64,000 nucleotides of DNA from positions 4,470-68,469 of the forward strand of contig JALEOH010000034.1 in the NCBI GenBank assembly GCA_022766605.1, in the 5' to 3' direction. The notes beneath the pieces were generated by a model. The model was given only the letters and a program-made list of their open reading frames with translations. It was not told the origin of the DNA and searched no databases. Position numbers and translations under genes: made by a program. Positions 1 to 64,000 of the stretch are shown one piece after another. This stretch comes from Ezakiella sp. (GTDB lineage Bacteria; Bacillota; Clostridia; Tissierellales; Peptoniphilaceae). The first letter of the stretch is position 1. Each line of letters opens with the position of its first letter.

Positions 1-1251
1 CCACCACATATTGGCATCAATGCTGGTAGTGCATATAAACAGGCTTTTTTAGGCTTTGCACTAACTGGAATATTGATGCCACTTTTGGGTCTAATGGCGA
101 CTGGAAATACTGATGGATCTGTTTCTAAATTTGCCGAGGTCGTAAGTAGAAGATTTTCAATTATTTTTAATATATTGGTTTTACTATGTATTGGACCAAT
201 GGTTGCTATTCCAAGGACTGCTGCTACTACTTATGAGGTTGGGATAGTGCCACTATTTGGCGAATTAGAATGGGGAACAATATTTGGATTTGAGATATCA
301 AGAATAGTGGTTAGCCTTGTATATTTTATTTTAAATTACTTTCTTGCAGTTCGTCCATCTAAAGTAATTGATTTAATTGGCAAATATTTTACGCCAGCAC
401 TTTTGACTTTACTCATTGGATTAATTGTAAAAGGGATAGTTAGTCCAATTGGAGTGCCAGGAAATCCACAAGTCGATAGTGCATTTGCACTTGGATTTAA
501 AGAAGGATATCAAACAATGGATGCCATGGCAAGTATGGCATTTGGTGGCATTGCAATTGCAGGCATTAAAAAATTTACAAATGATAAGCGTGAGATAAAA
601 AGAGCAACGACTATTTCAGCAATTATTGCTGCTACAGGATTATTAATCGTATATGGTGGATTTATTTATCTTGGAGCAACGGGCTCGATAGTATTTCATA
701 ACATAGCCCGCACTGAGGCAACAGTAAAATTGGTGGAGGCAATAGGAAGCAATATTGGGAAGATAGCTCTATCGATATCAATGGTATTTGCGTGTTTTAC
801 TACCTCAATTGGGCTGATTACAACCATATCTAATTTTTTTACAGAACTATTTAATGGAAGGATAAAATATGAAAAGATAATGATAGTCGTAATAGTAATG
901 AGCTTTTTGCTTTCGATAATCGGAGTTAATAAAATAATTGTATTTGCTTCGCCAGTGTTAAATACTTTTTATCCGACCACAATAGTACTGATTATTTTAA
1001 ATTTATTAAGAAACAAAATAAAAAATAGAAATATCTATCGAGGAGCGGCTCTTGGCGCAACAGTAGTTGGATTCCTATATGCGCTGGCTGAACTGTTGCC
1101 TAAGGGAAATTCATTTCAAAGCTTTCTTAATCTGCTTCCGCTAGGAGAGATGGGATTTGCATGGACCTATATTGCTGTAATAACAGCTATTGCTTGGGTA
1201 GTTGCGGGAAAGATATTTGCAAAAAAGAATATAGAGAATAAATTAAAGTAA
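1..1251 (+). CDS. brnQ: Branched-chain amino acid:cation symporter BrnQ (5'-truncated by window edge)
   Basis: Frame 1 is open from base 1 (PPHIGINAGSAYKQAFLGFALTGILMP...); multi-TM protein with BrnQ motifs PRTAATTYE, GFKEGYQTMDAMAS, ACFTTSIGL. Confidence 0.9.
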   Translation, partial: PPHIGINAGSAYKQAFLGFALTGILMPLLGLMATGNTDGSVSKFAEVVSRRFSIIFNILVLLCIGPMVAIPRTAATTYEVGIVPLFGELEWGTIFGFEISRIVVSLVYFILNYFLAVRPSKVIDLIGKYFTPALLTLLIGLIVKGIVSPIGVPGNPQVDSAFALGFKEGYQTMDAMASMAFGGIAIAGIKKFTNDKREIKRATTISAIIAATGLLIVYGGFIYLGATGSIVFHNIARTEATVKLVEAIGSNIGKIALSISMVFACFTTSIGLITTISNFFTELFNGRIKYEKIMIVVIVMSFLLSIIGVNKIIVFASPVLNTFYPTTIVLIILNLLRNKIKNRNIYRGAALGATVVGFLYALAELLPKGNSFQSFLNLLPLGEMGFAWTYIAVITAIAWVVAGKIFAKKNIENKLK

Positions 1252-1256
1252 ATCGG

Positions 1257-1288
1257 AAAAGAATCGACCATTATCGATTCTTTTTTTT
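1257..1288 (+). terminator. Intrinsic terminator after brnQ
   Basis: AAAAGAATCGA-ccatta-TCGATTCTTTT followed by further Ts. Confidence 0.8.
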
Positions 1289-1314
1289 GGGTATACTTTT
1301 AAATGGAGGTAAGT

Positions 1315-3054
1315 ATGAATAAAAATAAAATTGAAGAAAAAATTGCCAATATTAAAAGCTTAGATATCGATGAACTAAATGATTTAGCAGAAGATATTAG
1401 ACATATATTAATTGATAAGATGAGTAAAACTGGCGGGCATGTTGGCCCCAACTTGGGGACTGTTGAACTGACAATTGCACTATTTAAATTGTTTAATTTT
1501 CCACATGATAAGATTGTATATGATGTTAGCCATCAAAGCTATACTCATAAGATATTGTCGGGTAGACTTAGCAATTATGTTCATGGAGTTGAATTTGATA
1601 AACTCTCTGGCTATACTGATCCTAATGAATCGGCTTATGATAATTATACTATTGGACATACTTCAACTTCTATTGCACTTGCAGTTGGAATGGCAAAGGC
1701 AAGGGATTTGCGTGGGAGCGATGAAAAGATAATCGCTCTTATTGGAGATGGATCTATTACCGGTGGCATGGCAATGGAAGCATTAAATAATGCTTCTATA
1801 ATTAAAGGCAATTTGATTATAATATTAAATGACAACGACATGAGTATTGCCGAAAATCATGGAGGACTATATGAGCATTTAAGGAATTTAAGAAATAGCA
1901 ATGGAGAACTTGAAAATAATTTCTTTAAGAATTTTGGACTAGATTATAGATATATAGATGACGGAAATAATATTGAAGCAATATTAAAGACCTTTAGTGA
2001 AATTAAAGATATAAATCATCCAATAGTAGTTCATGTAAATACATTAAAGGGAAAAGGACTAAAATATGCAGAAGAAAATCCAGAAGCATGGCATTGGCAT
2101 GCTGCATTTGACAAAGAAACAGGAGAATATTTAGACGATAGTGGAGAAAAGGGTTACGGAGTATATACATCGGAGACTTTGTTAGAGATGATGAAAAACG
2201 ATAGTTCTATAGTTGCAATAGCAGCAGGTAGCCCAGCGTCGATAGGATTTAGTAAAGAAAAGAGAATTAAAGCAGGTAGTCAATTTGTCGACGTTGGAAT
2301 AGAGGAGCAAATGGCAGTCACTTTGGCAGCGGGACTAGCTAAGATGGGTGCAAAGCCAGTCTTTGGAACATCGACTTCTTTTATTGCTCGAGCACTCGAT
2401 CAAATATCACATGATGTAGCACTAAATAATCTGCCGGTTACAATTATTTCATGTGCAGCTTCCATTTATGCCATGAACGATCAAACTCATCTGGGGATAT
2501 ATGATATTGCAAATTTTTCTCATATCCCCAATTTGGTGATGATTGCTCCAAGCTCAATCGAAGAATATGTAGCAACACTTAGTTACGCAGTCAATCAAAA
2601 TAAAGCTCCAATTATGATTAAAATGCCTGGGAAGATCATCCATGAAGAGCCTCGTGATTATAAATTTGACAATTATAAATTTGAAATTATAGAACAAGGA
2701 AATGAGATAGCAATATTGGCTTTAGGTACTTTTATGACATTGGGAAAAGAACTACATCATGAGTTAAAAAATCATGGAATAAATGCAAGTTTAATCAATC
2801 CGAGATTCGTCACGCCAATTGACGAAGAATTGTTGTCAAATCTCTCAAAAAGCCATAACAAAATAATTACTCTTGAAGATGGCATATTAGATGGTGGATT
2901 TGGAGAAAAAATCGCAGCATTTTATGCAAAAAGCAATATAAGAGTCTATAATTATGGGTTTAAAAAGGAATTTATCGATCAATATGATGCAGATGAAATA
3001 GTAAGAAAATCTGGCATGACAGTGGAGAATATTTTAAAGGATTTGGGGATATAA
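1315..3054 (+). CDS. dxs: 1-deoxy-D-xylulose-5-phosphate synthase
   Basis: GGHVGPNLG, DVSHQSYTHK, TPP motif GDGSITGG...ILNDN, DVGIEEQ; start placed at ATG 1315 after GGAGG. Confidence 0.9.
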   Translation: MNKNKIEEKIANIKSLDIDELNDLAEDIRHILIDKMSKTGGHVGPNLGTVELTIALFKLFNFPHDKIVYDVSHQSYTHKILSGRLSNYVHGVEFDKLSGYTDPNESAYDNYTIGHTSTSIALAVGMAKARDLRGSDEKIIALIGDGSITGGMAMEALNNASIIKGNLIIILNDNDMSIAENHGGLYEHLRNLRNSNGELENNFFKNFGLDYRYIDDGNNIEAILKTFSEIKDINHPIVVHVNTLKGKGLKYAEENPEAWHWHAAFDKETGEYLDDSGEKGYGVYTSETLLEMMKNDSSIVAIAAGSPASIGFSKEKRIKAGSQFVDVGIEEQMAVTLAAGLAKMGAKPVFGTSTSFIARALDQISHDVALNNLPVTIISCAASIYAMNDQTHLGIYDIANFSHIPNLVMIAPSSIEEYVATLSYAVNQNKAPIMIKMPGKIIHEEPRDYKFDNYKFEIIEQGNEIAILALGTFMTLGKELHHELKNHGINASLINPRFVTPIDEELLSNLSKSHNKIITLEDGILDGGFGEKIAAFYAKSNIRVYNYGFKKEFIDQYDADEIVRKSGMTVENILKDLGI

Positions 3055-3102
3055 CAAATTCAAATAAATATAACTAAATCAAAATTTATGGTTTTATATT
3101 GC

Positions 3103-3130
3103 TTGACAATTTAAAAAAATGATGTAGTAT
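3103..3130 (+). promoter_or_regulatory. sigmaA-type promoter for peptide/ABC locus
   Basis: TTGACA (3103-3108), 16 bp, TAGTAT (3125-3130). Confidence 0.6.
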
Positions 3131-3157
3131 ATGAGTGTAGAGAAAGGAGGAATTGAA

Positions 3158-3331
3158 ATGACCATATTAAATGAGGCTGTAACGATTCAAGAACAAGCTG
3201 TTGAATATGCTGATTTAATGACACCAATGTGCATAGATGCGTCGTGCATGGGAGGTTGTATTTTGCATAAAAGGAGAACAGGTAGAAGAAATTGCTCCTC
3301 AATAGAACATATTTTAGGTGGTTATTTGTAG
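3158..3331 (+). CDS. 57-aa Cys-rich small peptide, putative RiPP/bacteriocin precursor
   Basis: AAGGAGG RBS 7 nt before ATG 3158; MTILNEAVTIQEQAVEYADLMTPMCIDASCMGGCILHKRRTGRRNCSSIEHILGGYL; first gene after the promoter, followed by two ABC exporters. Confidence 0.65.
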   Translation: MTILNEAVTIQEQAVEYADLMTPMCIDASCMGGCILHKRRTGRRNCSSIEHILGGYL

Positions 3332-3333
3332 TA

Positions 3334-5013
3334 ATGAGTAAGAACAATAAAAGTACTCTTTTTAGAATGCTAATTTTAAGAATTACTATAACTCTTATAT
3401 CATTATCGCTAATTATAATAAGATCTGCTACAGTTGACGCAGCAATAAGCGGAGATGAATTTTTTCTTTTCATTTCCATTTTAATTGCAGTGGAGTTGTT
3501 TGTAAGAGCGTTGGGCGTCTGCGAACAAAAGTTCAATTCTAAATTTTATATTAATTTAAAAACTAATATAGATCAAGAGATATTTTATAAAATAGCTAGA
3601 ATTCCCGTTTGTGATTTTGAAAAAAGAGATTGCAAGGACACGCTAGATTCGGCACTGTCTAGTTCTGATTTTTATAGACTTAAATATGATAGCCTTTTAA
3701 ATTCTATAAGCGAATCTTTAAATATATTAATATTATTGGCAATAATAAGTTCAATTAGCTTAAAATTTTCTCTAATGCTTTTGGCGATTATTATAATTTT
3801 TTTGCAAATTCAAGTTATTAATAGCAGAAGAATTGGAGATATATGGGAAAAGTACAGAAAAAACATGAGAAGGGCAAACTATTTTTCAAATATTCTTATT
3901 AACAATGAATTTAATAGCGAAAGAAAGATATTTAATAATAGCCGTTTTTTTATTGATAAATTTAATGATTATTATGAGCTTGGAATAACAGAAAATAAGT
4001 CGTTGGGAAAGAAAAGAATGAGAATGGATTTGCTATATAATTTTATTTCATCAGCGATAGTATTTTCATTTATATTTTTGTTTAGCAGGCAAGTGATGTA
4101 TAAAGAGTTAACGTTCGGATTGTTTGTGTCTTTATTCTACCAAATTCTAAAATTAAGAGATGGAGTGGATATAATAATAAATTCAGTTTTTGATTATAAA
4201 AATGCGGTGGAAAAAGAAAAGAATGTTATAAAATTTTTGGGATATATAGAAATTACCAATGGGAAAAAGCATATATCTAGTATTCATACGATTGAGTTTA
4301 GAGATGTATACTTCAAGTATCCAAATTCAGATCATTATGTGATAAATGGTTTGAGTATATTTATGGAAAATAAAAACTATGCACTTGTAGGAGAAAATGG
4401 TTCTGGTAAGACTACATTGATAAAGCTGATAACGGGGTTATATCACCCAGATAGAGGCGAGATATTAATTAATGGAATTAATATTAAGGAGATTGACAGC
4501 AATGATTTAATTGAAAATATTTCTGTAGTAATGCAAAATGCATATCATTATCCCGCCAAATTAATTGAGAATTTGCATTTTGGCAATAAATATATTTATG
4601 ATGAAAAATGTGCTAATGATATTGGACTTTATAATATCATCAGCAATATGCCTTTTGGATTAAATACAGATTTATCTAAGATCAGCCAATTCGCAGTAGA
4701 TCTCTCTGGAGGCGAGTGGCAGAGAATTTCAATTGCTAGAGCTCTATTTAAGAATGCTAGTTTATGTATTTTGGATGAACCAAATGCACTGCTTGATCCA
4801 GTTTCAGAAGTTAAGCTTTATGATCTATATCGCAAAAAAATCAATGCAAATATAAGTTTATTTGTTTCACATAGATTGGGAGCGACAAAATCTATGGATG
4901 AGATAATTGTTTTAAAGGATGGAAAGGTAAATGCCGTTGGCAACCATGAAGAGCTTATGAAAACAAATTATTATCGTGAACTTTATAGTACGCAAAAGGG
5001 ATTATATCTATGA
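3334..5013 (+). CDS. ABC exporter (TMD+NBD), peptide/multidrug type
   Basis: Hydrophobic N-half; Walker A GENGSGKT, signature LSGGEWQR, Walker B ILDEP; start ATG 3334 after AGGTGG. Confidence 0.88.
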   Translation: MSKNNKSTLFRMLILRITITLISLSLIIIRSATVDAAISGDEFFLFISILIAVELFVRALGVCEQKFNSKFYINLKTNIDQEIFYKIARIPVCDFEKRDCKDTLDSALSSSDFYRLKYDSLLNSISESLNILILLAIISSISLKFSLMLLAIIIIFLQIQVINSRRIGDIWEKYRKNMRRANYFSNILINNEFNSERKIFNNSRFFIDKFNDYYELGITENKSLGKKRMRMDLLYNFISSAIVFSFIFLFSRQVMYKELTFGLFVSLFYQILKLRDGVDIIINSVFDYKNAVEKEKNVIKFLGYIEITNGKKHISSIHTIEFRDVYFKYPNSDHYVINGLSIFMENKNYALVGENGSGKTTLIKLITGLYHPDRGEILINGINIKEIDSNDLIENISVVMQNAYHYPAKLIENLHFGNKYIYDEKCANDIGLYNIISNMPFGLNTDLSKISQFAVDLSGGEWQRISIARALFKNASLCILDEPNALLDPVSEVKLYDLYRKKINANISLFVSHRLGATKSMDEIIVLKDGKVNAVGNHEELMKTNYYRELYSTQKGLYL

Positions 5014-6716
5014 AAAATATAAAAAGATCATTATGGATTGCGGCAAAAATTCAGCCAATAACTCTTGTAATATCGATTTTGGTGAATATTTTTGATTGGA
5101 TATTATCATTAATTTTTATACATTGGACAGCTATATTATTTGAAGAAGTAAGCTTTGTGTTAAAAGGCAATGACATCAATTTTTCGACATTATTAATTTT
5201 TGTTCTATTATTGCTTTTAGTAAAGTTACCAAGGATATTATATACTAGATATTTTTCTACATTTGTTGGCATGCCGAAGTTGGAATTAAAATTAAAAAAT
5301 TTATTGCATGGGAAGATTAATAAAATTGCATCCGACGAATTAATAGATCCAAAGATGGATAAAGAAATTAATCAAGCTATTTATGCAGGCACCAATATAT
5401 TTCGCCTAATTCAATTAAGCATAGATTTGGTATTTGCAGTATTATCGAGTATTTCTATTATTTATGTTTTGATTAAAATAGATTATATTTTAGGAATTGG
5501 AATATTATTTGCCATTGTACCGAATATATTGGTCCAGTTTTTAGAAACAAAAGTTAGACTGAAAAATCATGATCAAAAAGTAGAATTTGAGAGAAAAGAA
5601 AGGCTGTATTTAGATGCTGTAGGAGGAGATCCTCAATTTGTAGAAAGTCGTTTAATTGGCGCAGATAAATTTTATTTAAATAAATTTAGCGACACAAGAT
5701 TAAATAAAGATAATATTTTAATTGAGGAAGATAAGAAAGTATTTCTGATAAATCAGATTTTAAATCCAATTATAGTGATGTCAAATATTTCTGATATAGT
5801 CATTCCTGCGTTTCTACTATTCTATTCTAGAATTAATTTCTTTGATTTTGGGGCAGCTGTTTCGTCTTATGGAAATGTAAGATCAAGGGCAATCAATATT
5901 GTAAATTTGATGGAATATGGAAAAAAATTTTCTAAAATGGTGGATCCATATTTTAGCTTTATGGATAGGATCGAAAGAGATGGTAAAAGTATAAAAAAAA
6001 CGGGAGATATAGAATGCAAACATGTATTTTACAAATATCCTAATTCTAATATATATTCTATCGAGGATGTAAATATAAAAATAGACCAAGGTGAGAAAAT
6101 AGCAGTAGTTGGTTTAAATGGCGCTGGGAAAACGACATTTGTTAGGCTCATCTTGGGGGAACTTACTCCATCTAAGGGAGATGTATTTATAGATGGAGTT
6201 TCAACAAAAAACATTGCAGAGCCCGATATATATTATTTAAAAAGTCAAGTGAGCCAATTTTTCAATAGATATTCACTTAGTCTGGTGGAAAATATTGCTT
6301 TTGATAATCAATTGATTATAAGTAGAGAAGAGCTATCAAATTTACTAAAAACAAATATTGATCTTGATCAAGAGTTGACAAAAGAGTTTGGTGGCGTGGA
6401 TATCTCTGGTGGAGAATGGCAGAGGATTGCTATATTAAGAGGATTTAATAAAAAAAACAATTTAATAATTTTGGACGAGCCAACTTCTGCTATAGATCCA
6501 TTGAATGAAAAAGAAATTTATGATTTTTTTGAATCACATACCAAAGATAAAACCATGATAATTGTTACTCACAGGATGGGAGTTATTAAGCTGGTGGATA
6601 GAATTGTCGTTATGAGTGATGGAAGGATTGTAGAGGATGGATGCTTTGATGAACTTATAAATAAAGATGGTTATTTTAGTCAAATATATGCTTCGCAATC
6701 TGGTCTATTTAAATAG
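5010..6716 (+). CDS. ABC exporter (TMD+NBD), probable heterodimer partner
   Basis: Walker A GLNGAGKT, ISGGEWQR, ILDEPTSA; ATGA overlap with upstream gene. Confidence 0.88.
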   Translation: MKNIKRSLWIAAKIQPITLVISILVNIFDWILSLIFIHWTAILFEEVSFVLKGNDINFSTLLIFVLLLLLVKLPRILYTRYFSTFVGMPKLELKLKNLLHGKINKIASDELIDPKMDKEINQAIYAGTNIFRLIQLSIDLVFAVLSSISIIYVLIKIDYILGIGILFAIVPNILVQFLETKVRLKNHDQKVEFERKERLYLDAVGGDPQFVESRLIGADKFYLNKFSDTRLNKDNILIEEDKKVFLINQILNPIIVMSNISDIVIPAFLLFYSRINFFDFGAAVSSYGNVRSRAINIVNLMEYGKKFSKMVDPYFSFMDRIERDGKSIKKTGDIECKHVFYKYPNSNIYSIEDVNIKIDQGEKIAVVGLNGAGKTTFVRLILGELTPSKGDVFIDGVSTKNIAEPDIYYLKSQVSQFFNRYSLSLVENIAFDNQLIISREELSNLLKTNIDLDQELTKEFGGVDISGGEWQRIAILRGFNKKNNLIILDEPTSAIDPLNEKEIYDFFESHTKDKTMIIVTHRMGVIKLVDRIVVMSDGRIVEDGCFDELINKDGYFSQIYASQSGLFK

Positions 6717-6755
6717 ATGACACTGGTGTTTCATGTGCTTTATTATTAAGTTTAT

Positions 6756-6784
6756 TTGACAAAGTGTCTAAAATATATTATAAT
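6756..6784 (+). promoter_or_regulatory. Consensus sigmaA promoter for tRNA-Ser/SRP RNA
   Basis: TTGACA (6756-6761), 17 bp, TATAAT (6779-6784). Confidence 0.85.
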
Positions 6785-6795
6785 ATGGCTCATGT

Positions 6796-6885
6796 GGAGA
6801 GATGGTCGAGCGGTTGAAGGCGCCCGCCTGGAAAGCGAGTATACGAGAGATCGTATCGGGGGTTCGAATCCCCCTCTCTCCGCCA
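6796..6885 (+). tRNA. tRNA-Ser(GGA)
   Basis: GGAGAGA acceptor stem, anticodon loop CT-GGA-AA (6830-6832), long variable arm, GGTTCGAATCC T-loop, encoded CCA. Confidence 0.95.
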
Positions 6886-6886
6886 T

Positions 6887-7154
6887 GACGCAAGATGGGG
6901 CAGTAGCGGTTCCCTGTGACCTGCAATCCGCTATAGCAGGGTCTAAAGCCGAGCGAGGCCTTTTATGGTCGGAGGCTGTGTAATTTTTTTCATGTTGATC
7001 CATTGGACCCGTTTGCAACGACTGTTTGCGCCGAACCTCGTCAGGTCAGGAATGAAGCAGCGATAAGTGTGAACTTCGTGTGACGAGCGGTCATCCGTGG
7101 GGAGTGGATTGATTGCAAGGGCACGGTTGTGGATGAGTCAGACTCGGAGGCGTC
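6887..7154 (+). ncRNA. ffs: Large bacterial signal recognition particle RNA (scRNA)
   Basis: Alu-domain sequence GGGGCAGTAGCGGTTCCCTGTGACCTGCAATCCGCTATAGCAGGG and domain IV TCAGGTCAGGAATGAAGCAGC; 5' GACGC pairs with 3' GCGTC. Confidence 0.92.
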
Positions 7155-7240
7155 TTTACATATTATTAACATTGCTTGTAATTGCGTGATTTTATCTTGA
7201 AAAAGTTAGCATAGTGTTGTATAATGTCTTTGAGGAAATT

Positions 7241-10102
7241 ATGTTATTTTATTTGTTGTTATTTATTAAATTGGTATTTTTTACCATACACACTAAGGTT
7301 AGCATATCTCCATGGCTGGTGCTCGCTCTTGACATGGTGATTGTAAGTTTGCTTTCCTTTTTGTTTTTCAAAAAAGAGAGGTGGGCAAGGTGGGCGAGTC
7401 TTGCGGTTTATGCTTTGATTTCTATAATTTTATTTGTAGATATCAATTATTTTTTCTATTTTAATAGATTGCCCGTTGTAAGAGAACTTGGACATGCCAA
7501 TGTGTTGGGAGGAGTTACCGATGCTATTGGAGCGGTGTTTAAGCCAATTTCTCTTATCTATGTACTTGATCTTCCAATATTGTTTTTTTATGTTTTAAAA
7601 GATGGTTGGAGCTTTATTGGAGATGGTATTCGCGCAGTTAAAAATGGATTTAAATCCACTTATCATATTATTAAAAGTGGAGAGTATGTTACTGAGCTTT
7701 CTATTTTAAGTCTAGCTATATTTTTAATTGTGGTAATAATTGGTGCTCCAAGCTTTAAAGGGGCTGCGAAGCAGTCTATATTTATCTATCATACTCTTGA
7801 TATTGCTGGAGTTAGTGAAAAAGAAGAGGAGATTTCGTCTGTCGAGATAAATGAGATAGTTGAGGAAGAAAAGAGCGAAGAGCCATATAAAAATGCTTAT
7901 ACTGGCATTGCCCATGGTAAAAATTTAATCGTTATTCAGGTCGAGAGTTTGAATAATTTTGTAATTGGAAGGGAGTATAATGGTCGCGAGATTACGCCCA
8001 ATTTAAATAAGTTGATCGCAGATAAAGGATCTATTTATGCAAGTGACTATTATGAGACAATTGGAGCTGGAAATACCAGCGATGCTGAATTTGTTTCGAT
8101 GACTAGTTTTTATCCTTCTATGAAAAATCCAAGCTATGAAGTATATTTAGATAAGGATTTATATGCTATGCCTAGAATATTAAAGGAGAGAGGATATAAT
8201 CCAATCGCACTTCATGGGTATAAGAGGGATTTTTGGATAAGGGATAGGGCATATCCCAAAATTGGCTTTGATCGATTCTATGCAGAGGATGATTATGATC
8301 TTAGTGATATAATTGGAATGGGACTATCTGATAAGAGTTTCTTTAAGCAGTCGCTTCCAATTGTGAAAGAATATAGCGAAAAGGAAGATCCGTTTTTTGC
8401 ATTTATGGTTACTCTTACAAGCCATGTTCCATACAATATGCCCGAGAGCGAAATTAAGATAGAAATATTGCCGCAAGATAAGGGGACGCTTTTTGGCAAT
8501 TATATAAACGCCGTCCATTATACCGATGAGGCGATTGGGGAATTTATAGATGGTCTTAAAGAGGCTGGAATCTATGATAATTCAATTATTGCAGTATATG
8601 GTGATCATCATGGATTCACTGGTATGGATAAGGATATAAATGATAGAATTGGTGAATTTATTGGGCAGGATTTCGACTACGATACCCTTTTAAATATCCC
8701 GCTAATAATGCATGTACCGGGTATTGATAAGAGTATAGCAATAGACGGAGTGAGAAGTCAACTTGATTTTTTGCCGACTATATTGAATTTGATGGGCATA
8801 CCACGTGAAGAATTTGTGCTCTTTGGAGAGGATATTTTAAAAGAAGATCACTATGCTACACTTTTTCCACAAAGCTATATGCAAAAAGGTTCTTTTATAG
8901 ATGATGATTATCTATTTAAAATGAAAAGAGATGGTATATTTGAAAATGGTGAGCTTAAAGATAGGCATACTCGTGAAGTAGTCGATATAAACAAGGCTAA
9001 AGAAAAGTATGAGTTAGGAATTAAGAGGATCAATTTATCAAGGACAATACTTGAAAATGATTTAATTGCAAGTCTTATGCATGGCAAGTCGGTAGAAGAT
9101 ATTAAAGTAAAGGAAATAGATATTAAAGACTCTGTAAGAGTTCGCGATTCATATGATATTTTGCAGGCATATAGATCGGGCTTCAGTGATTTTTATGTAA
9201 AACTTTTTAGGACTAAGGACGGCTTTTATTCCACTAAAGATGCCAATAATATCATGGATTTAAGTCGCTTAAATGGTAATTTTATAACTTTGGGAGATAT
9301 CAATAGCAAATATAAAAACATGCGATTTATTATAGAGACGGATGATATAGTTGAATTTGCAGCAGAGATAAGGAAATTGCCAGGCTTAATGGATAATCTT
9401 ACCTTGATTGCCAAGAATAAAGAAGAATATGAAAAACTATCCAATAAGCAAAATGGATTTAATATCTTGGTTGATGGTAGTGGATTTACAGATGCTGAAT
9501 TGATTTCTATGAATAATCTAAATAAGACTTTAAGCTTTATCAATACTGATGCTGAGCCACTTAAAAATTTAACTCTCCATGAATATAACGGTAAAGACGA
9601 TGGCTTAAAATATATATATGATTTTGATGAAATAAAAATCAGTAATGAAAGAGCATATGAACAGATTGACGATAAAATAAGTAGTATTGAGATTCTGCCA
9701 ATGATGGAAGCGCTTAGCATTGAAGAATTGTCGAATAATAAATGGACGAAGCCACTTACTTTGAAATTTGAACTAAAGTCTGATGATCCGAGTAAAGTTG
9801 TATTTTATACGAATACAATTACTAAAGAATATCATGAATTAGATAGACTTAAAGAAGCATTTATAAATAATCCCGATTTAAAAGTTGTTGCTTATGCTCC
9901 TTTATATAATTATGAAATTATGAGGATAATTTCCAATTCAAGGATTGATCTAAGCCGAATAATACCATATACAACTGATAATTGGCAGGTCAGCTATCCA
10001 CATAGACTTGGTTATGGGACTTTTATATATGAAGACGGATTAGAAAATAAGACCACGCGTGAGATTAGAAAACTTTGGGGAGCGAGTTCAATTAAAAAAT
10101 AA
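7241..10102 (+). CDS. LTA synthase (LtaS/sulfatase family) with long C-terminal extension
   Basis: N-terminal TM helices, QVES, GAGNTSDAEF (catalytic Thr), TSHVPY, YGDH; about 340 extra C-terminal residues; start at ATG 7241 after GAGG. Confidence 0.85.
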   Translation: MLFYLLLFIKLVFFTIHTKVSISPWLVLALDMVIVSLLSFLFFKKERWARWASLAVYALISIILFVDINYFFYFNRLPVVRELGHANVLGGVTDAIGAVFKPISLIYVLDLPILFFYVLKDGWSFIGDGIRAVKNGFKSTYHIIKSGEYVTELSILSLAIFLIVVIIGAPSFKGAAKQSIFIYHTLDIAGVSEKEEEISSVEINEIVEEEKSEEPYKNAYTGIAHGKNLIVIQVESLNNFVIGREYNGREITPNLNKLIADKGSIYASDYYETIGAGNTSDAEFVSMTSFYPSMKNPSYEVYLDKDLYAMPRILKERGYNPIALHGYKRDFWIRDRAYPKIGFDRFYAEDDYDLSDIIGMGLSDKSFFKQSLPIVKEYSEKEDPFFAFMVTLTSHVPYNMPESEIKIEILPQDKGTLFGNYINAVHYTDEAIGEFIDGLKEAGIYDNSIIAVYGDHHGFTGMDKDINDRIGEFIGQDFDYDTLLNIPLIMHVPGIDKSIAIDGVRSQLDFLPTILNLMGIPREEFVLFGEDILKEDHYATLFPQSYMQKGSFIDDDYLFKMKRDGIFENGELKDRHTREVVDINKAKEKYELGIKRINLSRTILENDLIASLMHGKSVEDIKVKEIDIKDSVRVRDSYDILQAYRSGFSDFYVKLFRTKDGFYSTKDANNIMDLSRLNGNFITLGDINSKYKNMRFIIETDDIVEFAAEIRKLPGLMDNLTLIAKNKEEYEKLSNKQNGFNILVDGSGFTDAELISMNNLNKTLSFINTDAEPLKNLTLHEYNGKDDGLKYIYDFDEIKISNERAYEQIDDKISSIEILPMMEALSIEELSNNKWTKPLTLKFELKSDDPSKVVFYTNTITKEYHELDRLKEAFINNPDLKVVAYAPLYNYEIMRIISNSRIDLSRIIPYTTDNWQVSYPHRLGYGTFIYEDGLENKTTREIRKLWGASSIKK

Positions 10103-10122
10103 ATTTTATTGGTAGAATGGAG

Positions 10123-10145
10123 AAGGTGTGATGCTATCACATCTT
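10123..10145 (+). terminator. Hairpin after LTA synthase gene
   Basis: AAGGTGTGAT-gct-ATCACATCTT stem; U-tract is weak. Confidence 0.5.
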
Positions 10146-10194
10146 AATATCTTTAAAATTTTTTCACAAAATCAATAAAAGTGATTTAAATCAC

Positions 10195-10223
10195 TTGACA
10201 TTGTTCTAAATTTGGTTTAAAAT
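10195..10223 (+). promoter_or_regulatory. sigmaA promoter of met operon
   Basis: TTGACA (10195-10200), 17 bp, TAAAAT (10218-10223). Confidence 0.75.
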
Positions 10224-10234
10224 AACACTTACAA

Positions 10235-10329
10235 TATTCATCCAGAGAGGTGGAGGGACTGGCCCTATGAAGCCCGGCAACCTATTGAGTTAGGTGCCAA
10301 TTCCAGCGGTAAAAGCCGAGAGATGAGAG
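10235..10329 (+). promoter_or_regulatory. SAM-I (S-box) riboswitch
   Basis: TTCATCCAGAGAGGTGGAGGGACTGGCCCTATGAAGCCCGGCAACC...GGTGCCAATTCC...GAGAGATGAG matches S-box consensus; upstream of metNIQ. Confidence 0.95.
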
Positions 10330-10342
10330 ATAGACTTTTTGT

Positions 10343-10375
10343 ATCCTCTCATCATTTTGAGAGGATTTTCTTTTT
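10343..10375 (+). terminator. Riboswitch expression-platform terminator
   Basis: ATCCTCTCA-tcattt-TGAGAGGAT plus T-rich tail; left arm CTCTCATC is complementary to the aptamer 3' GATGAGAG (antiterminator). Confidence 0.85.
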
Positions 10376-10393
10376 CGGCAAGGAAGGAGTAGC

Positions 10394-11398
10394 ATGATTA
10401 AGATATCGAATTTAGTAAAAGAATTTAATATTAACGGAAAGTTTCGTGCAGTTGACGATGTTAGTCTTGAGGTAAATCAAGGTGAAGTCTATGGTATAAT
10501 TGGACTATCGGGTGCAGGTAAGTCAACACTTGTAAGATGCATTAATCGCCTTGAAGAATTTGATCAAGGTAGCATTGAGATCGAAGGGGTGAGGGTTGAT
10601 AAACTTAATTCAAAAGAGCTCTTGAATTTAAGAAAGAATATTGGCATGATATTTCAACACTTCAATCTTTTTTCTCAAATGACTGTAAGCGAAAATATCG
10701 CATATCCGCTTAAGCTTGCTAAGCATTCTAAAGCAGAGATAGAACAAAAAGTGGATGAAATGTTGGACTTTGTCGAACTTAAGGATAAGAAGGATAGTTA
10801 TCCCAGTAGTTTGTCGGGTGGACAGAAGCAGAGGGTTGCAATAGCGCGCGCACTTGCAAATAATCCAAAGATTCTTCTTAGTGACGAATCAACATCTGCA
10901 CTAGACCCAACGACAACTCAGGAAATACTAAAGCTTATCCGAAAACTTGTAGATAATTACGGCACAACTGTTATAATGATAACTCACCAAATGGAAGTTG
11001 CAAAAAGCATATGCGACAGAATTGCCGTAATGCAAGATGGTAAGATCGTCGAAGAAAATTATACTAAGGAGCTCTTTCGCCATCCGAAGAGTGAAATTAC
11101 TAGATCCTTTATTCAGGATATATCAATCGATGATGAGCTTGATATCATTAAGAGTAGCGCAAAGGGTAGACTCTTTAGGCTCACTTATGATGATAAGAGC
11201 TACAATAGCCCAATAATATCGGAGCTTTCAAAGAGCTTTGATATCGATATCAATATACTATCGGGGAATGTAAACAAACTCTCCAATACCAATGTTGGTT
11301 ATTTGATAGTAGAGTTTATCGGAGATGATAGAAAAATCGACAAGGCTGTAAATTATTGCAAAGAGAAGGATATATTTATGGAGGTGCTAAATGTTTGA
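10394..11398 (+). CDS. metN: Methionine ABC transporter ATPase
   Basis: GLSGAGKSTL, LSGGQKQRV, C-terminal NIL domain; S-box upstream. Confidence 0.93.
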   Translation: MIKISNLVKEFNINGKFRAVDDVSLEVNQGEVYGIIGLSGAGKSTLVRCINRLEEFDQGSIEIEGVRVDKLNSKELLNLRKNIGMIFQHFNLFSQMTVSENIAYPLKLAKHSKAEIEQKVDEMLDFVELKDKKDSYPSSLSGGQKQRVAIARALANNPKILLSDESTSALDPTTTQEILKLIRKLVDNYGTTVIMITHQMEVAKSICDRIAVMQDGKIVEENYTKELFRHPKSEITRSFIQDISIDDELDIIKSSAKGRLFRLTYDDKSYNSPIISELSKSFDIDINILSGNVNKLSNTNVGYLIVEFIGDDRKIDKAVNYCKEKDIFMEVLNV

Positions 11399-12029
11399 TC
11401 AATTGCTTAAAGCGACATATGAGACCATTGCTATGGTAACCGTTTCATCGATATTTGCAACTCTATTAGGTCTTCCAATTGGATTAATACTTTTTGCAAC
11501 TAAAAAGGACTCGATAGCTGAAAATAAAATAGTCTATAGAATATTAGATGTAGTTATCAATATATTGCGATCAATGCCATTTGTAATATTAATGATAGTT
11601 GTCTTCCCACTAGCCAAACTAATAGTTGGCAAAAAAATTGGCATGGTTGCAGCTATGGTTCCACTTTCTGTTTCGGCAGCACCATTTGTAGCAAGAGTGA
11701 TGGAAAATTGCTTTAGTGAAATTGACAAAGGCAAGATCGAAGCTGCAAAATCAATGGGGGCGGGGAAATTTGATATACTAAAACTAGTATTAAAAGAAAG
11801 CACACCAGGAGTGATAGATGGAATTACTATGACGGTGATAAATCTAATCGGTTACTCTGCAATGGCAGGGGCTCTCGGTGGAGGGGGACTTGGAGATATT
11901 GCTATAAGATATGGATGGAATATGAATAAGACAGACATGCTAATGGCGTCGGTTGTAATAATAGTCGTCATAGTTCAAGTCATCCAATTTGTTGGAACGC
12001 GTGTTTCAAGAAAAATCAATAAGAGATAG
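11391..12029 (+). CDS. metI: Methionine ABC transporter permease
   Basis: NILRSMPFVIL, GGGGLGDIAIRYG. Confidence 0.93.
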   Translation: MFDQLLKATYETIAMVTVSSIFATLLGLPIGLILFATKKDSIAENKIVYRILDVVINILRSMPFVILMIVVFPLAKLIVGKKIGMVAAMVPLSVSAAPFVARVMENCFSEIDKGKIEAAKSMGAGKFDILKLVLKESTPGVIDGITMTVINLIGYSAMAGALGGGGLGDIAIRYGWNMNKTDMLMASVVIIVVIVQVIQFVGTRVSRKINKR

Positions 12030-12038
12030 GAGATTAAA

Positions 12039-12914
12039 ATGAAAAGATATATTGCATTATTATTAGCACTAGCACTACTATTTGTAGGTTGCTCACAAAA
12101 GACAGATAAAGCATCTGAAAATAAAGAAAATAAAGAAGTAAAGACGGAAGTTAAATCAGAGGAAAAAGCTGAAAAAACTGAAGAGAAGGAACTTGTAAAA
12201 GTAAGCGTTGGGGTTTCTCCAACTCCACATGGAGAAATTGTAGAAGCACTTCGCGATGAATTCAAGAAGGAGGGCATTGATGTTGATGTAGTTGTTTTTA
12301 CCGACTATGTACAACCAAATTTGGCTCTAAATGACAAGGAAATCGATCTAAATTATTTCCAACACATTCCTTATTTAAAAGAATTTTGTGAATCTAGAGA
12401 TCTTGATTTAGTCTCAATTGCCAATGTCCACCTTGAACCAATTGGCCTTTATACTACAAAGTATCAATCGATCGATGAAATTGAAGATGGTTCTGAAATA
12501 CTAATTCCAAACGATCCATCAAATGGTGCAAGAGCTCTTAGATTACTAGAAGATGCAGGACTAATCAAACTTACTGATTATAATAGTGAAAGCATCACTG
12601 AAAATGACATTGCTGAAAATCCAAAGAATTTAAAGATAACAGCGGTTGAAGCTGGTGCAATTCCTAAGGCATATGGCGATGTAGCAGCAGGCGTAATAAA
12701 TGGCAACTATGCAATTGGAGCTGGGCTAAGTCCGGCAAAAGACGCTCTTCTACTTGAAAAGATAGAAGGCAATCCAAATATCAATGTAGTTGCTGCAAGA
12801 GCCGAGGACAAGGACAATGAAGTCTATCAAAGATTTGTAAAAGTGATCAACTCCGAGGCTGCAAGAAAGATAATTGAAGAGAAATTCGACGGTGCAGTTG
12901 TACCTGCATTTTAA
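12039..12914 (+). CDS. metQ: Methionine ABC substrate-binding lipoprotein
   Basis: Lipobox LFVGC; DYVQPNLAL, NYFQHIPYL, PNDPSNGARAL. Confidence 0.93.
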   Translation: MKRYIALLLALALLFVGCSQKTDKASENKENKEVKTEVKSEEKAEKTEEKELVKVSVGVSPTPHGEIVEALRDEFKKEGIDVDVVVFTDYVQPNLALNDKEIDLNYFQHIPYLKEFCESRDLDLVSIANVHLEPIGLYTTKYQSIDEIEDGSEILIPNDPSNGARALRLLEDAGLIKLTDYNSESITENDIAENPKNLKITAVEAGAIPKAYGDVAAGVINGNYAIGAGLSPAKDALLLEKIEGNPNINVVAARAEDKDNEVYQRFVKVINSEAARKIIEEKFDGAVVPAF

Positions 12915-12918
12915 GACT

Positions 12919-12947
12919 AAGACCGTGGTTAAAGCCGCGGTCTTTTT
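12919..12947 (+). terminator. Terminator of metNIQ
   Basis: AAGACCGTGGT-taaa-GCCGCGGTCTT then TTT. Confidence 0.8.
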
Positions 12948-13227
12948 ATGGATTATAAGATATAAGCTCGAGGAATATATTGTATATTATAGAGTGTTAT
13001 AATATATGAAACTTTATATTTTATTTATTGCAATAAAAAGATATTTGCCTTTAATAATTGCATGGGTATATCATATTCAGCGATGGTATAATGGACTGTG
13101 AGTGAAATCACAGTCTTTTTTATAATAAAGTATTTTTGCAATAATAAAAATCTTTAATTCTTTTTCTCTAAATACCTTAACAAAGCCATCAATTTATGAT
13201 ATAGTATAATTAGAAATGGAGGTATCA

Positions 13228-14649
13228 ATGGATAAGTATCGTATTGAAAGTGACTCAGTCGGTGAAAAACAAGTCCCAGCTGATGCTCTTTATGGAGTAC
13301 AAACTTTAAGGGCATACGAAAATTTTAAGATTACGGGTGATAAGATGCATCCTGCTATGGTCAAGGCTCTTGCACAAGTAAAGAAAGCTTGTGCAATAAG
13401 CAATTTCGAAGCAGGGGTAATGGATGAGAAGGTTAAAGATGCAATTGTTAAGGCATGTGATGAGGTCTTAACTGGCAATTATAATGATTCATTTATCACA
13501 GATCCTATTCAAGGTGGCGCAGGAACTTCTGCTAATATGAATGCCAATGAAGTAATTGCGAATTTGGCAGAGAGGGTATTTGGCAATGAGCCTGGTAAAT
13601 ATGAATTTGTTCATCCGAATGACCATGTAAACATGGGTCAATCAACCAATGATGTATATCCAACCGCAGGAAAGCTTGGAGCATTATATTTACTTCAACC
13701 CATGAAAGATGAATTAAATCAATTGATTGAGGCTCTTGGTAAAAAAGCCGATGAATTTGATGATATAGTAAAGATGGGAAGAACACAGCTTCAAGATGCT
13801 GTTCCAATTAGACTTGGTCAGGAATTTGCTGCATATAAAAATGCCCTTCTAAGAGATGTTGATAGAATTAAAGCAGGTGAGAAGGCAATTAGTTTTAGCA
13901 ATATGGGAGCTTCTGCCATTGGAACTGGGATCAATGTTGATACGGTCTATCTTCAAAAGATCGTTCCAAATCTTTCTAAATTAACTGGTTTTGATTTAAT
14001 TCAAAATGATGATTTGGTAGATGGTACTCAAAACTTGGATTTCCTTGCTTATTTTTCTGGAATACTAAAGACACTTGCTCTTACTCTATCGAAGATTTCT
14101 AATGATCTAAGGTTGATGAGTTCAGGACCAAGAACTGGTATTGGTGAGATAAATCTTCCCGCAAGACAAAATGGCTCTTCTATAATGCCTGGTAAAGTTA
14201 ATCCTGTCATTCCAGAAGTCGTCACTCAAGCAGCTTTCTTGGTTGCAGGAAATGATACTACTGTTTCAATGTGCGTTGAAGCAGGGCAATTTGAATTAAA
14301 TGCATTTGAGCCAGTATTATATAAATGTCTTTATGAATCAATTGAAGCATTGACAGGGGCGATGAATACATTAAGAGTAAATTGCATTGATGGAATTACA
14401 GCTAATAAAGAGAGAATTGATGAATTATTACATCGCTCGGTGGGGATGGTAACGGCTCTTGTTCCACATATTGGATATAAGCCTGCTGCTTCTATTGCAA
14501 AGGAAGCTCTAAAAACTGGCGAATCAGTAAAGAGCATAGTATTGAGAGAAAAGCTTTTAACAGAAGATGAAATCATGGAGATCTTTGATCCAATTGAATT
14601 GACAAAGCCAGGGATTGCTGCAAAGCATTTACTTGAAGAAAATAAATAA
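13228..14649 (+). CDS. aspA: Aspartate ammonia-lyase (aspartase)
   Basis: Fumarase/aspartase superfamily signature GSSIMPGKVNPV, QGGAGTSANMN, HPNDHVNMGQSTND, KMGRTQLQDA; ATG 13228 after GGAGG. Confidence 0.9.
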   Translation: MDKYRIESDSVGEKQVPADALYGVQTLRAYENFKITGDKMHPAMVKALAQVKKACAISNFEAGVMDEKVKDAIVKACDEVLTGNYNDSFITDPIQGGAGTSANMNANEVIANLAERVFGNEPGKYEFVHPNDHVNMGQSTNDVYPTAGKLGALYLLQPMKDELNQLIEALGKKADEFDDIVKMGRTQLQDAVPIRLGQEFAAYKNALLRDVDRIKAGEKAISFSNMGASAIGTGINVDTVYLQKIVPNLSKLTGFDLIQNDDLVDGTQNLDFLAYFSGILKTLALTLSKISNDLRLMSSGPRTGIGEINLPARQNGSSIMPGKVNPVIPEVVTQAAFLVAGNDTTVSMCVEAGQFELNAFEPVLYKCLYESIEALTGAMNTLRVNCIDGITANKERIDELLHRSVGMVTALVPHIGYKPAASIAKEALKTGESVKSIVLREKLLTEDEIMEIFDPIELTKPGIAAKHLLEENK

Positions 14650-14661
14650 TATTAATTATAT

Positions 14662-14685
14662 GGGTCGGCATATGCTGGCCTTTTT
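14662..14685 (+). terminator. Terminator after aspA
   Basis: GGTCGGC-atat-GCTGGCC followed by TTTTT. Confidence 0.65.
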
Positions 14686-14738
14686 AATTGAAAAAATACA
14701 TTCATTGTGATAAAATACATCTAGTAGTTGGAGGAGAT

Positions 14739-15311
14739 ATGGATTTTTTCAAAATTAACAATGTAAATATAAGCTCGTGGGATGGCGGAACAACCGAGGA
14801 ATTTTTTATATATCCAGTTGGTTCGAACTATGCCAATAGAGATTTTAGTATAAGAGTAAGCCGTGCAAATGTCGATAAAGTAGATGGTAATTTTACACAT
14901 TTGCCTGATTATAAGAGATTTTTAATTCCGATTAGCAAAGATTTGATGCTTGAAATCAATGGTGGAAGAATGCTAATAAAAAAGGAGACGACTTTTTCTT
15001 TTGATGGAAGTGAAAAAATTATATCCAAAACGACTGGCTCAGACTTTAATTTAATGCTAAAAAAAGATATGGTAGGAAAGATGGAAGTCTTGAAGTTTAA
15101 AGATAAATTGATTATAAGAGATGATATAAAACAAAATAAGATATTGTTTTTTTATAATTTGAGAGATAATATAAAATTATCATCTGCTAATAAGGAGATG
15201 GAGCTTTGTCATAATGAATTTGGAGTAGCCATAGCACGCGATAAATATGAAATGGTTATCAACCCCAGCACAAGCGACAACTGTATTATTTGGGGTAAAG
15301 TATCACTATGA
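14739..15311 (+). CDS. HutD/Ves-family cupin protein
   Basis: SSWDGGTTEEFFIYP...DFSIRVSRA...FTHLPDYKR; ATG 14739 after GGAGG. Confidence 0.75.
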   Translation: MDFFKINNVNISSWDGGTTEEFFIYPVGSNYANRDFSIRVSRANVDKVDGNFTHLPDYKRFLIPISKDLMLEINGGRMLIKKETTFSFDGSEKIISKTTGSDFNLMLKKDMVGKMEVLKFKDKLIIRDDIKQNKILFFYNLRDNIKLSSANKEMELCHNEFGVAIARDKYEMVINPSTSDNCIIWGKVSL

Positions 15312-16345
15312 AGCTTGGCAAGTGGCTTTTTGTTTTATTTTTTGTCCTATTTGTAATAAGCTCTGCCTTTGCTTTTTTTTATAGCGAAGAGATAGTTAGC
15401 TTTATTAACAATAAACAAGATGAAAGAGAAAATAGTCTGCAATATAGATATGTGGAACTGCCATATAAAGAGCAAGTCTATGTGGATAATGGTAAGATAT
15501 TTATATTAAATAAATCTGATTTTAAGGCTGTGGACTATAGTGGCAAGGAATTGTACAAAAGAAAGCTTGATCATGATAAATTTCGAATGATTGGCGTGAA
15601 TGGGTATATATTTCTTATAGATGACTCAACTAATAGCACAGATGTGCTCGACCACGAAAATCATCTAATATTTGAAGAGGCAAGCTACAATCATATAAAT
15701 AGCATTAAAAATATCGGAAAGGATATAGTGATATTTAGCGACGACGGTCTAAATTTTGAAACTGCTATCTATGATGACTATATGGAAGAAGAAATCAGCT
15801 TTATGTCAAAGGATGCCGCAGTAGATCTAATAAAAGTTAAAGACGGCATTAAGATATTCAGTCTAAGACGCGATAGCGGTGGGCTGTCGGCGGTATTTGG
15901 ATTATTAAATGAAAAGAAAGAGATAAATTTAATACTTGAGCTTGAAGGCTATGTTCCAATTAAGTTCTATGTAGATGGCAAGGCTGATATACTTGTTACC
16001 GATAGAGAAGCACTTTTAACTCGTGGTGGTGTAGTTGAGAAAAAATTATCTTATAATAATTTTATGGGCTTTGAAAAACTAAAGGATAATTATATAATAT
16101 TGGCAGATGGTAATTACACAATAGTCGATAATAATTTTAACATAATAGATAGTGGAGAGGTCAAGGGACTAGATAATATAGTTCAGTCAAATGATCACGC
16201 ATATATCTATGGGGGTAGGGAAATAAAAAAATTTGGAGACGATGGATTGATAGAGGAGATTAAAACAGAGCATGATATTGAGAGGATCCACATTTCAAAT
16301 GGCTTAATTGTAGAATTCAGAAATGGATTCTTAATTTATAATTAA
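15308..16345 (+). CDS. Hypothetical N-terminally anchored extracellular protein (beta-rich)
   Basis: Single N-terminal hydrophobic helix; 345-aa ORF overlapping upstream stop. Confidence 0.6.
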   Translation: MKLGKWLFVLFFVLFVISSAFAFFYSEEIVSFINNKQDERENSLQYRYVELPYKEQVYVDNGKIFILNKSDFKAVDYSGKELYKRKLDHDKFRMIGVNGYIFLIDDSTNSTDVLDHENHLIFEEASYNHINSIKNIGKDIVIFSDDGLNFETAIYDDYMEEEISFMSKDAAVDLIKVKDGIKIFSLRRDSGGLSAVFGLLNEKKEINLILELEGYVPIKFYVDGKADILVTDREALLTRGGVVEKKLSYNNFMGFEKLKDNYIILADGNYTIVDNNFNIIDSGEVKGLDNIVQSNDHAYIYGGREIKKFGDDGLIEEIKTEHDIERIHISNGLIVEFRNGFLIYN

Positions 16346-16362
16346 TTTATAGGAGGTATGAT

Positions 16363-16929
16363 ATGATTGATGCAAGAGGACTATTGTGTCCGCAACCAGT
16401 AATTTTAACTAAGGCTGAACTAAACAAGCCAGAGGTTAATGAAACTTCGACTTTTGTCGATAATGAAGTAGCAGTAAGTAATTTACAAAAACTTGCTGAA
16501 AGCATTGGTGCAAAATCCAAAGTAGATGCCTACGATGGCTATTGGGATGTTACAATAACTAAGTCAGATGCAGCTGCTGCAAATATTGCTAAGCAAGAAA
16601 AGACGGTAATTGCGATTTCAAGAAATTTTTTAGGTCATGACGAAGAGCTGGGAAAGATTTTAATAAAGTCTTTTATATATACTATAACCGAGGCCGATCA
16701 CAAGCCAGAGGAGATATTATTCTTTAATTCAGGCGCAAAGCTCGTAGCTAGCGACTCCGAAGTGCTAGGAGACTTAAAGAAACTTGAAGAAGCTGGTGTT
16801 AAGATCAATACTTGTGGAATTTGCCTTGATTATTATAATATTAAGGAAGATGTCCAAGTTGGTGGAATCACCAATATGTATGCGATATATGAAGCAATGG
16901 CAACTGCGAGCCATTTAATCAATATCTAA
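16363..16929 (+). CDS. yedF: Sulfurtransferase-like selenium metabolism protein YedF (TusA + DsrE domains)
   Basis: IDARGLLCPQPVILTK, FFNSGAKL, CGICLDYY, VGGITNMY. Confidence 0.85.
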   Translation: MIDARGLLCPQPVILTKAELNKPEVNETSTFVDNEVAVSNLQKLAESIGAKSKVDAYDGYWDVTITKSDAAAANIAKQEKTVIAISRNFLGHDEELGKILIKSFIYTITEADHKPEEILFFNSGAKLVASDSEVLGDLKKLEEAGVKINTCGICLDYYNIKEDVQVGGITNMYAIYEAMATASHLINI

Positions 16930-17783
16930 TGGACGCTATAAGAGCATTTATTGAAAAGTATCTAATGAGGGCAACAGGTGGACTAAATGGTCTTGGCAAA
17001 TTACTTGTTGCCCTTATTTCACTTTTCATTACTTTTTTAATAATAAGACTATTAAATTATATTATAAGAAAGATTTTAAACTCCAAGATCAGCAAAAGTG
17101 GCATTATCGAAGAAAAAAGAGCGAAGACTGTAATGAGCATATTAAAAAGTATGGTCACAGTTCTTGTCGTATTGATTTGGTTCTTGTCGATTTTGAGTTT
17201 GTTTGGTGTGAATACATCAGCTTTGATAGCAACAGCTGGAGTGGGTGGTATTGCAATTTCTTTTGGGGCAAAGAGCTTGGTTGAAGATATCATTGCGGGA
17301 ATGTTCTTGTTTTGGGAAAATACTTTTGCAATTGGCGATTATGTAAAGATTGCCGATAGATCCGGATATGTTGAAGAGTTGACGCTAAGGACGACTATTA
17401 TCAGGGATTTTTCTGGAGAAATTCATACTATTCCAAATGGTAAAATCTGCATTGTCACCAATATGGGCAAGGACTGGCAAAGAGCTCAAGTTAAATTCAT
17501 GGTGGATTATGATGCCGACATCAAGGCAGTAATGAATATATTGAAAAATACTTTTGATAAATTATTTAAAGACGATAAAACTGTTATTAGTGAAATTAAT
17601 GTTATGGGAGTAACGGATCTTGCTAGCTCATCAATTGAAATAACCGTCTTTACAAGGACTGTGCCTGGAGAGAATTGGAGAGTAGAGCGTGAGATGAGAC
17701 TTGCTGGAATAAAGGCGCTTAAGGAAAATGGAATTGAGATTCCATATAATAAATTGGATATTAAGGTGATGGAAAATGCTTAA
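16929..17783 (+). CDS. Small-conductance mechanosensitive channel (MscS family)
   Basis: AGVGGIAISFGAKSLVEDIIAG, IGDYV, GYVEELTLRTT, IPNG. Confidence 0.9.
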   Translation: MDAIRAFIEKYLMRATGGLNGLGKLLVALISLFITFLIIRLLNYIIRKILNSKISKSGIIEEKRAKTVMSILKSMVTVLVVLIWFLSILSLFGVNTSALIATAGVGGIAISFGAKSLVEDIIAGMFLFWENTFAIGDYVKIADRSGYVEELTLRTTIIRDFSGEIHTIPNGKICIVTNMGKDWQRAQVKFMVDYDADIKAVMNILKNTFDKLFKDDKTVISEINVMGVTDLASSSIEITVFTRTVPGENWRVEREMRLAGIKALKENGIEIPYNKLDIKVMENA

Positions 17784-18000
17784 ATACTATGTTGGTGATT
17801 ATGTCACTATGAAGAAAAATCATGCATGTGGTAAAAATGAATGGGAAATATTAAAAACAGGCGTAGATATAAAGCTAAGATGCGTGCACTGTAATAGAGA
17901 GCTATTTATGACACGCTTTGATTTTGTTGGAAATGTAAGGAAGATATTGCATGAGGGCAAATGGATTTCAATTCGCACCTCTAAGGAGATTGACAGATGA
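17776..18000 (+). CDS. DUF951 family protein
   Basis: VGDYVTMKKNHACGKNEWEILKTGVDIKLRCVHC. Confidence 0.8.
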   Translation: MLKYYVGDYVTMKKNHACGKNEWEILKTGVDIKLRCVHCNRELFMTRFDFVGNVRKILHEGKWISIRTSKEIDR

Positions 18001-18674
18001 AAAGCGGGAAAAAATTATGTATAATTGGTGGCATGGGGCCACTTGCAACTGCTGATTGTTATAGGAGAATAATTGAATCAAGCCCTGCTAACACCGACCA
18101 AGAGCATATTGAGACCCTGATTTTTTCAGATTCACAAATTCCCGATAGAACATCTTGCATATTAAGCGGAGAAAGCGATGATCTTATAAAAAAACTGCAA
18201 GATGATTTTAAAATAGCAAATGATTGGGGAGCAGATTTATTTATTATTCCATGTAATACTTGCCATTTTTATATGGATGAGATGAAAAAGATGACCAACG
18301 CCAAGATATTAAATATGGTTGAGATTGCAGTAACAAAATCGAAAGATAAGGTATATGTCTTTGGCACTGAAGGTACAAGGCTTAGTGGGATATATAAAGA
18401 TGAAATAAATAAATCGAGTAGGAGTTATTTAGATTTAACAGATGATGAGAGTAAAATAGTCATGGATGTGATTTATAGTATAAAAAGTGGTTTAGAGCCA
18501 AAACTTAAGAATTTTCCAAAATTAAAAAAAATTATGGATGAAAAGCTAGATAGTGGAGCAAGCGTTATCGTTGCATGTACTGAACTTAGTATGCTTGATT
18601 TTGATAGAGAAAAAATTATAGATGCGATGGGTGAGCTCGTAAAAGCCGTAGTGAAAGAGGCCTTCGATGCTTGA
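17997..18674 (+). CDS. Aspartate/glutamate racemase family protein
   Basis: IIGGMGPLAT, IPDRT, two catalytic Cys motifs PCNT and ACTEL. Confidence 0.88.
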   Translation: MKSGKKLCIIGGMGPLATADCYRRIIESSPANTDQEHIETLIFSDSQIPDRTSCILSGESDDLIKKLQDDFKIANDWGADLFIIPCNTCHFYMDEMKKMTNAKILNMVEIAVTKSKDKVYVFGTEGTRLSGIYKDEINKSSRSYLDLTDDESKIVMDVIYSIKSGLEPKLKNFPKLKKIMDEKLDSGASVIVACTELSMLDFDREKIIDAMGELVKAVVKEAFDA

Positions 18675-19185
18675 GCTTTTCGTTGTCTTTTTCAAAATTG
18701 GAATAACTACCTTTGGTGGAGGATATGCCATGATTCCAATACTAACTCGTGAGATTGCTGAAAAAAAGAAATGGGCAAGTGTAGATGAGCTATTAGAGTA
18801 TTATGCGATAGGTCAGGCTACGCCTGGTCTTATTGGAGTTAACACATCGACATTTGTTGGATATAAGGTCGGTGGAGTATTAGGTGGTTTAGTAGCGACG
18901 CTTGGATTTGTTGCGCCATCTATTATAATAATTTCATTATTATATGGATTTATAGATATTTTAGGAAATAAATTTCATACAGCAACCGAGCTTGTAAAAG
19001 TGGTTGTTACTGGACTTATAATTCATACACTATATCATATGGCTATAAAGCAATTATCGAATGTTAAGAAGATATTGCTTGCAATTATAAGCACAATTCT
19101 TGTATTAATTGGGGTTGATCTTCCAATAATAATTATCTTTGCTGCTTTATTTGCAATATTGGAGGCAAAATGCAAGAGATATTAA
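18667..19185 (+). CDS. Short-chain chromate transporter (CHR) subunit 1
   Basis: FFKIGITTFGGGYAMI, GQATPG. Confidence 0.88.
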   Translation: MLELFVVFFKIGITTFGGGYAMIPILTREIAEKKKWASVDELLEYYAIGQATPGLIGVNTSTFVGYKVGGVLGGLVATLGFVAPSIIIISLLYGFIDILGNKFHTATELVKVVVTGLIIHTLYHMAIKQLSNVKKILLAIISTILVLIGVDLPIIIIFAALFAILEAKCKRY

Positions 19186-19715
19186 TTTTAATTATAGAAT
19201 TTTTTAAAACTGGTCTCTTTTCAATTGGAGGAGGTCTTGCCACAATGCCATTTTTAGTGGAGATGGGAGAAAAATATGGTTTTTTTAACTATGAAGAGCT
19301 TTTAACTATGCTTGCGGTTAGTGAATCCACGCCAGGAGCTATAGGCATAAATATGGCGACATATGTTGGGATTAAGACCACAGGTATAATAGGAGGAATA
19401 GTATCAAGTCTATCTTTGGTTTTACCAAGCATTATTATAATACTTATAATTGCAAAAATAATCGATAAATATAAAAACAACGAAAATATGCAGAATATTA
19501 TGGAATATTTAAAACCAATATCAGTTGGATTTATAGCTGCTGCAGTAATTCCATTAATATTTGCAATATTTAGTGATAAATCCCACTTGGAATTGGGTAT
19601 ATATTTGTTGTTAATTGTAGCTGTGATATTTATTCGTGAAAGATATAATAAATTACATCCAGGGATAATAATTCTAGCGACTTTTCTCGTTGGATTATTG
19701 ATAGATATTTTTTAG
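19170..19715 (+). CDS. Short-chain chromate transporter (CHR) subunit 2
   Basis: FFKTGLFSIGGGLATM, SESTPGAIGIN. Confidence 0.88.
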   Translation: MQEILILIIEFFKTGLFSIGGGLATMPFLVEMGEKYGFFNYEELLTMLAVSESTPGAIGINMATYVGIKTTGIIGGIVSSLSLVLPSIIIILIIAKIIDKYKNNENMQNIMEYLKPISVGFIAAAVIPLIFAIFSDKSHLELGIYLLLIVAVIFIRERYNKLHPGIIILATFLVGLLIDIF

Positions 19716-19729
19716 TTAGGAGATGGAAG

Positions 19730-21175
19730 ATGAGTATATTTAGAAAAAATTTAAATGAAGTGCTCTCCTCCGTAATACCAATTGTTGCTTTGGTATTGTT
19801 GACGACGCTATTTATTGTACCGGCACCAAGCGAGCTGATTATAAGATTCGTAATTGGTTCCATACTTATAATAGTTGGTCTTACTATTTTTCTGGTAGGT
19901 GTTTCAACAGGAGTTGAGAGAATTGCAACAAAATTAGGAACAAGTGCCCAACATATCGGCAGCAAATTTGTAATGTTTTTATTTGGATTTTTAATTGGAT
20001 TTGTAATTACAGTTGCTGAGCCAGACTTAGTTATACTTGCAAAATCGATTGAGGCAAGTGTAGGCATTAACTCATATATAATGGTAGTTGCAGTTAGTAT
20101 TGGAGTAGGTACCATGGTTGGACTTGGCTTCTTAAGGATACTCACCAATTTTAAAATCAAGAATTTCTTTATGATTGCATATGCAGTCGTTTTGGTCTTA
20201 TTTATTCTTCAAAATGATGCATTTAGAAATTTTGCTTTTGATGCGAGCGGTGCAACTACTGGAGCAATGACAACCCCATTTTTACTTGCTCTTGCCCTTG
20301 GGGTATCAAGACTAAAGGGAAGTTATGAAGGTGAGAGAGATTCCTTTGGAATGGTTGGCATTGCAAGTATAGGCCCTGTTATTGCCGTGTTGACATTAGG
20401 TTTTTTTGTAAAAGGCGAGGCAGTTGTAGTTGAAGAGGCAAGTGGAGCATTTAATTTCCTTCATCTTTTGTTAGAATATACAAAAGAGTCGGTTGTTGCG
20501 CTTTTGCCTATAACGCTATTGTATTTGATATTTAATAAGATTAGTTTTAAGCTTCATAAAAAAGAATTTTGGAGTTTGATGCGAGGCCTTCTATATTCAT
20601 TTATAGGCTTGGTATTGTTTTTGACAGGTGTAAATGCTGGATTTACCGATCTAGCAAAAGTTTTGGGGCAAGATCTATTTAGCAAAGGCCCTTGGGTATT
20701 TATATTATTTAGCTTCTTAACTGGACTTGTAGTTGTACTTGCAGAACCGGCTGTTCATTCACTTATCGATCAAGTTGACGAGGTAACAAGTGGTTCAGTT
20801 GATAGAAGACTTTTAAGAATTGCACTTTCCGTTGGGGTTGGAGTTGCAGTAATGTTATCTGCACTTAGGATCACGATTTCAAATTTACAATTATGGATGT
20901 ATCTAGTACCAGGATTTTTAATTGCAATATTGCTCATGAAAAAAGTAGATCCACTATTTGTGGGAATTGCTTTTGACGCAGGAGGAGTTGCATCTGGGCC
21001 AATGACGGCGACATTCGTGCTAGCCCTTATGCAAGGCGCAGCTAGTGTTAGTCCAGGAGCTGATCCAGTAGTAGATGGATTCGGTGTTATTGCAAGCGTG
21101 GCAATGGCACCTGTTGTAAGCCTTATGATACTTGGTATACTATATAATACCAAAAATGCTAAAAATAAGAGGTGA
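19730..21175 (+). CDS. DUF1538 family membrane protein (two repeats)
   Basis: Duplicated AEP motifs, FDASGATTGAMT and FDAGGVASGPMT. Confidence 0.85.
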   Translation: MSIFRKNLNEVLSSVIPIVALVLLTTLFIVPAPSELIIRFVIGSILIIVGLTIFLVGVSTGVERIATKLGTSAQHIGSKFVMFLFGFLIGFVITVAEPDLVILAKSIEASVGINSYIMVVAVSIGVGTMVGLGFLRILTNFKIKNFFMIAYAVVLVLFILQNDAFRNFAFDASGATTGAMTTPFLLALALGVSRLKGSYEGERDSFGMVGIASIGPVIAVLTLGFFVKGEAVVVEEASGAFNFLHLLLEYTKESVVALLPITLLYLIFNKISFKLHKKEFWSLMRGLLYSFIGLVLFLTGVNAGFTDLAKVLGQDLFSKGPWVFILFSFLTGLVVVLAEPAVHSLIDQVDEVTSGSVDRRLLRIALSVGVGVAVMLSALRITISNLQLWMYLVPGFLIAILLMKKVDPLFVGIAFDAGGVASGPMTATFVLALMQGAASVSPGADPVVDGFGVIASVAMAPVVSLMILGILYNTKNAKNKR

Positions 21176-21179
21176 TAAT

Positions 21180-21782
21180 TTGTTTGTAAATCATATTTTA
21201 TTGGATAAAGAGCATGCAAAGCATTTTGTCCACGACATGAGAGAGGTGGGACTTGATAAATATCTTGTTGTGCCTGCCTCGGGAACTGCCAAGAGTTCGA
21301 TACTAAGAGCGCTTGGGATGCATGAAACTAAAAAGGAATTGATATATTGCATTACCTACGATGAAGGAAGGCAAAAGATAAAAAAACTTGCAATTGACAA
21401 ATATCATTTTGATAAAAAGCAAGGTGGAGTATATTATTGTTGTGATACCAACTATAAGAAAGGAGACGAGATGGAAGCGGTAGTTTTACACGTAATTGTA
21501 GATAGGGGAACAGCCGATGACGTAGTGGAAACACTTGAGAAAAACGGTGGCACTGGAGCGACTGTAATTCATGGCAGAGGCTCGGGAATAGAAAAGAGAA
21601 CTGCATTTTTCGATTTTGTAATTGAGCCAGAAAAAGATATAGTATTAGTTGTAACGACTGAAGAAAAAAGACAGGGCATGATAGATGCTTTAAATGAGGA
21701 ATTCGGTTTTGAAAAGAAGAATACCGGAGTAATATTTAGCTTACCAGTGGTGGATGCAGTAGGATTTAACTTTGATCGTTAA
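21180..21782 (+). CDS. P-II-like protein (tandem domains) associated with DUF1538
   Basis: GATVIHGRGSG and EPEKDIVLVV in C-half; TTG start at 21180 after GAGGTGA. Confidence 0.75.
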   Translation: MFVNHILLDKEHAKHFVHDMREVGLDKYLVVPASGTAKSSILRALGMHETKKELIYCITYDEGRQKIKKLAIDKYHFDKKQGGVYYCCDTNYKKGDEMEAVVLHVIVDRGTADDVVETLEKNGGTGATVIHGRGSGIEKRTAFFDFVIEPEKDIVLVVTTEEKRQGMIDALNEEFGFEKKNTGVIFSLPVVDAVGFNFDR

Positions 21783-22488
21783 AATTATCTTTATTCTAAT
21801 TATTTTGGCATGTTCAATCGTGCCAAATTTTTTTATTAAAAAGACCATTTTAAATATAAATTCTAAAAGCGATTTAAGTATATTATTTCTCTCGGATCTT
21901 CACACTAGAATAAGCAAGTATAATGCCACGAAGATTTTAAAGGCAGCTGATGAGGTGGATATAGTATTATTGGGTGGAGATACTCTTGATAGGAAATTTA
22001 ATGGTAGCTCGGTAATCAATATGCTATACTCAATCGAGAAGCCAATTTATTATGTTTTAGGCAATCATGAGGTTGGAAGGGATGATTTAATAGAAAAATT
22101 AGATGAGATTGCGAAGAGGCTAAAGTATGTGGAACTTAAAGATTTGGCAATTTATGGAGTAGATGATCCTCTTTATGATACAGCGTGGACTGTTCCCATC
22201 GTAAAAGATAAAAATAAATATAATATTTTAGTCAGTCACCGCCCAGAATATCTAGACAAATATAAAGATTATGATCTAGCTCTAACAGGTCACGCTCATG
22301 GTGGGCAAGTAAGACTTCCAATTATTGGAGGATTATTTGCTCCGCATCAGGGCTTTTTTCCAAAATATACCAAGGGCATGTATAAAAATACATTTGTATC
22401 AACTGGTGCAACCACTAAAATTCAATTAATAGTGCCAAGAATATTTAATCGCCCTGAATATGTAATAATAAATTTAAAAAATAGCTGA
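21772..22488 (+). CDS. Metallophosphoesterase (calcineurin-like)
   Basis: SDLH, GGD, GNHE, SHRP, GHAHGGQ motifs. Confidence 0.88.
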   Translation: MIVKIIFILIILACSIVPNFFIKKTILNINSKSDLSILFLSDLHTRISKYNATKILKAADEVDIVLLGGDTLDRKFNGSSVINMLYSIEKPIYYVLGNHEVGRDDLIEKLDEIAKRLKYVELKDLAIYGVDDPLYDTAWTVPIVKDKNKYNILVSHRPEYLDKYKDYDLALTGHAHGGQVRLPIIGGLFAPHQGFFPKYTKGMYKNTFVSTGATTKIQLIVPRIFNRPEYVIINLKNS

Positions 22489-22510
22489 TGATTTATTCAC
22501 CAGCTATTTT
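22476..22510. terminator. Bidirectional terminator between convergent genes
   Basis: AAAATAGCTG...CAGCTATTTT inverted repeat with A/T tracts on both sides. Confidence 0.75.
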
Positions 22511-22968
22511 AATTCCATTATAACTGTCTTGCCAGCTTCCACGCTTCCAAGACTTTTTTCAATTGATTTGCCAGCATCACTTGTAATGATAACTGGAGTA
22601 TCAAGAGCTTTATTATTTGATTTTAAAATTTCGAGATCAACTTTAATGAGTGGATCTCCAACTTTGACATTGTCTCCAACTTTTGCAAGCTTGGTAAATC
22701 CCTCGCCTTTTAGTTCAACTGTGTCGATGCCGATGTGTAAAAGTATTTCAACATCTCCTACTTTAAATCCAAGGGCATGTCCTGTATCAAAAAGCTGAGT
22801 TATTTCCCCATCCACTGGAGATAAAACCGTTCCATCAATTGGTCTAATGGTTACGCCATCGCCTACCATTTTTCCAGCAAAGACTGGATCAGCTGTGGAT
22901 GATATATCCACAGCGTCTCCTGTCATAGGAGCATATATCTTTATGCTCTTTTTAAATAATCCAAACAT
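22504..22968 (-). CDS. PTS glucose-family EIIA component
   Basis: DPVFAGKMVGDG, TGHA, ILLHIGIDTVELKGEGF. Confidence 0.92.
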   Translation of the reverse strand: MFGLFKKSIKIYAPMTGDAVDISSTADPVFAGKMVGDGVTIRPIDGTVLSPVDGEITQLFDTGHALGFKVGDVEILLHIGIDTVELKGEGFTKLAKVGDNVKVGDPLIKVDLEILKSNNKALDTPVIITSDAGKSIEKSLGSVEAGKTVIMELK

Positions 22969-22974
22969 ATTTGA

Positions 22975-24432
22975 TTAGATCATCTTTTGGATTTCGTCAT
23001 AGACGAATTGTACTTGTTGGCCAATGATTACTTGTAAAGCATTTTTGCCAGGCTTCATAATTCCAGAAGCGCCAGCTGACTTGATTTGTTGTTCATTGAC
23101 CTTAGCATCGTCTTTAACTTCTACTCTTAGTCTTGTTGAGCAATAGTCTAAACGATCGATATTTTCTTTGCCACCTAGTCCTTGGACGATGGTCTTAGCC
23201 ATTCTATTAAAGTCGGTTGCTTTTGATAAAACTTTTTTATCGGCTTCACCTTTTTCTTCTGTATATGCAAGATCGTCATCTTCACGTCCAGGGGTCTTCA
23301 AATTAAACTTGGTGATGAAGAATCTAAATAATACATAGTAGACTGCAAAGAATACTAGACCCATCAATATTAAGATCCAAGGCTTATTGGCTACTGGATT
23401 CTTAAGTGATAGTATAAAGTCAATTGCACCAGCTGAGAAACCAAATCCACTTGTTGCATGGAATAGATTTGCAATTAACAAAGAAACGCCTGTTAATAGA
23501 GCGTGGATGAAGTATAGTCCTGGAGCTAAGAACATGAATGCGAATTCAATTGGCTCGGTTAGACCGACTAGGAATGATGCAAGAGATGCACTGAGTAAAA
23601 GACCATAGGCTGTCTTTTTCTTTTCAGGCTTTGCTGCATGATACATTGCAAGAGCAGCGCCTGGTAGACCAAACATCATGATTGGGAAGAAGCCGCCCAT
23701 ATACATACCTGTTACTCCTACGGTACCAGTTCCATCAAAGAAGTGTGTGAGGTCGCCAATACCAATAGTATCAAACCAAAATACTGCATTTAGTGCGTGG
23801 TGTAATCCTGCAGGGATTAATAGTCTGTTAAAGAAACCAAATAGTCCTGCACCAACTGCTCCACGTTCAACCATCCAGTTACCAGCTGTTACTAGTCCAC
23901 CATAAATTTTAGGCCATACGAAATAAAGTATGCCTGAAACTAAAATCATTATAAAACTGGTGACAATTGGGGTAAGACGTCTGCCCGAGAAGAATGCAAG
24001 TGCATCTGGCAATTTGGTTTGATGGAAGCGGTCATAACAAGCTGCTGCAACAAGACCAGAGAGGATACCAATAAATGCATTGTTGATCTTTCCGAATCCT
24101 TCTTCGGTTAGAACTTCTGCTCCACCTCTTAACATGCCAACAGTAGCTTCACTAAGTAGTGTTGTAACCGTCAAAAATGCAACGAGACCTGATAGTGCTG
24201 CTGCACCATTGCCATCTTTACTCATGCCATATGCAATACCAACTGCAAATAGTATTGGTAAGTTATCGATAATTGCTCCACCAGCTTTTATCAAGAAAGC
24301 TGCGATTGCACTATTTGCACCCCATCCAGATGGGTCGATCCAATAGCCGATACCAAGAAGCAAGCCTGCTAGAGGTAGTACAGCGACTGGTTGCATGATG
24401 GCTCTTCCGAGTCTTTGTAAATATTTCATCAT
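22975..24432 (-). CDS. nagE: PTS N-acetylglucosamine-specific EIICB
   Basis: YLQRLGRAIMQPVAVLP, GLHHALN, GGFFPIMMFGLP, EIIB CSTRLR; divergent from nagA. Confidence 0.9.
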   Translation of the reverse strand: MMKYLQRLGRAIMQPVAVLPLAGLLLGIGYWIDPSGWGANSAIAAFLIKAGGAIIDNLPILFAVGIAYGMSKDGNGAAALSGLVAFLTVTTLLSEATVGMLRGGAEVLTEEGFGKINNAFIGILSGLVAAACYDRFHQTKLPDALAFFSGRRLTPIVTSFIMILVSGILYFVWPKIYGGLVTAGNWMVERGAVGAGLFGFFNRLLIPAGLHHALNAVFWFDTIGIGDLTHFFDGTGTVGVTGMYMGGFFPIMMFGLPGAALAMYHAAKPEKKKTAYGLLLSASLASFLVGLTEPIEFAFMFLAPGLYFIHALLTGVSLLIANLFHATSGFGFSAGAIDFILSLKNPVANKPWILILMGLVFFAVYYVLFRFFITKFNLKTPGREDDDLAYTEEKGEADKKVLSKATDFNRMAKTIVQGLGGKENIDRLDYCSTRLRVEVKDDAKVNEQQIKSAGASGIMKPGKNALQVIIGQQVQFVYDEIQKMI

Positions 24433-24666
24433 ATATAATTCCTCCTTGAAATTTTATTGTACTAACGTACTATTTATTCTATACCCCTCTTTTATTATAA
24501 TAAACATAATAGTTAAAATATTTTATAAATAATTTCTATTAGAATTATTTTCGCATATATCATGTATGTGAACTTATTTTGTGAAAAATCGCGTAAATAG
24601 TTTTTTATAACTCATTTGTGGTATAAATAAAATATAATGATGCTAATTCAAGGAGGAGATTTTCGA

Positions 24667-25776
24667 GTGAAATATTCAAATGCAAAAGTATTTATAGATG
24701 ATAAATTTAAAATGACCGGCTTTGAGGTTGAAGATGGCAAATTTAAATCATTTGGAGATTATAAAGATGGAGTTGATTTAAATGGAAAGCTTGTCATTCC
24801 AGGACTTACTGATATCCATATGCATGGAGCAATGAAGGCAGATGCCTGTGATGGCGATGTAAATTCAATTAAGACCATTGCAAACTATGAAATGAAAGTC
24901 GGAGTTACGCAATTTTGTGCAACGACCATGACCTACAATGAAGATATTTTAGCGCCGATTTTTTCTTCAATGAAAGAATATGATAATAGCGCTGCAATTT
25001 TAGCAGGCATTCATATGGAAGGCCCTTTTATTGCAGAGGATAAAATAGGAGCGCAAAATCCTAAATATATTCAAAAGCCGGATATCGATATGACCTTGAG
25101 GCTCGATGAATTAAGCGGAGGACTTTTAAAGATCATAAGTATAGCTCCGGAGGTTGAAGGAGCCATGGATTATGCAAAAGCAATTGGAGATAAATATATA
25201 ATTAGTATCGCTCATACGAATTGCGACTACGATACAGCAAAGCTAGCATATCAAAATGGATTTAGTCATCTAACACATATGTATAATGCAATGAATGGCA
25301 TTCACCATAGAAATCCTGGGCCAATCCCTGCGGCACTTGAATCTGGAGTGAGTGTGGAATTGATTACGGATAATGTCCATATTAATCCGGCAATTGTTAG
25401 GATGAGCTTTGAATTATTTAAGGATAAATTGATACTGGTTTCTGATTCTATGAGGGCGACAGGGCTCGGAGATGGCATTTATGATCTTGGTGGACAAGAT
25501 GTTATTATTAAAGGCAATAGAGCTAATTTAGCTGAAAAGGGAAATATTGCAGGCTCTGTTGTAAATTTATTTGACTGTATGAAAACTGCAATTAAAATGG
25601 GGATTGCTCCCGAGATTGCAATAAGGGCAGCAAGTTCAAATCCTGCAAGAAGAATTGGAATTGATGAGAATTATGGTATAATTAAAGAAGATAGATTTGC
25701 TAATTTTTTAGTCTTAGATGAAGATTATAATTTAGAGGAAGTATATATTAAAGGAGAATTAAAATGCAAGAATTAA
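24667..25776 (+). CDS. nagA: N-acetylglucosamine-6-phosphate deacetylase
   Basis: PGLTDIHMHG, HMEGPF, HLTHMYNAM, DNVH, VSDSM; GTG start at 24667 after GGAGG. Confidence 0.92.
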   Translation: MKYSNAKVFIDDKFKMTGFEVEDGKFKSFGDYKDGVDLNGKLVIPGLTDIHMHGAMKADACDGDVNSIKTIANYEMKVGVTQFCATTMTYNEDILAPIFSSMKEYDNSAAILAGIHMEGPFIAEDKIGAQNPKYIQKPDIDMTLRLDELSGGLLKIISIAPEVEGAMDYAKAIGDKYIISIAHTNCDYDTAKLAYQNGFSHLTHMYNAMNGIHHRNPGPIPAALESGVSVELITDNVHINPAIVRMSFELFKDKLILVSDSMRATGLGDGIYDLGGQDVIIKGNRANLAEKGNIAGSVVNLFDCMKTAIKMGIAPEIAIRAASSNPARRIGIDENYGIIKEDRFANFLVLDEDYNLEEVYIKGELKCKN

Positions 25777-27356
25777 AGGCAAAGGGCGTAAGTAAGGGGA
25801 TTTCCATTGCACCAATAAGAGTGCTCAATCGTGAGAGCGAAATTGCTCCACGAAAGTCCGACTCGAAAGATCAAGAGAGACAAAAACTTAAAATGGCTCT
25901 AGCTCGAGCCAATGAAAAGTTGGAGGCGATTAAAGTAAAAATAGAAGGGGAGGAGTCTGAGATTTTTTCTGCCCATCAAATGATGCTAGAAGATCCCGAG
26001 GTCTTAGATAGAATCGACAATTATATAGAAGAGGGATATGTGGCTGAATACTCTGTTTTTTGTGCTAAAAATGAGTTAAAAGAAATATTTAATGCGATGG
26101 ATGATGAATATTTTCGCGCTCGTGCCAACGATATAGAGGATGTGCTAAGTAGAGTGATTAGAATTATAGAAGGCAAGGAAGGTAGCGATCTCGATGGAGA
26201 ATATATATTACTGTCGGACGAACTATATCCTTCGGAAACTCTTGAGATGGATTTTAAAAATATAAAGGGGATTGTAACTTTAAGAGGATCTGTAACGTCA
26301 CATACTACAATACTTGCTAATAATTTAAAGATTCCAGCAATAATTTCCCTTCAAATAGGAGATATCAATGAATATGATGGCAAGCTGGCAATAATAGATG
26401 GCAAAGAGGGAGATCTCATCATTGACCCAAGTGATAAAGTCTTAGATGAATATAAAAACAAAATCGAGCAAATTAAAATTCGCGAGCATGAGTTGCTAAG
26501 TTATAAGAATCGTCCAGCTATTACTAAAGCTGGTAAAAAGATTAGCGTCTATGCAAATATTGGAAGCGATATAGAGGCGGAGCTTGCGCATGAAAATGGG
26601 GCTGAGGGTATAGGGCTATTTCGTTCGGAGTTTTTGTTTTTGGGAAGAGCTTCAGCTCCAGATGAAGAAGAGCAATTCCGTGCATATAAAAATGCAGTCA
26701 ATTATATGAATAAAAAGCCGGTAATAATAAGGACTCTTGATATTGGTGCCGATAAACAAGTAAGCTATCTCAATTTAAAAGAAGAGGACAATCCACAAAT
26801 GGGTCTTCGCGCAATAAGAATATCATTAAAAGACATCGAACTTTTTAAAATACAATTAAGGGCACTTCTTCGTGCAGCAGCATTTGGGTCATTAAAAGTG
26901 ATGCTCCCTATGATAATATCGGTAGCAGAAGTGAAAAAAACGCGCGAAATAATCGAAGATTGCAAAAGAGAATTGGACGAGAAAAATATTGCCTATGGTG
27001 AAATTGAACTTGGCGTAATGATTGAAACTCCGGCCGCAGTTATGATAGCAGATGAGTTAGCGAAGGTGAGTGATTTCTTCTCAATTGGCACTAATGATTT
27101 AGTAAGCTATACTCTTGCTGTCGATAGAACCAATAATGAACTCGATGAATTTAGAGATGACTATCATCCTGCAATAAGAAAAATGATAAAGATGACGGCA
27201 GAGGCTGCCCATAAGAATAATATTGAGGTTGGCATTTGCGGCGCAATGGGAGCAGATCCTAATATGCTAGACTTTTATATAGAAATTGGCATTGACGAGC
27301 TTTCGGTCTCTGTAAGTAAAGTCCTCGATCTAAAAGAGATGATAATAAATAGATAA
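25764..27356 (+). CDS. ptsI: PTS enzyme I (PEP-protein phosphotransferase)
   Basis: GSVTSHTTILA (phospho-His), GLFRSEF, RTLDIGADK, SIGTNDL, ICG. Confidence 0.93.
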   Translation: MQELKAKGVSKGISIAPIRVLNRESEIAPRKSDSKDQERQKLKMALARANEKLEAIKVKIEGEESEIFSAHQMMLEDPEVLDRIDNYIEEGYVAEYSVFCAKNELKEIFNAMDDEYFRARANDIEDVLSRVIRIIEGKEGSDLDGEYILLSDELYPSETLEMDFKNIKGIVTLRGSVTSHTTILANNLKIPAIISLQIGDINEYDGKLAIIDGKEGDLIIDPSDKVLDEYKNKIEQIKIREHELLSYKNRPAITKAGKKISVYANIGSDIEAELAHENGAEGIGLFRSEFLFLGRASAPDEEEQFRAYKNAVNYMNKKPVIIRTLDIGADKQVSYLNLKEEDNPQMGLRAIRISLKDIELFKIQLRALLRAAAFGSLKVMLPMIISVAEVKKTREIIEDCKRELDEKNIAYGEIELGVMIETPAAVMIADELAKVSDFFSIGTNDLVSYTLAVDRTNNELDEFRDDYHPAIRKMIKMTAEAAHKNNIEVGICGAMGADPNMLDFYIEIGIDELSVSVSKVLDLKEMIINR

Positions 27357-27402
27357 TAAATCAAGAGAAGCTGATCTCAATTGGCCTTTATAGGATAATT
27401 AG

Positions 27403-27457
27403 AAAGTAAAAAAAGATTATTGTTAGAGTAATTTTCTATACAATAATCTTTTTACTT
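27403..27457. terminator. Long hairpin after ptsI
   Basis: AAAAGATTATTGT...ACAATAATCTTTT 13-bp inverted repeat extended by AAGTA/TACTT. Confidence 0.7.
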
Positions 27458-27484
27458 GCATTTTGTCCCAAAGTCATTTATAAT
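27456..27484 (+). promoter_or_regulatory. sigmaA promoter for small ORF
   Basis: TTGCAT (27456-27461), 17 bp, TATAAT (27479-27484). Confidence 0.65.
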
Positions 27485-27503
27485 AGTCTTGTGAGGTGAT
27501 GAA

Positions 27504-27605
27504 ATGATTTATTTACTTGGATTGGTAATAATTGTCGTTATAGTAATACTTATACTTCTGCTTAATTTAATACTACCTGTAATGTTCGCTGATGATGATA
27601 TTTAA
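27504..27605 (+). CDS. 33-aa single-TM small protein (not in ORF track)
   Basis: GAGGTGA RBS, ATG 27504; MIYLLGLVIIVVIVILILLLNLILPVMFADDDI; upstream promoter. Confidence 0.6.
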   Translation: MIYLLGLVIIVVIVILILLLNLILPVMFADDDI

Positions 27606-28469
27606 TTTTTTTATAACTTCATCTTTTAAGATGGGATAGAGCAGTCCATTTTTGGTGGTTTCAACCACCCTATTATTGTGCAAGAAATACCTGCATTCAC
27701 GACCTTCAAGCAAGGTCTTTTTTGTTTGAAAAGAGAGTGTTAGTTCGTCGTCATTTGAAAAGACTTTCGTAAACTCATCGTAAAAGTCGATATTGTATTT
27801 GTTGCCGTCAAGCACAATTATCAATTCATCATTTTTACAATAAAAATTTTTACAAAATAGACTATTGTCCTTTATGTGATAGCTTCTCGCTGACTTTATA
27901 TATTTTAAAGCCTCCATCAATATCGGTAAATTTTTTACATCATAATAATTGTGATTTAATAACTCACGCTTTTTATCATCTGAATTAGAGGAAATGGCAT
28001 CCAAATATAGTTTTATAGTCTCTTTGCCAGAAAGAGGGTCATCCCGATAGATATCCAGCAGACTCTCGATGGATTTTAAATCTATTTTATCCATCATTAG
28101 AAATTTCTTATTGTGGCGAAATATTTTATAAATATCATAGCTTTTTTCAGGAAAGACAAGTTCCATTTTATAGCTGCGCGCTCTATTTTTTAAAAAGTTA
28201 AGGTCAAAGACCTCGCCATTAAATGTTATTATTCTTTTAAAATAACTCAACTCTTGTTGTAAAAGTGCAAGGCTAGCAAGTTCATCCTTGACACTTTCTA
28301 TAAAAATTTGTTTTGTTATAATATCTCGATCTCTTAAAAAAGAGTATCCAATGCACCAAGCATAGTCAGCATATGGACGAACTCCAGTGGTTTCTATATC
28401 TAAAAAAATATCCTCTTCATCTATAAATTCATTGCCGATGTAATTGTCTTTATATTTAAAGACCTCCAT
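27573..28469 (-). CDS. YprB-like ribonuclease H-like (DEDD) domain protein
   Basis: FLDIETTG, TFNGEVFDLNFL, YDIYK, HNYYDV. Confidence 0.8.
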   Translation of the reverse strand: MEVFKYKDNYIGNEFIDEEDIFLDIETTGVRPYADYAWCIGYSFLRDRDIITKQIFIESVKDELASLALLQQELSYFKRIITFNGEVFDLNFLKNRARSYKMELVFPEKSYDIYKIFRHNKKFLMMDKIDLKSIESLLDIYRDDPLSGKETIKLYLDAISSNSDDKKRELLNHNYYDVKNLPILMEALKYIKSARSYHIKDNSLFCKNFYCKNDELIIVLDGNKYNIDFYDEFTKVFSNDDELTLSFQTKKTLLEGRECRYFLHNNRVVETTKNGLLYPILKDEVIKKLNIIISEHYR

Positions 28470-29443
28470 TATATTTTAAAAAACTCCTCTATTTCACTAT
28501 TATTTTTATTTGCCGCAATAAGGGCCATTAAAGCAATGCGCACCTTTTGTCCGGGAAGAGCTCCACCATTTATTACGCCAATGCTAAAGAGCTCACGGCC
28601 GCCACCTTTATAGCCATAGCTTCCAAGCACTCTACCAGTAGAACAGCGACTGACCATAACCACTGGGATCTTGTTGTCGATTGCTCTTTTTATTGAAGGA
28701 ACTGTCTTTGGTGGTACATTTCCACGACCCAGAGCTTCAATTACTATGCCTTTGTAATTATTGTCAATATAGAAATCTATTATATCTCCTTCAATTCCAG
28801 ATGCCATTTTTAACAAGGCTATTTTTGGCTCAAGGCAGTCTATTATACATTTATTAATACTTCTTTCGCGACGATAATAAAGTACTTCATCGTTGTCTAT
28901 TATGCCAAGGGGTCCAAACTCAGGAGATTTAAAAGTATTTACTGAAAGGGTGTTGGTCTTAGTTACCTGTGCAGCTGAATGAACTTCATTATTCATAACT
29001 ACAAGTGTTCCAAGTCCAACTGACTCCTCATTTAGACATGTTGCAATAGAAGCTGTAAGATTAAGTGCTCCATCATATCCAAGCTCACTTGCATTTCTCA
29101 TAGCACCAGTTACAACTATGGGCTTTTTATTGTCAATTGTAATGTCAAGGTAATATGCAGTCTCTTCTAATGTATCGGTTCCATGAGTTACAATTACACC
29201 AATTGTCTCCTCTTCATTTAGTGCTTTAATAACTTCATCTCTTATTAAAATCATCTTTTCATGATCCACATGAGGAGAAGGAATATTAAAAATTTCTCTC
29301 TCTTCGATATAGACTCCCTTGATATGTGCTTTTACATTATTCATTAGCTCGTCTGCAATTGGAGATGGAATTGCAGCACCAAGAGTGGGATCTATCTTCA
29401 TGGCTATAGTGCCACCTGTTAAAATTACAACTATCTTCTTCAT
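28469..29443 (-). CDS. ansA: L-asparaginase (type I-like)
   Basis: TGGTIAM, HGTDTLEETA, VTGAMR, EALGRGN. Confidence 0.9.
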   Translation of the reverse strand: MKKIVVILTGGTIAMKIDPTLGAAIPSPIADELMNNVKAHIKGVYIEEREIFNIPSPHVDHEKMILIRDEVIKALNEEETIGVIVTHGTDTLEETAYYLDITIDNKKPIVVTGAMRNASELGYDGALNLTASIATCLNEESVGLGTLVVMNNEVHSAAQVTKTNTLSVNTFKSPEFGPLGIIDNDEVLYYRRERSINKCIIDCLEPKIALLKMASGIEGDIIDFYIDNNYKGIVIEALGRGNVPPKTVPSIKRAIDNKIPVVMVSRCSTGRVLGSYGYKGGGRELFSIGVINGGALPGQKVRIALMALIAANKNNSEIEEFFKI

Positions 29444-29730
29444 AATTCACCTCATGTATATGATAATTCATTTTGTTTATTTCTTCAAGTATTACATATT
29501 GGAATAAAGTTTTTTTAAAAATATTATTTTGCAATTTTGAAATAAAAAAATTCATAAATTGACTCAAATACTCTTAAAATCATTGGAGCTGTATGGATAA
29601 TGAATAAAAAAAGCTTTCTATTGCAAAAAGTGAGCACAATCACAATAAAAATATTTTTTGTAAACTCTAAGGGCTTGAAATTAATTGCTAAATTAGGTAA
29701 AATCAAGTTATAATATATATGGAGGAAGAT

Positions 29731-30150
29731 ATGGACCAAAATAATAAAAAAACATTAGTTTTAGGTGTAATAGGTTCAGATTGCCATGCAGTTGGCTTAA
29801 AGATACTAGACAACGCCTTTAATGGAGCAGGTTTTAATGTGATTAATATCGGAGTACTCTCACCACAAGAAGATTTTATCAATGCGGCTGTCGAATCAAA
29901 TGCAGATGCAATATTGGTAAGTTCACTTTATGGTCAAGGAGAACTCGATGTAATGGGCATGAGAGACAAGATGAATGAGGCAGGATTAACAGACACCCTT
30001 TTATACATAGGGGGCAATGTTGTAGTTGGCAAGCAAAATTGGGACGAAGTAAAGGAAAGATTTGTGAAGATGGGCTTTGATAGAGTCTATCCACCGGGAA
30101 CATCTCCTGAGGTAACCATAAGAGATCTTAAGGAGGACTTGGGGGTTTAG
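29731..30150 (+). CDS. glmS: Glutamate mutase sigma (B12-binding) subunit
   Basis: GSDCHAVG (DxHxxG), [22 protein letters not shown]; ATG 29731 after GGAGG. Confidence 0.95.
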
Positions 30151-30151
30151 G

Positions 30152-31630
30152 ATGAAAGCCTATTTATTCTTAGATTTTGGATCGACATTTACTAAACTCA
30201 CACTTATAGATATCGAGAAAGAAGAGATAATTGCAACTGCAAAGAGCTATACCACCGTTGCCACAGACGTAAAAAACGGCTATATGAAGGCTTTGGAGGA
30301 GCTTAATAGCAAAGTGAATGAGCCATATGAGATAGTTGAAAAGCTCGCTTGTTCAAGTGCCGCAGGAGGCTTAAAGATAATATCCATTGGGCTTGTGCCA
30401 GATCTTACCGCTGAAGCCGCAAAGCGCGCTGCTCTTGGAGCAGGTGCGAGAGTTATCGGAAATTATTCATATAAGCTAAATAAAACTGAGATGGCTGAAA
30501 TCAACACTCTAAACCCCGATATGGTGCTTTTAGCTGGAGGTACTGATGGTGGCAATAGCGAGACTATTATTCACAATGCTAAGATGCTTGCGGATTTTGA
30601 AATCAAATTTCCCGTTGTGGTTGCTGGCAACAAGGCGTGCGTAGATGAGATTAGAGAAATACTAGACGGTAAGGTTGACTATCATTTTACGGAAAATGTA
30701 ATGCCAAAGATAAATGAGATCAACGTCGATCCAGCACGCGAAATGATTCGTGAGCTTTTTATGAAGAATATAACAAAGGCAAAGGGTATGGCTCATGTGG
30801 AAGAGGAGATTTCATCTGTTGCAATGCCAACTCCTCAATCGGTGCTAAAGGCCGCTGAAGCTCTAAGCAAAGGCTCCAACAATGAAGTTGGAATAGGGGA
30901 TCTTATAGTAGTTGATGTAGGCGGGGCAACGACAGATGTTCACTCTCTCGGCTATGGTGATCCATCAAAGCCAGGTGTATTTATGGTTGGACTTGAGGAG
31001 CCATATGCTAAGAGAACAGTAGAGGGCGACCTTGGAATGAGATATTCCGCAATGAGCGTATATGAGGCAAGCGGAATGAGAATGTTAAGACGATATTTGA
31101 ACATCGATGGATATGAGCCAGAAAAGGAATATCTGAAAAGATATGCCAATACTTCATTTGTTGCCCATAGTCCAAAAGATATTGCATTTGACGAGGCTAT
31201 TGCTAAGATATGCATTGACCTTTCCCTAAAGCGTCATGCAGGATTTGTAGAGCCAGTTTATTCGCCACTTGGAGTTGTATATTCACAAAAAGGAAAAGAT
31301 CTAAGTAATGTAAAGACTATAATTGGGACGGGAGGAGTCATTGTTAATTCCGAGAATTACGCAGAGATTTTGCAAGCAGCCCAATTTAGAGCAGATGATT
31401 TAAATAGCCTAAAGCCAAGATTGCCTAAGTTTTATGTGGATAAGAGTTATATACTCTCGGCAATGGGGCTTTTAACTATGATTGATAAGGACATGGCAAT
31501 TAGAATGATGAAAAAATATATTATCGACCTTGGTGGGGTGGACGCCTCGCCTATACATGTAGATGAGGTAGTTCATAAGGATTTTGATGAGCTTGGAACG
31601 CCAGAGCATGGCATGGGTTGCGGATTTTAA
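30152..31630 (+). CDS. glmL: Glutamate mutase reactivating ATPase/chaperone (GlmL/MutL)
   Basis: DFGSTFTK, CSSAAGGL, VDVGGATTDVHS, KRTVEGDLGMR; between S and E subunits. Confidence 0.93.
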   Translation: MKAYLFLDFGSTFTKLTLIDIEKEEIIATAKSYTTVATDVKNGYMKALEELNSKVNEPYEIVEKLACSSAAGGLKIISIGLVPDLTAEAAKRAALGAGARVIGNYSYKLNKTEMAEINTLNPDMVLLAGGTDGGNSETIIHNAKMLADFEIKFPVVVAGNKACVDEIREILDGKVDYHFTENVMPKINEINVDPAREMIRELFMKNITKAKGMAHVEEEISSVAMPTPQSVLKAAEALSKGSNNEVGIGDLIVVDVGGATTDVHSLGYGDPSKPGVFMVGLEEPYAKRTVEGDLGMRYSAMSVYEASGMRMLRRYLNIDGYEPEKEYLKRYANTSFVAHSPKDIAFDEAIAKICIDLSLKRHAGFVEPVYSPLGVVYSQKGKDLSNVKTIIGTGGVIVNSENYAEILQAAQFRADDLNSLKPRLPKFYVDKSYILSAMGLLTMIDKDMAIRMMKKYIIDLGGVDASPIHVDEVVHKDFDELGTPEHGMGCGF

Positions 31631-31642
31631 TAGGAGGATATA

Positions 31643-33112
31643 ATGGGAAAACTTAGAAATAAGAAATGGACTGAGGCCGAATTTTTTGAAACAAGAGAAG
31701 AGGTTCTTAAAGCTTGGCCAACAGGTAAGGATGTTGACTTTAATGAGTCTATTCCATTTTTAAAAAGCGTACCTGAGCATAAGAATTTTGCTCTTAAACT
31801 GGAAAAGGCAAAAAAAGAGGGAGTTACACTTGCTCAACCAAGAGCAGGAGTTGCTCTTATTGACAAACATATAGAACTTTTACAATTTTTACAAAATGAA
31901 GGTGGAGCAGATCTACTTCCATCGACGATTGATGCATATACTCGTCAAAATAGATACGAAGAATGCGAAAAGGGGATCGAAGAATCTAAGAAAGCAGGCC
32001 GTTCTTTATTAAATGGCTTTCCTGGTGTTAATCACGGTGTCGCAGGATGTAGGCAAGTTTATGAAGCTGTTGATCTACCACTTGAGTTAAGACATGGTAC
32101 GCCAGACTCTAGATTGCTTGCAGAGGTTATGCACGCAGGTGGATTTACCTCAAATGAAGGTGGTGGAATTTCATACAATGTTCCATATGCAAAGAGCGTT
32201 TCCATCGAAAAGAGTCTTTATGACTGGCAATACTGCGACCGTTTGGTAGGATTTTATGAAGAAAATGGTGTTCATATCAATCGCGAGCCATTTGGACCTC
32301 TTACTGGAACCCTTGTTCCTCCATCGACCTCAAATGTAGTTGCAATAATTGAGGCACTTCTTGCTGCTGAACAGGGCGTAAAGAGCATAACAGTCGGTTA
32401 TGGTCAATGTGGCAATCTCGTTCAAGATGTAGCTGCAATTAGAGCACTAGAAGAACAACTAGAAGAATATATTGCCAAGATTGGATATAAGGACGTAGTT
32501 GTCACAACCGTATTCCACCAATGGATGGGGGGCTTCCCACAAGACGAAGCTAAGGCATTTGGAGTTATTGCATGGGGAAGCGCAACAGCTGCTTTAGCTG
32601 GCGCAACCAAAGTAATTGTAAAGACTCCTCACGAGGCAATAGGCATTCCAACTAAGGAAGCAAATGCTGAGGGCATTAAGACCACTAAGATGGTACTAAA
32701 TATGCTTGAAGGTCAAAGACTTCCTGAAAGTGAAAAACTAAAAGCTGAGATTGAACTAATTAAGGCTGAGACCCAGTGTATGATGGATAAGATCTACGAG
32801 CTTGGCATGGGCGACCTTGCAGTTGGTACTGTTAAGGCATTTGATATGGGAATTATAGATATTCCATTTGGTCCATCTAAGTATAATAAAGGACTTATGA
32901 TGCCTGCTCGTGATTATGAGGGATGCGTAAGATATTTGGAATGTGGAAATATTCCATTTACTAAAGAAATTAAGGATATCAACAGGTCTAGGTTGGAAAG
33001 ACGCGCAAAAGATGAAAATCGCGAAGTCGGCTTCCAAATGACCGTAGATGATATATTTGCAGTTGGCTTAGGAAAGCTGATTGGTAGACCAAATCAAAAT
33101 CAAAATAAATAG
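31643..33112 (+). CDS. glmE: Glutamate mutase epsilon subunit
   Basis: [49 protein letters not shown]. Confidence 0.96.
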
Positions 33113-33121
33113 AGGTGTAAA

Positions 33122-34363
33122 ATGAAGATTATTGATGTAGTAGCAAGTGCAGGTAGAACAGGATTCTACTTCGATGACCAAAAAGCCATTAAAAATGGTG
33201 CTGGCCATGATGGTATGTTTTATGTTGGAGAGCCAGTAACAGAGGGCTTTACTAAGATTAGAGTCCCTGGAGAGTCGATTTCAGTTATGTTTATCTTAGA
33301 AGATGGTCAAGTGGCATTTGGTGATTGTGCAGCTGTACAGTATTCCGGTGCTGGTGGACGCGATCCACTATTTCTTGCAAAAGACTACATTCCGCTAATT
33401 GAGGGCGAAATCAAAGATAAATTAGTAGGCCGTGAACTTGATAGTTTTAAAGACTTGGCAGAAGAATTTGATCATTTACAAATAGATGGCAAGAGACTTC
33501 ATACAGCTATTAGATATGGAATTACACAAGCCATATTAGATGCAGTTGCAAAGGCAAAGCATCTTACTCGTGCTGAGATTATTAAAGAAGAATATGGCAT
33601 TAAAGAGGAAATAAAGAGAGTTCCTATATTCGCTCAATCAGGAGACGATAGGTATTCTAATGCTGACAAGATGATAATAAAAGAAGCTGATGTGCTTCCA
33701 CATGGTCTATTTAACAATGTTGAAGAAAAGACTGGTAAAAATGGCGAATTGCTTCTTGAATATATCGAATGGCTAAGAGACAGAATCCTCAAGCATCGCG
33801 CAAGAGAAGATTATAATCCAATTTTCCACATCGACGTATATGGCACAATCGGTGATTTTACTGGCAATGATGTAGATAAGATGGCAGAATATATGAAGAA
33901 AGTAGAAGCTGCTGCAAAGCCATTTAAAGTAAGAATTGAAGGTCCAATGGACATGGGCGAACATGAAAAGCAAGTTGAAGTTTTAGCGGCTCTAACTAAG
34001 AAACTTGACGAAGATGGAACACACGTTGAATTAGTTGCTGACGAATGGTGCAACACTTATGAAGACATAGTTGAATTTGCTGATAAGGGCGCAGGTCATA
34101 TAATTCAAATTAAAACTCCAGACCTTGGAGGCATAAATAATACAGTTAAAGCCGTTCTTTATTGTAAAGAAAAGGGCGTTGGTGCATATTGCGGTGGAAC
34201 TTGCAATGAGACCAATCGCTCAGCAGAAATTTTAACTGAGATCTCAATGGCAACTGGTGCATTGCAACAACTTGCAAAGCCAGGCATGGGAGTTGATGAG
34301 GGCATAATGCTTGTCAATAACCAAATGTCAAGAGTTGAAAGATTACTAAAGACCAGAAAATAA
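33122..34363 (+). CDS. mal: Methylaspartate ammonia-lyase
   Basis: GFYFDDQKAIK, GDCAAVQYSGAGGRDPLF, DVLPHG, ADEWCNT, QIKTPDLG, GGTCNET. Confidence 0.96.
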   Translation: MKIIDVVASAGRTGFYFDDQKAIKNGAGHDGMFYVGEPVTEGFTKIRVPGESISVMFILEDGQVAFGDCAAVQYSGAGGRDPLFLAKDYIPLIEGEIKDKLVGRELDSFKDLAEEFDHLQIDGKRLHTAIRYGITQAILDAVAKAKHLTRAEIIKEEYGIKEEIKRVPIFAQSGDDRYSNADKMIIKEADVLPHGLFNNVEEKTGKNGELLLEYIEWLRDRILKHRAREDYNPIFHIDVYGTIGDFTGNDVDKMAEYMKKVEAAAKPFKVRIEGPMDMGEHEKQVEVLAALTKKLDEDGTHVELVADEWCNTYEDIVEFADKGAGHIIQIKTPDLGGINNTVKAVLYCKEKGVGAYCGGTCNETNRSAEILTEISMATGALQQLAKPGMGVDEGIMLVNNQMSRVERLLKTRK

Positions 34364-34411
34364 GGTTGTAATATGGGGCATTGGCCCCATACATAGAAAG
34401 ATGGAGGAAAT

Positions 34412-35257
34412 ATGAAAATAGTTAATTGCAATGAAATAACACAAGCTGTAAAAGAGATGACGATGAAGATAAATACCATACTTCCAAAGGATGTAATGGA
34501 TAAGCTAAAAGAAAAATATGATGAGGAAGATTGGCAACTAGCTAAAGATACTCTAAATACAATCATTGAAAATGATAAATTAGCTGAGGAAAAATCGATT
34601 CCTATGTGTCAAGATACTGGCATGGCAATAGTCATGGTTAAGATGGGTCAAGATGTCAAAATCGAAGGTGGCTATATTGAAGACGCTATTAACGAAGGCA
34701 TAAGGCAAGGATATAATGAAGGATATTTAAGAAAGTCCGTGGTAGAAGACCCTATAAGAAGAGTTAATACAAAGGATAATACTCCAGGCGTAATTTATTA
34801 TGATATAGTAAGGGATCCTGAACATTTTGAGATAGAGGTCGCTGCAAAGGGATTTGGATCTGAGAATATGAGTCGCCAAAAGATGCTAAAACCGGCGGAT
34901 GGACTTGATGGGGTCGTAGACTTTATTGTTGAGACCGCTGCATTAGCAGGCCCTAATGCATGTCCACCAATAGTTCTTGGAGTGGGTATAGGAGGAACTT
35001 TTGATCGCTCGGCAGTGTTAGCTAAAAAGGCGCTTATGAGATCGATGGATAGTTATAATCCCGATCCATTTTATAAAGATCTTGAAATTAAACTAGAAGA
35101 AAAGATCAATGAGCTTGGAATTGGGCCTCAAGGCTTTGGAGGAAAGACAACTTGCCTTAGAGTTCTAATCGAAACTTATCCAACTCATATAGCTGGTCTA
35201 CCTGTATCTGTCAATATCCAATGCCACGCAGCAAGGCATGAGCATAGAGTGTTTTAA
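34412..35257 (+). CDS. Fe-S hydro-lyase alpha subunit (fumarase/tartrate dehydratase family), probable mesaconase
   Basis: PMCQDTG, KGFGSEN, NACPP, GVGIGGT, CHAARH; operon context. Confidence 0.85.
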   Translation: MKIVNCNEITQAVKEMTMKINTILPKDVMDKLKEKYDEEDWQLAKDTLNTIIENDKLAEEKSIPMCQDTGMAIVMVKMGQDVKIEGGYIEDAINEGIRQGYNEGYLRKSVVEDPIRRVNTKDNTPGVIYYDIVRDPEHFEIEVAAKGFGSENMSRQKMLKPADGLDGVVDFIVETAALAGPNACPPIVLGVGIGGTFDRSAVLAKKALMRSMDSYNPDPFYKDLEIKLEEKINELGIGPQGFGGKTTCLRVLIETYPTHIAGLPVSVNIQCHAARHEHRVF

Positions 35258-35267
35258 GGGGGAAGAG

Positions 35268-35825
35268 ATGATTAAATTAAAGACACCATTTACAAGAGAA
35301 TCACTTAAAGACTTAAAAGCAGGCGACAATGTTTTGATCTCTGGCACTATTTATACTGCAAGAGATGCCGCACATAAAAGACTAGTAGAAGATCATGCTG
35401 CAGGAAGAGAATTACCATTTGATCCAAAGGGAGCTTGCATTTACTATGTTGGGCCAACCCCAACGCCTCCATGCGAAGTAATTGGATCTGCAGGCCCTAC
35501 CTCTAGTTATAGAATGGACCCCTATTCTCCAACGATGATGGATTTGGGAGCAATTGGCATGATTGGAAAAGGCAGGAGAAATAAAGAGGTCATTGATAAA
35601 ATAGTGGAAACTGGCGCAGTTTATTTTGCAGCTATTGGGGGAGCTGCTGCAATAATAAAAGATCGCATCAAAGAATGCGAAATAATTGCATATGATGACC
35701 TAGGTGCCGAAGCAGTAAGAAGATTAGTGGTTGAAGATTTTCCTGCAACTGTTATAATAGACAGCAATGGGAATAATCTATATGAAAAGGGAGTTGAAGA
35801 GTATTTAGCATGGAAACAAAAATAA
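35268..35825 (+). CDS. Fe-S hydro-lyase beta subunit, probable mesaconase
   Basis: SGTIYTARDAAHKR, GPTSSYRMD, MIGKG; ATG 35268 after GGGGG. Confidence 0.85.
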   Translation: MIKLKTPFTRESLKDLKAGDNVLISGTIYTARDAAHKRLVEDHAAGRELPFDPKGACIYYVGPTPTPPCEVIGSAGPTSSYRMDPYSPTMMDLGAIGMIGKGRRNKEVIDKIVETGAVYFAAIGGAAAIIKDRIKECEIIAYDDLGAEAVRRLVVEDFPATVIIDSNGNNLYEKGVEEYLAWKQK

Positions 35826-36073
35826 CAAGACAATCAAGAGCGGGCTCACTTGAGAGCAATGACTTGGTTGTTATGATCGAACCAGACAATGGTCTTAATA
35901 TAGAAATAAAATCCGTTGTGGATGATTTATTTCACGATCAAATAGAAGCTAGTGTGAAAAAATATTTAAATGAGCTCGGAGTAAAGGATGCAAGAGTATT
36001 AATCGAAGATCGTGGAGCACTTGATTTTACAATAAAAGCTCGCATTGAAACGGCAGTTAGGAGGGCAAGATGA
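35810..36073 (+). CDS. citD: Citrate/citramalate lyase acyl-carrier (gamma) subunit
   Basis: AGSLESND (prosthetic-group Ser), DRGALDFTIKARIETA. Confidence 0.85.
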   Translation: METKITRQSRAGSLESNDLVVMIEPDNGLNIEIKSVVDDLFHDQIEASVKKYLNELGVKDARVLIEDRGALDFTIKARIETAVRRAR

Positions 36074-36918
36074 ATTATAGAACTATGCTATTTATCCCTG
36101 GCAATAATCCAGGCATGCTCACAAGCATGGAGGTATTAGGGGCAGATAGTTATATAATTGACCTTGAAGATGCGGTTAACCTTGATAATAAAGATGCTGC
36201 CCGTGATCTTGTCAGCTCTTTTTTAGATAATAAGCCAGATGAAAATATATTTGTAAGGATCAATGCTCCTGACACTCCTTATTTTGAAGATGATATAAAA
36301 GCTATGCTGGATAAGGATATAGTTGGATTTGTGCTTCCAAAGGCAACGACGGAAAGTGTCGAAATAATGGAGGATAGGCTTAAAAATAGCGATAAGACTT
36401 ATTTTTGTATAATAGAAACTGCTGTATCGCTTGAGACCGCCTTTGATATAGTTCGCGTTGGTAAAAAAATCAGTGGATTATTATTAGGCGGGGAGGACAT
36501 GAGTCTTGATCTTGGAGTAAAGAGGACTAAGGAATCCAAAGAAATCGAATATGCAAGAAGCAAAGTAGTTGCTGTATCAAAGGCAATGGGCATTCAAGCG
36601 ATCGATACGCCATGGACTGATACTGATGATATGGAAGGATTGAATAAAGATGCGGAATATGCTAAGTCAATTGGTATGACTGGCAAGGCTTTAATTTCTC
36701 CAAGACATGTCGATGATGTAAATGCGGTGTTTGCACCTAAAAAGGCAGATGTAGAGCATGCTCTTAGGGTCTTTGAAGCGTTAAAACAAGCTAAGATTGA
36801 TGGCAAAGGGGCCTTTTCACTAGATGGTAAAATGGTTGATAAGCCTGTTATACTTCGTGCAAAAGACGTATTAATGGCAGTTAATCAGTATACGGAGGAA
36901 TATGATGGATTACTTTAA
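36070..36918 (+). CDS. citE: Citryl-/citramalyl-CoA lyase (beta) subunit
   Basis: RTMLFIPGNNP, DLEDAV, RINA, GMTGKALISP, LDGKMVD. Confidence 0.85.
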   Translation: MNYRTMLFIPGNNPGMLTSMEVLGADSYIIDLEDAVNLDNKDAARDLVSSFLDNKPDENIFVRINAPDTPYFEDDIKAMLDKDIVGFVLPKATTESVEIMEDRLKNSDKTYFCIIETAVSLETAFDIVRVGKKISGLLLGGEDMSLDLGVKRTKESKEIEYARSKVVAVSKAMGIQAIDTPWTDTDDMEGLNKDAEYAKSIGMTGKALISPRHVDDVNAVFAPKKADVEHALRVFEALKQAKIDGKGAFSLDGKMVDKPVILRAKDVLMAVNQYTEEYDGLL

Positions 36919-38362
36919 TCGTGAAGTTATAAATAATTATGCACCAGATAAGAGCGCTAAGGAAAATAAAATAGTAGAAGGCTTTGATGAATTATTTGAT
37001 AAACTGGATTTAAAAGATGGCATGAGTATTTCTTTCCACCATCATTTAAGAAATGGAGACTATGTACTAAATCAAGTGATGGAAGAAATTCACAAACGTG
37101 GAATTAAAGACATAACTCTTGTAGCTAGTTCACTATTTCCAATCAATTCACCACTTATTCCAATGATTGAAGATGGCACAATTACCAATATAATTACCAG
37201 TTATATGTCGGGAGATGTTGCAAGAGCGATATCAAAAGGTGCTCTTAAGGGAAAAGTTGTAATGCAAAGTCATGGTGGACGAGCTCGCGCGATTATGTCG
37301 GGGGATGTCAAGATCGATATAGCCTTTATTGCTAGCCCTGCTTGTGATAAGAGAGGTAATATTTCGGCCACCGAAGGCAATGCTTTTTGTGGAGTATTGG
37401 GCTATGCATATGCCGATTCTATAATGGCAGCAAAAGTTGTTGCAGTAACTGATACTTTACTTGAATATGAATCGAAAACTGAAATTCCAAGTGAAAGAGT
37501 AGATTATATTATTAAGGTAGATTCAATTGGAGATCCAAATGGAATAATATCTGGAACTACTAGAATAACGAAAGATCCAGTCGGACTTAGAATTGCTCAA
37601 AAAGCGGTAGAGGTTATGGTTGCAACTGGACTAGTTAAAAATGGACTTTGTTACCAGTCAGGAGCAGGTGGAGCTAGCCTTGCTGTAACAAAATTCTTGG
37701 CAGATTATATGAAAGAGCATAATATAGTCGGTGAATTTGCTAGTGGAGGAGTTACTGGCGACCTTGTAAATATGATGAAATATGGTCTATTTAACAGAAT
37801 TTACGATGTACAATGTTTTGATTTGGTGAGTGCAGAAAATATAAAGGACGACAAACGACATATATCTATGTCGGCGGAAAAATATGCATCTCCTAATAAA
37901 GATGCAATAGTCAATTCGCTAGACTTTGTAATATTAGGAGCTACTGAAATCGATACTGATTTTAATGTAAATGTCATCTCAGGGCACGATGGAATAATTA
38001 TGGGAGGCTCAGGTGGACACCAAGACACCGCCTTTGGAGCAAAAGTTTCTATAATAGTAAGCAAGCTGTTTCAGTCGAGGATACCGACTATAGTCGATCG
38101 CGTTGGAGTAATAACAACTCCTGGCTCAACTGTTGATATACTTGTAACTGAAAGAGGAGTTGCGGTAAATTGTAGAAGATCTGACCTAAAGGAGGCACTT
38201 GATAAGGCAGGAGTTAGTTATATGTCGATTGAGGAATTAAAGAAAATTCAAGATTCTTTTATTGGAGAGGCAAAAGTTAAAGACAATAGCGACAGACGAG
38301 TGATAGGATATAGTGAATATCGCGATGGAACTATAATTGATAATATATATGAGGTAAAATGA
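36902..38362 (+). CDS. citF: Citrate/citramalate lyase alpha subunit (CoA-transferase)
   Basis: SFHHHLRNGD, SHGGRARA, QSGAGG, GGSGGHQD, TTPG. Confidence 0.88.
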   Translation: MMDYFNREVINNYAPDKSAKENKIVEGFDELFDKLDLKDGMSISFHHHLRNGDYVLNQVMEEIHKRGIKDITLVASSLFPINSPLIPMIEDGTITNIITSYMSGDVARAISKGALKGKVVMQSHGGRARAIMSGDVKIDIAFIASPACDKRGNISATEGNAFCGVLGYAYADSIMAAKVVAVTDTLLEYESKTEIPSERVDYIIKVDSIGDPNGIISGTTRITKDPVGLRIAQKAVEVMVATGLVKNGLCYQSGAGGASLAVTKFLADYMKEHNIVGEFASGGVTGDLVNMMKYGLFNRIYDVQCFDLVSAENIKDDKRHISMSAEKYASPNKDAIVNSLDFVILGATEIDTDFNVNVISGHDGIIMGGSGGHQDTAFGAKVSIIVSKLFQSRIPTIVDRVGVITTPGSTVDILVTERGVAVNCRRSDLKEALDKAGVSYMSIEELKKIQDSFIGEAKVKDNSDRRVIGYSEYRDGTIIDNIYEVK

Positions 38363-39165
38363 TAGGAAAAGTTTTAAAATTTACAAATGAGGGAGCGATA
38401 ATTGAGATAGATCAGGCGAGATATCTTCTTCCTCGTGGTAGCTTTGATGGTGTTGATAATATAAATATAGGCGATTTTATAGAAGTTGGCATTGGTAATA
38501 AAAAGACAAGAGAGGTCTATTTGGAAAGCAGAAAACCAGTCCTTGGAGATCTAAAAGTCTATGCCATTGCTGATAAGGTGAGCTTTGGATATTTTTTAAG
38601 TACAGGACTTCCAAATGACTTATTCGTACCAATGCAATTTGCTTTTAAAAATCTAAAAAAAGGGGACAAAGTTGCAGTTCTTGTAAAAGAAGATCGCGAA
38701 GGAAGACTTTTTGGAACTATGAAATTAAGCGACGAGCTTTCGCACGATCACAATTATAAGGAAAATGATGAGGTTGAAGGCATGGTCTATTCAATTCGCC
38801 GTGGAGTAGGGGCATTTGTTGCAATTGATAAAAAATATGATGCGCTACTTTCCGAAAAAGATATGAATAGAGCTTTTGAAATAGGCGATAATATTAAAGC
38901 TAGAGTAAAATATGTGCTTCCTGATGGAAAGATTTCCCTTAGTTTAAGAAATAGATCTCACTTGCAAATCGATCCTGATTCTGTTATAATTATGGAAAGG
39001 TTGCAGAAGTCGGGCAAGCTTAGATTAGGGGATAAATCAGACCCCGATGCTATATATAAGGAATTTGGTATAAGTAAACAAGCTTTTAAACGTGCGGCTG
39101 GCAAACTCAAAAAAGAAGGACTAATAATAATCGGAGACCATGAAATAAAAAAGATCGAAGATTGA
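38359..39165 (+). CDS. cvfB: CvfB-family S1 RNA-binding protein
   Basis: Multiple S1 repeats; C-terminal wHTH DKSDPDAIYKEFGISKQAFKRAAGKL. Confidence 0.85.
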   Translation: MIGKVLKFTNEGAIIEIDQARYLLPRGSFDGVDNINIGDFIEVGIGNKKTREVYLESRKPVLGDLKVYAIADKVSFGYFLSTGLPNDLFVPMQFAFKNLKKGDKVAVLVKEDREGRLFGTMKLSDELSHDHNYKENDEVEGMVYSIRRGVGAFVAIDKKYDALLSEKDMNRAFEIGDNIKARVKYVLPDGKISLSLRNRSHLQIDPDSVIIMERLQKSGKLRLGDKSDPDAIYKEFGISKQAFKRAAGKLKKEGLIIIGDHEIKKIED

Positions 39166-39186
39166 TATTGTTTACCAGGAGGATAT

Positions 39187-39711
39187 ATGAAGAAAATTAA
39201 GATTAACAATGAAGTTGTCGAGATGATGTTATTTTTTTGGACTTCCGTTTCAGAAAGAGAAAAAGTTGCGGAGCCATATATAATTTCAATTGCAGATCGT
39301 GATGAGATGAATTTAATTTACGATGAAGAATTTAATCATGAATCAGTTCGTCGTGTATTATCGGCAATATCTAATCGTGAAGTGCTAAATGGAGGCTCAG
39401 CTCGCGAAAGAAAGTTTTGGAATAATAATATGTGGATGACTGAAGATCTTGGGGTAACTCAAGCAATGGTCGATCCAATTAAACAACTTAATCTAGAAGG
39501 AGAAATTGAAAATATCACTACTAAATCAGCTTATGATGAGGTAGAGCTAATATTTATCCCTGGAACTAGCGAACTCGCTAGTTATAAGGGCAATAAAATC
39601 ATTGTCAATTTCTTTAAGATCTCAGTCGATGTCTTTGGCGGAACAGGCGAAGTTACTATTAATGGTAAGCCGTTTAAAGAAGGCATATTGGAAATCATAA
39701 AAGAAGCATAG
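39187..39711 (+). CDS. Conserved hypothetical protein
   Basis: GGAGG RBS; 174-aa ORF followed by terminator. Confidence 0.7.
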   Translation: MKKIKINNEVVEMMLFFWTSVSEREKVAEPYIISIADRDEMNLIYDEEFNHESVRRVLSAISNREVLNGGSARERKFWNNNMWMTEDLGVTQAMVDPIKQLNLEGEIENITTKSAYDEVELIFIPGTSELASYKGNKIIVNFFKISVDVFGGTGEVTINGKPFKEGILEIIKEA

Positions 39712-39733
39712 AAAACCCCCGTTGGGGTTTTTA
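39712..39733 (+). terminator. Intrinsic terminator
   Basis: AAAACCCC-cgtt-GGGGTTTT then TT. Confidence 0.85.
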
Positions 39734-39758
39734 TTGTATATAGATATAGGAGGTTATT

Positions 39759-41015
39759 ATGAAGAAGATTTATCAAGTGGACGAAAAAGTCCCCGGAAAG
39801 CTATTAGTTCCGCTTTCCATTCAACACACCTTTGCCATGTTTGGTGCATCGGTACTGGTTCCAATAATATTTGGAATTGACCCAGGCATAGTATTATTTA
39901 TGAATGGCATAGGCACACTTTTATTTATCTGGATAACTAAGGGCAAGGCTCCTGCATATCTTGGAAGCTCATTTGCATTCTTAGCTCCAGCGACGGTTAT
40001 TATTTCTCAACAGGGCTTCGAATATGCACAGGGAGCATTTGTATTTGTCGGTATACTCGGTATGATAATTGCAATTTTAATTAAAAAATATAGAACCGAC
40101 TGGATCGATGTCGTGCTACCACCTGCAGCAATGGGCTCTGTTGTAAGCCTTATTGGATTTGAATTAGTCGGACTAACCATAAGAGGTGGAGCAATTGGAG
40201 CGGAGATTCTTACTGAAAATTTCAGCACTGAGCATTTAATAGTTTTTGGGGTAACAGTTTTAGTTGCGGTCTTTGGCTCGATATTATTCAAAGGATTTTT
40301 ATCTACCATTCCAATTCTAGTTGCAATAATAGTTGGATATATAACTGCGGTTTGCCTTGGCATGGTGGACTTTACACCAGTGCTTGAGGCTAAGCTCTTT
40401 AGTCTACCGAAATTTCAAATGGCAAAGTTCTCGGTTGAAGCATGCCTAACAATGCTCCCGGCGACACTTGTCATATTAAGTGAACATATATCGCACCAGG
40501 TGGTAACAAGCAATATAATTGGACGAAACCTAATAGAAGATCCAGGGCTACATCGCTCGATCTTTGCAGATAATTTTTCAACTGCATTATCAGGACTAGT
40601 AGGTGGCGTTCCAACTACGACATATGGAGAAAATATTGGCGTCATGGCAATAACTGGAGTTTATTCGGTGCAAGTAATAGCAGGTGCTGCAATAATTTCT
40701 ATTATAATGGCATTTATTGGACCGCTTTCTGCACTAATCTCAACAATACCAGGAGATGTAATTGGTGGTGTAACCTTTTTATTATATGGAATGATAGGAA
40801 CAAGTGGACTAAGACTACTCGTTGATAAAAAAGTCGACTATTCCGATAGCAGAAATTTAATTTTAACATCGATAATTTTTACGGCTGGTTTAAGTGGACT
40901 AAGTGTAAAACTAGGTGCAATAAATTTATCGGGCATGGTACTTGCCTCGGTAGTTGCAGTAGTATTAAGCCTAAGCTTCCATTTGTTAGACAAACTGGGA
41001 TTGACCAATAAATAG
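39759..41015 (+). CDS. uraA: Uracil permease (NCS2/NAT family)
   Basis: QHTFAMFGA, YLGSSFAF, EHISH, TTYGENIG. Confidence 0.93.
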   Translation: MKKIYQVDEKVPGKLLVPLSIQHTFAMFGASVLVPIIFGIDPGIVLFMNGIGTLLFIWITKGKAPAYLGSSFAFLAPATVIISQQGFEYAQGAFVFVGILGMIIAILIKKYRTDWIDVVLPPAAMGSVVSLIGFELVGLTIRGGAIGAEILTENFSTEHLIVFGVTVLVAVFGSILFKGFLSTIPILVAIIVGYITAVCLGMVDFTPVLEAKLFSLPKFQMAKFSVEACLTMLPATLVILSEHISHQVVTSNIIGRNLIEDPGLHRSIFADNFSTALSGLVGGVPTTTYGENIGVMAITGVYSVQVIAGAAIISIIMAFIGPLSALISTIPGDVIGGVTFLLYGMIGTSGLRLLVDKKVDYSDSRNLILTSIIFTAGLSGLSVKLGAINLSGMVLASVVAVVLSLSFHLLDKLGLTNK

Positions 41016-41062
41016 TAAAGAGCTTCATTTTTGAGTGTTTAATAGAAAAATGATTTTATGTA

Positions 41063-41091
41063 TTGACAAGCCCTTAATACGATGCTATAAT
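41063..41091 (+). promoter_or_regulatory. Consensus sigmaA promoter with extended -10 for precursor/rSAM locus
   Basis: TTGACA (41063-41068), 17 bp, TG-c-TATAAT (41086-41091). Confidence 0.85.
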
Positions 41092-41125
41092 AGGAGTATA
41101 TTACAAGAGAAAGAGAGGAATTGAA

Positions 41126-41251
41126 ATGAAATTTCTAAAAGTGTTGTCTAGATTTTACTTTAAAAGGAACAAATCTATTAGGGTGGAAAGCAGTTATGGT
41201 CCTCCAGTCCGTGCAAGCGCAAATTGGATATGCGGAGCAGGAAGTTGCTAG
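41126..41251 (+). CDS. 41-aa putative RiPP precursor peptide (not in ORF track)
   Basis: GAGG RBS, ATG 41126, TAG 41249-41251; MKFLKVLSRFYFKRNKSIRVESSYGPPVRASANWICGAGSC; directly upstream of rSAM/SPASM gene. Confidence 0.8.
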   Translation: MKFLKVLSRFYFKRNKSIRVESSYGPPVRASANWICGAGSC

Positions 41252-41274
41252 TTTAAGCTAGCAACTTTGCTTTT
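41242..41274 (+). terminator. Stem-loop/attenuator overlapping precursor stop
   Basis: Perfect 10-bp stem AAGTTGCTAG-tttaag-CTAGCAACTT followed by TGCTTTTT. Confidence 0.7.
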
Positions 41275-41295
41275 TAGTAATATTAGATCGAAACT

Positions 41296-42561
41296 ATGCA
41301 AATAAAAAAAGGAACTATTCTCATAAAAAACTCAGATCAGGAATATGTACTATCAAACAACATGTTGAATAGTAAATTATTGTTATCTAGAGATGTTGCG
41401 GATTTGCTGAACGTGATTTTTAGTAAACAAGGGAAGCTGAAAGCAACTGCTAAATTATTACCTGGAGTTAATAAAATAATTAGGAAATTAGAAAAATATC
41501 ATTTTATTACAAGTGAAGAAACTGAAAGTGATTACTATATAAGCATTGATAATTATGATATTGATAGACCGTTATCATCTTTGAGTATAGAGTTAACGGA
41601 TAGATGTAATTTAAAGTGCATACATTGTTATGGATCCTTTGGAAATAATTATCCAAAATCAATGCTTAATTTTTATAATATAAGAACTATATTAGAAAAA
41701 TTAGTAAAATTGAATTGCGGTAGTATAAATTTGACAGGGGGAGAGTGCACCATCCACAAGGATTTTAATAGGATTGCCAAATTAATACTCGAAATGGGTT
41801 TTAATCTAGGAATTATGACTAATGGCTATAAAAAAGATTACTTTATTGACTTCTTGAATGACGTTAATGAATATAATTTTATTGTAAAAGTTAGCCTAGA
41901 CGGTACTGAAGAAATTCATAATCAAATAAGAGGAGATAACTCTTCATACAAGAATGCAATCGCACTTATAGATGACATCTATAAAAGAGATAATATAAAA
42001 CTATATATATCGTCAACATTGATGAAATCAAATTATAGGCAGTTTAGAGAACTAATTTCTTTTGTGGAAGATAGATACCCTAAATGTATTCATTCTCTAG
42101 ACCTTGTTCTGCCATGTGGAAATGCTATTTTGGATTCTTCAGTTGCTTTCAGCATTGAAGAACTTGAAAAAATTGTTAATGACTTTCCAGAGATTTTTAT
42201 AGGAGAAAGATCAATTATACGAGTCAATAAACCAAGATGTACCGGAGGGGTTTCACAAGCAACGCTTACCTCAAAAGGAGATTTAAAAATCTGTAATTGT
42301 GCTACAGACAGTAGATTTTATTTTCGCGGAAATGTTTTGACTGACGATTTAATAAACATATGGAATAATCCTGGTATAAATATTGAAAAATACAGAAATG
42401 AGAAAGCTTTAAAAGGTCAAAATTGTATAACTTGTTCAAAATATTCGACATGTTTTGCCACTGACTGTAGGGTATCCGCTTTTTTGTATACTGGAAATGA
42501 TGAGCTTTGCTCTCCGATAACTTTTTATTGTTCAAGGAATAATGATGAAGATAGTATTTAA
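41296..42561 (+). CDS. Radical SAM/SPASM peptide maturase
   Basis: CNLKCIHC (CX3CX2C), LTGGE, VSLDG; SPASM C-x12-G-x4-C...C-x2-C-x5-C-x4-C...C; ~90-aa N-terminal segment consistent with an RRE. Confidence 0.9.
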   Translation: MQIKKGTILIKNSDQEYVLSNNMLNSKLLLSRDVADLLNVIFSKQGKLKATAKLLPGVNKIIRKLEKYHFITSEETESDYYISIDNYDIDRPLSSLSIELTDRCNLKCIHCYGSFGNNYPKSMLNFYNIRTILEKLVKLNCGSINLTGGECTIHKDFNRIAKLILEMGFNLGIMTNGYKKDYFIDFLNDVNEYNFIVKVSLDGTEEIHNQIRGDNSSYKNAIALIDDIYKRDNIKLYISSTLMKSNYRQFRELISFVEDRYPKCIHSLDLVLPCGNAILDSSVAFSIEELEKIVNDFPEIFIGERSIIRVNKPRCTGGVSQATLTSKGDLKICNCATDSRFYFRGNVLTDDLINIWNNPGINIEKYRNEKALKGQNCITCSKYSTCFATDCRVSAFLYTGNDELCSPITFYCSRNNDEDSI

Positions 42562-44137
42562 ACATTTTAATGACGCCGTTAAAAGATTTCCCAAGCATTT
42601 TATTAGGACATTTTTTCTATCTATACTTGCTGCGATAGTTAGCATAGCTATTCCAATTGCAATGAGGCAGTTGATAGAGGGTGATTTTAGCTCTAGGGAT
42701 ATAGTGGTAAATATTATTATTTTATCGGCTATGATATTATTGTCGATTATTATCGCCATTAAAAAGACCAAGACCATGGATGAATTCGGTGGGGAATATC
42801 TAAAAGATATTTTAAAGAGGGTTGAGCACATTCTATACAATACCAATTATGAAAGAGTTGATGAACTAAATAAAAATGGGCTGAGTCATACATTATTTTC
42901 GGATGCCATGACTATTATGAGTACGGTTGGACTGATGATACCATCATTTATTAGTTCGGTTATAATAGTTTTATTTTTACTGGCAATTAGTTTTTATTTT
43001 AATCCATTAATAGCTCTAATTTCTATGATTGCAATTTTAGCTGGAGTTGCTATCTCATTTTTTGCAAGAAAGAAGATGTATAATACTTCTAAAGGGACCA
43101 ATCGTAAACTAAAAATAGTCCATGATTTTACTAATGAGTTGACCAATACTACTTTCGATGCAAGACATAATAGACTCGGTGTATATTATGCAAAAAAGAC
43201 TGACAGCATAATAGATGATTTCATAAAGACTGCTAAAGAAGAGGATGTGACGAGAGAATTATATAATGAATTGATAATAAACTACAATCTAATCATTCAA
43301 GTTTTAGTTTCCGTCTTGTTGTCCATTCCGTTTATAAATAATTCAATATCAAATGCATTATTTTTTATCATGGTATTTAATCTGCTGATCACTCAAGGGT
43401 CTAATATAGAAATATATTTGGGTCAAATAATCTCATCGCTTGTCAGCTTTAACAATATAGAAAAAATATTGAAGTTACCGATGGATAGTGCAAAAGAAGA
43501 GATAAATAGCATTGATGAGATATCGATTAGAGATCTCAGCTTTAATCATGGGGAGGACAAATTATTCGATGGACTTAATATCGATTTTAAAAAAGGTGAT
43601 ACCATATTGATAGAAGGAGCTAATGGATCGGGGAAAAGCACTTTTTTAAAGCTCTTATTAAAATACTACGAATATGATGGTAGCATAAAATACAATGGGC
43701 TGGAACTTAGGGAAATTAAAAGGGAAGCTCTATATAAAAAGATGCTATATATCAATCAAAAAGAGATAATATTAAATGAAGACATTGACGATTTTATAAA
43801 TATTACACTGGATGAAAATATATCTCAATTAGAAGTCCATAAATTTATGGATAGCTATGATTTTAAAAAGGATTATAAAGAAAAGCTGGAATATGACAAG
43901 CTCTCAGGTGGTGAGATAAAAAAATTACTAATCGCAAAACTCTTTTTTGCAAGTCCAAAGAGGGATGTAATACTAATTGATGAAATAGAAGCGGGTCTAG
44001 ATGATGCATCATTAGCTAAATTAAGCTTTTTTTTAAATAAGATTGCAGGCACTGAAGAAAAAATTATATTTATAATCTCTCACGGAGATAAATTAAAAGT
44101 CAATTGTACGAAAAGGCTAAGACTAAGTCATGAATAA
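42542..44137 (+). CDS. ABC exporter (TMD+NBD), no C39 peptidase domain
   Basis: GANGSGKST, LSGGEIKK, ILIDE, ISHG; overlaps rSAM 3' end by 20 nt. Confidence 0.88.
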   Translation: MMKIVFKHFNDAVKRFPKHFIRTFFLSILAAIVSIAIPIAMRQLIEGDFSSRDIVVNIIILSAMILLSIIIAIKKTKTMDEFGGEYLKDILKRVEHILYNTNYERVDELNKNGLSHTLFSDAMTIMSTVGLMIPSFISSVIIVLFLLAISFYFNPLIALISMIAILAGVAISFFARKKMYNTSKGTNRKLKIVHDFTNELTNTTFDARHNRLGVYYAKKTDSIIDDFIKTAKEEDVTRELYNELIINYNLIIQVLVSVLLSIPFINNSISNALFFIMVFNLLITQGSNIEIYLGQIISSLVSFNNIEKILKLPMDSAKEEINSIDEISIRDLSFNHGEDKLFDGLNIDFKKGDTILIEGANGSGKSTFLKLLLKYYEYDGSIKYNGLELREIKREALYKKMLYINQKEIILNEDIDDFINITLDENISQLEVHKFMDSYDFKKDYKEKLEYDKLSGGEIKKLLIAKLFFASPKRDVILIDEIEAGLDDASLAKLSFFLNKIAGTEEKIIFIISHGDKLKVNCTKRLRLSHE

Positions 44138-44187
44138 ATTTTTTTATTTCATACTAATATTTAGATGAGAATAATTTATAAAAAAAT

Positions 44188-44219
44188 GAGTCATATATGC
44201 TATATGGCTCTGTTTTTTT
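44188..44219 (+). terminator. Terminator after RiPP-locus exporter
   Basis: GAGTCATAT-atgct-ATATGGCTC followed by TGTTTTTTT. Confidence 0.75.
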
Positions 44220-44254
44220 GCTATAATATGTGGTAAAATAGCTTTAGGTGAATT

Positions 44255-44611
44255 ATGACTAGATTGGATTTTTTTACTATATTAATAATTGCCCTTCTTT
44301 CTTTATCTGCTATATTTATGATGCCCAAAAATAAGGGAGAGTTAATCGAGGTTAGAGTAGATGGTAAGCTTATTTATAGTGCAGAATTTTCTAGGGATGT
44401 TTATACGAAAGTCATAGAGTCTAAATATGGTCATAATACTATTGAAATTGGCCCTGATTATGTAAGGGTAATTGAGGCGAGTTGCCCAAATAAATTGGAT
44501 ATTAAGCAAGGCAAGATAAGCTATAGTGGAGAGAGTATTATTTGCATTCCAAATCACTTGTCGATTACTATAGTTTCTGGCGATAGGGATTATGATGTGA
44601 TTGTACGATGA
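44255..44611 (+). CDS. NusG domain II-containing protein
   Basis: N-terminal TM; ASCPNKLDIKQGKIS...IICIPNHL. Confidence 0.8.
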   Translation: MTRLDFFTILIIALLSLSAIFMMPKNKGELIEVRVDGKLIYSAEFSRDVYTKVIESKYGHNTIEIGPDYVRVIEASCPNKLDIKQGKISYSGESIICIPNHLSITIVSGDRDYDVIVR

Positions 44612-45117
44612 AGATTAAAGATATTACTCGAATTGGCACTCTTGCAATCCTCGCTGCAATGATTTCTATGGTTGAGGTTATGGTTACACCACTTATTCCA
44701 ATACCAGGAATGAGGCTTGGATTTTCAAATATCGTGATATTAGTTGCTCTTATTCATCTTAAGAGCTCTCATGTATTTGCAATAATTACATTAAAATCCA
44801 CACTTGCTGCAATTTTTTCAGGTAGCATTACTAGCTTCCTATATTCATTTCCAGCAGGCATATTGGCAGCCTTTGTTATGAAGCTTGCGATGAGATTGAT
44901 GCCAAAATATAGCTATATTGGTGTTTCAGCTATAGGAGCTCTTTTTAACAATATCACTCAGGTAATGATGAGTATAATTGTTTTAAAATCAAATGTATAT
45001 TTGTACTATCTACCATATATAACACTTGTTGGTACGCTTACAGGAAGTGTAATTGGTGTTATTATAAATGAATTGGAGAGGAAAAAGATTTTGCGGAGGA
45101 TAATAAATGAAGGATGA
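44608..45117 (+). CDS. Gx transporter family (heptaprenyl diphosphate synthase component I-like)
   Basis: IPGMRLGFSNIV, GVSAIGALFNNITQ; usual partner of NusG-II. Confidence 0.8.
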   Translation: MKIKDITRIGTLAILAAMISMVEVMVTPLIPIPGMRLGFSNIVILVALIHLKSSHVFAIITLKSTLAAIFSGSITSFLYSFPAGILAAFVMKLAMRLMPKYSYIGVSAIGALFNNITQVMMSIIVLKSNVYLYYLPYITLVGTLTGSVIGVIINELERKKILRRIINEG

Positions 45118-45910
45118 ACTAAATAAAGATAAATCGAATTTTATCCGCGAGAATAGAGATATGCCACGCGAGAAGCTTTTGCGACTTGGGGCCGATTCGC
45201 TTGAAGTATGGGAGCTTATTGCAATACTTATTGGGACGGGAACGGCAAAGAGAGATGTTTTCGATTTGTCTAAAGCCATACTTGGATATGCTAAGGATTC
45301 GTTAAATAATTTAGTCAGTTTAAATAAGAATGAACTATTGCATTTTGATGGAATGGGAGAGGCCAAGATAGTAAAGCTACTTGCCGCTTTTGAACTTGCA
45401 AGGCGACTAAAGCAAGAGGAATATAAAAGAGAGGTAGAGGCCTTTACAGATGTTGTCAGTTGTTATAAATATTTGAGCTCAAAACTCTCGCATTTAGATG
45501 AAGAGCATTTTATGGTTTTATTATTAAATACCAAAAATGAAATAATAAAGACCATATCAAAGTCGGAGAAAGATGTTAGATTTACAAGTGAGAGCGAGAG
45601 GGAATATTCCAGCTATTTTAAAGAGAGTGAGAAGGAGTATTATTTTGGAGAGGATTTGGTATCAAAGGGAACGATAAATCAAACTCTTGCAATGCCTCGC
45701 GAGATATTTAGAAAGGCTATAATAAACAATGCCTCTTCGATTATAATTGCCCACAATCATCCAAGCGGAGATCCGACTCCGTCAAAAGAGGATTATAATA
45801 TAACAAAGAGATTGATAGAATCGGGACATTTGCTTGGAATAAAAGTGCTTGATCACATTGTAATTGGCAAGGGCAGATATTATTCATTTCACGATCATGG
45901 AGAGATATAA
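45107..45910 (+). CDS. radC: RadC (JAB/MPN) family protein with internal insertion
   Basis: MPREKL, ELIAILIGTG, GMGEAK, HNHPSGDPTPSKED, LDHIVIG. Confidence 0.92.
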   Translation: MKDELNKDKSNFIRENRDMPREKLLRLGADSLEVWELIAILIGTGTAKRDVFDLSKAILGYAKDSLNNLVSLNKNELLHFDGMGEAKIVKLLAAFELARRLKQEEYKREVEAFTDVVSCYKYLSSKLSHLDEEHFMVLLLNTKNEIIKTISKSEKDVRFTSESEREYSSYFKESEKEYYFGEDLVSKGTINQTLAMPREIFRKAIINNASSIIIAHNHPSGDPTPSKEDYNITKRLIESGHLLGIKVLDHIVIGKGRYYSFHDHGEI

Positions 45911-46734
45911 TGGAATTTAGAAATAAAAATATCAATAAAATTATTATATTTGCAATATTTGCCATTTTGATAGCGATAATTTTTTTTGCACCAAGTCTTG
46001 AGAAAAGTCAGTCTAAAATAGCAAATTTTATTGGAAGAGTATTTAGTCCAGCATCGAGATTTTTTCGTGATATCGGAATTAAAGTAAATGATAGAATAGA
46101 GGAGAGTCTCTCTACGCAAGATGCCAATGAATTGGAAAATTTAAAGATAAGAGTTTCTGTTTTAGAAGATGAAAATAGAAGATTGAGCGATGTCATTGCA
46201 AGAAGTGATGCACTTAAAATGGAATATGAGATGATAAAAAACGCCAATCAAAAATTGATTAAGGCAAATATTACCTCTCGTGCACCAGGAACGTGGTTTG
46301 ATCTATTTGTGATTGACATCGGCAAGGAGGATGGAGTAGATGAAGGAGATAGCGTTGTAGTCGCAGCAGGTGATGAAGAAGCCACAATTGGACTTGTTGG
46401 CAAGGTAAGTTCTGTAAATGATAATAATGCAAATGTAATTACAATAATGGCTGACTCAAATAAAATTGCCTTTAGGACTATTAGATCAACCGATGGTGGT
46501 ATAATTGGTGGAATAGAAGGCGATCTTTTAAAGGGCTATATGTACGATAGGAATGCAGATATAATTGCAGGGGATAAGATTATCACCTCTGGCCTTGGCG
46601 AAGTATATAAGGAGTCGATTTTTATTGGAACGGTTGATAGAGTTGAGAATGATGAAACTATGCTTAGAAAAAATATATATATTAAGCCAGCAGTCGATGT
46701 AAAGAAATTAATGAGAGTATATATAGTAAAATGA
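45910..46734 (+). CDS. mreC: Cell shape protein MreC
   Basis: N-terminal TM, coiled coil (LEDENRRL), IDIGKEDGV, GDKIITSGLG. Confidence 0.9.
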   Translation: MEFRNKNINKIIIFAIFAILIAIIFFAPSLEKSQSKIANFIGRVFSPASRFFRDIGIKVNDRIEESLSTQDANELENLKIRVSVLEDENRRLSDVIARSDALKMEYEMIKNANQKLIKANITSRAPGTWFDLFVIDIGKEDGVDEGDSVVVAAGDEEATIGLVGKVSSVNDNNANVITIMADSNKIAFRTIRSTDGGIIGGIEGDLLKGYMYDRNADIIAGDKIITSGLGEVYKESIFIGTVDRVENDETMLRKNIYIKPAVDVKKLMRVYIVK

Positions 46735-47195
46735 TTGTATTTTTGATATTTACTTTTTTACTTGAAATAGGAATCTTTCCAGGATTTTTTCCAAATATCC
46801 CCACTCCTGAATTTTTTATTCCAATTATAGTTACGGCATCCTTGCTAAAGTCGAGAAAGCATGGCATGATAATTGCACTCATATTCGGGATATTATTGGA
46901 TACTTTTTATTTAAGAGGCTTTGGGATTAGAACCGTTGTATTTTTATCGATTGGATATTTTCTTGGGACATATAGAGATAATTTTTCAAAGCAATCTATT
47001 TTTGTAAATTTGATAATGACTTTGGCTTCTTCAGTATATTATATGATTGTATATTTTTTATTGATCAATCTAACAGTTGGTGGAGTAGGCTTAAATTCGG
47101 TTATAAAGTCTATATTTTCGCTACAGATACCAATACTCATGGTGTATTCGCTTTTGTCGCATTATATATTTAGAATGAAAGAAAAAAGGAGATAG
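46731..47195 (+). CDS. mreD: Cell shape protein MreD
   Basis: Hydrophobic 154 aa, FGILLD; between mreC and pbp2. Confidence 0.8.
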   Translation: MIVFLIFTFLLEIGIFPGFFPNIPTPEFFIPIIVTASLLKSRKHGMIIALIFGILLDTFYLRGFGIRTVVFLSIGYFLGTYRDNFSKQSIFVNLIMTLASSVYYMIVYFLLINLTVGGVGLNSVIKSIFSLQIPILMVYSLLSHYIFRMKEKRR

Positions 47196-47196
47196 G

Positions 47197-50100
47197 ATGA
47201 AATTTAAAAATAGAGCTAATATAAATGCCAGATTTGATTTACTATTATTTGTTATAATAGCTCTTTTTATTGTATTATTTATAAGAATGGGATATTTGAC
47301 TTTAATTGATGGCTCTAGCAATCGAGAAAGAGCAGATCAAAGACGATTAAGGACAATCCATGAGTCAGCTCCACGCGGTGAGATAAGAGATGTTCATGGC
47401 AGACTTCTTGCGGGCAACATCCCTTCCTTTACCGTGCAAATATCCAAGGATGAACTACTTAATAATGAAATAAAGCCCGAGGATAGAAATGACGTCTTGT
47501 TAAAGCTTATTAGATTTTTAGAAGAGGATGGATCTTTTTATCAAGGAGAATTTCCAATGGATTTAAATATATATGTCTATAGTAGCCCTGATTTATATCT
47601 TTCGCGTGAGGAAACTCCAAGTGAGTATATGATTAGTCAACTTGAGGACGAAGAGGTGCTTAGGAGCTTTATAAATGGCAAGATGAATTTAGATAGATAT
47701 ATCGATCATTATAAATTTTCAGTTAAGGAAAGAGCATTAAATGCAGTTCGCGATAAGTATGTAGATATTCCAGTTGAGATTGTCGAAGGGGAATTCTATG
47801 CAGAAGAAGCAAGACTGTCCAATTTTTTGATTGATAAAAAAATGGATCCGAGTTTGGACGCTGAGTCGCTAGTATTTAATATAATTAAATCAGATAGAAC
47901 AATAGCAAGAAAGATATTAAACCATCCAATAGCAAGGGCCATTTTATTTCAAATTGTAGCTGATAAGGGAAATATCGGCGATATTAGAATGCAGAGTGTG
48001 GCGATTAAATCGGATATTGAAGGATTGGAAAATCGTGTAAATCTTGCTAAAAATTATGACAATATAAGCATGCAATCGACTGCCGAAGAGATATTTTTGA
48101 CTCTTGGAAATCAATTTGCATTGCCCGAATTACTAAAAAAATCATATCGTGAGGGAGAGTTAATTCCGGGAGAGATTTTATTAAAGGAGCTTCAAAAAAG
48201 GGGAAAGCTTAATAATATGGAGATTTATTTAAGCGAGGATAAAACTTCTGTATTTTATCGATATACAAATATGGTTAGCGATCGCGACCCAATGCGTGAT
48301 TTAATGGCGAGCATGACTCCAGAGGAGATCAAGGATTTTTTGTTAAGAGAAGAGATTAGACCACTAGTTCAAAGAGAACTGTTGAATCTGGGCATCAATC
48401 CTCGTATATCGATTGCAGGAGACGACGGGATAGTCTTTAGCTCGGAATTAAATAAAAATAGATTATATGGTCGATTTTATAAAAAGGATTTTAAAGGAAA
48501 AGAATATCCGCCAGTTGAAGAGCTGTTTGAAAAGGCAAAAGAATATTATAAAATCGATAGCGAACTTTCCAATTATGAAGCAAAGGCGATATTAAATATA
48601 TATGAGTTAAGCTATCTAGTGGGGGAGAGTGCATATAAGCCAATTAACTTGACTTATGGTCTTAAAGATGAAACGGTTGCTAAAATCGAAGAGAATATTC
48701 CCGATGACTATGGAATAAGAGTTAGCATAGAGCCAGTTCGTTATTATCCAGGAGGGCAAAATGCAAGTCATATACTTGGATATATGGGAAAGATATCGAC
48801 CGACAATGAGATAGGGAAATATGTCAAAGAAGCTGGATATGATAAAAATGAATTTATTGGAAAGACTGGGGTTGAGGAGTATTTTGAAGAATATCTTCAT
48901 GGAACAAATGGAGAGAAGAAAATCGAAGTTGATTATCAGGGAAATACAACAGCAAATATTAGTGAGACCAAATCCATACCAGGAGATACCTTGTATTTGA
49001 CAATTGACGCTAAATTGCAGTCTCTTGCCGAACAATATATGGCGAAAACTCTTGAACTTACTAGAACTGGTGGAGTGTGGGAGAGTCCTTGGGGCAATTA
49101 CAAGATGGATGGCACACTTGATAAATCTCGTAATTTTGTAAATGCAAATGCTGGTGCGGTTGTCGTGCTTAAAGCAAAAACAGGAGAGGTGGTTGCCTCT
49201 GCTAGTTATCCTGGATATGATCCAAATTTATTTAGCACTGGGATTACCGACACCGACTGGAAAGCTCTTCATCCGGAAAATGAAGAAGACCCAATGGCAG
49301 CTCGCCCTTTACTCAATATCGCAACGGGCACTGCCATTCAACCGGGCAGTACTTTTAAGATGATAACCGGATTTGCCGCACTACAAAATGGGCTCGATCC
49401 AATGGAGAAGATATATGATGGAGGCTATGTCAAAATTGGCGACACTCAATTTAATTGTCTTATATATTCGATGAGAGGAGGAAGCCATGGCAATGTTGAC
49501 CTTGCTCATGCCTTAGAGCATAGTTGCAACTATTATTTTTACACTTTAGCACTTGGAAAGAATCAAAGACAAAATGACAAGCCTATAAGCGCCCATATCG
49601 ATATCGATGATATTAGAGAGGCTGGTAAGGAGTTTGGACTAAATGCACCAACTGGCATCGAGATAAATATTCCTCGTGAGGCAGTGGGCGAAGTTCCTGA
49701 GCCAGAGAAGAAGATATTGACAATTAAATTCTATATCAAGCAATTTCTAAATGAAAATATTAGGGATTTTTTTGCTAGACCCAAAGAGGACGATGAGATA
49801 AAAAAAGATATAGATCTTATTGCTTCGTGGGCAGAGGAGGGAAGAAGCTTAAGTAAAAATGAAATAATCTCTCGACTTGAAGAAATGGGATATATTGCTG
49901 ACAAAAAAGTCGATGGTCAAAAGATATCCCTGTCAGATAGATTAAAATACGACTATATAAATCAGGCCGAGTGGTCTCTAGCAGATACTATAAATGTTAC
50001 GATTGGACAGGGTGCAAGTTCACTTACTCCAATGCAGATGGCGAACTACGTTGCAACCATTGCAAATGGAGGAACGAGAAATAAAGTAACCCTTCTTAAC

Positions 50101-50520
50101 TCCATTAAGAGTTATGATGGACTAAAAGATGTACTAAATCCATCACCCAATCCGGTTAAAATAGATATTAAAAATCATGCGGGATTTGAGCAATTAAAAT
50201 ATGGTATGGGTCTTGTAAGTAGCGTTGGTACTAGTAGAAGAGTATTCCAGGAATTTCCAATTGCAACAGGTAGTAAGACCGGAACTGCTGAAAGAGAGGG
50301 AGTTAATCCTGCCACTGGTAAAGAATACGATGACTTTGCATGGTATGTTGCATTTGCCCCATATGACGATCCAGAGGTCGTTGTAGCGGCTCTTTTATTT
50401 CAAGGTGGAACTGGATCCAATGCGGGGCCAATGGCGAGGGATTTAATGGCAGAATATTTGGGACTAAATCGACATGAAATCAAGGATAGCATGCCATTTA
50501 CCAATAGAATTATGGAGTAG
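47197..50520 (+). CDS. mrdA: Class B penicillin-binding protein (PBP2/MrdA-like), 1107 aa
   Basis: APRGEIRD, RYYP, PGSTFK (SxxK), SCN (SxN), KTGT. Confidence 0.9.
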   Translation: MKFKNRANINARFDLLLFVIIALFIVLFIRMGYLTLIDGSSNRERADQRRLRTIHESAPRGEIRDVHGRLLAGNIPSFTVQISKDELLNNEIKPEDRNDVLLKLIRFLEEDGSFYQGEFPMDLNIYVYSSPDLYLSREETPSEYMISQLEDEEVLRSFINGKMNLDRYIDHYKFSVKERALNAVRDKYVDIPVEIVEGEFYAEEARLSNFLIDKKMDPSLDAESLVFNIIKSDRTIARKILNHPIARAILFQIVADKGNIGDIRMQSVAIKSDIEGLENRVNLAKNYDNISMQSTAEEIFLTLGNQFALPELLKKSYREGELIPGEILLKELQKRGKLNNMEIYLSEDKTSVFYRYTNMVSDRDPMRDLMASMTPEEIKDFLLREEIRPLVQRELLNLGINPRISIAGDDGIVFSSELNKNRLYGRFYKKDFKGKEYPPVEELFEKAKEYYKIDSELSNYEAKAILNIYELSYLVGESAYKPINLTYGLKDETVAKIEENIPDDYGIRVSIEPVRYYPGGQNASHILGYMGKISTDNEIGKYVKEAGYDKNEFIGKTGVEEYFEEYLHGTNGEKKIEVDYQGNTTANISETKSIPGDTLYLTIDAKLQSLAEQYMAKTLELTRTGGVWESPWGNYKMDGTLDKSRNFVNANAGAVVVLKAKTGEVVASASYPGYDPNLFSTGITDTDWKALHPENEEDPMAARPLLNIATGTAIQPGSTFKMITGFAALQNGLDPMEKIYDGGYVKIGDTQFNCLIYSMRGGSHGNVDLAHALEHSCNYYFYTLALGKNQRQNDKPISAHIDIDDIREAGKEFGLNAPTGIEINIPREAVGEVPEPEKKILTIKFYIKQFLNENIRDFFARPKEDDEIKKDIDLIASWAEEGRSLSKNEIISRLEEMGYIADKKVDGQKISLSDRLKYDYINQAEWSLADTINVTIGQGASSLTPMQMANYVATIANGGTRNKVTLLNSIKSYDGLKDVLNPSPNPVKIDIKNHAGFEQLKYGMGLVSSVGTSRRVFQEFPIATGSKTGTAEREGVNPATGKEYDDFAWYVAFAPYDDPEVVVAALLFQGGTGSNAGPMARDLMAEYLGLNRHEIKDSMPFTNRIME

Positions 50521-50522
50521 AT

Positions 50523-51500
50523 ATGAGGTATTTTAGAAGAGAATATAAAAATAATATATATACTTTCATATATGATAAGGCTATGAAATATATATTTATT
50601 GAGGACATGGAGGAGCTTGAGACCGATTCGATAGTCCATGCTAGAGTACGATCTGTCAATAAAGAACTAGGATATTCATTTGTAGACTTAGGAAAACTTG
50701 GAGATGGATTTATCGATTGTGAATTAAAATCGGGCGAGGAATATATCTTTAATATAAAGAAGAAGCCCGAGTGTTCAAAGGGCTATGTACTTGATTTTGA
50801 TATTAGAATCAAAAGCGAGAATATGATAGTTTTCCCAAATTCTAAGAAGTTCTATGAAAACGACTACGAAAAGATCACCGACATGCCAACTCTTATATTA
50901 AATAAAAATGCTTCTCCTTGTGAGCTTACAAGTGATGCTATTGATATATCAAGTGAATATAAAAAGCTTTTAGAAATAAAGTCGACCTTGCCGATTCCAA
51001 AGATAGTTTTTCGTTCGGATAGTAAAAGTGATCGCTTTATTGAGGGATACAATATTGGATTTGGCAATAGAGATGATGCAATTATGGCATTTAATGATAC
51101 TGAAGGCTTGGTCGATGGAAAGTTTACTAATGACGATGGAAGTATTATAATAGATAGCAAAGATCATTTTACTTTTATTGATTTTAATAGCGATGGCAAG
51201 GGAGTTTATTATAGAAGAGAGTTAAATCATTTAGACAAGAATAAAAAGCTACTAAAAAAAGCCCTCGAGATAATTGAACTTAGAAATATCGAAGGGATGA
51301 TATTAATTGATCTTTTGAAGATGAATAAATATAAAAGACTAATCGATGAGTTAGATGATATTTTAAAAAACAAATTTGTATTTCACGATATTACAAAACT
51401 TGGCATACTTGAACTTACAAGAAAGAAAGATGGAAGGACGAGAATCTCACAAGATAATATCGGGGAGATAAAAAGCATATTATATGGAGAAATAGAATGA
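50523..51500 (+). CDS. Short, divergent RNase E/G-family protein
   Basis: N-terminal S1-like (YSFVDLG), TFIDFNS, GMILIDLL, DITKLGILELTRK. Confidence 0.7.
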   Translation: MRYFRREYKNNIYTFIYDKAMKYIFIEDMEELETDSIVHARVRSVNKELGYSFVDLGKLGDGFIDCELKSGEEYIFNIKKKPECSKGYVLDFDIRIKSENMIVFPNSKKFYENDYEKITDMPTLILNKNASPCELTSDAIDISSEYKKLLEIKSTLPIPKIVFRSDSKSDRFIEGYNIGFGNRDDAIMAFNDTEGLVDGKFTNDDGSIIIDSKDHFTFIDFNSDGKGVYYRRELNHLDKNKKLLKKALEIIELRNIEGMILIDLLKMNKYKRLIDELDDILKNKFVFHDITKLGILELTRKKDGRTRISQDNIGEIKSILYGEIE

Positions 51501-52462
51501 TATATATAGAAAATAAGAGCATTAACCCAAGCTACAATCACGCACTTGAAGAATATTTTATGAAAGATACCGATCAGTCGGTTTTTATGCTTTGGCAAAA
51601 TGAGCCAACGGTGCTTGTTGGAAGAAATCAAAATGTCGATCTTGAGGTGGATAAAAAATATACAAAAGACCATGGCATACATGTAATAAGACGCAAGTCG
51701 GGTGGAGGAGCAATATTTTGTGATCTAGGGAATATGCAGTATTCTTTTATTACAGATAATAATGGTTCAGCAAATTCATTTCAATTATTTGCGATGCCGG
51801 TTGTGGATGCACTAAAAAAACTGGGCATACATGCTGAATTTACGGGAAGAAATGACATCATAGCAGATGGTAAGAAGATATCGGGCAATGCCCAATATAA
51901 GTGGAAGAAAAGAATAGTCCACCATGGTACGCTTTTATTTAATGTAGATCCTATTGCACTTAAGAATTCTTTAAAAACTCGCGATATAAAATTCGTCGAC
52001 AAGTCGGTAAAGAGTATATCATCTAGAATTGGACTAATTAAAGATATGGTTGATATGGATGTATATAGCTTTATGAATTATATTAGAGATAATATAATCG
52101 ATTATTATAATATTAAAGAATTTAGAAGTCCAAGCGAATATGAAAAGGAGGCTTTAAAAAAATATTTAGATGAATTTCCTGAGCTTAATGATAGCGAGGA
52201 TGAAACTAGCCACAAATACTATATGGCAAAAAAATATTCCTTTGGGCTTGTGGAATATGGTCTTGATCTTGAAGAAGATAAAATTGTCGAACTAAAAATC
52301 GCTGGAGACTATTTTGAAGAGAGAGATATTAATGAATATTTAAATGAGTTAAGGGGTATAAGACTAGATGAGTTAAAGGATATTGGTCTTGATATCGGAG
52401 ACTATATACTTGGCTTTAACAACGATGATTTCATAAATGATATATTAAATATAAAGGAGTGA
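51497..52462 (+). CDS. lplA: Lipoate-protein ligase A
   Basis: NHALEEY, LWQNEP, RRKSGGGAIFCD, GRND, KISGNAQ, HHGTLL. Confidence 0.92.
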   Translation: MIYIENKSINPSYNHALEEYFMKDTDQSVFMLWQNEPTVLVGRNQNVDLEVDKKYTKDHGIHVIRRKSGGGAIFCDLGNMQYSFITDNNGSANSFQLFAMPVVDALKKLGIHAEFTGRNDIIADGKKISGNAQYKWKKRIVHHGTLLFNVDPIALKNSLKTRDIKFVDKSVKSISSRIGLIKDMVDMDVYSFMNYIRDNIIDYYNIKEFRSPSEYEKEALKKYLDEFPELNDSEDETSHKYYMAKKYSFGLVEYGLDLEEDKIVELKIAGDYFEERDINEYLNELRGIRLDELKDIGLDIGDYILGFNNDDFINDILNIKE

Positions 52463-52466
52463 TTAA

Positions 52467-53390
52467 ATGGCTCTTAGAAAGCCTGAATGGTTAAAAATTA
52501 AATTGCAAGGAGATAATAATTCGACTAAGGTCGAGCATACTTTGTCAAACTATCATCTAAATACAGTTTGCGAGGAGGCCAATTGTCCAAATAAAATGGA
52601 ATGCTATACAAGAAGGACGGCAACCTTTATGATACTTGGTAAGAACTGCACGAGAAATTGCAAGTTTTGCAATGTAACAACAGCTAGACCTGAACCACTT
52701 GATCCGCTTGAGCCAATGAAAGTGGCATATGCTGTCAAGCAACTTGGCTTAAAGCATGCGGTTATTACTTCAGTCGATCGCGATGATTTAAAGGACGATT
52801 ATGGCAGCTATCATTTTGCTGCTGTTACTCGTGAAATAAAAAAGATGAGTCCAGGGACTACAATTGAACTTTTGATTCCAGATTTTGATGGTCGCCACGA
52901 TCTACTTGATTTGGTATTTGCTGAAAAGCCCGATATAATTAATCACAATGTAGAGGTGGTTGAGGATATATTCGATGAGATTTGTCCACAAAGCGATCTA
53001 GACATGAGTCTTGAGGTGTTAAGATATGCAAAAGAAAAGGGCTTTATCACAAAGAGCGGAATGATGGTTGGATTCGGCGAGACCGAAGAACAAGTGGTCG
53101 ATATGATGAAGAAATTGCGTGCAGTTGACTGCGATATGCTCACCATCGGTCAATATTTGCAACCAAGTAAAAAGCATGCTGAGGTTAAAGAATATGTCCA
53201 CCCAGATCAATTCGAAAGATATAAGGAAATTGGATTGAGCCTTGGATTTAAATCGGTCTCTTCAGGTCCGTTTGTAAGAAGCTCTTATCATGCGGAGATG
53301 CTTACTGATGAGAATGAAATCGATAAGCAAAAGTTAGAATTACAAAAAAAATTAAATGAAACGGCAATTTCTAATGGCTCATGCCATTAG
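52467..53390 (+). CDS. lipA: Lipoyl synthase
   Basis: CEEANCPNKMEC, CTRNCKFC, TSVDRDD, RSSYHA. Confidence 0.96.
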   Translation: MALRKPEWLKIKLQGDNNSTKVEHTLSNYHLNTVCEEANCPNKMECYTRRTATFMILGKNCTRNCKFCNVTTARPEPLDPLEPMKVAYAVKQLGLKHAVITSVDRDDLKDDYGSYHFAAVTREIKKMSPGTTIELLIPDFDGRHDLLDLVFAEKPDIINHNVEVVEDIFDEICPQSDLDMSLEVLRYAKEKGFITKSGMMVGFGETEEQVVDMMKKLRAVDCDMLTIGQYLQPSKKHAEVKEYVHPDQFERYKEIGLSLGFKSVSSGPFVRSSYHAEMLTDENEIDKQKLELQKKLNETAISNGSCH

Positions 53391-53435
53391 TTAGGCAATC
53401 ACTAGGTTAGTGATAATATATTAGGAGGTTTTTAA

Positions 53436-54833
53436 ATGAAAATAATTATTATTGGCGCAGGGCCAGGCGGTTATGAAGCAGCAATAAGAGCTGCACAATT
53501 GGGCAATGAAGTAGTATTAATAGAAAAAGGTCAAACAGGTGGAACATGTTTAAATATTGGATGTATCCCAACCAAGACTTTAGTTAAGATAGCAGAACTT
53601 TACGGCGGAATACAAGAGGCCGAGAAATTTGGAATTAAAGTTGACGGCTATAGCCTTGATGAAGAGACTATATATAATCGCAAGCGCGAGGTGGTTGACC
53701 ACCTAGTAAAGGGGATTGAATTTTTATTTTCAGGATATAAAAATCTCGAGTATGTTAGAGGATTTGCTTCATTTAAAGACGCAAAAACAGTTGAGGTTAA
53801 GACCGAGGATGGTGTAAAGGAATTTACAGCTGATAAGATCATAGTTGCAACAGGCTCCAAAGATCAAAATAGAGTCAAGGGAGGAGATCTTCCAAATGTA
53901 CTGACCTCGACAGATCTACTTGCATTAAAGGAAATTCCAAAGTCTATGATAGTAATAGGAACAGGTGTAATTGGACTTGAGTTTGCAAGTATCTATTCTA
54001 GATTTGGAACGGATGTTACTGTAATAGGCAATAATATTTTAAAAATTGCCGATGGAGAAATCCAAAAGAGATTAAATTCAGTATTAAAAAATGACAATCT
54101 AAAATTCGTCACCAAACAACATGCTAAGGAAATAGTAAAAGATGGAGACAATTTAAAAGTTATCACTCAGAAAGTCGGAAAAGAAGATCTCCTGGAATAT
54201 AGTGCAGAATATGTACTTGTCGCTATGGGAAGGGATTCAAATGTAGATGGACTTAACACTGAAGCTGCAGGAATTGAACTTGGAAGAAAAGGCGGCATAG
54301 TGGTAGATAGTGAATTAAAGACCAGTGCCGATAATATCTATGCAATTGGTGACGTAGTTGATGGTAATACTCAACTTGCTCACTTTGCAAGCGCACAAGG
54401 AATTAGTCTTGTTGAAAAATTTTCAGGGCTTGAGCCAAAGACAGATCTTAATATAGTTCCTTCTGTAGTCTTTACACTTCCAGAGGTAGCAATGGTAGGA
54501 AAGACTGAAGAGCAACTAAAGGAAGAAGGGGTAGAATACGATAAGAGTAAATTCTTATATGCTTCTAACTCCAAGGCATATAGTGCCGATGAAACCGCAG
54601 GATTTATCAAAATTTTGGCATCTTCTGATCATAAAAAAATCTTGGGCTGCCATATAGTAGGGGCTGCTGCAGATTATTTAATTCACTTTGCGGCAATTGC
54701 AATGAATAATGATATATCGGTTGAAGGGCTATCCAGCATGATATATGCCCACCCAACTATTTCAGAATTATTTATGGATGCTGTTCATATATTTGAAGGA
54801 AAGTCCATAAATACTCCTGGTGGCGGTAAATAG
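53436..54833 (+). CDS. lpdA: Dihydrolipoamide dehydrogenase
   Basis: GAGPGG, GGTCLNIGCIPTK, HPTISE. Confidence 0.93.
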   Translation: MKIIIIGAGPGGYEAAIRAAQLGNEVVLIEKGQTGGTCLNIGCIPTKTLVKIAELYGGIQEAEKFGIKVDGYSLDEETIYNRKREVVDHLVKGIEFLFSGYKNLEYVRGFASFKDAKTVEVKTEDGVKEFTADKIIVATGSKDQNRVKGGDLPNVLTSTDLLALKEIPKSMIVIGTGVIGLEFASIYSRFGTDVTVIGNNILKIADGEIQKRLNSVLKNDNLKFVTKQHAKEIVKDGDNLKVITQKVGKEDLLEYSAEYVLVAMGRDSNVDGLNTEAAGIELGRKGGIVVDSELKTSADNIYAIGDVVDGNTQLAHFASAQGISLVEKFSGLEPKTDLNIVPSVVFTLPEVAMVGKTEEQLKEEGVEYDKSKFLYASNSKAYSADETAGFIKILASSDHKKILGCHIVGAAADYLIHFAAIAMNNDISVEGLSSMIYAHPTISELFMDAVHIFEGKSINTPGGGK

Positions 54834-54864
54834 TGTTGAATATATTTTACAATTGATGTATACT

Positions 54865-54897
54865 AGATGGGGACAGTAATTGTTCTCATCTTTTTAT
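54865..54897 (+). terminator. Terminator after lpdA
   Basis: AGATGGGGACA-gtaat-TGTTCTCATCT followed by T-tract. Confidence 0.7.
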
Positions 54898-54913
54898 TTT
54901 AAGGAGGGTTAAA

Positions 54914-55471
54914 TTGAAGAAGATTAGTACAAAAAAACTGGCACTAGTTGGAGTATTTACAGCACTGTGCTTTGCTGCAAATTATATTTCAATACCAGTA
55001 CCAGCAACAGTAGGAATTACAAGAGTGCATGTTGCAAATGGAATCTGCATACTTGCAGGGATGATATTGGGACCGCTATTTGGCGGATTCTGTGCAGGAT
55101 TTGGAGCGATGTTATATGACTTTACCAATCCTGTATTTGCTCCGGGTGCGCCGATTACATTTTTGATGAAATTCGTGCTTGGACTAGTAGCTGGACTAAT
55201 AGCATACTCAGGTGGACGCAAGGCAGAAAACAATCTAATGAATCTAATTGCAGCTATAGCAGCAGCCTTTAGTTATGTCATAGTATACTTAATAAAGACT
55301 TTTATAACTGCGAAATATGTAAAGGGTCTACCAATGGAGGCGGTATGGGTCGATGTTGGAACTAAAGCATGGGCGTCAAGCATTAATGCAATTATTGCAA
55401 TTATACTCTCTGTAGTTTTAATAAAGGCGATATTGCCACTGGTCAAAAGAAATGAAGTCGACGATATTTAA
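54914..55471 (+). CDS. ECF transporter S component (probably vitamin B6 or HMP specific)
   Basis: RVHVANG, GLFGG...GAMLYD, APITFLMK; coupled to pdxK-like gene. Confidence 0.8.
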   Translation: MKKISTKKLALVGVFTALCFAANYISIPVPATVGITRVHVANGICILAGMILGPLFGGFCAGFGAMLYDFTNPVFAPGAPITFLMKFVLGLVAGLIAYSGGRKAENNLMNLIAAIAAAFSYVIVYLIKTFITAKYVKGLPMEAVWVDVGTKAWASSINAIIAIILSVVLIKAILPLVKRNEVDDI

Positions 55472-56237
55472 TAGCTTTTGCTATATTGGAAATGTTTCAT
55501 TAAAGGTCAATATTGCACTTTTAATGGATCATGGAATAGATCCAATTTCTATTCCGACTAAGACCTTTTCGGCTCATATGGGCTATGAAGGCTTTGTAAT
55601 ACAAAATGAAATTTACGTCGATAGACTTATTAGCTCGGTGGAGAAAATCATGCCGGAGGTCGACATGGTTCAAATCGGCTATGTAGATGAGAGCGATGTA
55701 TTTGATCGAATAAAAAAATATTTGGGCAATGTCAAATACAAAAAGCTAATAGTCGATCCGATTCATGGAGATGATGGAAAATATTATAGCGGAGCAAGCA
55801 AAACACAACTTGAATACTATCGTGAGCTAATAAAAGATGCGGATCTAATTACGCCAAATCTTACAGAGGCCATGCATCTTGCCAATTATGATAAGCCATT
55901 TGAAAAAATCGATAAGGAAGACGTAATTAAAATAGCTAATAAATTAAGATCAATCGGGCCAAAGGCGGTTATAATAAAAAGTTATGTTGAAAACGGGAAG
56001 ATCATGAGTTATTTTGAGGATGAATTTTCGAGTGGCTTTGCGGAAAGCCCAGTTGTCAACTGCAAATTCGTCGGTACGGGAGATGCTTTTGCTACACTCG
56101 CTTCTATATTGTGCATTAGAGATGAGCTTAATATAGAAAATATTCAGAAGCTTCAAACGACTATGTATTCATCTTTGTACGCACAATCGGTCGGGAAGAA
56201 ATTAATGGATGTTGAAACTGGAAATCTTCGGGTATAA
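55452..56237 (+). CDS. pdxK: Pyridoxal/pyridoxamine kinase-like PfkB protein
   Basis: IVDPIHGDDG, ITPNLTEA, GTGDAFA. Confidence 0.78.
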   Translation: MKSTIFNSFCYIGNVSLKVNIALLMDHGIDPISIPTKTFSAHMGYEGFVIQNEIYVDRLISSVEKIMPEVDMVQIGYVDESDVFDRIKKYLGNVKYKKLIVDPIHGDDGKYYSGASKTQLEYYRELIKDADLITPNLTEAMHLANYDKPFEKIDKEDVIKIANKLRSIGPKAVIIKSYVENGKIMSYFEDEFSSGFAESPVVNCKFVGTGDAFATLASILCIRDELNIENIQKLQTTMYSSLYAQSVGKKLMDVETGNLRV

Positions 56238-56255
56238 TAATACTGGAGGTGTAAT

Positions 56256-56690
56256 ATGAATAACAATGTAAGGAGCGTTGACATTAGAAAGTTATTTATT
56301 TTGCCAGCGGTAAATGTGATTATTGCACTTGCGATAATCTTGAGTAATAAGCTAATATATGGCAATAGCAGTACAATTGCAAATTACATGGCAATTACAT
56401 TTTTATTTGCGGACATACTGATGCTTGTTATTTATTTAAATGCAAGAAAGAAAAATAATTATAGTCTTTATGCTGGAGTAAGTGGAAAAGAGGATAAGTC
56501 GATATTAGAAAGGAACTTTTACGAATCTACAATAAATAGCTCTTTGGCGTCAATGTTAACACTCATCTCGACCTTTGTTCTATTGATGAAGAATAGCAAA
56601 GAAGGTTTTTATATCTTCATTATACTGCTATATATAGTAGTTATTGCTTATGGAAGCATAAAGATTTCACAAAAATACAAGACAAAGTAA
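56256..56690 (+). CDS. Hypothetical membrane protein (4 TM)
   Basis: GGAGG RBS; hydrophobic segments. Confidence 0.65.
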   Translation: MNNNVRSVDIRKLFILPAVNVIIALAIILSNKLIYGNSSTIANYMAITFLFADILMLVIYLNARKKNNYSLYAGVSGKEDKSILERNFYESTINSSLASMLTLISTFVLLMKNSKEGFYIFIILLYIVVIAYGSIKISQKYKTK

Positions 56691-56714
56691 GGAAGTTTAT
56701 ACTAATTAAAATTT

Positions 56715-56760
56715 AATGCAAAAGGAAATTTTTCAAAAGTAATTTCTTTTTGCATTTTTA
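56715..56760 (+). terminator. Terminator
   Basis: AATGCAAAAGGAAATT...AATTTCTTTTTGCATT inverted repeat plus Ts. Confidence 0.7.
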
Positions 56761-56829
56761 TTTTAATGACAATAGATAGATTTATTTTATAAGGCAATTC
56801 ATATATTAATAAAATTTTACTTTTAATAA

Positions 56830-56858
56830 TTGACAATATTGTTACATTGGGTTATAAT
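56830..56858 (+). promoter_or_regulatory. Consensus sigmaA promoter for symporter pair
   Basis: TTGACA (56830-56835), 17 bp, TATAAT (56853-56858). Confidence 0.85.
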
Positions 56859-56967
56859 TAAGAGTGCAATTAAAGTAAAAGTGATCAGTAGTAAATTATA
56901 TTTAAATGATTTACTATTGCTAAAATTGCCTATATGCCACAAGGCAGAAATTTTTTTGGAGGGATTA

Positions 56968-58326
56968 ATGGATTATATTATTGCATTAAAAGATTTCCTA
57001 TGGAATTATGTCATTATCTTTCTACTAGTTTTTGTTGGAATATTTTTCACTATAAAGTTGAAATTTCCACAGATAAGAAGAATTGGACAAAGTATTAAGT
57101 CGACCGTAGGAGGAGTATTTAAGAAGAAGGAAGGTCCTAAAGAAGAAGGAGAAGTTAGCTCATTTCAAGCACTTTCAACTGCAGTTGCAGCTCAACTTGG
57201 AACGGGTTCAGTAGGGGGAGTTGCATCGGCCATTATGGTTGGTGGTCCTGGTGCGGTATTTTGGATGTGGATATCGGGAATGCTAGGCATGAGTACTATA
57301 TTCGCAGAAGCAATACTTGCCCAAGTATATCGCCAAGAAAAAGATGGCGATATATATGGTGGACCAGCATATTATATTAGAGATGGTCTAAAGAATAAAA
57401 AATTGGCTAAGTTTTTGTCAGTTACATTTGCGATTTTTATCGTGCTTGCACTTGGGTTTGCAGGAAATATGGTTCAATCCAATTCTATTGCAATCTCAAT
57501 GAAAGAAGGCTTTGGAATTAAACCAGCATATATAGGAATTGTTCTTGCAGTACTTGTTGCAATGATAGTAATGGGTGGTATTCAAAGAATCTCAAAAATT
57601 GCTGAACTTATAGTACCGATAATGGCATCGATATTTTTCTTAGCTGGCTTAGTTATACTAGTAATGTTTCGTCAAAATATTATTCCAGTTATAAAGACGA
57701 TTTTTGTTAGTGCTTTTACTGGATCGGCAGTATTTGGGGCAGCAGCTGGTATAAGTGTTCAAACTGCGATTAAGATGGGCTTAAGCCGTGGCTTATTTGC
57801 CAATGAAGCTGGTATGGGAAGCACTCCTCACGCTCATGCAGTTGCCAATGTAGAAAAGCCTGCAGATCAAGGGCTATCAGCCATGTTTGGAGTATTAGTT
57901 GGTATTATTATTTGCACAGTTACGGCATTTTCTATATTATTAACCGACGCTCATTTAGAGAGTTACAAACTTGGACTAGACTCAGTTGCAGTTACTCAAC
58001 TTGCATTTGAGACGGCATTTGGAAGAGCCGGATCGATTTTCTTGGCGATTAGTTTGTTCTTCTTTGCATTTAGTACTATAGTAGGCTGGTATTATTTTGG
58101 CGAGTCAAATATAGTTTATTTATTTGGCAACAAAGCTGTTTTAGTATATAGATTACTTGTTATAATTGCAGTTATGGTCGGAACCGTCGTATCGGTTGAT
58201 ACTGTATGGATGCTTTCCGATACATTCAATGCACTTATGGTAATACCAAATGTAATTGGACTATTGTTGTTGTCAAAAATAGTTGTTAAAGAAGCAGATC
58301 GATTAAATGATCCGCTTAAAAGATAG
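56968..58326 (+). CDS. Alanine/glycine:cation symporter (AGCS) 1
   Basis: GGPGAVFWMW, GGPAYYI, RGLFANEAGMGS; ATG 56968 after GGAGG (ORF-track start 56830 falls on the -35 box). Confidence 0.92.
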   Translation: MDYIIALKDFLWNYVIIFLLVFVGIFFTIKLKFPQIRRIGQSIKSTVGGVFKKKEGPKEEGEVSSFQALSTAVAAQLGTGSVGGVASAIMVGGPGAVFWMWISGMLGMSTIFAEAILAQVYRQEKDGDIYGGPAYYIRDGLKNKKLAKFLSVTFAIFIVLALGFAGNMVQSNSIAISMKEGFGIKPAYIGIVLAVLVAMIVMGGIQRISKIAELIVPIMASIFFLAGLVILVMFRQNIIPVIKTIFVSAFTGSAVFGAAAGISVQTAIKMGLSRGLFANEAGMGSTPHAHAVANVEKPADQGLSAMFGVLVGIIICTVTAFSILLTDAHLESYKLGLDSVAVTQLAFETAFGRAGSIFLAISLFFFAFSTIVGWYYFGESNIVYLFGNKAVLVYRLLVIIAVMVGTVVSVDTVWMLSDTFNALMVIPNVIGLLLLSKIVVKEADRLNDPLKR

Positions 58327-58334
58327 GAGGAAAT

Positions 58335-59678
58335 ATGGATACTATTATTGCTATCAAGGATTTTTTATGGGATTATGTACTAGTATATCTTCTCATCTTT
58401 TCAGGAATTTTTATTACAATAAGACTTGGTTTTCCACAAATTACAAAACTTGCTGAATCTTTTAGAGCTCTTAAAAGGGCAAGAACCGAGACCAAGAAGA
58501 AAGGTCTAGTTACACCGCTACAAGCCTTTTATACATCTCTTGCAGCTCAAATAGGCACGGGAAATGTTGCGGGGGTAGGGGCTGCAATAGTTTTAGGAGG
58601 CCCTGGCGCTGTATTTTGGATGTGGATATCTGGACTACTTGGAATGGCTGTTATATATGCCGAGAGTGTGCTTGCAATTAGTTTTCGCGAAGAAAAAGAT
58701 GGAGAAGTATTTGGAGGCCCTGCTTATTATTTAAAAAATGGAATTAAAAATAAAGCTCTCGGGAAATTCCTCGCAAGCTTATTTGCCATTTTGGTTCTAA
58801 TTGCACTTCCATTTGCTGGAAATATGGTTCAATCCAATTCTATTGCCAACTCTGTACAAAGCTCACTTAATATTTCCCCTGTATATACGGGAGCATTTAT
58901 CGCAGTATTATTATCTTTTATAATAATTGGCGGAGCAAAGAGAATAGGAAAAGTTGCTGAAAGAGTTGTTCCATTTATGATTTTCCTCTTCCTATTACAC
59001 GGATTTGCGATTATAATTAAAAACTATCAAATGCTAGGCGGAGTAATCTCTAGTATTTTTAGCAATGCATTTAGCTCACAAGCAGTTGTCGGTGGAGTGG
59101 TCGGAGTTACAATTAAACAATCGATTAAAAACGGTCTGGCAAGAGGCTTATTTAGTAATGAGGCTGGAATGGGAAGCACACCACATGCAAATGCCCTTGC
59201 TGATGTAGATCATCCAGCAGAACAAGGCATGATCTCCATGTTAACTGTTGTTGTGGATACATTTGTAGTATGCACCATGTCGGCACTTATCATTTTAATT
59301 ACAAATGCTCATATGGTTGAGACTAGCAATTATACCACAGTGCTTCAAAATGGATTCGATATAGCTCTTGGTGGATCGGGCAATGTCTTCTTTACCATTA
59401 CTCTTTTCTTCTTTGCATTTACCACCATATTAGGTTGGTATTACTATGGAGAGAGCAATGTCATGTATCTTTTTGGAAAAGATGCAATCAACTATTATAA
59501 GATATTTGCTATAATAGCAGTTGTAGCAGGAACTATTATAAGCGTCGATACAATTTATACTATAAGTGATTTATTCAATGGATTTATGGTAATTCCAAAT
59601 ACAATTGGAATATTGCTTTTAAGTAAATTTGTCTTGGACAAGAAAAAGGAGTATGACAGATTAAATGTAAGCAAATAA
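58335..59678 (+). CDS. Alanine/glycine:cation symporter (AGCS) 2
   Basis: GTGNVAGV, GGPGAVFWMW, RGLFSNEAGMGS. Confidence 0.92.
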   Translation: MDTIIAIKDFLWDYVLVYLLIFSGIFITIRLGFPQITKLAESFRALKRARTETKKKGLVTPLQAFYTSLAAQIGTGNVAGVGAAIVLGGPGAVFWMWISGLLGMAVIYAESVLAISFREEKDGEVFGGPAYYLKNGIKNKALGKFLASLFAILVLIALPFAGNMVQSNSIANSVQSSLNISPVYTGAFIAVLLSFIIIGGAKRIGKVAERVVPFMIFLFLLHGFAIIIKNYQMLGGVISSIFSNAFSSQAVVGGVVGVTIKQSIKNGLARGLFSNEAGMGSTPHANALADVDHPAEQGMISMLTVVVDTFVVCTMSALIILITNAHMVETSNYTTVLQNGFDIALGGSGNVFFTITLFFFAFTTILGWYYYGESNVMYLFGKDAINYYKIFAIIAVVAGTIISVDTIYTISDLFNGFMVIPNTIGILLLSKFVLDKKKEYDRLNVSK

Positions 59679-59702
59679 AAGGTCGCCTTCGGGCGATTTT
59701 TT
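59679..59702 (+). terminator. Terminator with UUCG tetraloop
   Basis: GGTCGCC-ttcg-GGCGATT followed by T-tract. Confidence 0.85.
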
Positions 59703-59753
59703 GTTGAAATTAAGATAGTATTGGGTAGATATAAAATAGATTTGGAGGTAATT

Positions 59754-60638
59754 ATGGATAAAATTAAACTTGATAAGATGAAAAACGATAAGGGTTTTAT
59801 TGCCGCTCTCGATCAAAGTGGTGGATCAACTCCTAAGGCACTTGAAAATTATGGCATATCACGCGAAAGCTATGAAAGTGATGAAGAGATGTTTAAACTA
59901 GTTCACGAAATGAGAACTAGAATTATAAAATCAAAATCCTTTACTGGAGATAAGATCATTGGTGCAATACTTTTTGAAGTGACAATGGACTCTAAGATCG
60001 ATGGTAAATATACCGCCGATTATCTGTGGGAAGAGAAGCATATTTTGCCATTTTTAAAAGTGGACTCGGGTCTAGCTGAGGCAAAAGATGGCGTAAGATT
60101 GATGAAGGACATTACTGATCTTGACGAAAAGATAAAGCGCGCAAAAGAGAGAAATATATTTGGCACTAAGATGAGATCTGTAATTGATGAGGCAAATGAA
60201 ACTGGAATAAAGGAAATAGTAAAGCAACAGTTTGAATTTGCGAAGAGAATAGCAGAAGGCGGCTTGGTACCGATTGTTGAACCAGAGGTAACCATAACAA
60301 TTCACGACAAAGCTAAGGCGGAAGAGATGCTAAGAAATGAATTAGTAGAGGCAATGAAGAGCTGGGGAGATAAGCCAATTATGTTCAAGCTGAGCTTACC
60401 AGAAGAGGCAAATCTATATGATGTTCTTTGTGATTTCGATGCAACTATTCGCGTGGTAGCACTATCGGGCGGATATAGTTTAGATGAGGCCAATAGAAGA
60501 CTGTCCATGAATCACAATATGATTGCAAGTTTTTCTCGTGCATTAGTAGGTGAATTAAATTACAACCAAAGCGAAGATGAGTTTGATCAAAAGTTAAAAG
60601 AAGCGGTCAACTCGATATATGAAGCTAGTATAAAATAA
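59754..60638 (+). CDS. fda: Fructose-bisphosphate aldolase class I
   Basis: GFIAALDQSGGSTPKAL, PFLKVDSGL, GTKMRSVI, VPIVEPEV, ALSGGY, SFSRAL; ATG 59754 after GGAGG. Confidence 0.93.
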   Translation: MDKIKLDKMKNDKGFIAALDQSGGSTPKALENYGISRESYESDEEMFKLVHEMRTRIIKSKSFTGDKIIGAILFEVTMDSKIDGKYTADYLWEEKHILPFLKVDSGLAEAKDGVRLMKDITDLDEKIKRAKERNIFGTKMRSVIDEANETGIKEIVKQQFEFAKRIAEGGLVPIVEPEVTITIHDKAKAEEMLRNELVEAMKSWGDKPIMFKLSLPEEANLYDVLCDFDATIRVVALSGGYSLDEANRRLSMNHNMIASFSRALVGELNYNQSEDEFDQKLKEAVNSIYEASIK

Positions 60639-60656
60639 AAACGCCCATAGCGTATT

Positions 60657-60702
60657 AAAAAACTCCAAGAGTTAGTTTATAAATTACTCTTGGAGTTTTT
60701 TT
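60657..60702. terminator. Bidirectional terminator
   Basis: AAAAACTCCAAGAGT...ACTCTTGGAGTTTTT 15-bp inverted repeat between convergent genes. Confidence 0.85.
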
Positions 60703-62050
60703 AGAATCTAAAATAGATGAATGGATTAAATGAATCGGTAAAGAGCCTTAAAACAGACACAATAAATAATATTAGTAGTAAAGCTCTTTTTATAAATTTA
60801 TTTTTATCGAGCATTTTGCCTGCCCATGGCGATATCAACAAAATTCCAAATATCCATTCTAATTTATTTTGAAGTATATAGTAAAGCCATGTTCGTCCTT
60901 CGGGAATTGTGAAATTTAAAAAACTCTTAAAATAATTTAGGGCAAGACCCATGCTCTCCGCTCTAAAAATTATCCATCCAATAACTACAAGAGCCATCGT
61001 CACTATATGAGATTTAAATTTATCTTTAAAGACATATCTTTCAATCATTAGGAGCATAAAATTATATAAGCCCCACACTATGAAAGTGTATCCTGCGCCA
61101 TGCCAAAGCCCTGTTAAGAACCATACAACAAGTAGATTAAATATATTACGAGTTTTCGAGCATCTATTTCCTCCTAGTGGAATATATACATAATCTTTAA
61201 AATAACTTGAAAGCGATATATGCCATCTTCTCCAAAATTCCTTTATATTTTTTGAAATATATGGATAGTTGAAATTTTCAAGAAAATTAAAACCAAACAT
61301 CTTTCCCATGCCAATTGCCATGTGAGAATAGGCGGCAAAGTCATAATATATGTGAAGAGTGTAGGCGATTCCTCCAATTAATGCCATTTGAAAATAAAGA
61401 CTTCCAGACATATTTAAATTAAAAGCGGCATCTGCAATTTTACCGAATGGATTTGATAGTAGCATCTTCATCGAAAAGCCAATTAAAAATCTATCAAGTC
61501 CATAGCTGAATCCATCGAGTGAGACAGTTCTTGATTTAAGCTCTTTTGCCACCGTATCATAGCGAACGATGGGTCCAGCTACAAGTTGTGGAAACAAGCT
61601 TACATATAGTGCAGCATCAAACACATTTCTTGCAGGGCTATCCCCTCTATATACATCGACTAGATAGCTTATTGCTTGGAAAGTAAAAAAACTAATTCCA
61701 ATTGGCATAACGATATCAACTGGTTTAATATTAGTAAAGCCTGATAAAATCTCCGTTGCGAAGCCTAGATATTTAAATATGAATAATTGCGATAGCATTA
61801 TTGAAACAGAGATTATTAAAATCGGCTTCTTTCTATTGGGATAGCGACTGATTAGAACCGAGCCTATATGGCTGGTGAGGATTGCTATAAGCATTAAAAT
61901 AACATTTTTGCCTTCTCCATAGATATAAAATAATAAACTAATTGCTAGTAGATATAAATTTCTTAGTTTAATATTTTTGGGAAGCACATGATATAGCAGC
62001 GATAGTGGCATAAAGAAAAATAAAAATACAACTGAAGTAAAGACCATCAC
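60701..62050 (-). CDS. MBOAT family O-acyltransferase (AlgI-like)
   Basis: PIGISFFTFQ, FPQLVAGPI, DFAAYS, NFNYPY, FWRRWHISLS, TGLWHGA. Confidence 0.9.
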   Translation of the reverse strand: MMVFTSVVFLFFFMPLSLLYHVLPKNIKLRNLYLLAISLLFYIYGEGKNVILMLIAILTSHIGSVLISRYPNRKKPILIISVSIMLSQLFIFKYLGFATEILSGFTNIKPVDIVMPIGISFFTFQAISYLVDVYRGDSPARNVFDAALYVSLFPQLVAGPIVRYDTVAKELKSRTVSLDGFSYGLDRFLIGFSMKMLLSNPFGKIADAAFNLNMSGSLYFQMALIGGIAYTLHIYYDFAAYSHMAIGMGKMFGFNFLENFNYPYISKNIKEFWRRWHISLSSYFKDYVYIPLGGNRCSKTRNIFNLLVVWFLTGLWHGAGYTFIVWGLYNFMLLMIERYVFKDKFKSHIVTMALVVIGWIIFRAESMGLALNYFKSFLNFTIPEGRTWLYYILQNKLEWIFGILLISPWAGKMLDKNKFIKRALLLILFIVSVLRLFTDSFNPFIYFRF

Positions 62051-62829
62051 TTACCTCCTTCTCTTGTCGAAATGACAGTATCTATATATACATTTTCAAT
62101 GGATTTTTGAATATTCTTCTTTGCACCGGGAAGCTTTTCCTCTATATCCTTTAGCATCTCCTTTATCTTATCGCGCGATGTAATTAAACTCTTTCTGGTT
62201 AATATACATGCGCAGTCGAGCGAATTAAGACCAGCATAGTCACGAAATCTTATTATATCTTCTTCTTTGCAAAGATATAGAGGGCGAATCAATTTGAGTT
62301 TTTCAAAATTCTTCGAATCGAGCATTGGAAGCATATTTTTATAAGAGCCTTGCATAAACATATTCATAAGCGTAGTTTCAATAACATCATCCATATGATG
62401 CCCTAGGGCTATTTTATTGAATCCTATATCTTGAGCTTTTTGATATAATGCACCACGACGCATTCTCGCACACAAAAAACAAGGATTTTCTCCTGCAATC
62501 TTTTCAGTTATTTCAAATATATCTGTCTTAAATATCTCTAGTTCAAGACCTAGATTATCATAGATGCTTTTAATTGTATTGAGATAATCTTCGGTAAAAC
62601 CCGGATTCATCATAATATGTTTTAGCTCGAAGTTTCTATCTCCGTGGTCATATAGTTCTTGCAATAAAAGAGATAGCGTGATTGAGTCCTTGCCTCCACT
62701 TACGCAGCTCATAATTCTATCGCCAGGCTCTATTAAATTGTATTTTTTTATCGCTTCAATAAATGGACGATAAAGAGGCTTTCTAAACTTTTTGATTAAG
62801 CTACGCCTTATTTCGATTTTATCTCTCAA
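62047..62829 (-). CDS. ttcA: tRNA 2-thiocytidine biosynthesis TtcA family protein
   Basis: PP-loop SGGKDS, CFLCARMRRG, LGHHMDD, IRPL. Confidence 0.85.
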   Translation of the reverse strand: MRDKIEIRRSLIKKFRKPLYRPFIEAIKKYNLIEPGDRIMSCVSGGKDSITLSLLLQELYDHGDRNFELKHIMMNPGFTEDYLNTIKSIYDNLGLELEIFKTDIFEITEKIAGENPCFLCARMRRGALYQKAQDIGFNKIALGHHMDDVIETTLMNMFMQGSYKNMLPMLDSKNFEKLKLIRPLYLCKEEDIIRFRDYAGLNSLDCACILTRKSLITSRDKIKEMLKDIEEKLPGAKKNIQKSIENVYIDTVISTREGGK

Positions 62830-62849
62830 TTTTCCTCCAATTATAATTA

Positions 62850-64000
62850 TTATAATTCATCTTCAGGGTCTAGTGTTTCACCGTCTTTTAGTATTTCAAA
62901 GTGTAGATGAGCTCCGGTTGAATTTCCCGAGGATCCCATTTTACCAACTATATCTCCAGCACTTACTCTATCTCCAACATCAACTTCTATTTTTAGAAGA
63001 TGAGCATATCTAGTTTCATATCCGTCGCGATGCCTTATAAATACACAATATCCATAGCTACCACTATATCCTGCATGAATAACTTCTCCAGCAGCAGATG
63101 CAAGTATATTTGCACCAAGTCCACTGCCTATGTCAAGGCCGCGATGAAATCCATCATATCTAGGTCCATATTTCGATGTGATATATCCAGTTGCTGGCCA
63201 TTTGAATCTAAGCTTAGATAGCAGACTTCTATCTCCAACTCTAATTATTTGGCTAATTGGCTCTCTTATAATATTTTCCTTTAAGACTTTTGTATAGACT
63301 ATGCGATTGTTGATATAGGCATTTTCACTTTTTCTTGCAATTAGTCCATCTTGACCTTCACGCTCAACTATTGATTCGCCCTTATCCAAGGTCTCGTCGA
63401 AATTAAATATAGTAGAAGTGTGTAGAATAATCTTTTCATCCAACTCATCTTTTATTAAAACGTCAAATCCATCCCCAAACTTGACATATCCTTCGTTATA
63501 TCCGTTGTATTTAGTTAGTCCATCCTCTGGTCTATTGGATATAATCGTATCTTTTATGGACTCGTGCAAATAATCGATAAATTCGTCTTTAGTCATAATT
63601 TTATTTACACCAATTGGCTCATATAAAATTTCAACCTCTTCTATAAAATCAATTGATTTTACTATTTGATTCTTATCTCTAAGAAATGAAGATTTAAAAT
63701 TGCTAAGTGCATCAAGTGCATCGTCTCTATCCTTGAGAGCTGCAATGTATTTTCCATTTTTGTTTACCACCCAAGCATTTGTAAGTGGCGTTAGTTCACT
63801 ATATATAATATCAGAAAGCTCATATTTATCAAGATCGAATTTAAAACTATATACATCGGTGGTTTTAATAGTTGGATCAAAAAAAAATTCGCTATTAATT
63901 TCTTTTATTTTTTTATTGGCAATTTCAATTGCCTTGTCAATACTTGAAATATTATCTATTATGCCGATATTTTTTCCATTTAGAATTAGGCTAGCTCTCT
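62850..64000 (-). CDS. M23 peptidase with G5 domain (5'-truncated by window edge)
   Basis: Frame stays open from 63770 to the window end (...RASLILNGKNIGIIDN...); G5 (EGQDG...EPISQIIRVG), HRGLD, YAHL, TGAHLHFE. Confidence 0.88.
   Translation of the reverse strand, partial: RASLILNGKNIGIIDNISSIDKAIEIANKKIKEINSEFFFDPTIKTTDVYSFKFDLDKYELSDIIYSELTPLTNAWVVNKNGKYIAALKDRDDALDALSNFKSSFLRDKNQIVKSIDFIEEVEILYEPIGVNKIMTKDEFIDYLHESIKDTIISNRPEDGLTKYNGYNEGYVKFGDGFDVLIKDELDEKIILHTSTIFNFDETLDKGESIVEREGQDGLIARKSENAYINNRIVYTKVLKENIIREPISQIIRVGDRSLLSKLRFKWPATGYITSKYGPRYDGFHRGLDIGSGLGANILASAAGEVIHAGYSGSYGYCVFIRHRDGYETRYAHLLKIEVDVGDRVSAGDIVGKMGSSGNSTGAHLHFEILKDGETLDPEDEL

Follow-up and report, generated by a model that had tools for sequence, protein, structure and literature searches.

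The block studied here occupies positions 3103 to 6716 of the window, the 64-kb stretch of DNA that was analysed, and lies between dxs and the genes for tRNA-Ser and the SRP RNA. A promoter, a strong RBS, a 57-aa ORF and two fused TMD-NBD exporters, with no modifying enzyme between peptide and exporters, had been described there in an earlier sequence-only reading, and all of these are indeed present. The block is also AT-richer than its flanks, as that reading had proposed: its G+C content of 29.1%, against a window median of 35.1%, is the minimum among all 3.6-kb windows of the 64 kb. No convincing direct repeats were found at its boundaries. The features of the block and its surroundings are the following:

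1303-3054, dxs, flank of the block
3054..6464, no strand, segment replaced in a third allele by 104 nt of unrelated filler (L097-L100)
3103..3130, + strand, predicted promoter of sigma-70 type that once belonged to the precursor gene (TTGACA at 3103, 16-nt spacer, TAGTAT; 10/12 matches)
3144-3150, + strand, precursor-gene RBS AAGGAGG, visible in the sequence itself, with 7 nt between it and the ATG at 3158
3158..3331, + strand, chimeric ORF of 57 aa (MTILNEAVTIQEQAVEYADLMTPMCIDASCMGGCILHKRRTGRRNCSSIEHILGGYL), precursor leader and first core residues in frame with the maturase C-terminus
3158..3242, + strand, precursor-derived part of the fusion ORF, leader MTILNEAVTIQEQAVEYADLMTP followed by MCIDA, identical to L006 1009-1093
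3238..3242, + strand, deletion junction at a TGCGT microhomology, one copy in the window and two in L006
3243..3331, + strand, what is left of the radical SAM/SPASM maturase gene at its 3' end, the last 29 codons, with Cys30 at 3245-3247 and Cys34
3316-3321, + strand, RBS of ABC1, AGGTGG, inside the maturase-gene remnant
3334..5013, + strand, ABC1, intact TMD-NBD half-transporter of 559 aa, starting 2 nt after the fusion-ORF stop
5010..6716, + strand, ABC2, intact TMD-NBD half-transporter of 568 aa, with a 4-nt overlap with the ABC1 stop
6796-6885, tRNA-Ser(GGA), flank of the block
6886-7155, large SRP RNA, flank of the block

A full cluster stands at the same site in L006, a metagenome contig 99% identical to the window whose flanks, from dxs to LtaS, share 99.1-99.4% nucleotide identity with it. 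There, a 39-aa precursor (MTILNEAVTIQEQAVEYADLMTPMCIDACECTGNCLGNE, at 1009-1128) comes first; behind it lie a spacer of 282 nt that contains a stable hairpin, a radical SAM (rSAM)/SPASM protein of 411 aa (1411-2646) and the same two exporters, ABC1 being 98.7% identical to that of the window at the amino-acid level. The promoter is also shared, but with a 17-nt spacer (A8 vs A7 in the window). The rSAM protein carries the CxxxCxxC motif as CNFNCPYC and matches Pfam Radical_SAM (PF04055, E 5e-13); its match to Pfam SPASM is weak (E 0.032), and the alignment reveals SPASM-region cysteines kept across homologues (C313, C316, C333, C375, C378, C384, C388 and C400). In L006 and its homologues the rSAM core comes after an N-terminal stretch of about 85 residues; no RRE or PqqD model matched the maturase. 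The full-length allele is known from this single contig, and even its “intact” cluster may be impaired, or its assembly imperfect, because L006 carries Ser at position 384 in place of the SPASM Cys shared by all homologues and the window remnant, and because four conserved positions of its ABC1 hold derived residues.

The three-way alignment places the difference between window and L006 in 1,464 bp (488 codons) missing from the window between two TGCGT microhomologies (L006 1089-1093 and 2553-2557, 1,464 bp apart; junction at GCGT/TGCGT). The deletion joins precursor codons 1-28 in frame to the final 29 codons of the maturase, and with it were lost the last 11 precursor codons, the hairpin that follows the precursor, a putative internal promoter and, out of 411 maturase codons, 382, so that these last 29 codons are all that remains of a maturase between 3158 and 3334. 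In tblastn the fusion ORF aligns with residues 1-36 of the precursor (86% identity) and with residues 382-411 of the rSAM protein (97%), and its residues 29-57 match the C-termini of the maturase and of 12 homologues. While Cys25 is precursor-derived, Cys30 and Cys34 correspond to the third and fourth cysteines of the maturase SPASM motif C-x2-C-x5-C-x3-C; maturase C384, C388 and C400 persist as Cys30, Cys34 and Cys46 of the fusion ORF, the other homologue-conserved SPASM-region cysteines being gone. The precursor leader is intact, and the core stops after MCIDA, without the conserved CxCTGNC (CECTGNCLGNE). Neither the 57-aa ORF nor the 39-aa precursor has any match in NCBIfam or Pfam. By its alignments, the 57-aa ORF is evidently a leftover deletion fusion rather than a genuine precursor, and its C-x4-C-x3-C “core” is to all appearances accidental. 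The acidic N-terminal half noted in the sequence-only reading is then a real leader, whereas the supposed core, built on maturase SPASM cysteines, does not stand.

Six independent metagenome runs from pig gut (X1, X2, X3, X4, X6 and X7) support the reality of the junction with Logan contigs that cross positions 3238-3247 unbroken. An assembly or binning artefact collapsing a full cluster could be suspected, as the window is probably MAG-derived and contigs of run X5 break at 3233 and 3253, adjoining the junction; but single contigs span it with 0-8 mismatches in these six runs from at least two studies, no loose ends occur there in any run, and an in-frame fusion at a microhomology is what a real deletion would give, which leaves an artefact extremely improbable. 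Four more low-coverage runs (X9, X10, X11 and X15) yielded no junction-spanning contigs. As the runs were picked by k-mer match to the window, allele frequencies among them are skewed in favour of the deletion. L097-L100 and one contig from run X11 show a third allele within the species, in which nothing but the 3' end of ABC2 survives, on L097-L100 as its last ~84 codons (6465-6716). We infer that the deletion allele is one stage of cluster erosion in a pig-gut species, whose MAG is labelled Ezakiella sp.

The same architecture, precursor-rSAM-ABC-ABC with homologous precursors, is found in L090, L091/L092, L093 and L001-L004. Family alignments define the precursor core as CLDACxC, and the arrangement is a conserved RiPP architecture without name or curated model. 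Literature searches for the core motifs LDACQCT, DACECTGNC and CTGNC, and for CefB or Cys-every-fifth, returned nothing relevant. Maturase loss apparently recurs in other lineages, a pattern that speaks for decay: in L001-L004, a second lineage labelled Ezakiella, homopolymer runs disrupt the frame of the rSAM gene at three places, the L090-type module is missing from the 93-97% identical contigs L088, L095 and L096, and the clade L005/L087/L094 has the ABC pair alone.

The best models for the L006 rSAM are those of Cys-rich-peptide rSAM/SPASM maturases, CefB, TIGR04463, Clo7bot and PapB. CefB (NF038107), TIGR04463 and Clo7bot (TIGR04334) align with the deleted maturase over nearly their full length, at 150 bits (cutoff 600), 141 bits (cutoff 525) and 124 bits (cutoff 600), respectively; since these scores fall below the cutoffs, the deleted maturase belongs to none of the three but to a neighbouring uncurated family. 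The PapB (freyrasin) and SCIFF maturase models score 88 bits against a cutoff of 340 and 58 bits against 425, respectively, and the closest PDB structure is CteB (CteA/thermocellin; 5wgg), with E 3e-9 over the rSAM core only. With ranthipeptide/sactipeptide-type clusters, L006 shares the CxxxCxxC motif, the C-terminal multi-Cys SPASM region, the ~85 residues before the rSAM core and a short Cys-rich precursor; it differs in that the CLDACxC precursor family matches no NCBIfam or Pfam model, and the window copy in having no maturase. For “RiPP-RaS” clusters (dataset of PMC10288494) the defining trait is that the gene for a radical SAM enzyme lies together with ABC transporter genes. The logic of precursor, radical SAM enzyme and ABC transporter is shared, but the window copy would fail this filter because its radical SAM enzyme is lost.

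The block is thus, with high confidence, what ordinary decay by deletion has left of a RiPP cluster of four genes, coding for a precursor, a radical SAM/SPASM maturase and a pair of ABC half-transporters, and the loss of a maturase, one of the possibilities raised from the sequence, is substantiated by the L006 allele. In the intact cluster, the maturase would bind the leader (MK/T-I-L-N-E-A-V...) and cross-link the Cys-rich core PMCIDACECTGNC, most probably through thioethers, and the heterodimeric ABC pair would export the product and/or protect the producer. The in-frame deletion between the TGCGT copies created the 57-aa leader::maturase-tail ORF while keeping the precursor promoter and RBS, and would have wired the intact exporters directly to that promoter, which now probably drives the fusion ORF and the exporters with no terminator between them. 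A strain with the deletion allele presumably cannot make the peptide.

That the 57-aa ORF could nonetheless yield a functional peptide, as an unmodified bacteriocin or through maturation in trans, for instance by the rSAM/SPASM protein encoded at 41296-42561 of the window, was considered in view of its promoter, RBS, leader and four cysteines. Its C-terminal 29 residues are however the maturase's own C-terminus in the original frame, which does not fit an unmodified bacteriocin, and no substrate is left for maturation in trans because the deletion also took the conserved core CECTGNC, an instance of the family-defining CxCTGNC. Moreover, the second rSAM is only ~24% identical over just 118 aa and has its own candidate precursor and exporter, the leader has no Gly-Gly motif and the exporters no C39 peptidase domain, and the exact fusion ORF is on record on 2 contigs only, as a single-member cluster; we consider a functional peptide very unlikely.

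A small ORF directly before two half-transporter genes also recalls the Bacillus subtilis heterodimeric ABC exporter bmrCD, which bmrB controls by ribosome-mediated attenuation. The ~55-aa upstream ORF and the two TMD-NBD genes behind it are the points of likeness with bmrBCD, but the window has no attenuator structure and its ORF is a deletion scar: no + strand terminator was found at 3100-3400, a stretch that includes the space between ORF and ABC1, the fold of the 211-nt leader region is no more stable than that of shuffled sequence (z +0.66), and the deletion fully accounts for the origin of the ORF. The attenuator hypothesis was rejected on these grounds, a regulatory leader peptide being highly improbable here.

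The exporters themselves have the features of a heterodimeric type-IV (ABCB-like) exporter, that is two adjacent TMD + NBD genes with Walker A, signature and Walker B motifs (GENGSGKTT/LSGGEWQR/ILDEP in ABC1, GLNGAGKTT/ISGGEWQR/ILDEP in ABC2). Both contain PF00005 NBDs and align with MsbA-type permease/ATPase models, ABC1 near full-length and ABC2 over residues 139-563; Pfam ABC_membrane was not detected in either at E<=0.01 and is faint in homologues. Searches with Pfam and NCBIfam profiles found no C39 peptidase domain in ABC1 or ABC2, the alignments to the NHLM and bacteriocin_ABC models beginning past the peptidase region (profile positions 153 and 275), and with no GG motif in the leader the pair departs from PCAT/double-glycine systems.

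The surviving exporters may still serve the cell, for instance in immunity to neighbours that make the peptide, or may just not yet have been lost. Their active retention as an orphan immunity or export module, in a non-producing “cheater” genotype, would agree with both ABC ORFs being full-length, with ABC1 matching the family consensus at conserved positions 178, 196, 402 and 529, and with the occurrence of ABC pairs without a maturase in at least three other lineages. Their expression would have been raised by the deletion because the hairpin was removed and the exporters were coupled to the strong precursor promoter and RBS: L006, L090 and L001 have stable hairpins 3' of the precursor (z -4.3 to -5.7) that the window lacks, and no terminator separates the fusion ORF from ABC1. 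Metatranscriptome contigs do lie on ABC1 (3317-3703 and 4297-4757), but DNA carry-over or the full-length allele are possible sources. Relative to L006, pN/pS is 0.18 for ABC2, favouring retention, and 0.58 for ABC1, speaking against it, although the substitutions are too few to decide (the 10 in ABC1 cannot tell relaxed from purifying selection). The exporters seem moreover dispensable, because the third allele, from the same species and habitat, lacks them. Active retention is on balance a tentative possibility, and the immunity role suggested from the sequence is likewise putative. Pneumococcal blp offers a parallel, with non-producer “cheater” alleles and degenerate bacteriocin loci. In both cases strains of one species differ, some having given up production genes while retaining accessory ones, but here the maturase and core are lost, the transporters are kept, and immunity is putative.

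In annotations, the “hypothetical protein” of 57 aa (or 66 aa) should appear as a fusion remnant, and the locus should not be counted as a RiPP producer; genome mining keyed on small Cys-rich ORFs beside ABC exporters would be misled here. The CLDACxC precursor/rSAM family could be characterised from the full-length allele. Three alleles in one pig-gut species (full, maturase-deleted and nearly gone), together with parallel losses in relatives, constitute a natural experiment on cluster decay, and the same series can be used to ask whether exporters outlive production as immunity. More speculatively, and in our view rather unlikely, an uncharacterised RiPP class would repeatedly shed its biosynthetic half, the exporters staying as stand-alone immunity and the window representing an immune non-producer whose exporters have newly come under the precursor promoter. 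If true, producer, immune non-producer and sensitive genotypes would occur within a single gut species.

The block under study is laid out in the window as follows, with dxs (NF008968, 779 bits) on one flank and two RNA genes on the other:

From 3103: promoter-like site, TTGACA, 16 nt, TAGTAT (sequence)
7 nt before the ATG at 3158: ribosome-binding site, AAGGAGG (sequence)
3158-3331: 57-aa ORF, hereafter the fusion ORF (sequence)
3334-5013: ABC1, fused permease/ATPase half-transporter (PF00005, MsbA-type models)
5010-6716: ABC2, fused permease/ATPase half-transporter (PF00005, MsbA-type models)
6796-6885: tRNA-Ser(GGA)
6886-7155: large SRP RNA, directly after the tRNA

All these elements and their siting had been recognized in the sequence-only reading and were borne out, as was the AT-richness of the block, whose G+C content of 29.1% (window median 35.1%) is the minimum among all 3.6-kb windows in the 64 kb. 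No modifying enzyme is encoded from the peptide ORF to the exporters, in agreement with that reading, and the domain and model search of ABC1 and ABC2 retrieved no C39 peptidase domain. Metatranscriptome contigs matching the SRP RNA (6886-7155) display “joints” skipping about 90-98 nt (6940-7033 or 7040); these are probably SRP RNAs of other taxa with only conserved ends in common.

Elsewhere, the window carries a second, apparently intact RiPP-like cluster (41126-44137) and a riboswitch:

41126-41251: 41-aa ORF, MKFLKVLSRFYFKRNKSIRVESSYGPPVRASANWICGAGSC
41296-42561: 421-aa rSAM/SPASM protein (best NCBIfam matches TIGR04133, 95 bits, and SkfB, 73 bits, both under cutoff)
42542-44137: 531-aa ABC exporter, overlapping the rSAM/SPASM gene
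10235-10329: SAM riboswitch (RF00162, 78 bits)

The riboswitch precedes a gene (start 10394) for an ABC ATPase that carries a NIL domain, and the operon resembles one for a methionine-uptake (MetN-type) transporter.

ABC1, used as a protein query, retrieved a 99%-identical protein encoded on L006, an ENA metagenome scaffold with the same flanks as the window, dxs upstream and LtaS downstream. Inspection of this neighbourhood, a check proposed in the sequence-only reading, uncovered a maturase between the small ORF and ABC1. From dxs to ABC1, L006 comprises:

Promoter and ribosome-binding site, as in the window
39-aa ORF (precursor), MTILNEAVTIQEQAVEYADLMTPMCIDACECTGNCLGNE
Spacer of 282 nt
Radical SAM protein (maturase) of 411 aa, with its stop 2 nt before the ABC1 start

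The promoter spacers differ by one homopolymer A (A7, 16 nt, at window 3109-3124; A8, 17 nt, at L006 959-975). Three-way DNA alignment and blastn revealed that the window is collinear with L006 1-1093 and 2553-10328 and lacks the 1,464 bp (488 codons) in between; the pentamer TGCGT occurs twice in L006 (1089-1093 and 2553-2557) and once in the window (3238-3242). Since the L006 precursor and maturase share one frame, the deletion joins precursor codons 1-28 to maturase codons 383-411, and the maturase C-terminus makes up residues 29-57 of the fusion ORF (SCMGGCILHKRRTGRRNCSSIEHILGGYL). Aligned with 12 homologues, SCMGGCILHKRRTGRRNCSSIEHILGGYL spans the last cysteines of the SPASM motif C-x2-C-x5-C-x3-C...C. 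The C-x4-C-x3-C segment initially taken as a peptide motif thus consists of one precursor cysteine and two Fe-S-ligand cysteines of the enzyme, the family-typical core having been deleted. Judged from these sequence comparisons, the peptide ORF is the product of a 1,464-bp deletion fusing the precursor start to the maturase end; the earlier proposal that the cassette had lost its maturase was therefore correct and is now placed to the base.

An assembly artefact was rejected because the junction is crossed, with at most a few mismatches, by single Logan contigs in six pig-gut metagenome runs (X1, X2, X3, X4, X6 and X7) from at least two studies, the runs having been picked by k-mer match to the window and being thus biased towards its allele. 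No loose ends were found at the junction in any run; contigs of run X5 break off at 3233 and 3253, possibly because the population is mixed, and coverage in four further runs was too low to inform on the junction. The opposite polarity, L006 arising by insertion into a window-like form, was rejected, as the inserted DNA would have had to re-create, in frame, both the whole enzyme and a core typical of the family. The full-length allele shows peculiarities of its own: rSAM codon 384 (L006 2560) is AGC (Ser) at a SPASM position that is Cys in 12/12 homologues and in the window remnant (window 3245), and ABC1 positions 178, 196, 402 and 529 are derived in L006 and match the family consensus in the window. 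It may be that the “intact” L006 cluster is impaired too, or that the metagenome consensus is imperfect.

The L006 enzyme contains CNFNCPYC and matches Pfam Radical_SAM and Fer4_12, and weakly SPASM. Its best NCBIfam matches, all far under their cutoffs, are to models for rSAM/SPASM enzymes that mature Cys-rich peptides (CefB 150 bits, TIGR04463 141, Clo7bot 124, geopeptide 103, PapB 88), and among solved structures the ranthipeptide synthase CteB (5wgg, E 3e-9) is nearest. A word-indexed search yielded 662 homologues at E<=1e-10, most without a name. Small ORF, rSAM and two ABC half-transporters occur in the same order in every homologue neighbourhood examined, as seen in L090 (rSAM 51% identical to that of L006), L093 (39%) and L091/L092 (38%); in L091/L092 the cluster adjoins agrB, LytTR/histidine-kinase genes and a second rSAM. 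In L091 (1948-5037, 10759-12114), from the more distant CLDACKCTDPDAC subfamily, the agrB-like, LytTR response-regulator and histidine-kinase neighbours and the second rSAM, placed after the ABC pair, suggest quorum-sensing control and a two-enzyme pathway. The small ORFs of L006-type clusters are homologous to one another; profile search gathered about 16-18 precursor clusters of 34-45 aa, with leader consensus M-K-[LI]-[LIV]-N-x-A and core consensus [CS]-[LI]-D-A-C-x-C-[TI]-(GN or DPxx)-C. None of these clusters has a name or a Pfam/NCBIfam match, and a literature search for the core motif found nothing. We treat the intact cluster as an uncurated member of the rSAM/SPASM-modified, ABC-exported RiPP kind, for which thioether chemistry may be proposed by analogy with the nearest families; the window contains a decayed representative of this known kind of system.

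Related contigs extend this decay. Fragments of 81-94 aa within the 90%-identity cluster of ABC2 led to L097-L100 (two NCBI MAGs and ENA assemblies), 99.3-99.5% identical to window 1-3053 and 6465-11715, in which 104 unrelated bases replace window 3054-6464 and ABC2 is reduced to its last ~84 codons. The filler (L097 4921-5024) has no match in the window or L006, and a 7.9-kb contig of run X11 (depth 16.9) departs from the window at 3053 into the same filler; this stub is a third allele of the window's species. That species is probably represented by a pig-gut Peptoniphilaceae MAG labelled Ezakiella sp., a label borne by a mate in a 90%-identity cluster and not by the window. L001-L004, assemblies from four samples, represent a second lineage labelled Ezakiella. 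Its rSAM gene (L001 4759-5999), elsewhere 51% identical to L006, is frame-broken only at homopolymer runs: a polyA 8-to-7 frameshift lies close to codon 13, and two mutually compensating disruptions lie around a 48-nt segment (5242-5289). The precursor of this lineage misses three core residues; the rSAM gene is a recent pseudogene, or possibly a case of slipped-strand variation. The 1,750-bp L090 module (terminator, promoter, precursor, rSAM) is bounded by a 100-nt direct repeat (5476-5575 and 7226-7325, 93% identical) containing the ribosome-binding site and first 27 codons of ABC1, and L088, L095 and L096, 93-97% identical to this lineage, retain a single hybrid repeat copy without the module. 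The pattern suggests that recombination at the 5' end of ABC1 added or removed the biosynthetic half. In the L005/L087/L094 clade only the ABC pair is present; NJ trees built on ABC1 and on ABC2 place this clade together with the L001 lineage, within the RiPP-associated part of the tree. Given these losses, maturase-less exporter pairs are common, and their descent from full clusters is demonstrable in at least two lineages.

Peptide production would be abolished in the window allele because enzyme and core are both gone. An unmodified bacteriocin, as once suggested, is rejected on the same ground, the tail being enzyme sequence. Completion in trans, also suggested, fails for want of a core, and the other rSAM/SPASM protein of the window (41296-42561) shares only ~24% identity and is accompanied by a small ORF and an ABC gene of its own. 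The deletion also took out a possible internal promoter and the stable hairpin that L006, L090 and L001 carry behind the precursor stop (z -4.3 to -5.7). Attenuation of the bmrB type was rejected, as the window has no attenuator. No terminator-like site was found from the fusion ORF to ABC1, fold analysis of the leader region gave no unusual structure, and 2 nt separate the fusion ORF from the ABC1 ATG, so that the exporters probably share a transcript started at the precursor promoter, and their translation is probably coupled to that of the well-initiated upstream ORF. Both ABC ORFs are intact, and metatranscriptome contigs cover ABC1, a weak line of evidence. Between window and L006, pN/pS is 0.58 for ABC1 (7 non-synonymous, 3 synonymous), 0.18 for ABC2, 0.13 for LtaS and 0.11 for dxs, from changes too few to decide. 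Active retention of the exporters as immunity appears rather unlikely, and we favour a neutral intermediate in cluster loss; the existence of the stub allele shows that they are dispensable in this species.

The cluster is decaying at the window locus and elsewhere, and both the within-species allelic series and the uncharacterised CLDACxC precursor family are worth follow-up.

Follow-up and report, generated by a model that had tools for sequence, protein, structure and literature searches.

A predicted three-gene radical-SAM RiPP operon in an Ezakiella genome and its rare peptide family with a W-x-C-x4-C C-terminus

The operon and its insertion site

The window, which is the whole stretch of 64,000 nucleotides of Ezakiella sp. 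DNA analysed here, carries a compact gene module that is flanked by uraA on one side and by a gene for a NusG_II-domain protein on the other. The module consists of a small ORF, a radical-SAM gene and an ABC gene, and the features assigned to it are as follows.

41016..44254, no strand assigned: inserted 3.2-kb segment between uraA and the NusG_II gene, placed by the empty site in relatives and by GC
41063..41091, + strand: promoter TTGACA-17 nt-TATAAT with an extended -10 TG, 12/12 consensus
41113..41119, + strand: Shine-Dalgarno GAGAGGA, 6 nt 5' of the precursor ATG, read from the sequence
41126..41251, + strand: precursor peptide gene, 41 aa, MKFLKVLSRFYFKRNKSIRVESSYGPPVRASANWICGAGSC, with a basic and hydrophobic leader and a C-terminal core
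41216..41248, + strand: predicted 11-residue core SANWICGAGSC, from column counts anchored on W-x-C and the precursor alignment
41241..41278, + strand: stem-loop across the precursor stop codon with a T-rich tail, 12-bp stem
41296..42561, + strand: radical-SAM/SPASM peptide maturase, 421 aa, Pfam Radical_SAM and SPASM
42542..44137, + strand: ABC exporter, permease and ATPase fused, 531 aa, lacking a C39 peptidase domain, Pfam ABC_membrane and ABC_tran
44188..44220, + strand: operon-closing terminator, 10-bp stem then a T run, from a sequence scan

The promoter is the sole perfect sigma-70 site within 40800-44400. The stem-loop at the precursor stop codon, whose hairpin proper spans 41241-41268, has a minimum free energy of -21.2 kcal/mol (z = -3.77) and is predicted to be a leaky terminator or a stabiliser, which in the operon reading would make it an attenuating hairpin. 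No recognisable Shine-Dalgarno sequence precedes the ATG of the radical-SAM gene (41282-41295), which lies 3' of the hairpin, and the Shine-Dalgarno sequence of the precursor is strong. This arrangement would fit a high ratio of precursor to enzyme. The last 20 nt of the radical-SAM gene are shared with the start of the exporter gene. The exporter is taken to be without a C39 leader peptidase domain because it aligns only to positions 148-662 of the peptidase-containing exporter model, and no leader protease was found in the three-gene cluster.

In three genomes of the same genus, the NusG_II gene lies about 100 nt after uraA and the module is missing, and since the two flanking genes are adjacent there, the 3.2-kb module is read as an insertion. 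Its GC content is 30.0%, compared with 35.1% for the window. The intergenic DNA of the relatives aligns too poorly for a base-exact insertion junction; no direct or inverted repeats were found at the module borders, and no mobility genes were found at the segment. The enzyme family was not found in 60 relatives (9 of the same genus, 27 of the same family and 24 of the same order) or in 398 further genomes of the same class, and among the species-representative genomes searched it occurs only in the window's own genome. Near-identical copies of the window enzyme are present in at least four public contigs, and a 90%-identity cluster representative (P0001) differs from it at a single residue, residue 39 (LLLYRD versus LLLSRD). 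Wherever a homologous locus extends far enough, precursor, radical-SAM gene and ABC gene follow one another in this order. The surroundings of these modules vary: one sits beside MobA/MobL and a ParE toxin with a DUF6290 antitoxin (L084 1-1279), one beside a gene for a TraG-like coupling protein (L178 6115-7287), and one between a cation ATPase gene and infC. These unrelated surroundings fit a small mobile cassette, and horizontal acquisition of a three-gene RiPP operon appears to be the best explanation for the module at this site.

The precursor family and its conserved C-terminus

The C-terminus reported in an earlier sequence-only reading of this DNA, A-S-A-N-W-I-C-G-A-G-S-C with two Cys, one Trp and a final Cys, is read directly from the ORF, and its residue numbers (N33, W34, C36, G37, A38 and C41) match the translation. 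The coordinates 41216-41251 that it assigned to this stretch do cover S31 to C41 and the stop codon, but the 12-mer that it quoted starts from A30 and thus at 41213.

Next to homologues of the enzyme in assemblies and metagenomes, 27 further small ORFs were found, which gives 28 precursors including that of the window. The 27 homologous ORFs are always directly upstream of the radical-SAM gene and on the same strand. As for their C-termini, 24 of the 28 (the window's and 23 others) are of one type, here called W-type, with the pattern [G/A]-[E/Q/D/S]-x-[N/A/G/T]-W-x-C-[G]-x-[G/E/D]-[S/D/C/N]-C. The equivalents of Trp34, Cys36 and Cys41 are invariant in all 24 W-type precursors, and both Cys are invariant in all 28. 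Because of this invariance, Trp34, Cys36 and Cys41 are read as the functional residues, and the earlier proposal that the window peptide ends in a RiPP precursor core is supported. In contrast to these fixed positions, residue 33 varies among the 24 W-type precursors (Asn 11, Ala 9, Gly 2, Thr 2), with at least four changes of state along the enzyme tree, in which the outgroups sit on long branches and the family root is unreliable.

Four residues before the Trp, at position 30, there is a near-constant Gly or Ala. The alignment suggests that this residue may be the leader cleavage site, of the double-glycine type, and the product would then be 11 residues long. In 27 of the 28 precursors the peptide ends with the last Cys; in the remaining one, the W-type L107 (2283-2417), a 16-residue Pro-rich follower, FVPDPVPVPTTPAPQK, comes after the otherwise C-terminal Cys. 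In another W-type precursor (L097 216-332) there are six residues (GGGGEF) between the two Cys instead of four, and the size of the ring or loop would then not be strictly fixed. A further ORF (L099 153-308) has the same leader as L094 2269-2424, with a frame shift after GLPN through which the W-x-C...C end is lost; it is probably either an assembly error or a decayed copy.

The four precursors outside the W-type have no Trp (L100/L101 2039-2143, L104 2279-2395, L105 2031-2156 and L111 485-598) and end in C-K-[S/G]-[V/A]-G-G-[G/H]-[Y/G]-C. Leader, Cys pair, Gly-rich loop and exporter are all retained at these loci. On the tree, the corresponding enzymes group in one well-supported clade (SH-aLRT 99) that is nested in the family as sister to L103/L107, and therefore the Trp was lost once. 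The first Cys of the Trp-less pair lies at -8 from the C-terminus, which is the N/A/G/T position of the W-type (residue 33), while position -5, which is Cys in the W-type, is Val or Ala. This exchange suggests that donor and acceptor have swapped between positions 33 and 36 in the Trp-less clade. Three of the four Trp-less precursors have a third Cys 5-7 residues further upstream.

NCBIfam models matched nothing specific on the 27 aligned precursors. The leader of one precursor, MRKIFAKLRRPALMLKRQ (L090 177-293), gave E = 0.01 and 15.5 bits, against a cutoff of 45, with the NCBIfam model for the streptococcal "SSH motif RaS-RiPP peptide", a weak match that may indicate distant kinship among leaders. 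The core motifs WQCGG, NWVCG, NWICG, CKSVGGG and AWQCG were not found in the searchable literature library. Judged from these comparisons, the precursors constitute a new, rare family of radical-SAM RiPPs that is defined by a W-x-C-x4-C C-terminus.

The alternative that the small ORF arose by chance and that the enzyme acts on some other substrate can draw on the simplicity of the pattern, which arises several times per genome by chance. When W.C....C-stop was scanned in six frames over the whole 1.33-Mb genome, 5 clean sites were found against about 1 expected (7 raw sites, with 2 that cross internal stop codons left out), so the motif alone is not beyond chance. We count the precursor gene as real not for the bare motif but for where it lies and how it is conserved: a promoter, a ribosome-binding site and a hairpin of its own accompany the window copy, and the 28 homologous small ORFs conserve both leader and C-terminus and are always found directly upstream of the enzyme gene. 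A chance origin is hence extremely improbable and was rejected on the conservation across the 28 precursors; the comparison confirms the ORF at 41126-41251 as a genuine precursor peptide gene.

The radical-SAM enzyme

The 421-aa enzyme scores 58.7 bits with Pfam Radical_SAM and 23.4 bits with SPASM. A word-indexed search of 5.8 billion proteins returned about 24 clusters at 34-50% identity, after which the scores drop from 242 to 89 bits. In a full profile search of 1.84 billion representatives at 50% identity, about 45 clusters, including fragments, lie above about 180 bits, and below that value the matches belong to the general radical-SAM continuum. A scan of genome contigs with the window enzyme as single sequence found only generic radical-SAM proteins at 22-38% identity and no members of the family, the CNLKCIHC pattern having swamped the search. 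These searches indicate an enzyme family that is small, isolated, rare and uncharacterised.

No curated NCBIfam maturase model came near its cutoff for the window enzyme, as the following scores show.

TIGR04133, the best NCBIfam match: 95 bits, cutoff 425
SkfB: 72.8 bits, cutoff 300
WgkB: 59 bits, cutoff 650
StsB: 53.1 bits, cutoff 625

The suggestion that the enzyme belongs to a known maturase family is therefore not supported, the best curated model being so far below its cutoff. The N-terminal 97 residues gave no NCBIfam match, and the C-terminal half matched generic SPASM models only. Models for triceptide maturases of the XyeB, GrrM and FxsB type are not among the best 25 of the 62 NCBIfam matches.

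In the enzyme alignment, the radical-SAM cysteines C104-x3-C108-x2-C111 are invariant. The SPASM part has seven conserved Cys by an alignment-based count (C315, C333, C377, C380, C386, C391 and C403/409), and no conserved eighth Cys was found upstream of these in the enzyme alignment. The substrate Cys in the CteB structure of Grove et al. from 2017 (PDB 5WGG/5WHY) reportedly ligates an open site on auxiliary cluster I, and by analogy the seven-Cys signature would be consistent with an open iron site as in CteB. The AlphaFold2 model of the enzyme (pLDDT 88, pTM 0.90) builds residues 7-67 from three strands and three helices, arranged like those of a RiPP recognition element (RRE). The N-terminal domain in this model resembles an RRE; the Pfam PqqD model did not match it in 24 family members.

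When the model was compared with the PDB by Foldseek, the following structures ranked at the top.

CteB (5WHY/5WGG): E 9e-15, full-length alignment
SkfB: E 1e-12
SuiB: E 2e-12, full-length alignment

As these values show, SuiB, which forms C-C cross-links, is nearly as close in fold as CteB. With the sequence profile, SkfB was found at 95 bits and CteB at 30 bits, and SuiB was not detected. By sequence profile, the closest solved enzymes thus appear to be the thioether formers SkfB and CteB, with the C-C cross-linker SuiB not among them. However, similarity of fold or profile does not tell whether such an enzyme forms thioethers, makes C-C or C-O cross-links, epimerises residues or catalyses some other radical-SAM reaction.

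Another idea is that the enzyme forms no cross-link through Cys and instead carries out a different reaction, such as epimerisation, an MftC-like oxidative decarboxylation of the C-terminal Cys or the formation of formylglycine, with the Cys pair left as an ordinary disulfide. The models for MftC, NirJ, AhbC/D and anSME-type enzymes score about level with those for peptide cross-linkers, and a last Cys at the C-terminus in nearly every precursor would suit a reaction at that end. Against this, the 16-residue follower in one member means that a free carboxylate is not universal, and an RRE-like domain together with a leader-core layout suits a peptide macrocyclase. We consider such chemistry unlikely.

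Candidate cross-links and related systems

The reading that we prefer, and to which we give about an even chance of being correct, is that the radical-SAM enzyme macrocyclises the peptide through Cys-derived thioethers, with the two invariant Cys as sulfur donors. It is favoured because there are two invariant Cys in a short Gly-rich core, because the enzyme has an RRE/radical-SAM/SPASM architecture, because its nearest solved relatives form thioethers, and because pairs of small unnested sactionine rings are already known, namely in the products of the streptosactin and QmpB pathways (PMC9389541). In this mechanism, the leader of about 30 basic and hydrophobic residues would dock on the RRE-like N-terminal domain, and the enzyme would use 5'-deoxyadenosyl radical chemistry together with an auxiliary Fe-S cluster that has a free coordination site. 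Each invariant Cys would have its sulfur bonded to a carbon atom of some residue close by, so that one or two small thioether rings akin to those of type-2 sactipeptides or ranthipeptides would result. A link to the alpha-carbon (sactionine) would be the most general fit, and it is preferred because the acceptor positions vary and include Gly. The most likely rings would run from residue 33 to Cys36 and from a residue of the Gly-rich loop to Cys41, with the invariant Trp inside the first ring as a determinant of recognition or activity. The ABC protein would then export the product, and an unlinked protease would remove the leader, possibly after the Gly or Ala four residues before the Trp. 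The acceptor residues are not nameable from conservation, there being no candidate position with a conserved side chain and Gly occurring at several. An absolutely conserved Trp is also unusual for a residue that is left unmodified, which counts against thioether macrocyclisation of this kind.

The module shares its layout of a short precursor, one radical-SAM/SPASM enzyme and one ABC exporter with the type-2 sactipeptides (streptosactin/GggB and QmpB) and with the CteB and SkfB systems, CteB and SkfB being also the nearest solved structures to the window enzyme. As in those systems, the Cys donors would lie in a short Gly-rich core in which small unnested rings are possible, and the features of sacti- and ranthipeptide systems present here are the CxxxCxxC motif, the SPASM domain and the conserved core Cys. 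In contrast to those systems, the window core has an invariant Trp and a C-terminal Cys, the module has no quorum-sensing regulator, the exporter has no peptidase domain, and the similarity to sacti- and ranthipeptide maturases is confined to the generic radical-SAM core, as the SkfB and StsB scores far below cutoff indicate.

A more specific proposal, made in the sequence-only reading, was that the sulfur of Cys36 is linked to the beta-carbon of Asn33, as in the NxxC peptides matured by NxxcB in Streptococcus orisratti and others, with Cys41 closing a second ring. The window peptide and 10 relatives do have N-W-x-C, and the simple three-gene layout is the same. The Asn is most often replaced by Ala, which is, along with Gln and Asp, among the acceptors that NxxcB reportedly tolerates (PMC9389541); in addition, the Trp-less clade has a Cys in place of residue 33, as though the two partners of the link had been exchanged. 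However, Asn is present in fewer than half of the W-type precursors, residue 33 switched repeatedly on the enzyme tree, and Gly, which has no beta-carbon, stands there in two of the 24, so neither an NxxC reading of the family nor an obligatory beta-carbon thioether at this position is supported. An Rgg/SHP pair, present in NxxC systems, is absent next to the module, as the sequence-only reading had already pointed out from neighbours that we identify as uraA and the NusG_II-domain gene. The models for streptococcal RaS-RiPP maturases matched the enzyme at the generic radical-SAM level only, and the NCBIfam models and the homologue list gave no demonstrable orthology with NxxcB. The hosts differ as well, being streptococci for NxxcB and a small-genome anaerobic coccus of the class Clostridia here. 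Chemistry of the NxxcB kind is accordingly quite improbable for the family. The earlier proposal had been tied to conservation of N33 and W34; N33 is not conserved, which is half of what was to refute it, and W34 is conserved in the W-type. Its two-ring topology, with one ring between residue 33 and Cys36 and a second closed by Cys41, is possible and a reasonable guess, and the suggested swap of donor and acceptor in the Trp-less clade would lend mild support to a ring between residues 33 and 36. Since NxxcB reportedly accepts other residues than Asn, a beta-link is also possible in the members with Asn, Ala or Thr.

Many cores of the family carry C-G-G or C-G-x, which recalls the CGG and CGx subfamilies of streptococcal RaS-RiPPs, uncharacterised and with no shp gene identified (PMC13361665), in a resemblance by motif name only. 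The 120 best homologues of the enzyme include no Streptococcus protein. In the AviCamCys pathway, the C-terminal Cys is decarboxylated, and the radical-SAM/SPASM enzyme SycC attaches it to the beta-carbon of the Asn that precedes it by three residues (PMC10989515). A LanD-like decarboxylase is required there, and the window cluster has none. Unlike in the SycC substrate, the residue three before the C-terminal Cys in the present family is Ala, Gly, Pro, Asn, His, Asp or Lys, and one relative has a follower peptide after its last Cys.

The invariance of the Trp raises the question of whether the Trp itself is modified. Its indole could be linked to a Cys sulfur, as in tryptathionine, or to a side-chain carbon, as in streptide, in WprB products or in triceptides, with the Cys serving as partner, disulfide or cluster ligand. 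The Trp is found in all 24 W-type precursors, always two residues before the Cys, and one of the best fold matches, SuiB, cross-links Lys to Trp. A nested clade without any Trp, however, retains leader, Cys pair, Gly-rich loop and exporter, the sequence profile finds SkfB and CteB and not SuiB, and no radical-SAM Cys-Trp link was found in the searchable literature. We regard Trp-centred chemistry as rather unlikely. As for triceptides, the window core does have an aromatic residue followed by two others (W-I-C), but Cys takes the third place, there are no repeats of the motif and the Trp is lost in one clade, and a triceptide-type Trp cyclophane, also raised in the sequence-only reading, is not supported as the core chemistry of the family, the Trp-less clade having kept the two-Cys architecture. 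The narrower possibility of a Trp-Cys (tryptathionine-like) or other indole cross-link combined with a thioether at the C-terminal Cys is improbable. If it were true, the product would be an 11-mer with two rings, a scaffold for which no bacterial radical-SAM pathway is yet known, and the Trp-less clade would represent a later change of chemistry.

Whichever bond is formed, the family has no counterpart in curated models or in the searchable literature, and its comparison as a whole corrects an NxxC assignment that was plausible but over-specific. Radical-SAM RiPPs of host-associated anaerobes have repeatedly been a source of new bond types and of narrow-spectrum bioactive peptides. The present family is compact, with three genes and a core about 11 residues long, and it is rare and mobile, features that recommend it as an inexpensive and well-defined target for reconstitution in a heterologous host. 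Its natural variation is a ready mutational scan, in which the Trp and the two Cys are fixed in the W-type and residue 33 is free to be Asn, Ala, Gly or Thr, and in which the invariant Trp may act either as a determinant of recognition or activity or as a participant in the chemistry.
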